A stretch of DNA of 64,000 nt from Eledone cirrhosa (lineage: Eukaryota). Location of the stretch: NCBI GenBank assembly GCA_964016885.1, contig OZ024760.1, positions 8,184,001 to 8,248,000 on the forward strand. The letters run 5' to 3'. Position numbers and translations under genes: made by a program. Position 1 is the first letter of the stretch, and every line of letters begins with the position of its first letter. Below are positions 1 to 64,000 of the stretch, piece after piece. A model generated the notes under the pieces. The model searched no databases. It saw only the letters and a program-made list of their open reading frames with translations, and had not been told where the DNA came from.

Positions 1-26549: not shown

Positions 26550-27270
26550 AGAGCAGAGGTCCGATGAGCTGTGGATTCCAGAGTCAGGCCAGATCGATAC
26601 CGATTGAACCTTGAGCTGATCAATAGCGAAATGCACATCACCAATCAATAAACGTAATGAAGGCTTCACAAATCGTCCTTGTATTATATTATATTCATCA
26701 TCATCATCATCACCATCATCGGGTTTAGCGTCCGTGTTCCACGCTTGCATGGGTTTGGACGGGGGTTTTCCAACTTGAGGCAAGAGTGGTTGTCTTGCTC
26801 GCATAGGACTGTCTGGCGGGTTTTCTACAGCTGGATGCCCTTCCTAACACCAACCACATTTACAGTGTGGGGCTGGGAGGTTTTTACCGTGTTGCCTATA
26901 TTATATATATATAATAATTTTGTAGAGAGCAGTGGTTTGGCAGTATCGGTAGAGCGCCAGACACCATGTTTTGCAGTAGAGTTACGACCCTTTGCGTTCT
27001 GAGTTCAAATCCGCCGAGGTTAACTTTGCCTTTCATCCTTACGGGGTCGATAAAATAAAGTACCAGTAATGTACTGGGATAATTGCTGGCCTTGTGCCAA
27101 AAGTAGAAACAATTATATATATATAATAATACTAATAAAAAAAAAGGAGGCAGTGTTAGATCTTCATTACATTTATTGAGGTGTGACGCACGTTTCATGA
27201 TTGATCAGCTCAAGGTTCAATCTGTATTGATCTGGCCCGACTCTGGAATCAAAAGCTTGGACATCTGTTA
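26550..27270. mobile_element. MITE-like element with about 110-bp imperfect inverted arms and nested SINEs
   Basis: gattccagagtcaggccagatc..ttgaaccttgagctgatcaat (about 26575-26625) is inverted at about 27200-27250; SINE copies lie between the arms. Confidence 0.55.
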
Positions 27271-27429
27271 TGGTTATGGTATGGTGAACCTACAGTAACT
27301 GGACGTTAAAATCCCTAAATATATATACTGGTATCTACTTGTTTATGGTAAAGCCAATCATTGTTAGAACTCCAATGAGATCAGGTGAGGATTGTTTTTT
27401 GTTTTTGTAGTAGGCTTTCATCATATCAG

Positions 27430-28100
27430 ATACCACTCTCAACACCACCAACACCAACATCACCAACACCACCACTCTCAACACCACCATCACCACCATC
27501 ACCAACACCAACACCAACATCACCACCACTCTCAACACCACCATCACCACTCTCAACACCACCATCACCACTCTCAACACCACCAACACCACCAACACCA
27601 CCACTCTCAACACCACCAACACCAACACCACCAACACCAACACCACCATCACCACCACTCTCAACACCACCATCACCACCAACACCACCACCACCACTCT
27701 CAACACCACCATCACCAACACCAACACCACCACTCTCAACACCACCATCACCACCATCACCAACACCAACACCAACACCACCACCAACACCACCATCACC
27801 ACCACTCTCAACACCACCAACACCAACACTCTCAACACCACCATCACCAACAACACCAACACCACCATCACCACCACTCTCAACACCACCAACACCAACA
27901 CCACCATCACTCTCAACACCACCAACACCACCACTCTCAACACCACCATCACCACCACTCTCAACACCACCATCACCACCATCACCAACACCAACATCAC
28001 CACCACTCTCAACACCACCAACACCAACACCACCAACACCAACATCACCAACACCACCACCACCACCACCACTCTCAACACCACCATCACCACACCACCT
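27430..28100. repeat. (CAC/CAA/CAT)n compound trinucleotide tract with ctctcaa punctuation
   Basis: Direct inspection; begins about 30 nt into the intron after exon 3. Confidence 0.85.
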
Positions 28101-28131
28101 ACAACAAGTATAAGAATAAACAAACACAAAC

Positions 28132-28283
28132 CTCATAGTCTTTATTTATGTAACTGAGACGCCATTCATCTGAACATTCTTTGAAACGGTTGAATTCCTC
28201 CTGGGGTAGGAAAGCCTGCCAACCATCTTCCAGAATATCAAACAATGGTCGGTAGAAGAATGGATAGAGAAGGGCAACATCAT
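28132..28283 (-). CDS. MTMR9: MTMR9 coding exon 3
   Basis: DDVALLYPFFYRPLFDILEDGWQAFLPQEEFNRFKECSDEWRLSYINKDYE; cag / gt boundaries. Confidence 0.93.
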
Positions 28284-28397
28284 CTGTGGGTAGAATATAG
28301 AGAAATATGTATAAATTAGACGTGGCATTCTTTAAAGGTATACAGTAATACTTACAGAAAATAATCTGTTTTTCATGTTTATGCTTTCTTCTTCTTC

Positions 28398-29357
28398 GCC
28401 CACTTATTCCTGAGGGGGTCGTGGGGGCAGAGTCTTCAAACACCCCTTCCTGAGGGGGTCGTGGGAGCAGAGTCTTCAAACACCCCTTCCTGAGGGGGTC
28501 GTGGGGGCAGAGTCTTCGCCCACTTATTCCTGAGGGGGTCGTGGGGGCAGAGTCTTCGCCCACTTATTCCTGAGGGGGTCGTGGGGGCAGAGTCTTCAAA
28601 CACCCCTTCCTGAGGGGGTCGTGGGGGCAGAGTCTTCGCCCACTTATTCCTGAGGGGGTCGTGGGGGCAGAGTCTTCGCCCACTTATTCCTGAGGGGGTC
28701 GTGGGGGCAGAGTCTTCGCCCACTTATTCCTGAGGGGGTCGTGGGGGCAGAGTCTTCAAACACCCCTTCCTGAGGGGGTCGTGGGGGCAGAGTCTTCGCC
28801 CACTTATTCCTGAGGGGGTCATGGGGGCAGAGTCTTCGCCCACTTATTCCTGAGGGGGTCGTGGGAGCAGAGTCTTCAAACACCCCTTCCTGAGGGGGTC
28901 GTGGGGGCAGAGTCTTCGCCCACTTATTCCTGAGGGGGTCGTGGGGGCAGAGTCTTCGCCCACTTATTCCTGAGGGGGTCGTGGGGGCAGAGTCTTCGCC
29001 CACTTATTCCTGAGGGGGTCGTGGGGGCAGAGTCTTCAAACACCCCTTCCTGAGGGGGTCGTGGGGGCAGAGTCTTCGCCCACTTATTCCTGAGGGGGTC
29101 ATGGGGGCAGAGTCTTCGCCCACTTATTCCTGAGGGGGTCGTGGGAGCAGAGTCTTCAAACACCCCTTCCTGAGGGGGTCGTGGGGGCAGAGTCTTCGCC
29201 CACTTATTCCTGAGGGGGTCGTGGGGGCAGAGTCTTCGCCCACTTATTCCTGAGGGGGTCGTGGGGGCAGAGTCTTCAAACACCCCTTCCTGAGGGGGTC
29301 GTGGGGGCAGAGTCTTCGCCCACTTATTCCTGAGGGGGTCATGGGGGCAGAGTCTTC
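28398..29357. repeat. 40-bp G-rich minisatellite, 24 copies, two variants
   Basis: (gcccacttattcc or aaacaccccttcc)tgagggggtcgtgggggcagagtcttc; 280-bp higher-order repeat. Confidence 0.92.
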
Positions 29358-29550
29358 AAGCACTCCTTCCAGTGGGTCCTGTCAGAAGCAACGGTTTCCA
29401 ACTGATCTAGCTTGATCCCCAAGCGTGACGATGGATGTTATCCAACCATCTTGCTTGGGGTCTACTCCTGGGTCTCCTACCTGTTGGTTTCCCCTGTAAA
29501 ATCTTTCCAGCAATTCTTTCTTGAGACAGTCTAACCACATGCCCGTAGGT
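29358..29550 (-). mobile_element. RTE-like LINE C-terminal relic
   Basis: YGHVVRL...GRRPRSRP..RWLDNI; continues into the 40-bp array and a (GAA)n tail at about 28385. Confidence 0.6.
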
Positions 29551-29820
29551 TTTGCTTACATTTTATTATATTAAAATTGTTTAAGTTTATTTAATTTTCT
29601 GTGAATATGATGAAATTTTTTCCAATATCCTTTAGAAAATTTAGTTTGGAATCTTCATTGAAAGTGTTGTGCTTTTATCTTAACAATTTATAAATGAAGA
29701 GCAATTTCGGTATGGTCATGCTAAAAAACTATTGATTCTCACTATTTGGTTTAGGGAGGTAGTGTGAAAACAAAATAAGGTTTGTATTAAATACTAAGGG
29801 AAATAATCATATATGACTCG

Positions 29821-32396
29821 CCAGACAGTCCACACTGTAATGTGGCCGTGTAGGCAACACGGTAAAAACCTCCCAGCCCCACACTGTAAATGTGGTTGGT
29901 GTTAGGAAGGGCATCCAGCTGTAGAAAACCCGCCAGACAGTCCACGCTGTAATGTGGCCGTGTAGGCAACACGGTAAAAACCTCCCAGCCCCACACTGTA
30001 AATGTGGTTGGTGTTAGGAAGGGCATCCAGCTGTAGAAAACCCGCCAGACAGTCCACGCTGTAATGTGGCCGTGTAGGCAACACGGTAAAAACCTCCCAG
30101 CCCCACACTGTAAATGTGGTTGGTGTTAGGAAGGGCATCCAGCTGTAGAAAACCCGCCAGACAGTCCACGCTGTAATGTGGCCGTGTAGGCAACACGGTA
30201 AAAACCTCCCAGCCCCACACTGTAAATGTGGTTGGTGTTAGGAAGGGCATCCAGCTGTAGAAAACCCGCCAGACAGTCCACGCTGTAATGTGGCCGTGTA
30301 GGCAACACGGTAAAAACCTCCCAGCCCCACACTGTAAATGTGGTTGGTGTTAGGAAGGGCATCCAGCTGTAGAAAACCCGCCAGACAGTCCACGCTGTAA
30401 TGTGGCCGTGTAGGCAACACAGTAAAAACCTCCCAGCCCCACACTGTAAATGTGGTTGGTGTTAGGAAGGGCATCCAGCTGTAGAAAACCCGCCAGACAG
30501 TCCACGCTGTAATGTGGCCGTGTAGGCAACACGGTAAAAACCTCCCAGCCCCACACTGTAAATGTGGTTGGTGTTAGGAAGGGCATCCAGCTGTAGAAAA
30601 CCCGCCAGACAGTCCACGCTGTAATGTGGCCGTGTAGGCAACACGGTAAAAACCTCCCAGCCCCACACTGTAAATGTGGTTGGTGTTAGGAAGGGCATCC
30701 AGCTGTAGAAAACCCGCCAGACAGTCCACGCTGTAATGTGGCCGTGTAGGCAACACGGTAAAAACCTCCCAGCCCCACACTGTAAATGTGGTTGGTGTTA
30801 GGAAGGGCATCCAGCTGTAGAAAACCCGCCAGACAGTCCACGCTGTAATGTGGCCGTGTAGGCAACACGGTAAAAACCTCCCAGCCCCACACTGTAAATG
30901 TGGTTGGTGTTAGGAAGGGCATCCAGCTGTAGAAAACCCGCCAGACAGTCCACGCTGTAATGTGGCCGTGTAGGCAACACGGTAAAAACCTCCCAGCCCC
31001 ACACTGTAAATGTGGTTGGTGTTAGGAAGGGCATCCAGCTGTAGAAAACCCGCCAGACAGTCCACGCTGTAATGTGGCCGTGTAGGCAACACGGTAAAAA
31101 CCTCCCAGCCCCACACTGTAAATGTGGTTGGTGTTAGGAAGGGCATCCAGCTGTAGAAAACCCGCCAGACAGTCCACGCTGTAATGTGGCCGTGTAGGCA
31201 ACACGGTAAAAACCTCCCAGCCCCACACTGTAAATGTGGTTGGTGTTAGGAAGGGCATCCAGCTGTAGAAAACCCGCCAGACAGTCCACGCTGTAATGTG
31301 GCCGTGTAGGCAACACGGTAAAAACCTCCCAGCCCCACACTGTAAATGTGGTTGGTGTTAGGAAGGGCATCCAGCTGTAGAAAACCCGCCAGACAGTCCA
31401 CGCTGTAATGTGGCCGTGTAGGCAACACGGTAAAAACCTCCCAGCCCCACACTGTAAATGTGGTTGGTGTTAGGAAGGGCATCCAGCTGTAGAAAACCCG
31501 CCAGACAGTCCACGCTGTAATGTGGCCGTGTAGGCAACACAGTAAAAACCTCCCAGCCCCACACTGTAAATGTGGTTGGTGTTAGGAAGGGCATCCAGCT
31601 GTAGAAAACCCGCCAGACAGTCCACGCTGTAATGTGGCCGTGTAGGCAACACGGTAAAAACCTCCCAGCCCCACACTGTAAATGTGGTTGGTGTTAGGAA
31701 GGGCATCCAGCTGTAGAAAACCCGCCAGACAGTCCACGCTGTAATGTGGCCGTGTAGGCAACACGGTAAAAACCTCCCAGCCCCACACTGTAAATGTGGT
31801 TGGTGTTAGGAAGGGCATCCAGCTGTAGAAAACCCGCCAGACAGTCCACGCTGTAATGTGGCCGTGTAGGCAACACGGTAAAAACCTCCCAGCCCCACAC
31901 TGTAAATGTGGTTGGTGTTAGGAAGGGCATCCAGCTGTAGAAAACCCGCCAGACAGTCCACGCTGTAATGTGGCCGTGTAGGCAACACGGTAAAAACCTC
32001 CCAGCCCCACACTGTAAATGTGGTTGGTGTTAGGAAGGGCATCCAGCTGTAGAAAACCCGCCAGACAGTCCACGCTGTAATGTGGCCGTGTAGGCAACAC
32101 GGTAAAAACCTCCCAGCCCCACACTGTAAATGTGGTTGGTGTTAGGAAGGGCATCCAGCTGTAGAAAACCCGCCAGACAGTCCACGCTGTAATGTGGCCG
32201 TGTAGGCAACACGGTAAAAACCTCCCAGCCCCACACTGTAAATGTGGTTGGTGTTAGGAAGGGCATCCAGCTGTAGAAAACCCGCCAGACAGTCCACGCT
32301 GTAATGTGGCCGTGTAGGCAACACGGTAAAAACCTCCCAGCCCCACACTGTAAATGTGGTTGGTGTTAGGAAGGGCATCCAGCTGTAGAAAACCCG
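29821..32396. repeat. 112-bp tandem array, 23 near-identical copies, derived from a SINE-like element
   Basis: Period 112. A G>A variant recurs at 30421 and 31541 (10-unit spacing). The array runs directly into the element's 3' tail at 32397-32505. Confidence 0.95.
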
Positions 32397-32594
32397 CCAG
32401 ACAGTCCTATGCGAGCAAGACAACCACTCTTGCCTCAAGTGGGAAAACCCCCGTCCAAACCCATGCAAGCGTGGAACACGGACGCTAAACCCGATGATGA
32501 TGATGACCCTCCCAGGAATAATTGAAAAGAAGAAGAAGTAAAAGAAAGAAGAAGACGAAGAAGATGACAACAACACTGATGACAAGAATCTTAC

Positions 32595-32754
32595 CAATAT
32601 TTGATAGCTGTTCCACAGAGCTAGAGATGTTGATACATTCCTCAGCCATGGGTATTTCTAACTGAATCACAGAGAAGTCTTTACAACGTATTGTCAAAGT
32701 CCCACCAGCACCAGACAGCTTCTTCTCAACACTGTCAATACCGCGATGAAGTAA
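32595..32754 (-). CDS. MTMR9: MTMR9 coding exon 2
   Basis: LLHRGIDSVEKKLSGAGGTLTIRCKDFSVIQLEIPMAEECINISSSVEQLSNI; ttttcag / gtaag boundaries. Confidence 0.93.
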
Positions 32755-32964
32755 CTGAAAAATAAGGAGTCATTAGCTTTGTTAACCCTTTAGCATTTAA
32801 CCCGGCCATATCTGGCCAGAATTCTCTACTTTGTGACATGGAGAGGTGAGACTGGTATACAAAAAAATACAATAGTATATATAGGGCAATGTAAATGCTA
32901 AAGGGTCAAATAAAATAGGTTGGCAATCGCATCTTTGGAAAGTGAAAGAAAAGGGCTAACTTAC

Positions 32965-33111
32965 CCACAGTTCACTTTTGGATTCTTGTCTTGAAGAAAG
33001 AATTAGATGATGTCCTGTCACACACAGTGTACCTTCCAAAGACAACTCAAATGGTTTGTGAAGAACCACATTATCAACAGTCGGGGTGTTGATAAACTCA
33101 ACAAATTCCAT
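32965..33111 (-). CDS. MTMR9: MTMR9 coding exon 1
   Basis: MEFVEFINTPTVDNVVLHKPFELSLEGTLCVTGHHLILSSRQESKSELW, then donor GTAAG. An upstream acceptor (ttttcag, about 33145) implies a 5' UTR intron. Confidence 0.93.
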
Positions 33112-33174
33112 TTTACACCGGTGAACGCGATTTCTTTATGATGACTGAAAAGTAGGAGGTCAAAATAGTCATAT

Positions 33175-33216
<42 letters not shown>

Positions 33217-34980
33217 AAGAGCGGGAGAATGAGAGAGAGGGTGTTCACTATACTGAGCTATCAAGTCTGGGTGTGCTTGGTTATTCCAACACCTTAGCTT
33301 CACTATCACCTGCAGCAATCCTGTCAGTGTGTTGATTGTTGATTTGCCTTCAAAAATTATGAAGAGGCAGCTCCAGCTCCCTATGTGGTAGTGCGTGATT
33401 CAGGGTGCAGGGTTTTCTTCCCCCTTTTTTCTTGCTTATCATTCCTTCCCTGTTTTCGTTATTCCTCCTTTTATTGATAACATATGTAACTTTCCTAAAA
33501 ATTAAATTGATTCTTAACTGAATTGTGTTTTTCTTTAGAACAGATTTCCAATTAAAATTTAACCCTTACCTTACCGTATTTCTAATGAAAGACACTGCCT
33601 ATATGGTCATGAATCTTGGGTAATGACCGAAAGAATACAATCGTGAATACATACATGAATACTCACAACAGAACAGAACTGAAAGTAAACGGAATAAGAT
33701 GGCTGACATCAGCAATGGTAAGAAACTCTCAGGAGAGCTGGACAGCAAAAGGTCATCAGAGAAGACCCCCCACTCCCAAGCGGGTGTTTCGGCCCTTAAC
33801 TTCTTACACAGTTAGGGGGCCGGGCAGGGCTGGATTTAGACCTTGGGGTGCCCAGGGCACTTAAGTTTTTAGGGGGGGGGGGGTGTCATACACAAAAAAT
33901 TAGAATACACAGCAAACCCCTAGTTTTACCTATCAAAGTCAGTGACGCAAGTAAATGGAATTGAAGTTATACATACAGTTATTAAATTAAAAAATCTAAC
34001 CATATTAAAACTAAAGAACCCAACAGAGGGGACACAAATAAATTGCTACGACCGTCGCTAGTGCCCCCATCACAACCACCACCAGTGCAGGGGACCCGGC
34101 ACAATTGCCCTCTTTTCCCCGCCCCATTAAATTCTGGTCAGGAGCATCCGGGTCATGACTCGTGGATGCCCTCCTGCTGACATTTAGCCATTCAGAAATC
34201 GGAAACTTGCTCCCCGTATGGAGATTTTGACTGGCTAGTCGCAGTTGTGAGCTCACGAGATGGAATGGCTCTTCCAGCGCATCTAAATAAAGTACCAGTA
34301 ATATACTGGGTATTTGCTGGCCTCGTGCCTAACGTAGAAACAGTTATTTCCAGAACAATTCCTCACTTTTAACAAACAACACAAACCAACACTTTCTCTT
34401 GTCTCAAGTCGTTCGAAAAAACAAAAACATTCGTTTCTTTCTAAAGTCAACAGGTATTTTTTTTTTTTTTATACATCAGCTGTTTCGGATCTCCGTATAT
34501 ATCTATCTGAAGGAACTTATCCACTTGTGTTGATATAAGTGATTTTATGACTTTCCTGTAAGCATTGTGTCGTTATATATGTTATTATAAGCGTGAAACT
34601 TATTTCAAATTAAATATTATATATATATATATATAGACACGAAGAAAATATAAATAAATGTTTATATATACACCCGAATATATAATGTGTTTGTTTACAT
34701 ATGACCACCAGGTGTAGTGCGTTTGGCAGCGTCCTTCTCCACTCTTTTTAATCCTGTATATATATATATATATATATCTAGTCATACACGTAACATTTAA
34801 TAATACACACACACACATTATATATATATATATATATTATATATATATACACACACACACACGCACATATATACTCTTCCGCTTCTCACAGTGTCATCAC
34901 AAGACTCACTATTTAGCCTTAATAAAATGAAAATTTAAACTACTTTCGGTATTGAGTACTCCTTTCTCTCGGCCGTCAGC

Positions 34981-35016
<36 letters not shown>

Positions 35017-35148
35017 GTTTGATTATATATTTTTGTGCATTATATTAATAAGATTCCTAGCAATAATTAATTGTATTCATATTTTCATTCTGTAAGAACT
35101 ATAAACAATCTCTAATGCTATTTATACAACTGTGAATAATAAAATCTT

Positions 35149-35187
<39 letters not shown>

Positions 35188-35251
35188 CAGAGAGAAAGAG
35201 AAAGAGAGAGAGATAAATATACACGGGTGTGTATGATTGTGTATAGAAGAT

Positions 35252-35637
35252 TATATTAATAAGAGGAATTCCAACTTTGTCTGATTTACTCGTTTTATTT
35301 ACAATCCTTTAACATTTATAATGGTATTATAATGAAATAGTATGGTAGAATATTAAATGTTAAGTGTTAATTGAACAAGTACTTTCATGCTTTCGCAATC
35401 TTCAGGTTCATAATGTGTGGTGACAGTCAAGTTTGCAATTTTCAACAGTTCAAAATTGCAAACTTGACTGTCACCACACATTATGAACCTGAAAATTGCG
35501 AAAGCATGAAAGTACTTGTTCAATTAACACTTAACATTTAATATTCTACCATACTATTTCATTATAATACCATTATAAATGTTAAAGGATTGTAAATAAA
35601 ACGAGTAAATCAGACAAAGTTGGAATTCCTCTTATTA

Positions 35638-35642
<5 letters not shown>
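35252..35642. repeat. 391-bp palindrome (191-bp arms, 9-nt spacer, one mismatch)
   Basis: 35252-35442 is the reverse complement of 35452-35642 except at 35400/35494. Confidence 0.95.
35372..35410 (-). ncRNA. minimal type-I hammerhead ribozyme-like motif
   Basis: UGAAC-CUGAAGA-U UGC GAAA GCA U-GAAA-GUAC-UU-GUUCA: 5-bp stem I, GNRA-capped stem II, palindromic stem III. Confidence 0.5.
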
Positions 35643-35670
<28 letters not shown>

Positions 35671-35995
35671 GATTCCCGATGTATTATTGGGAGGTGGCCA
35701 CTGTTATTAAAATGTATTGAATACGTTAGTAGAGTATAGGTATATTTATTTTATTATAGAAATGACATCTACGGGACTAGAACTGTTTCATTCGTAAGAA
35801 ATCATCATCACACACACATATATACACACATATATATATATATATACATATATATATACCGATAGTCGATCGACAAGATCCCAGATCTCATTCGCTTAAC
35901 GAGTGGGGTGGAGCTCGTCAAATCGGACCGAGGAAACAATGTTTCCATTGGTCTTTCCAATTGCTAATACTATCTGTCGGTCGCAACTCCTGGCA

Positions 35996-36035
<40 letters not shown>

Positions 36036-36452
36036 CAGTATATGAAAAGATACAGGACCCCGACGGCTGAGCTCCGGCCGTTTCGACAGCTAGATTCGAA
36101 CCACACCCTCTCTCTCTATATATATATATATTAACAATCGATATATATCGATTGTTAAACTTCTATCTAGCCCAACACAAAATGATTTACAAACGCACAA
36201 ATCAACAAAAAAAAAATGTTTTTCTTTTTTTTTTTATAATCATCTGAATAATTAATTCTATTAAAATGTTTCTTTTGTAAACCATATTCATAACACCAAC
36301 GGTGTTTTTACGTAGTTAAAATATTTTAATATATGTGTATGCATAATAATTAACACACACACACACACACATATATATGTGTGTGTATATATATATGAAA
36401 CATTCGGGACCCCGACGGCTGAGCTCCTGCCATTTCAACAGCTAGATCCGAA

Positions 36453-36504
<52 letters not shown>

Positions 36505-36665
36505 GATATACATATATGAGTGTGTATGTATATGTGTATATATAGGTGTGTATGTATTGAAGACAATCCTTAAAAATGAGATGAACAGCTGAAAATTAAT
36601 GAAAATAATGCAACCGGGTTATAATGTTATATATGTGTGTGTGTGTGTGCGTAGTGTTTTTGTGC

Positions 36666-36698
<33 letters not shown>

Positions 36699-37734
36699 TA
36701 TATATCTATACCTTTCATTTATATTTATATATATATATTATAAAAATAATTTATATATTTACCTTTTCAATGAGTCCGGTTTAATAGGCCCTAATTACAG
36801 GTGGTAAACCCTGTTCGGGCACTTAGATATCGTGATGGTATGTAAATGAGTGTGTATATTACCTAACAGCAGTGATCTCACGAAACCAACCCCCGGGTTT
36901 TGGAATAAATAAATAATTTATCTAGAGCAGACACTCATTACAGTTCGGCAGTAAATCGTCTAATGTATTCACCTCCAATATATTTTATAAAATCTTCTTT
37001 TAAATAATTATTGTAATTAACGTTTTTGTTTTAATATTAAATAATATTTATTAAATTTATTAGATTTATTTTTAAAAAAAAAAGCTTTCGTTTCTGTTTT
37101 TTTTTTGTCCCGTAACTAAAACTCAGAGCCATTCATATAAAATAAACGTAATTATATATTTACGAGGATGGAGTGAAAAGTTCATAAGCTGACCAAGATA
37201 CTCTCATGGAATGACCAAATGAGATTTATCTTCAACATAGACCTTGGAAAGAAACGAAGTAGTTATTTATAAGAAGAGTTGAAATTAATGCATGTAAAAT
37301 TTCACAGCTCTAGCATAGCTCCTTCATAGTTAGCCTATGACCAAGATACTCTCATGGAATGACCAAATGAGGTTTATTTTTCAAACAATGCAGTTCTTTC
37401 AACATAGTCCCTGGAAAGAAACGAGGTGGTTATTTATAAGAAGTTGAAATTTATTTATAAGAGTTGAAATTAATGCATGTAAGATTTCACAGCTCTAGCA
37501 TCCCTCCTCCATAGTCAGTCTATGGACTTTCCAATCGATCCTCTTAAATATTCGCCAATATCTATTCAAATAATTAGTATTTTCAATATCAATATGAATG
37601 AGTAATTTACCAAAACCATGTCTATAAAATTTGTCATCTTCCCTTTTTTTAATATTGTTAAAATTTATTTACACGCAAAACCCACATTCCAACACACTTT
37701 TCTTTTCGTACTTTGGGGTTAATAAATAAATGAT

Positions 37735-38320
37735 TAAGTATCGGTAGAGCGCCAGACGCCATCCTTTGCAGCCTAGAGTTATAGCCCTTTGCGTTCTGAG
37801 TTCAAATCCCGCCGAGGTTAACTTTGTCTTTCATCCTTACGGGATCGATAAAATAAAGTACCAGTAACGTACTGGGTCGATTTAATCGACTTTCCCCTTT
37901 CCCCAAATTACTGCCCTTGTGCCTATACTAGAAATCATTATTATGTGGCTTGGCAGTATCGGTAGAGGGTCGGACGCCATGCTTTCCAGCATAGTTACGT
38001 CCCTTTGCGGTCTGATTCAAATCCCACCGAGGTTAACTTTGCCTTTCATCCTTACGGGGTCGATAAAATAAAGTACCAGTAATGCACTGGGTAATTGATG
38101 GCCTTGTGCCAAAAGTAGAAACAATTATTATTGGATTGGCAGTATCGGTAGAGGGTCGGACACCATGCTTTGCAGCAAAGAGTTACGGCCCTTTATTGTC
38201 TGAGTTCAAATCCCGCCGAGGTTAACTTTGCCTTTCATTCTTATGGGGTCGATAAAATAAAGTACCAGTAATACATTGGCATAATTGCTGGCCTTGTGCC
38301 AAAAGTAGAAACAATTATTA
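37735..38320 (+). mobile_element. three head-to-tail tRNA-derived SINEs (family A)
   Basis: Repeated gtatcggtagag..ttcaaatccc..tttcat(c/t)cttacgggg(a)tcgataaaataaagtaccag..gtagaaacaatt-like units. The central block resembles the MetaSINE domain (from memory, unverified). Confidence 0.75.
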
Positions 38321-38339
38321 TTTCCATTATTATTTTTAT

Positions 38340-38850
38340 CGCACATCATTACTGCTTTACCGAGCACAGCTCTGTGCACCTTGGGTATGTGCAGTGTAGT
38401 TTTTGATGATATTGTTTCTATTGTATTGATACTACGTGTAATATGTGTGCAGTGCCTAGTAGTGTTATCGCTATGTATTTATCTGTGTTTTTTTTATCAT
38501 TCCTAGAGCACCTATTATAGGTATTGTTTCTGTTTTCATTTTCCATGTTCGAGTTATTTCTATCTCTAGATCTTTATATTTGGAGAGTTTTTCTATTTCC
38601 TTGGAAGATATATGGTCGTCTGTGGGAATAGATACATCTATTAGAAGGCATTCTTTTCTTTGTAGTCTTTGACTATAATATCTGGCCAGTTGGCCTTGAT
38701 CTCTCTGTCTGTATGTATTGGCATTTCCCAGAGAATGGTTGCTTTGTCATTCTCTGACACCTTTTCTGGTGTCTGTTTGAACCATCTTTTTTCTGTTGGT
38801 ATTTCATAATGCTGGCATAATTTCCAGTGTATGAAGGTCCCAACACAAGA
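38340..38850 (-). mobile_element. non-LTR retrotransposon relic with RLE domain (R4/Dong-like)
   Basis: IHWKLCQHY..PEKVSENDKATILWEMPIHTDREIKANWPDIIVKD. Confidence 0.7.
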
Positions 38851-39418
38851 CACAGCATTGCCTCTGGGAATAGAGGATCCCTCAATTACAAATTTGCTGA
38901 ACTTGTATCATCATTCATCATTTCATTTTACGTCCACTTTTCCCTGCTTGCAAGGGCGGGACAGGAACTGATTCTGGCTTGATTTCTACAGCTGGATGCC
39001 CTTCCGAACACCAACCTCATTTACAGTGAGTGCTGGGTGCTTTTTTGCCGTGGCACCTCCACGACCACTTTTGCAGTGGAATGATAGGGACCCCAATCCC
39101 TATCATCTCATTTCTACAGCTGAGTAAACTGGAGCAATGTGAAATAAAGTGTTTTACTCAAGGAAACAACACATCACCCGGTCTGAGAATTGAACTCACA
39201 ACCTTTCGATTGCAAGGCCAATGCTCTAACCACTAAGCCATGTGCCTCCATTAGAAGTTAGAAATCAATATGTAATAGAGGGATCCTCCATCACCTCAGA
39301 CAATTTTGTCTCAAATACTGAAATTTCTTGCAAAGATTAAAAATGAATTTAAGAAGACAAGGTCTAGACATAAGCAAGATTTTAATTTCAAGTAAAAATA
39401 TAAAAATGCAAGCAGGAT

Positions 39419-39632
39419 TTAACCCTTTAGCATTTAAACTGGCTGTATCCAGCCAGAACTCTCACCTCTTTCTGTTCAAACCACCTGTAACAGGCCACTC
39501 ATACTGATGTTAAGGTATTGTTCTCAAAATAAGTAATATCAAAATCTCATAGATTCGATATTATGTGAGGTAAAGCCTTTACCGTGCAAATACAATAGTA
39601 AATATAGAGTAATGTAAATGCTAAAGGGTTAA
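39419..39632. mobile_element. piggyBac-like MITE
   Basis: 14-bp TIR ccctttagcattta flanked by TTAA. Confidence 0.7.
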
Positions 39633-40702
39633 TCTGTTGAGCCAAAGTCAAAGTAACATCATTGTTGTCATCAAAATATGGGCCCATGTTGTCAAGTTCT
39701 TTGCGGTAGGCCCTTGAAACTGATCACTGATCTGGGATCATGATTAGACAAACAACAACAACCTGAGACAACAACATTCTCATATGCAAGAAGAAGGTCT
39801 AAAATATACACAGCAGAATTCTCAACAAAAAGTATTTCTCATTATGAAAATTTGTCCAACTAGTGCCCCAGCATGGCCAGCAGGTGGGCTGCCATTTGCA
39901 TATAATAGTGAGAGATGGAGAGAGCGAGAGGGACGGAGGCAGTAACAATGGGAATTTGATTCTATTATATTCAGTGTTGTTAGGAAGTTTTTGTACAAAA
40001 CAGAAAGCAGAGGGGAAAGGAAAAAGGAGGGTGAAAAATATAAGAATTTAAAAAAAAAACTCCAAAAATAAAATATATATATGTATATGACTCTGGAATT
40101 TATTTAACCAGTCTTTTTCTTCTGTATTCCCACATATATCCTTATATCATCCTCATCATCATCATCAGATTAAAAATGTAGACTACTACTTCTTAGTTGG
40201 TTTCAACTCTGTCCACTGCTCTCAAGTCCCTCCACCGCGCATCTTGGTCCAACATTATCACCATGAGGTCCTGGACAGTCCAAAGTCCTTTGATCAAGTT
40301 GTCAATGTAGTTGTATCAGCATTTTCCTCTCCTTACAGCTCCATGAAATGGGTTCCAAAGGACTAATTTTGATGCTTCCAGTTCAGGGTGTCACACACAA
40401 TGACCAGATATGTGGAGCTATCTTTGCCTGATCTTTTCGCTGACTTTTGGCAGGTCTCTATAAAGGCATCTATTTGTCATATGAGACTCACAGAGGAGGT
40501 GATGAAAGAACGCGATGAGTGGAGAGATGCTGTGCTGAGAAAGGCCCGTCCAACCCATACAAGAGTAGAAAAACAGACATAAAAACAATGATGATGAAGA
40601 GCAGTGTGTCACACACGTTTCGTATTTAAAATATTCTTCTCCAGTGTGTTTCATTGTGTCTATTTCAGTGACTGTTAAAGATAAAAGATTTCCTCACGTA
40701 TT

Positions 40703-42370
40703 TCACAATAGAAGGTTATTATCTCCTGTGTCACTACATTTATGACCAATAAGATTACAATTAACAGAAAACGATTTCCCACATATTTCACAATGGAAAG
40801 GTTTTTCTCCTGTGTGACAACGTTTGTGGATTACAAGATTAGAATTCTGAGAAAAAGATTTCCCACATATTTCACAATCAAAAGGTTTTTCACCAGTGTG
40901 ACTACGAACATGTTTTACAAGATTAGAATTACTAGAGAAAGATTTCCCACATATTTCACAGTGGTAGGGTTTTTCACCTGTGTGAATTCTTTTATGAACT
41001 ACAAAAGACGATTTATGACTAAAAGATTTATCACATATTTCGCAAACATAAGGACTTTCTCCAGTGTGTTTTTTTGTGTGTCTTATTAAAGCACTTTGAT
41101 AGACAAAATATTCTCCACATATTTCACAGTGATATTTTTTTTCTCCAGTATGACTACGTTTATGACTTACTAGATAAGATCTATCAACAAATGATTTCCC
41201 ACATATTTCACAATGATACGGTTTCTCTCCAGAGTGTATTTTTTTGTGTCTATCTAAATCCCTATTTTTGATAAAAAATTTCCCACATATTTCACAATAA
41301 CATGGTTTGTCTCCTGTGTGACTATATTTGTGACCAATAAGATTACAATTAACAGAAAACGATTTCCCACATATTTCACAATGGAAAGGTTTTTCTCCTG
41401 TGTGACAACGTTTGTGGATTACAAGATTAGAATTCTGAGAAAAAGATTTCCCACATATTTCACAATGAAAAGGGTTTTCACCAGTGTGACTACGAACATG
41501 TTTTACAAGATTAGAATTACTAGTAAAAGATTTCCCACATATTTCACAGTGGTAGGGTTTTTCACCTGTGTGAATTCTTTTATGAACTACAAGAGATGAC
41601 TTATCATAGAAGCATTTATCACATATTTCACAAACATAAGGACTTTCTCCAGTATGTTTTCTTTTATGTCTTATTAAAGCACTTCGATAAACAAAATATT
41701 CCCCACATATTTCACAGTGATATGGTTTTTCTCCAGTATGACTACGTGTATGACTTACTAGATAAGATCTATCAACAAAGGATTTCCCACATATTTCACA
41801 ATGATATGGTTTTTCTCCACTGTGTATTTTTTTGTGTCTATTTAAATCACTGTTTTTGACAAAAGATTTCCCACATATTTCACAGTGACATGGTTTCTCT
41901 CCCGTGTGTTTATGTATGTGGGTTGCAAGTCTAGATTTGTCAACAAATGATTGCCCACATATTTCACAGTGAAATAGATTTTCCCCAGTGTGTATTTTTT
42001 TATGGATACCAAGATGGGAATTATTACTGTATGATTTTCCACATATTTCACAATGATAGGGTTTTTCTCCTGTGTGAGTTCGTTTGTGTCTTGTGAAAAG
42101 ACTGTTATAAACAAAAGACTTTCCACATATTTCACAGTGGAAAAGTTTGTCTTTAGTATGTTTGTGTTTGTGTGTGGAGATTTCATCTTCTGATGAGAAA
42201 GTTTTCCTACAAACCTCACAGCTATATTCAGGAATATTTCTGTGTAACGACCCTTGTTCAGGACATGTTTCACTAGGTAAAGGTTTCTTACCTCTGTATG
42301 TCTGTGTTACTGTTTCTATATTGGTAGAAACAGGTGTTATAGAAATGTCCAATTTTTTAATGCACTCCAT
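40703..42370 (-). CDS. C2H2 zinc-finger protein A (555 aa, 18 fingers, last incomplete)
   Basis: Tandem CEICGKSF..H..H fingers with TGEKP linkers. Single coding exon; acceptor at about 42387. Confidence 0.9.
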   Translation of the reverse strand: MECIKKLDISITPVSTNIETVTQTYRGKKPLPSETCPEQGSLHRNIPEYSCEVCRKTFSSEDEISTHKHKHTKDKLFHCEICGKSFVYNSLFTRHKRTHTGEKPYHCEICGKSYSNNSHLGIHKKIHTGENLFHCEICGQSFVDKSRLATHIHKHTGEKPCHCEICGKSFVKNSDLNRHKKIHSGEKPYHCEICGKSFVDRSYLVSHTRSHTGEKPYHCEICGEYFVYRSALIRHKRKHTGESPYVCEICDKCFYDKSSLVVHKRIHTGEKPYHCEICGKSFTSNSNLVKHVRSHTGENPFHCEICGKSFSQNSNLVIHKRCHTGEKPFHCEICGKSFSVNCNLIGHKYSHTGDKPCYCEICGKFFIKNRDLDRHKKIHSGEKPYHCEICGKSFVDRSYLVSHKRSHTGEKKYHCEICGEYFVYQSALIRHTKKHTGESPYVCEICDKSFSHKSSFVVHKRIHTGEKPYHCEICGKSFSSNSNLVKHVRSHTGEKPFDCEICGKSFSQNSNLVIHKRCHTGEKPFHCEICGKSFSVNCNLIGHKCSDTGDNNLLL

Positions 42371-42499
42371 AGTAATTCTTAAAAGCTGAGAAATATCTGT
42401 GATTACAATCTATTATAGTTCAGTTCTGTGTGTTAGATATCATGAGACTATATTTATTTATATGTGTGCAAAATGCAATGTTTATCTTCAAATATTATC

Positions 42500-42620
42500 T
42501 TCATTGGCAGCTCACCTAACAGAGGTAACTGGTAATGCTCATGAGGGCACTTGGTTGTTCCAGCGCATCAGCCTTGTCATCAGCCGAGGTAATGCTGTGA
42601 GCGTGCTGTCTTGCCTCAAA
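42500..42620 (+). mobile_element. CRE/NeSL-like non-LTR C-terminal relic
   Basis: WLFQRISLVISRGNAVSVL motif. Confidence 0.5.
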
Positions 42621-42729
42621 AATTATTAGAGAGATTTCCCAGTGCTCTTTGCAATACTGTTATCTTTTGCTCTGGTAGCGATTTGTTTGTCCACCCTTTT
42701 GCCTACCTTTTGTTGTATGTGGTCCTAGA

Positions 42730-43041
42730 TCAGAGATTCCCAATGTGGGGCGCATGCTCCACAGGGAAGCAATTTGAATATTCAAGGGAGGGAATTTAAA
42801 AATGATATTAATCAGAGCAAACATCAGGTTTTGCCTTATTACTTTTACACCAAGGCAACTTTCGAACAAATTACTGTCGGAAACTCCTGTCTCACCTCCT
42901 CCACACATTATTGTGAATCTGGCATCACCCATACGCCAATTTATTTACACTTTGTAGTTGATCATCGCTGTTTTTGTATCAAAGTGAGGTATAAAAATGT
43001 TTGAGATGTTGAGGTGGGGCACAAAAGGTTGGTAAACACTG
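42730..43041. mobile_element. hAT-like MITE
   Basis: Imperfect TIRs cagagattcccaa / ttggtaaacactg and a degenerate 8-bp TSD. Confidence 0.4.
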
Positions 43042-43645
43042 TCTTAAATATATGTATTACCTGCTTGTGTTTTTTCTTTCTTTTTTTCCTTTCCCTTTTA
43101 AAAATTTTTTGCAATGTTATTTATACAACACCTCAGTAAATAAAATTATACAGTTCTATACATCCCAAGAATTCTTGTTGACTGGGTCCTCTACTAGTGA
43201 GAGATATATATTGTAGTTATAAATAATGCTATTACTACGTTAAGAAATATGGATATTATTTAATGGAGGGTATGTAGTTTAAAAAATATAGGCTGTCCAT
43301 AAATAACTGGAGGTGGACGTTGTTCTGGTGAAATCGTTCTACTACAGGTGATCAGGGAATTCTCAGCTGACACAACTGTAAAGTAAGAAAATATATGACA
43401 ATGTAAGGCTGATGTCAAGGAGAGAAAATTATGTGCGTGTGTGTGTGTGTATATTATATATATACGAGGGTCGGCTGAAAGGTTCATAGGTTGACGAACA
43501 TACTCTTTTGGAATGACCAAATGAGGTTTATTTTTCAATTATTAATCAGAAGAGTTAAAATTAATGCATGCAAGATTTCACAGCTTTAACATCACTCCCT
43601 CATAGTCAGCCTATGAGGTTTTCAGCCGACCCCCACCCCCTCCCG

Positions 43646-43692
<47 letters not shown>

Positions 43693-44839
43693 GAGCTGTC
43701 CAATATACATGTTAGAGTGACATGGTGTGTGTGTGTATATATATTACATATAGGTGCCTAATAAGCGATGTCTATATATATATATATATAAATGTGTGTG
43801 TGTGTGTGTGTGTGTACAGTCTTAATACATCAGGATTGTTTACCAAGGAAATGTAGAAAAGTACAAAATATCTGATGTATTGACAATCTAAATAATACGT
43901 ACTTTATATTTCAAGTCCAAGTAATGAAGGATCAGCAAATCTCAACGTTCCTACGTTGCCAATAAAAACCTATTTCTCGTTGACCTGTATTTACGAAGTA
44001 GTGTAGTTTGTAATGAAATGAAACATTTAAGAATGTACGTGATGGAACATCTACCCTGAAACATTTAGATCACCCTATGTTATCTATAGACATTAATGTT
44101 CAACTTAACATAGGATAAATGCTACACAATATATAATTAGATTAATCAAAGTGATAATTACGATAACATATATATATAGAGTCGTTAACAATGTTTACGA
44201 AGTCTTAATGATACCGGTGACACATGTTAAAAGTCGCTTGTATAATTTATAAATTTATAAATTCTCTTCTTCGATATTTTCCATCGGGAGATTATGTTAC
44301 ATGTAAAAAGAAATACAAAAGAATAGTAATTTGTAAAATAGTTTTAAGGAAGACATATAATTTAACAACCTAATATCAATATAGAGATTTATTTTTAGCA
44401 ATATTTTCGTACTTACGTTCTTTTTAAAATGATCTATGAGCTTCGGTGGTGTGAAAACGATAAAATAATGAATACAACTTTAATATAATATATAACATTA
44501 GATGAAAATAATATAATGATAGTATATTTATTAACATATATTTGTCTATATGTATGTACGGAGACGTACCTCCTGATAGCGTTGTAGGAGAGCCGTCTTG
44601 TCATACAGTCCTTTCTAAGATGTAGCAGTTCCAACAGGGAAGTGGATGAATCCCTACTGCAGTGGAGGAAGCTGGGTTTGTGAGTTACTAATGCATGCCA
44701 GGCTTCTGTCTGCTACTAGTACAATGTAACACAGTACAACTTGCTGTATGATCAGGTCAGGCTTCTGCCTGCTACTGGTACCATGTAGCCCAGTACAACT
44801 TGCTTCATGATCAGATCAAGCTTCTGTCTGCTACTGGTA

Positions 44840-45350
44840 CCATGTAACCTGTATTCTTGTAGCAGTTGACAATGACACTGCTGTGCCAATCATTCGGTAT
44901 GATGCCATTTAGTATTACTTGGTTTACAATACGTGTGGTTAAAGTGTGACCTACTGACCCAGAGGCTTCTAGCATCTCAGCAACTATTCTCAATGGACCA
45001 GCTGCTCTCTAGGTCTTTATATCCTTAATTGTTTTACTTACTACTCTACTTCAGACTTGTACGGCTAGGCCCTCTGTTCTTCCCTTTTTTCCTTGCCTGT
45101 CTCTTGGCCTTAATTGTCACATCTACCTTATTGTTCTACCACCAGGTCATTCTTCTCTCTGTAGTCCTGATCCATCCACAAATCTCATCTGTCGCCTTCA
45201 GTAGATTATCTTTCAGAAACCCCCCAATGTGCTTCTATATTGAATGACTATCTGTTCTTCCTTACTGTCATAAGGGTCGAGCAAAATATCTCTAAATATG
45301 TTACTGGCGGAGGGCTCTTTCAGCTCCCATCTCCTCCAGTTTTCCTCCTG
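44840..45350 (-). mobile_element. RTE LINE reverse-transcriptase relic
   Basis: AEMLEASG...GIIPNDWHSSVIVNCYK. Confidence 0.65.
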
Positions 45351-45688
45351 TCATATCATCATCATCATTTTACGTTCGCTTTTCCCTGCTTGCAAGGGTG
45401 GGACGGGAACTGATTGTGGCTTGATTTCTACAGCTGGATGCCCTTCCTAACACCAACCTCATTTACAGTGAGTGCTGGGTGCTTTTTTGTCGTGCCACCT
45501 CCACGACCACTTTGCAGTGGAATGATAGGGACTCCAGTCCCTATCATCTCATTTCTACAGCTGAGTAAACTGGAGCAATGTGAAATAAAGTATCTTGCTC
45601 AAGGAAACAACACATCACCCGGTCTGAGAATAAATATAAACCTTTCGATTGCAAGGCCAAGGCTCTAACCACTAAGCCATGTGCCTCC

Positions 45689-45729
<41 letters not shown>

Positions 45730-46357
45730 AACATATATATATATATATATATACACATATATATATATATGGCCCTACCTTCCTCATGACAAATCCATCC
45801 ACCTCCTGAAATACAGATCCGATTATGTGCGGCCAACTTTACTGGCGCTAGAGTCTGGTGGCATGAACACAATGTTGCTCTGACCAACAGCAAAGCAGAC
45901 GTGATGATAGCAAGGACTACAGTCTACAGCCAAAATTATTGTTTCTACTTTAGACACAAGGCCAGCAGTTACCCAGTGCATTACTGGTACTTTATTTTAT
46001 CGACCCCGTAAGGATGAAAGGCAAAGTCAACCTCAGTGGGATTTGAACTCAGATCGTAAAGGGACGTAACTATGCTAGAAAGCATGGCATCCGACCCTCT
46101 ACCGATACTGCCAGTCTATAGCCAAAATAATAGTCCACAAGCTAAGATGTAAGAGTAAATGTGTCAACAATTAAGTAGAGGAACTTTTCCTGGAGCCTAC
46201 AAACTCAACCAATCAGAAAATGGATACATTTACTACTAGAACTTACTAAGAGAAGAGATTCAGAAATACATATATCTGCTGGCATCACAACTGGATGGTA
46301 ATACATGACCAACGACATATCCCCATGATTGCATAATTACAACTATGATTGTATGAA

Positions 46358-46406
46358 CATCTGATGAAGTCACATGTATAATCATGTAACAGAAATATAT
46401 ATCATG
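46358..46406 (+). ncRNA. minimal type-I hammerhead ribozyme-like motif
   Basis: CAU-CUGAUGA-A GUCACAUG uauaau CAUGUAAC A-GAAA-UAUAUA-UC-AUG, followed by AAUAAA. Confidence 0.5.
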
Positions 46407-46903
46407 CAATAAAGCAATTATGGTAAAGTAACCATATATATATATATATATATATTTATTCTCAGAAAGTCCCAAACAAGGCATGAAGCCACTTAATGTA
46501 AGGGACTATGAAGGAGGAGAAATTAAATCAAAAGGAATGAATTTACTTTAAACTTGAAAGAGTTCAGGTCATAAGAAGGAAGAGGAAAACAATGAGATGG
46601 AAGAATATTGATTTCTTTATTTATGTAGTTAGAATATTGATTTCATTATGAAATTAAAACATGAAAAAGGTTTGGAAAAACAACACTTTTCTTTCATTAT
46701 ATTTCCCTCAGTTATTCTACTTATGAGATGGTTGTAATGACCTGTGCAACACCAGGTAACTCAACGTATGTATAATAATTATATTTGATTTGAAACATGC
46801 CTGATTATAATCAGGCATGTTTCAAATCAAACAGACAAACTTTCAATTCTATTAAAAAAGATAAGGTGTTTCATTCATGGCATAACTTTTCCCATCAATG
46901 CCG

Positions 46904-47935
46904 TTATTTTTCTGTATCCATACAATTGTGTTTAGTTAAATGATGCTTCTGAGAGAAAGATTTACCACAGATATCACAGTGATATGGTTTCTCTCCTGTA
47001 TGAACACGTTGATGAATAGTTAAGTGACCAGCTCCAGAAAATGATTTACCACAGATGTCACATTGATATGGTTTTTCTCCAGTATGAATACGTTTGTGAG
47101 TAGTTAGTGTATCATTTCGAGAGAATGATTTACCACATATATCACAGTGGTATGGCCTCTCTCCTGTATGAGTGCGTAGGTGAATAGTTAAGCTACTTAA
47201 CAGAGAGAATGATTTACCACAGATATCACAGTTATGTGGCTTTTTTCCTATATGAATATGTAGGTGAGTATTTAATGTATCATTTCGAGAAAATGATTTA
47301 TCACATATATGACAGAGGTATGGCTTCTCTCCTGTATGAATACGTTCGTGAATAGTTAAGCTACTTAACACTGAAAAAGATCTACCACAGATATCGCAGA
47401 TATGTGGCTTTTCTCCTGTATGAATACGTTGGTGACTAATTAAAGAACCTTTTTGAGAGAATGATTTATCACAGATATCACATTGATATGGCTTTTCTCC
47501 TGTATGAATGTATTTGTGATTTGTTAAGTTACAAGACAAAGAAAATGATTTTCCACAGATATCACAGTGATATGGTTTCTCACCTGTATGAATACGTTTA
47601 TGAGTAGTTAAGTTAAATGACTGAGAGAATGATTTACCACAGATATCACAGTGATATGGTTTTTCTCCAGTATGAACACGCTTGTGATTAATTAAATTAC
47701 TTGTTACAGAAAATGATTTACCACAGATATCACAGTGATATGGCCTCTCTCCTGTATGAATACGTTTGTGTGTAGTAAAGTCACTGTTTCCAGGGAATGA
47801 CTTACTACAGATATCACAGTGATAAAGTATTTCACCTGTGTGAGTACGTTTGTGTGTAGTAAAGTCACTGTTTCCAGAGAATGATTTACCACAGATGTCA
47901 CAGTTGTATGATGCTTTTTCTATAACTTTTGACAT
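46904..47935 (-). CDS. C2H2 zinc-finger protein B (343 aa, 12 fingers)
   Basis: ATG of [17 protein letters not shown] at 47935; tandem CDICGKSF fingers; acceptor atttcag at about 48057. Confidence 0.88.
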
Positions 47936-48734
47936 TTTTTTACAGGAAAAAACTATCAATCAATTACGTTTTCCCCATAATTCATTCTTTGATGATTTTT
48001 ACTTCTCTGTCATCAATATATGGATATTTTTCTTGGTTTTGTTTATATAAGGTATTCTGAAATAATAAAGAAACATTATGAGATATAGAGATTATTTAAA
48101 AACTAAAGATACAATGGTGAACATTTTACATTTCCTTTTTGATAAACTACAGACATAAATATTTAAACTTTACACATATAAATATTTTACTATATAGACA
48201 TATATATATATTCAACTTTACAGATATAAATATTTTACTATATAGACATATATAGATATTTATTTTTACAGATATAAATATTTTACTTTACAGATATAAA
48301 TATCTAACATTAGAGACATATATATATTTAACTTTACTTTTTAATTTGTTTCTTTATACAAGTTTGTGGGAAGTCTACATATTTGTAACGTATATCTACA
48401 CCTTCAGATTATGTAAACTTATATATATATTAAACTACAGCTATACCTCCAGATTATGTAATATTATATATATATTAAACTACAGCTACACCTCCAGATT
48501 ATGTAACTATATTTGTATATCATTATGTATAGATATTGATTATACGAATTTTCAAGTAAAATTCTTTGAATAACTCGATATATAACTCTCTTGAAAAATG
48601 TGTAAGGAGTTAAAAATGATTTAAATCTTAATTTTCCCATCTCTCTATATCTGATTATATATATAAATATATATGAATCAGTAGAGGAGCTAAAGAATAA
48701 ATTATGGATATGGAAACATCAGTTGGAATCAAGA

Positions 48735-49600
48735 GGACTGAGAGTGAACCTACTAAGACTAAAGTATTGATAAGTAGGAAAGTGGACAAAACTCTGATTC
48801 CATCAGGGAAATGGCCATGTTCGATATGTAGAAAAGGAGTTGGTATAAATTCTATAGAATATACACAATGCAGATCTTGGATACACAAGAGGTGTAGTAG
48901 GATAGCAGGCAAACTAACAAGTAGGGAAAACTACATATGCAGTATATGTTCAGGGAAATTTGATAGTAGAAGTGGCAGTGATAGACACATTTTTCAAATG
49001 CAGGTAGGTTCTATAGAAGTGTTGATAGCATCCGATGCCTAGGTGATCAGATTAGCAAGGGAGGAGTGTGCTCCGAGGCCATAGTATCTAGAATAAGGAC
49101 GGGTTGGAAGAAGTTTAGGGAGCTGCTTCCTCTGTTGACAAAGAAGGGTTTCTCCCTACGAACGAAAGGCCGATTATATGATGCCTGTGAGAGATGCGTG
49201 ATGTTGCATGGTAGTGAGACATGGGCAGCAACTGTGGAGGATATGTGACCGTTGGAGAGAAATGAAGCAAGTATGCTCCGTTGGATGTGCAATGTCAATG
49301 TGAACGACCAAGCATAGACGATTTGAGAGAGAAACTGTGGTGTGTGGGAGAGAAGATTGCGTTCGTATGGACATGTGATGCGCATGGAGGATGACCGCTG
49401 GGTAAAGAGGTGCCAATAAATCCCAGTGGAAGAAAGACGCTGTAGAGGAAAACCACGAAAGTCATGGGCGGAAGTGGTGAGAGCAGACCTCAGGTCACGG
49501 AAGCTCACAGAGGAGATGACGAATGGAGAGATGCTGTGCTGAAAAGGAGCCGTCCTACCCTTTCGAGCAAGGACAAGCGGACGTAAAATGATGATGATGA
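48735..49600 (+). mobile_element. RTE-clade LINE 3' fragment, degenerate
   Basis: KTKVLI..WPCSICRKGVGINSI..CRSWIHKRCS, RIRTGWKKFREL, HGSETW, GKPRKSW and a (GAT)n tail. Confidence 0.8.
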
Positions 49601-49606
49601 TATATA

Positions 49607-50112
49607 TCTATATATATAAAGTTGTATTCCTGTCTGTTTATTTGTTTGTTTGTTCACAAACTCCTCCTATGGTTTTGGAGATAGACCCCCCATAACCATA
49701 TATATTCTGAAACTACATTGTCCAGGGTACTTGGATAAGTTATTTCATTTTAATCAAAGGGTTTCCCGGGGGCACAAACCCCCGCTGAAAATTATTCCCT
49801 TCGATTTATATGAAATTTTTTAAACCAACAAATAAAATAACAAGATATGATGCCTATTGACAAAAATTTTGAATTGATATTTTTAAAAAAATTATTCACA
49901 AGAAACGAAATAAGAATAAGATTTAATAATGTAATTTTGATTTGATATATTACAAAAAATAATGTTTTCCAATTTTTCATGCATTACATTTTACATTGAG
50001 TAATATTGAAATGCAGAGTTTTTCTCCATAAATTATATCACTGATTTAAATTCAATCATTTTCTTACAAAAAAAATGTGTGAAACGCAGCAAGGCGCGGG
50101 TAATTCGTCTCG

Positions 50113-50113
<1 letters not shown>
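49607..50113 (+). mobile_element. non-autonomous Helitron-like element
   Basis: 5' TCtatatatataaa, then (TTTG)n, and a 3' GC-rich hairpin followed by a CTAG-like end (ctcg). Confidence 0.4.
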
Positions 50114-50144
<31 letters not shown>

Positions 50145-51935
50145 TCCAGTATTGTAAACGCTAACCTTCTATAATATAATATATCATTCACTAATAAAAT
50201 AGTGGTTTCCCAGTGTGACTATATTTGTCTGTCTATGTATATTGTTGTCCAATATATGATGTATGTATACATCTATATTCGTACAGTCCTAATACATCAG
50301 GATTGTTTACCAAGGGAATGTAGAAAAGTACAAAATATCTGATGTATTGACAATCTAAATAATACGTACTTTATATTTCAAGTCCAAGTAATGAAGGATC
50401 AGCAAATCTCAACGTTTCTATGTTGCCAATAAAAACCTATTTCCCGTTGTCCTGTATTTACGAAGTTGTGTAGTTTGTGATGGAATGAAATATTTAATAA
50501 TGTACGTGATGGAACACCTACCCTGATGGATCACCATATGTTATCTATACACATTAATGTTCAACTTAACATAGGGTAAATGCAACACAATATATAATTA
50601 GATTAATGTATAATGTTATCTAAGCATTTGTAATGTTATTTATGTATATATTTAAAACATATTTGTTACGTTATTCTACTGTAAATTTATTTATATACTT
50701 TGTATTTGTAATGTTAATTAGATGAATTAAAGTTATAATTACGATTTCACACGTGTTAATGACACCGGTGACATGTTGAAAGTCCCTGGTATAATTTATA
50801 TACATTCAGAAACATTTTCGGTTTAATAAATTCGCTTCTTCGATATTTTCCATCAGAAAACATTGAAGAGGTGAATGATATAACAATGTTATGGTAATTT
50901 GTTAAATAGTTTTAGTTTTGGGGGAAGAAAAAATATATCCTTGGACGTGTTGCCACCCCTGGAAATAATCAATAATTTAAGTGCGATACTGAATTAATTG
51001 CATGCTTTGTTATTTGATAGACTAAGCTTTAATTTCAAGCTTTCTTGTTATTTTACGTTAGGCAATCAACTCCACCACCAAAATTAGTAACCCTATAACT
51101 TGGAGATTGTCAAATATTCTAATATTTCAGTATTTAAAACAACGAAGTACGATAGATTTATAAACATATTAAATGTTACTGAAGTGTTTGTGTTCGATGT
51201 ATTAAAAGTACTTACAGGATGTTATCGTGACCTATGTTGTTAATAAAAGAGGTTTGGAGTAGAAAATACCTCGAAGTTCACAAAGAAGTCACGAAGACAT
51301 TTTTACAACCTAATATCAGTATAGAGATATATTTTACGGTCGTATTTTCGTATTCAAATTTTTTTTTATCGAATCTTGAACTCTGGTGGTGTGTAAACGA
51401 TGAAATAATGAAACAATTTTAATATAATATCTAACATTAAATAACAATAATATGACGACTGTATATCTATTATCATATATGTGTCTATAGGTATGTATGG
51501 AGAGGTAACTCCTGATAGAATTGTTTCTACCTTTTGGCACAAGGCCAGCAATTACCCAGTGCATTACTGGTACTTTATTTTATCGACCCCGTAAGGATGA
51601 AAGGCAAAGTTAACCTCGGCGGGATTCGAACTCAGAATGGCAAGGGCCGTAACTCTGCGTCAAAACATAGCGTCCGACCCTCTACCGATACTGCCAATCC
51701 ACCGCCATCATTACACATAATTGTGAGAAAGACAGTGTGTGAAGGGGAGACCGAGGCCGCGAGTGCCTGTAATTGTATGTGAGAGAGAGTATGAAAGAAT
51801 GGCGTTTTCGATGATTGTTATTCTTGAAGGGTCCATTAAAGAATATCAACCATCAAAAAGTCATTCTTATCATTTTTCATACATACTTTACTGTAACCAG
51901 TAGTTTTATACATACATACATACATATATATATAT

Positions 51936-52092
51936 ATACGATATTAACAAATGGAAACTATATTTATAAAACTGATCTATATTATATTTTATCTGATGAA
52001 AGCACACCATAATTTAATTTGGTGTCCTTGAAATATGTATAATGAAATAAATATGGTTTTATAAATATAGTTTCCATTTGTTAATATCGTAT
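51936..52092 (+). mobile_element. 157-bp element with perfect 37-bp TIRs enclosing a hammerhead-like core
   Basis: TIRs at 51936-51972 and 52056-52092; CTGATGA at 51993, 9/10-bp stem II, GAAA at 52030. Confidence 0.6.
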
Positions 52093-53020
52093 GTTTACTC
52101 CAAATTCTTGTTGAGTGCTTTATATCAGTTATAAAAATATTTGCTTATTGTATCCCAACAATTTAAATAGAACTTTTGCATATATATATATATATTTATT
52201 AAAATAACAGATTAAAGTTTAAGCAAAGAATCGCTGCTTTCACTATATTATTACTATATATATATATATAAAATTACTGGTTGATATATATATATCATCA
52301 TTTCACGTCCGCTTTTCCCTGCTTGCAAAGGTGGGACGGGTCCTATTAAGCACAGCATCTCTCCACTTGTCACGGTCCTTCGTCATCTCCATGAGTTTCA
52401 GCGATCTGAGGTCTGCTCTCACCACCTCCGCCCATGTTTTTCATGGTCTTCCTTCATATATATATATGAGAGAGAGGGGGGATATTCTCAAAGTCCCAAC
52501 AAAGCATGAAGCCACTTAATGTAAGGGACTATGAAGAAGGAGAAATTAAGACAAAAGGAATTAATTTACTTTAGATTTGAAAGAGTTCAGGTCATAAGAA
52601 GGAAAAGGAAAACAATGAGATGGAAGAATATTGATTTCTTTATTTATGTAGTTGGATATTGATTTCTTTATGAAATTAAAACATGGAAAATGTTTGTAAA
52701 TTTTAAGTTTAACAATACTATTGTTTCAGTCCATGTTTTGTTTGAGGATCGGCAGTATTGGCAGAGTTCAAATCCCGCGTGAGGTTAACTTTGCCTTTCA
52801 TCCTTACAGGATCAAAAAAATATTGAACTGCAGTAATTGCTGGCCTTGTGCCCAAAGTAGAAACAATTATATTTCTACTTATGAGAGAGTTGTAATCACC
52901 TGTGCAATACCGGGTAACTCAACGTATGTATAATAATCAGACGTTTCAAATCAAACAGACAAACTTCTATTGTAAAGATAAGGCATTTCATTCATGTCAT
53001 AACTTTTCCCATCAATGCCG

Positions 53021-55879
53021 TTATTTTTCTGTATCAATACAATTGTGTTTAGTTAAATGATGTTTCTGAGAGAAAGATTTACTACAGATATCACAGTGAT
53101 ATGGTTTCTCTCCTGTATGAATACGTAGGTGAATAGTTAGTACATTATTTTGAGAGAATGATTTACCACATATGTCACAGTGGTATGGCTTCTCTCCTGT
53201 ATGAATACGTTGGTGAATAGTTAAGCTACTTAACACAGAGAATGATTTCCCACAAATATCACAGTTATGTGGCTTTTCTCCTGTATGAATACGTAGGTGA
53301 ATAATTAAAGACCATTTTAGAGAAAATGATTTACCACAGATATCACAGTGATATGGCTTTTCTCCTGTATGAATGTGTTGGTGACTAATTAAATGCCATT
53401 TTTGAGGGAATGATTTACCACATATATCACAGTGATATGGTTTCTCTCCTGTATGAATACGTTTGTGAGTAGTTAGTGTATTATTTCGAGAGAATGATTC
53501 CCCACATATATCACAGTGGTATGGTTTCTCTCCTGTATGAATGCGTTTGTGTTCATTTATGTGACCCATTTGAGAGAATGATTTACCACAGACGTCACAG
53601 CGATATGGCTTTTTCCCTGTATGGATATTTTTGTGTTTAGATAAGCTGCTACTATAAGAGAATGATTTACCACAGATATCACAGTTATGTGCTTTTTCTC
53701 CTCTACGTATACATTTGTGAGTAATTAATCTACTTAACACAGAGAATGATTTACGACAGATATCACAGTTATGTGCCTTTTCTCCTCTACGTATACATTT
53801 GTGAGTAATTAATCCACTTAACACAGAGAATGATTTACCACAGATACCACAGACATGTGGTTTTTCTCCTGCATGAATATGTTGGTGACTAATTAAATGC
53901 CATTTTTGAGAGAATGATTTACCACAGATATCACAGAGATATGGTTTCTCTCCTGTATGAATACGTTTGTGAGTAGTGAGTGCATTATTTCGAGAGAATG
54001 ATTTACCACAGATATCACAGTGGAATGGTGTCTCTCCTGTATGAATATATTTGTGGCTACTTAGGCTACATGACTGAGAGAATGATTTACCACAGATATC
54101 ACAGTGGAATGGTTTCTCTCCAGTATGAACACGTTTGTGAATAATTAAATGACTTGTTTCAGAAAATGATTTACCACAGATATTACAACAAAATGGCTTC
54201 TCTCCTGTGTGAATGCGTTTGTGTCTATTTAAGTCACCACTCGTCGTGAAGGATTTACCACAGATGTCACAGTGATATGGCTTCTCTCCTGTATGAGAAC
54301 GTTTGTGTATTATTAAGCTGCTATTCTCAGAGAATGATGAACCGCAGATGTCACAGTGATATGGTTTCTCACCAGTATGAATACGATTATGTTTAGTTAA
54401 GCTGCTACTGTGAGAGAATGATTTACCACAGATATCACAGTGATAAATTATCTCTCCTGTATGAATACGTTTGTGTGTAGTAAGTTCACTGTTTCTAGAG
54501 AATGATTTACCACAGATATCACAATGATAAGGCATCTCTCCTGTATGAGTACGTTTGTGTGTAGTAAAGTCACTGTCTCCAGAGAATGATTTACCACAGA
54601 TATCACAGTGATAAAGCATCTCTCCTGTATGAGTATGTTTGTGTGTAGTAAGTTCACTGTTTCCAGAGAATGATTTACCACAGATGTCACATTGATATGG
54701 TTTTTCTCCTGTATGAGTACATTTGTGAGTAGTCAGTTTATTTTTTTTAGAGAATGATTTACCACATATATCACAGTGGAATGGCTTCTCTCCTGTATGA
54801 ATGATTTTATGTTCAGTTAAGTTACTATTATGAGAGAATGATTTACCACATATATCACAGTGATATGGCTTCTCTCCTGTATGAATACGTTTGTGAGTAG
54901 TTAGTGTATTATTTCGAGAGAATGATTCACCACATATATCACAGTGGTATGGTTTCTCTCCTGTATGAGTGCGTTTGTGTTCATTTATGTGACCTATTTG
55001 AGAGAATGATTTACCACAGACGTCACAGCGATATGGCTTTTTCCCTGTATGGATACTTTTGTGTTTAGATAAGCTGCTACTATAAGAGAATGATTTACCA
55101 CAGATATCACAGTTATGTGCTTTTTCTCCTCTACGTATACATTTGTGAGTAATTAATCTACTTAACACAGAGAATGATTTACCACAGATATCACAGTTAT
55201 GTGCTTTTTCTCCTCTACGTATACATTTGTGAGTAATTAATCTACTTAACACAGAGAATGATTTACCACAGATACCACAGACATGTGGTTTTTCTCCTGC
55301 ATGAATATGTTGGTGACTAATTAAATGACATTTTTGAGGGAATGATTTACCACAGATATCACAGGGATATGGTTTCTCTCCTGTATGAATACATTTGTGA
55401 GTAGTGAGTGCATTATTTCGAGAGAATGATTTATCACAGATATCACAGTGGAATGGTTTCTCTCCAGTATGAACACGTTTGTGAATAATTAAATGACTTG
55501 TTTCAGAAAAGGATTTACCACAGATATTACAACAAAATGGCTTCTCTCCTGTGTGAATGCGTTTGTGTCTATTTAAGTCACCACTCGTCGTGAATGATTT
55601 ACCACAGATGTCACAGTGATATGGCTTCTCTCCTGTATGAGAACGTTTGTGTATTATTAAGCTGCTATTCTCAGAGAATGATGAACCGCAGATGTCACAG
55701 TGATATGGTTTCTCACCAGTATGAATACGATTATGTTTAGTTAAGCTGCTACTGTGAGAGAATGATTTACCACAGATATCACAGTGATAAATTATCTCTC
55801 CTTTGTGAATACGTTTGTGTGTAGTAAGTTCACTCTTTCTAGAGAATGATTTACCACAGATATCACAGTGATAAGGCAT
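53021..55879 (-). CDS. C2H2 zinc-finger protein C (952 aa, 34 fingers); ancestral start at 55984 is blocked by an in-frame TAA
   Basis: Long intact finger array, paralogous to gene B including 5' and 3' flanks. Confidence 0.8.
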
Positions 55880-56439
55880 CTCTCCTGTCTGAGTACGTTT
55901 GTGTATAGTAAAGTCACTGTTTCCAGAGAATGATTTACCACAGATGTCACAGTTGTATTATGCTTTTTCTATAACTTTTGACATTTTTTTTACAGGAAAA
56001 AACTATCAATCAATTACGTTTTCCCCATAATTCATTCTTTGATGATTTTTACTTCTGTCAACAATATATGGATATTTTTCTTGGTTTTGTTTATATAAGG
56101 TATTCTGAAATAATAAAGAAACATTATGAGATATAGAGATTATTTAAAAACTAAAGATACAATGGTGAACATTTTACTACATTTCCTTTTTGATAAACTA
56201 CAGATATAAATATTGAAACTTTACACATAAATATTTTACTATATAGACATATATATATTCATCTTTACAGATATAAATATTTTACTATATAGACATATAT
56301 AGATATTTATTTTTACAGATATAAATATTTTACTTTACAGATATAAATATCTAACATTAGAGACATATATATTTAACTTTACTTTTTAATTTGTTTCTTT
56401 ATACAAGTTTGTGGGAAGTCTACATATTTGTAACGTATA

Positions 56440-56945
56440 TCTACACCTTCAGATTATGTAACATTATATATATATATTAAACTACAGCTACAGATTATGT
56501 AACATTATATATATATTAAACTACAGCTATACCTCCAGATTATGTAACATTATATATATATTAAACTACAGCTATAGCTCCAGATTGTGTAACATTATAT
56601 ATATATTAAACTACAACTATAGCTCCAGATTGTGTAACATTATATATATATTAAACTACAACTATAGCTCCAGATTATGTAATATATATATATTAAAGTT
56701 CAAATCCCGCTGAGGTTAACTTTGCCTTCCATCCTTACGGGGTCGATAAAATAAAGTACCAGTAATGTACTGGGTAATTGCTGGCCTTGTGCCAAAAGTA
56801 GAAACAATTATATATATATATTAAACTACAGCTACACCTCCAGATTATGTAACCTTATATATATATATTAAACTACAGCTACACCTCCAGATTATGTAAC
56901 ATTATATATATGTTAAACTACAGCTACACCTCCAGATTGTGTAAC
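56440..56945. repeat. about 40-bp minisatellite (attaaactacagctacacctccagattatgtaacattatatatat) with a SINE fragment inserted
   Basis: Expanded relative to the 3 copies in the paralogous intron at 48395-48505. Confidence 0.75.
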
Positions 56946-57071
56946 TATATTTGTATATCATTATGTATGTATAGGTTGGATTGGCAGTATCGGCAGAGGG
57001 TCGGACGCCATACTTTCCAGCATAGTTACATCCCTTTACGATTTGAGTTCAAATGCCGCCGAGGTTAACTT

Positions 57072-58452
57072 CGGCACCACACTAAGAGAATACGAGGCAG
57101 TGACAGGAGCAATGATCAACCAGGAAAAGTCGGTGGGCCTGCAACTCAGCACCTGGAGAGGCAGGTCCATGCTGTCCAACAGCATTGACAGGAGCTGGTC
57201 GGACGGACCGGTTAAATTGCTAGGGGTCTGGTTCGGTCCGGACCTCCAGACGGACAAAAACTGGGACGAGGTGACGAGCAGGGTGGCCTCTCTCACCCAG
57301 AAATGGGCCGAGTGGAAGCTATTCCTGAAAGGTCGAGCGGAGGTGGCGAACGCATACATCGTGTCCGTCATCTACTACCGCCTGACCGTCGTGCCTTGTC
57401 CTAAGCTTCGCCTGACTGCGCTGGAGCGTTTGCTCTTTCACTTTTTGTGGAAGGGATGTGCTCCGATGGTTAGGTGGTCCATCTGCTGATGCGCTCAGGC
57501 TACGGCATCTCCACCTCTTCCTCGACAGTGATCAGGTGTGGTCGCCCTTTGCTAGACACGTGTTTCTCCAGCTCGTCTCCTTGACGGAGCTGCAGTCCTG
57601 GGTCAAGCGAAAACCGAGAGGGAAGGCTTGGAGACTGGAATGTCTTCAGGTGCTTACAGCCCTCGACCAGTCGAGCAATGCGATCGGTGGAAACTCCACC
57701 TTGGCGTTCTATAGGGGATTAGTGGAGGGAAAGGCGACGATGTCCTTGGGGAGACTCTGGGCGTCGACGAAAATCAACCAGTCAATCTCTTCGGGAGAAC
57801 TTTCAGGCCGGGGTCCATGGACAACTTCCAGAAACCGTCCTGCACGCACTCGTCCAGTGTCTGAGCATTGCTGACTTGTGGGTTTATGTCGAACACCTGC
57901 TGTCGCGTGTAGGACGGATCCGGCTTTCAGCTGAGTCCATCGTAAGGATTGCCCCGCCGCCTTCTTTTAGCTGGGAAGGGCAGGCAGTTTTTATCTGCCT
58001 GATAGCCATGGTAAAAGAGATCATATAGTGGACACGTCTGAAAGTGTTGAAGACGGGTACTTTCCTCTTCAGTGACGCCCTCATTAACTTTTTCAGGTTT
58101 CACCTGAAAAGAAAAATCAGGGTGGAGGGGAAGTGCTCTCTTCCCAGCATTTTGTTGAAAGATGGAGAGAGCCACGCATGTCCCGAGTAAATGGGCCTAA
58201 TCTGAGTATGCGCCTGTAAATTGAAGGTGGAAAACTGGGAGAGGGCACTTTCACCTGGTGGTTAGGCTTTTTTAATGGGCTTTCTCCACGAATGTCCCTC
58301 GGAAGTCTCCCCTCTATTGGGGAATTTTTTATTGTTTCTTTTTTAATTACATCTGTTTTTATTTTTTTTTACACGCAGAAATGCCTATTTGTACCATCTT
58401 GTGTTGTCCTTAATGTTTTACCTTGTATCAACCCTTGTGGTTAATAAAGAGA
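57072..58452 (+). mobile_element. L1/Tx1-clade LINE 3' fragment, degenerate
   Basis: YEAVTGAMINQEKS..LLGVWFG..NWDEV..LKGRAEVAN..FLWKG, followed by a T-rich 3' UTR with AATAAA. Confidence 0.75.
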
Positions 58453-58599
58453 GCATTATTAATATTCCTCATATAAGTGGTCACATCATCAGTATGCGAA
58501 ATGACATTGCTTCCACTATTACCATGATTATTATTGTTGTAGTTACTATCACTATGATAATAATAATAATTATTATTATTATCTGTATTACTAGAAGTA

Positions 58600-59065
58600 G
58601 AATTAATGGGCATTCTATTGTTTGTATCAAAGGAAGGTTTAATTTTAGAGAGCTTCCTGTGGTTACTGAGTGCTATGTGGTCCGCGAAGATTGGGGTTGT
58701 GGAGTAAGAGATTTTAATATTATTTTTGTTAAGGATCCTATTGTACTTATGGTTTGGTGGGAAGTTTTTCTCCAAGGTGCCGAAAAAGATTTTAGGTATA
58801 TTAGAGATATTTGTTTCTACTTTTAGGCACAAGGCCAGCAATTTCACAATTCATTACTGCTACTTTATTTTATCGACCACGTAAGGATGAAAGGCAAAGT
58901 CAACCTCGGTGGGATTTGATCTCAGATCGTAAAGGGACGTAACTATACTGGAAAGCATGGCGTCCGACCCTCTATCGATACTGCCAAATGCTTATATTTT
59001 AGGTATATTAGAGGTAATGCTCTTGGAGTACAGAGGAAGATACCATGAAATATTATGGCGGAGTC
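58600..59065 (-). mobile_element. Penelope-like element ORF relic interrupted by a SINE
   Basis: [48 protein letters not shown], resembling the PLE post-RT linker. Confidence 0.65.
58807..58995 (-). mobile_element. tRNA-derived SINE (family A) with 18-bp TSD
   Basis: TSD attttaggtatattagag at 58789-58806 and 58996-59013. Confidence 0.8.
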
Positions 59066-59181
59066 TTCTCTGTGGTGCCCTGAAGCTGACGCGTTCATTA
59101 ATGCCATAATGGGTATTATTTGTGCTGCTACCAAGACCGGACCCTTATTGTATCATTATTTTCGATATAAATCGTCTAGTG

Positions 59182-59316
<135 letters not shown>

Positions 59317-59331
59317 GTATATATATATATG

Positions 59332-59420
<89 letters not shown>

Positions 59421-60245
59421 GTGTGTGTATATATATATATATAATCCCATATATATTGTAAACGATAACAGTTTTCTATAATATTATACATCATTCACTA
59501 ATAAATATAGTGGTTCTCCAGTGTGATTATATTTGTGTGTGTATGCGTATAGTTGTTCAATATATGATGTATGTATACATCTACATTCGCTTCTTCGATA
59601 TTTTCCATTAGAGAACATTGTAGAAGCCAATCGATATAACAGAATGTTATGGTAATTTGTTAAATAGTTTTAGTTTTGGGGGAAGAAAAAAATATATCCT
59701 TGGACGACGTGTTGCCACCCCTGGAAATAATCAATAATTTAAGTTCGATACTGAATTAATTGCATGCTTTCTTATTTGATAGACTAAACTTTAATTTCAA
59801 GCTTACTTGTTACTTTACGTTAGGCAATCAACGCCACCACCAAAATTGGTGACCCTATAACTTGGAGATTGTCAAATATTCTAATATTTCAGTATTTAAA
59901 ACAACGAAGTACGATAGAATTATAAACATATTAAAAGTACTTACATGATGTTATCGTGACCTATGGTGTTCATAAAAGAGATTTAGAGGAGAAAATACCT
60001 CGAAGTTCACAAAGAAGTTACGAAGACATATTTTGAAAACTTAACATCAGTTTAGAGATTTATTTTAAGACGTATTTTCGTACTCAAGTTTTTTTAAAAC
60101 GACTCCTGAACTCTGCCGGTGTGTAAACGATAAAATATTGAATACAACTTCAATATAAGATTGGATGACAACAATATAATGACTGTATATCTATGACCAT
60201 ATATTTGTCTATATATATGTATGGTCATGTAAATCCTGATTGAGT

Positions 60246-62100
60246 TGTAAGGCTGTGGGGGCTCTGTCATGACATACGATGTGTGAGCACGAGAGGGACG
60301 GAGAGAAAGTGTTTGTATGGGGGCGGGGCTTTGTCACAATTGGAATGAGAAGGCTACTGCACTTACCACAATTCAGCTAGCTCACTCAGCGAGCCATGCC
60401 TCACCCACGTGGGTATAATCTGTTCGCCAAGTATAATCTGTTCGTCCGTCCGTCGCGTGTCACAGACGAAAGAGAGCCCACAGATGCGCCTGGGTACGCA
60501 TCTCACATCACTTCCTCCTCCGGTCAATCGTCCCCAACTTCTGGTCACCTCCTCCACACAATCCCCACACACCCCTGATCTCAAGGATCAATCTCCCCCT
60601 CACATTGCTTCATGTGATAATCTCCCATCCATCCAGGCGGTCGGCGATCTCGTTGCGATCTCCGTAATGTTGGGGCGGGGCTTTGAATTTCTTCTTCCTC
60701 GGAGTCCGTCGACACAACGATTCTACGGACATCCAGGATATGACATGGCACTCCGTCCACGGACACGTTATTCTGGGAATTTGCGGCCGTTAGCGATCCC
60801 TTTCCCCATTGAGATGTACAACGTGCGTCTGGGGGCTTAACCCAGACTTCTTCGCCCACCTGTACGAATGCGTTCTCTCTCTCCGCTGGCGATTGTGGTA
60901 CAGTGCACGGGTGCCGCCACTCGTATCTGTATATTGCTCTGTGTGGCACCGATTCCTCAACCTGTCCCACCCGAGGGGACATGTACCAAAACACTGCCTC
61001 CATTGATGAGATGTGCCCCCGCTCTGCCATTGCTTTGATTGTGCAGTGGTGTCAACCCACGATTCCATTTCCGCTCGGCCTGTATGCTGCTCTGAAGAAG
61101 TGGTCCACCTTCCACCCATCAAGCATCTTCCTCAGCGCCTCCGAGCGGAATACTGCGCTGTTGTCCATCACCAGTTCATCCACAGGGCCCTGCTCCAAGA
61201 ATATCTCTCTCAACGTCCATGTGATTTCCTCCGCAGTTCTCGTCTTCATTTCCCTCCATATCGCCATCTGTCCCGGTCCATAGTCAACCATCGAGAGGTA
61301 TGTTCCCTGTCGGTAGTGTGTTACGTCGACCGCCAATCGCTTCCAGTAGCGATCCACCGGGAGACTTCCCGTCTCGTGCACACCCGGGTCAGAATCGATA
61401 GACTGACATTGGACGCAGCCTCTAACCACTGTCTGGACACTGTGTCTGCTAACGTCAGAGTCGATTCTTCTGGCTAGGAACAGGGTCCTATCCACTCCCA
61501 AGTGGTGCATGTCATGCAACCCTTTAAGTTCCAATTCGCTCAGCCGACAGACAGCAGCTATCCCCTCTTCTACATCCTCCGGCGCTTCCATCCAGGCTTT
61601 CTTCACCCTGGTTAAAATGTCTGCTCTATTTTTCTCTGAGGGCACGAAGACCACACTCAACCTCAGGTCGAACTCGGCGGCCAACTCTCCTAGAGTTCTG
61701 AGGCGGTGCTTTATCAGCATTTCCGCCGCTCCTCTCGTTCGCACTCTCTTCTCACTGGTAAGCACTGATCTCACCCATCCAAGTGCAGTGGCTGAGTCGG
61801 TGTGAATCTCAATGGTGCGCAGTCCCCACCTCAAGGCGAGGTTCACCCCTCTCAACACTGCATCCAGCTCGGCCACATTGATGTGGTTGCAATCATCCTT
61901 CTTCCTGAGCCAGGCTGCATCCTCGACCTCGGCACCTATTTCCAGCGTGACATCTAACGCTATGCTGCTGGCATCACTCCATACGGTCCCGCTCTGCAAT
62001 TCGAGGACATACCAGCATCCTCGCACCGGGTCGTCGGCCTTCACCCTCCCCACGATCTCCTGCATCATGGCCACCGTCCTCATCTCCTGGGAGATGCTAA
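60246..62100 (-). mobile_element. 5'-truncated Gypsy-like LTR retrotransposon (RNase H, integrase, 3' LTR at about 60246-60569)
   Basis: SDASS, INVAELDAV, HTDS, NRADIL, H-H-C-C zinc knuckle, AVDVTH..MDNS..FRAAYRPSGNGIV. Putative LTR has TGT...ACA ends. Confidence 0.8.
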
Positions 62101-62389
62101 CCAACTTCTTTTATCAAAAGCTGGATTTGTTAATAATCTGATGTCACACAAACCAGAGAAATTGAGCCACTTGTGAGATGGTACTACTGCCAAGCACTCT
62201 ATGGTAGATTTGCAATGAGTGGAGCTTAAACTGCAAGACTGATCAGACATGGCAGGATGCATGAAGACACACTCCAGCTAGTATTGTGAGGAGACAGACA
62301 GTTCAAGTATCATAACTGTGAACATGCCTTTAAAACAAAGGTGGCATTGAAAGTTTTGAAAGCCAGCTAGGTCTTCCCGGAGGACAGAG

Positions 62390-63110
62390 TTGACGCAGCA
62401 GCACAGTGCAGAATGCCTTGCTATCCTCACTGAATTTGAGCAACTCTGTAGAGATCTCATCCAGCCTGCCTGCATTGCCATTCCTCAAGTCGTTGATCGC
62501 ATCTCTCATCTCTTGCTTGGTGATTTGGTCCTCGCAGACCATGAGTACCGCAGCGGTCTCTGTGGTCAAGTCTATCAGGGAGACTGGATTTGGTTGGTTC
62601 AGCGTCACCCAGAAGCGCTCCATCCATCTCTGGTCCTGTTCTGCTCTAGTGGTCAATGTCTAGCCATTTTTGTCCTTCACTGGCATGTTGGCACTGCTCA
62701 AATACCTCACGATGCCAAACAGTGTTTTCATGTCGTTCGGACCAGCTGCTTCCTCTGCCGCAGCACCTTTTTGCTCCAGCCAGACACGCTTGTCTTGCCG
62801 GCAGCTTCACTTTACTCGTCAGTCGATTTGGCGGTATGCGGCATCTCTTTTCCCTTGGTCTTCCTCCAATCTGGCAGAATCTTGCTCAACTTTCGCCTTC
62901 TTTTGTTCATCAATCAGGTCCCACGTTGGTACCTAGATCCATTGTTCTTTCCTCGTTCCTCACCTTCAGCCAACAGTTTCTTGTGCTGCTTCAGTCACTC
63001 CTGTCGCAAACACTGATCTTCCAGATCTGCAGGACTCTATTGTGCAGTGCCAGTTGCGCTTGACCAGGATCCTTCAGCTTCTCTACTGCATACGGTTTCG
63101 GTCTTTCTTT
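62390..63110 (-). mobile_element. RTE LINE relic (pre-RT region)
   Basis: EQDQRWMERF..LNQP..ITKQEMRDAINDLRNGNAGRLDEISTELLK. Confidence 0.7.
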
Positions 63111-63233
63111 AGGCGCAGCTGAAGTTCGGCACTCGGTAGGGGGGTGGTCTGAACCACATATACACATTCATCATCATCATCATCATCATTTTACATTCGC
63201 TTTTCCCTGATATATATATATATGTATACACAT

Positions 63234-63269
<36 letters not shown>

Positions 63270-63564
63270 GGAGGGAGGATATTCCCAAAGTCCCAAACAA
63301 AGTGTAGTGACCTACATTCTGCGGGCTCACATACATTCTCTGTGCGTGATTTGGCTCAGCTCAGCCAATCAGCGCCAGTAGAAGAGGATGTATCCCTACG
63401 CGTTCTGAGGGAGAAATAGCCCGCAAAGATTTGAGGACGCTATGACTTCCAGCTAGACCGTGCTTAGGTAAACACCACTTGTTCTTTTGCTCCGCCAGCA
63501 CAAACAATATGTAATGACACAACAATTTTACTATGGAATTGGCTAAACGCCTCAGCCAGTCGAC

Positions 63565-64000
63565 CACTTAATGTAAGGGACTATGAAGAAGGAGAAATTA
63601 AGACAAAGGGAATGAATTTACTTTAGATTTGAAAGAGTTCAGGTCATAAGAAGGAAGAGGAAAACAATGAGATGGAAGAATATTGATTTCTTTATTTATG
63701 TAGTTGGATATTGATTTCTTTATGAAATTAAAACATGGAAAATGTTTGTAAATTTTAAGTTTAACAATACTATTGTTTCAGTCCTTGTTTTGTTTGAGGA
63801 TCGGCAGGATTGGCAGAGTTCAAATCCCGCGTGAGGTTAACTTTGCCTTTCATCCTTACAGGATCAAAAAAATATTGAACTGCAGTAATTGCTGGCCTTG
63901 TGCCCAAAGTAGAAACAATTATATTTCTACTTATGAGAGAGTTGTAATCACCTGTGCAATACCGGGTAACTCAACGGATGTATAATAATCAGACGTTTCA
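63565..64000 (-). repeat. paralogous 3' flank of a fourth zinc-finger gene expected just beyond the window
   Basis: Near-identical to 52513-52948, the 3' flank of gene C. Confidence 0.8.

What the first reader, a model, noticed from the sequence alone, without database searches (positions are those of the whole stretch)
35252..35642. 391-bp palindrome carrying inverted hammerhead motifs; its single mismatch hits catalytic G8
Seen: the 191-bp arms are identical except at 35400/35494. Each arm holds a minimal type-I hammerhead layout: 5-bp stem I UGAAC/GUUCA, core, GAAA-capped stem II, GAAA, palindromic stem III AGUACU, and a CUU cleavage triplet. The minus-strand copy (35372-35410) has the core CUGAAGA. 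The plus-strand copy (35484-35522) has CUGAAAA, a G8A change. Established: G8 is essential for catalysis; Penelope pLTRs carry minimal hammerheads with palindromic stem III that act as dimers, and often form inverted duplications. Inference: this is a young PLE-derived foldback with one possibly live and one dead ribozyme. It lies about 2 kb upstream of the MTMR9 ATG, possibly in a 5' UTR intron. On the MTMR9 sense strand the mismatch is a G-U pair, giving a fully paired 191-bp dsRNA (ADAR or endo-siRNA substrate) that would sequester the ribozyme unless unwound.
Basis: partly seen in the sequence, partly recalled or inferred. Interest (0 to 1): 0.75.

Follow-up and report, generated by a model that had tools for sequence, protein, structure and literature searches.

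The report
Penelope retroelement back-to-back stub with hammerheads
This mirror-image DNA is one of thousands of copies of the end of a Penelope-type jumping gene, many of them back to back, and its G8 change occurs at an ordinary mutation rate; more interesting, a few percent of the family's copies begin at the predicted self-cutting site, which likely records the RNA cutting itself in the animal.

Summary
The palindrome and both hammerhead motifs are real. The insertion is larger than reported (35203-35642): the left arm has an extra ~45-nt tail. It is two head-to-head copies of the pLTR end of a high-copy Penelope-like element (RT + GIY-YIG, Neptune-type linker; at least 7,245 arms in the genome) inserted in (TA)n. 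Arms start 31 nt behind a TATA box, at the likely transcription start; 25 of 27 sampled arm pairs have exactly one tail. G8 is the family state (5,446 exact copies); G8A (50) is as common as a G5A control (46), so the mismatch is background. No RNA data support a role for the MTMR gene. The structure class is published, and this scan noted it before on other DNA of this genome. The part I did not find in the papers I read: about 3% of family copies start at +71 to +74, with a sharp upstream edge at the predicted cut site (+72): about 90 and 67 junctions against 5 to 25 at four control positions. That may be a genomic record of in vivo cleavage, but a second family shows no such peak and a micro-hairpin or second start site could explain it.

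The parts
35203..35449 (-). Tailed arm: pLTR of the Penelope-like element from the likely transcription start (about -2) to the tail end (+246)
   Evidence: 98.8% to the 3' end of natural full-length copy L032 over 247 nt
35203..35251 (-). ~45-50-nt tail, on this arm only; runs into (GA)n/(TA)n
   Evidence: exactly one tail in 25 of 27 arm pairs
35372..35410 (-). Minimal type I hammerhead motif with the family core CUGAAGA, U10.1-U11.1, palindromic stem III AGUACU; predicted cut between 35377 and 35376
   Evidence: 5,446 exact 32-mer copies in the genome
35445..35449 (.). Junction: both arms reach the ACAGT start motif and overlap by 5 nt with a central mismatch
   Evidence: sequence; centre reads T on the tailed arm in 18 and A in 11 typed junctions
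35445..35642 (+). Untailed arm, -2 to +196, ending in (TA)n; carries both derived changes (35451 and 35494)
35484..35522 (+). Hammerhead motif with G8A (35494), predicted inactive
   Evidence: G8A at background rate
32965..33111 (-). First coding exon of an MTMR6-9 family gene (context, not part of the element)
   Evidence: PF21098 E 0.039; ATG and GT donor visible
32593..32751 (-). Second coding exon of the same gene (context)
   Evidence: PF21098 E 5.2e-8; PDB MTMR6 E 0.0025

Best explanation
This is a 440-bp insertion of a high-copy Penelope-like retroelement, made of two head-to-head copies of its pLTR end, likely formed when both strands of a cut (TA)n target each primed a cDNA on the element's RNA. 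One cDNA would start at the tail end (+241 to +246), the other at +196; both would run to the RNA's 5' end (inferred start 31 nt behind a TATA box) and be joined through the 5-nt near-palindrome ACWGT there. The G8A change is an ordinary substitution in one arm. At this locus the hammerhead is predicted to be inert: the TATA box is lost, each strand has one sense motif only, and a read-through RNA would make the complementary arm first and bury the motif in about 190 bp of duplex. Family-wide the motif looks constrained, and a minority of templates (about 3%) were probably cut by it.
For: Shown: the arm is the 3' end of elements with RT and GIY-YIG and a C-X4-C-X2-C linker. Copy number at least 7,245. 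57 of 99 sampled arms start at -3 to +10, 15 of them at -2, none between -4 and -14; TATA-to-start distance 31 nt in 57 of 62 copies. 25 of 27 diverging pairs have one tail, including an 8.7-kb palindrome of two near-full elements. Arms of a pair are closer (3.0%) than arms of different pairs (5.3%) and agree at 91 of 101 diagnostic sites, with 10 discordant: mostly one source, sometimes perhaps two. Centre base A or T on the tailed arm (11 vs 18) fits annealing of two ends. In vitro, a PLE protein cuts and extends both target strands and starts RT at two sites that bound the tail (PMC11167929, parts 1-2 of 4 read). G8A 50, G5A 46, G8 5,446 (p=0.76). Minor-allele frequency 1.5% inside the motif vs 4.3% outside.
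Against: The two-primer mechanism is inferred from ends, not observed; PMC3846280 (passages) proposes self-priming instead, and fold-back junctions are common here (11 of 30 at +71/72, 20 of 30 at +73/74). The start site has no RNA support. D. virilis Penelope has an internal, TATA-less promoter (PMC2377424, passages), so loss of TATA may not silence a stub. No tree was built for the clade. No read or contig spans this locus from flank to flank.
Confidence: 0.8

Rival explanations
1. Same element, but the second arm is made by snap-back (self-priming) of a single cDNA rather than by a second primer.
For: Fold-back junctions at natural micro-hairpins are frequent; arms share private variants (91 of 101 sites); proposed in PMC3846280.
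Against: Does not by itself explain why the second arm ends at the fixed point +196, the mixed centre base, unequal arms with unrelated 5' ends, or discordant haplotypes in some pairs.
Confidence: 0.15
2. This copy regulates the MTMR gene, either as a long dsRNA in its 5' UTR intron or as an outward promoter whose intact hammerhead points toward the gene.
For: The intact motif is on the gene's strand, 2.3 kb upstream; 193-pair hairpin predicted; a pyrimidine tract and CAG 33 nt before the ATG suggest an upstream non-coding exon; Penelope pLTRs can drive downstream genes (PMC2377424).
Against: The copy is young and one of thousands; G8A is background; TATA is absent; no sign of selection at this locus was found.
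Confidence: 0.04
3. Assembly fold-back artefact.
For: No record spans the locus end to end.
Against: Arms differ at two sites and by a tail; sister palindromes have varied junctions; short-read contigs cross such centres (record 14, 35391-35493; it may come from another copy).
Confidence: 0.01

Closest known systems
Endonuclease-bearing Penelope-like elements, Neptune type (PMC8557442, passages read; PMC3846280, passages read)
   Same: RT with C-terminal GIY-YIG, CX2-5CxxC linker, partial tandems, inverted 5'-truncated copy at the 5' end, tail on one end, microsatellite targets, hammerhead in the pLTR.
   Different: Most copies are pLTR-only stubs that begin at one fixed point; the tail is 45-50 nt rather than 30-40; the coding region is split into two overlapping frames at a T6A site; TATA-type rather than internal promoter (inferred).
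[quoted passage not shown]
   Same: Type I, 5-bp helix I, palindromic helix III for dimer folding; that paper already reports pairs of motifs 100-700 bp apart on opposite strands.
   Different: [quoted passage not shown]
PAc (Poseidon, Anolis) in vitro system (PMC11167929, parts 1-2 of 4 read)
   Same: Two RT start sites bounding the tail; both target strands cut and extended; AT-rich targets.
   Different: For PAc no RNA-seq reads ended at the hammerhead site and uncut RNA was the main template; here uncut templates also dominate, but about 3% of copies start at the site.
Metazoan non-LTR retrozymes (PMC7229834, passages; 10.64898/2026.07.22.740005, part 1 of 5)
   Same: Non-coding, hammerhead-bearing, PLE-linked repeats.
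   Different: Retrozymes are head-to-tail arrays of monomers from cut site to cut site with canonical hammerheads; this is a head-to-head pair identical to the end of an autonomous element.

Membership tests
EN+ Penelope-like element (Neptune type) | RT followed by C-terminal GIY-YIG endonuclease in the parent element | tested here: met
   RVT_1 E 2.9e-6 (27.6 bits, under the 29.6 cut-off) and GIY-YIG E 3.3e-6 (over cut-off) in L157
EN+ Penelope-like element (Neptune type) | CX2-5CxxC linker before the endonuclease, and CCHH in it | tested here: met
   read by eye in the translations
EN+ Penelope-like element (Neptune type) | pLTR formed by partial or full tandems | tested here: met
   pLTR sequence directly upstream of the ORF start in most of 93 copies checked; three-unit tandem L224-L226
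EN+ Penelope-like element (Neptune type) | Inverted 5'-truncated partner and a tail on one end | tested here: met
   25 of 27 pairs; window copy
EN+ Penelope-like element (Neptune type) | Microsatellite target | tested here: met
   (TA)n or (GA)n at both ends of the window copy and of the copies printed
EN+ Penelope-like element (Neptune type) | Single ORF | tested here: not met
   11 of 11 distinct copies keep a frame change at T6A; PMC8557442 Fig. 1 legend lists an optional frameshift for PLEs, clade not visible in the text
EN+ Penelope-like element (Neptune type) | Placement in the Neptune group by RT phylogeny | not tested
   no tree built; Neptune vs Nematis rests on motifs
Minimal type I hammerhead ribozyme | Core CUGANGA, GAAA, UH | tested here: met
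   left arm met; right arm has A8
Minimal type I hammerhead ribozyme | Helices I and II, palindromic helix III | tested here: met
   the folds are not better than shuffles (z -0.28); same layout with other stem sequences in other families of this genome
Minimal type I hammerhead ribozyme | G10.1-C11.1 pair | tested here: not met
   U-U here; reported as a natural variant in PMC3088659; U-U also in two other families
Minimal type I hammerhead ribozyme | Match to an Rfam hammerhead model | tested here: not met
   none among 55 matches at E<=10
Minimal type I hammerhead ribozyme | Self-cleavage after H17 | tested here: inconclusive
   indirect only: junction peak at +71 to +74; no peak in a second family
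Non-LTR retrozyme | Head-to-tail tandem monomers with a hammerhead in each | tested here: not met
   head-to-head pair; no tandem array at these coordinates
MITE / foldback DNA transposon | Symmetric terminal inverted repeats of a DNA transposon | tested here: not met
   ends are asymmetric and equal the 3' end of a retroelement

The most novel reading that the evidence does not exclude
The genome preserves a record of in vivo self-cleavage by a minimal Penelope hammerhead: the family's cDNAs stop at two RNA 5' ends, the transcription start and, in about 3% of copies, the ribozyme cut site, including near-full-length copies and an 8.7-kb palindrome centred on it. The motif would thus be a weak, occasional cutter that transposition tolerates but does not need.
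Probability: 0.5. Interest if true: 0.6.

Novelty: new member of a known kind. Interest (0 to 1): 0.35.

Why it matters
The locus itself is ordinary. The family is useful because thousands of young copies map both RT start sites, the transcription start and a second 5' end at the hammerhead cut site to within 1-2 nt. The role of hammerheads in endonuclease-bearing PLEs is described as unclear (PMC8557442) and lacked in vivo support in PMC4209133 and PMC11167929; this family offers a 39-nt motif, a predicted cut position and a predicted cut fraction that one RNA-end experiment can test.

Tried and rejected
1) 'All full-length copies begin at the cut site' (suggested by L105/L158 and L150): rejected; 7 of 93 ORF-start arms checked (93 of 139 found) end at +70 to +74, 11 near the start site, many run further upstream. 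2) 'The cut-site peak is general to hammerhead families in this genome': not supported; in a second family junction estimates were about 32, 39 and 25 at -5/-4, the cut site and +7/+8 (38, 51, 33 hits; 25, 23, 23 of 30 were junctions; the last pattern covers one subfamily only). 3) Single-mismatch test at +71: 41 hits, 8 of 30 true junctions; too narrow, as it missed one haplotype and junctions with T at +71. 4) One search was meant as a control but was off by one base and matched the unchanged sequence (6,576 hits); used only as a rough denominator and repeated. 5) Rfam gave only hairpin-driven microRNA matches far below gathering scores. 6) A strict hammerhead scan missed this motif because of the U-U pair; a second scan printed nothing. 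7) No RNA holder listed. 8) RNA cofold of two motifs did not return the double-hammerhead; uninformative. 9) The Terminon paper (Arkhipova 2017) was not held, so I could not check whether it links 5' or 3' ends to hammerhead cleavage. 10) The first centre-base count returned nothing through a regex error and was redone.

Full report
Numbering. Positions in the element are given relative to the A at the palindrome centre (+1 = A of AGTTG); the predicted hammerhead cut lies between +71 and +72. The genome is a 3.0-Gb animal assembly; I did not try to identify it.

1. Observation. The inverted repeat has arms 35252-35446 and 35448-35642 with mismatches at 35400/35494 and 35443/35451. Both hammerhead layouts are there. 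Stem II opens with U-U rather than G-C; PMC3088659 (passages) reports natural hammerheads with U10.1-U11.1 and says this mismatch supports more activity than other mispairs. No Rfam hammerhead model matches, and the 39-nt motif folds no better than shuffles, as expected of a minimal motif.

2. It is the end of a Penelope-like element. One arm finds 686 candidates in the genome, 40 scored. Flanking DNA of several hits carries an RT and GIY-YIG frame upstream of the arm; Pfam gives RVT_1 (E 2.9e-6, just under the cut-off) and GIY-YIG, and the translation shows a C-X4-C-X2-C linker, the mark of Neptune and Nematis elements in PMC8557442 (passages). No tree was built. Exact 25- to 32-mers count 5,446, 6,576 and 7,245 copies.

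3. Anatomy of the family. I took the first 100 places (contig C1, 0.6-56 Mb only), 99 distinct arms. 57 start at -3 to +10 (15 at -2; none from -4 to -14), 18 run 40 nt or more upstream, 1 starts at -15 and 23 start between +13 and +158. In copies that keep upstream DNA a TATA box lies 31 nt before the A at -2 in 57 of 62, so -2 is the likely transcription start (inferred). Of 27 diverging arm pairs 25 have exactly one tail. The same rule holds for an 8.7-kb palindrome of two near-full elements. In 16 short pairs the two arms are 3.0% apart (14 pairs long enough) against 5.3% between pairs, and agree at 91 of 101 diagnostic sites; the window's pair, at 2 differences in 195, is among the youngest. 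Where both arms reach the start motif, the centre base on the tailed arm is T in 18 and A in 11 junctions, 6 untyped, as expected if two cDNA ends anneal through ACWGT with a central mismatch. PMC11167929 (parts 1-2 of 4) shows in vitro that a PLE protein cuts and extends both target strands and starts RT at two sites that bound the tail; this is the model I adopt. Inverted partners and one-sided tails are described as typical in PMC8557442 and PMC3846280 (passages), and opposite-strand pairs of minimal hammerheads 100-700 bp apart in PMC4209133.

4. G8A is background. Exact motif with G8: 5,446; with A8: 50; with the control change G5A: 46 (p=0.76). Of 30 A8 loci, 8 have an A/G pair like the window's, 1 an A/A pair and 21 a single readable motif. 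The motif as a whole looks constrained at the level of source elements: minor-allele frequency 1.5% at +38 to +76 against 4.3% outside, and no common lineage variant falls inside it (99 arms, suggestive only).

5. This locus. The neighbouring exons match the MTMR6-9 GRAM domain; the ATG is 2.1 kb from the element. In a head-to-head pair any read-through RNA makes the antisense arm first, and the duplex (-307.8 kcal/mol) outweighs the motif (-4.2); each strand has one sense motif, so there is no partner in cis. The TATA box is lost. The ribozyme here is therefore predicted to be inert whatever its G8 state. D. virilis Penelope has an internal promoter (PMC2377424, passages), so transcription from the centre cannot be excluded. 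Short-read contigs cross palindrome centres of this family, but none spans this locus.

6. A second 5' end at the cut site. Two near-full insertions began at +71/72. The strong form, that all full copies start there, failed: 7 of 93 ORF-start arms checked, of 139 found. I then counted junctions genome-wide with patterns that demand two mismatches just upstream of an intact stretch. Hits, and junctions among those inspected: +65/66, 7 (5 of 7); +69/70, 16 (8 of 16); +71/72, 100 (27 of 30; the script says 28, one is a small deletion); +73/74, 72 (28 of 30); +79/80, 11 (8 of 11); +86/87, 158 hits, of which 33 places precede one tandem array on C21 that I dropped (23 of 30; over the same contigs +71/72 has 91). 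The peak has a sharp upstream edge and a downstream tail, like the start-site peak, and occurs in both main haplotypes. Many of these are fold-backs at the 4-bp micro-hairpin TGTT/AACA (11 of 30 and 20 of 30). Without them and without duplicates about 43 and 19 junctions remain, against 4, 3, 7 and about 14 at the controls (scaled). The patterns differ in how easily flanks pass the filter, so ratios are rough. In the unbiased sample 3 of 99 arms start at +69 to +74.

Against cleavage: about 80 of the 100 hits have T at +71 (read from the list), which fits an untemplated A or microhomology but also an end at +71; T+71/G+72 could be a second start site; RT could pause at the motif; and a second hammerhead family of this genome shows no peak at its cut site (about 32, 39, 25). 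I put cleavage at 0.5.

7. What is in print. [quoted passage not shown] I could not read Arkhipova 2017 and opened no supplements, where such an observation could stand. Earlier notes of this scan describe the same kind of stub and the two-ended rule in other families of this genome; a search by this arm's sequence found none.

8. Verdict. A real, ordinary product of a known class: new member of a known kind, interest 0.35, carried mainly by the cut-site peak.

Noticed in passing
L157:1680-5261; also L032, L150, L158, L218, L224, L235, L237, L239, L241, L243, L244: The parent element has a 449-aa ORF1 and a 775-aa RT-EN frame that overlap in the -1 frame at a T TTT TTA heptamer, kept in 11 of 11 distinct copies: a candidate programmed -1 frameshift; no strong hairpin predicted behind it. 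Optional frameshifts are mentioned for PLEs in PMC8557442 Fig. 1.
   Followed up: partly
G000:C1:21872000-21880700 (L156, L157): 8.7-kb palindrome of two near-full elements, 99.9% alike over the 3 kb compared directly, centred on the predicted cut site, one arm tailed and one not.
   Followed up: yes
L221, L223, L236, L239, L244, L248, L271, L279, L285, L290: 10 of 92 ORF-start arms end at -32 to -37, just before the TATA box of one subfamily, often with a short duplication; unexplained third 5' end.
   Followed up: no
window 51939-52090: A second, unrelated hammerhead-bearing stub (core CTGATGA at 51993) between ~35-nt inverted arms next to (TA)n.
   Followed up: no
L044, L170, L325, L338, L221 and others: At least five other hammerhead families with palindromic stem III lie by chance in the fetched loci; two share the U10.1-U11.1 opening.
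   Followed up: partly
G000:C21:2464927-2470884 and beyond: A ~52-55-bp satellite built from a piece of this pLTR (+87 onward), 67 units listed and more unlisted.
   Followed up: no
window 29819-32407: 112-bp tandem array, 23 units at 99% identity, inside an intron of the MTMR gene; a 79% copy of the unit lies at 38973-39071.
   Followed up: no
window 13244-21592: 8.3-kb purine-only 25-bp satellite, about 342 units.
   Followed up: no
window 40683-42152, 46952-47904, 53067-55953: 84-bp-period arrays typical of C2H2 zinc-finger exons, on the minus strand; identity from the period and recall, not tested.
   Followed up: no
window 9967-10464: Four units of a 122-bp self-complementary repeat in (TA)n; pieces of the same family at about 36054-36100 and 36405-36452.
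   Followed up: no
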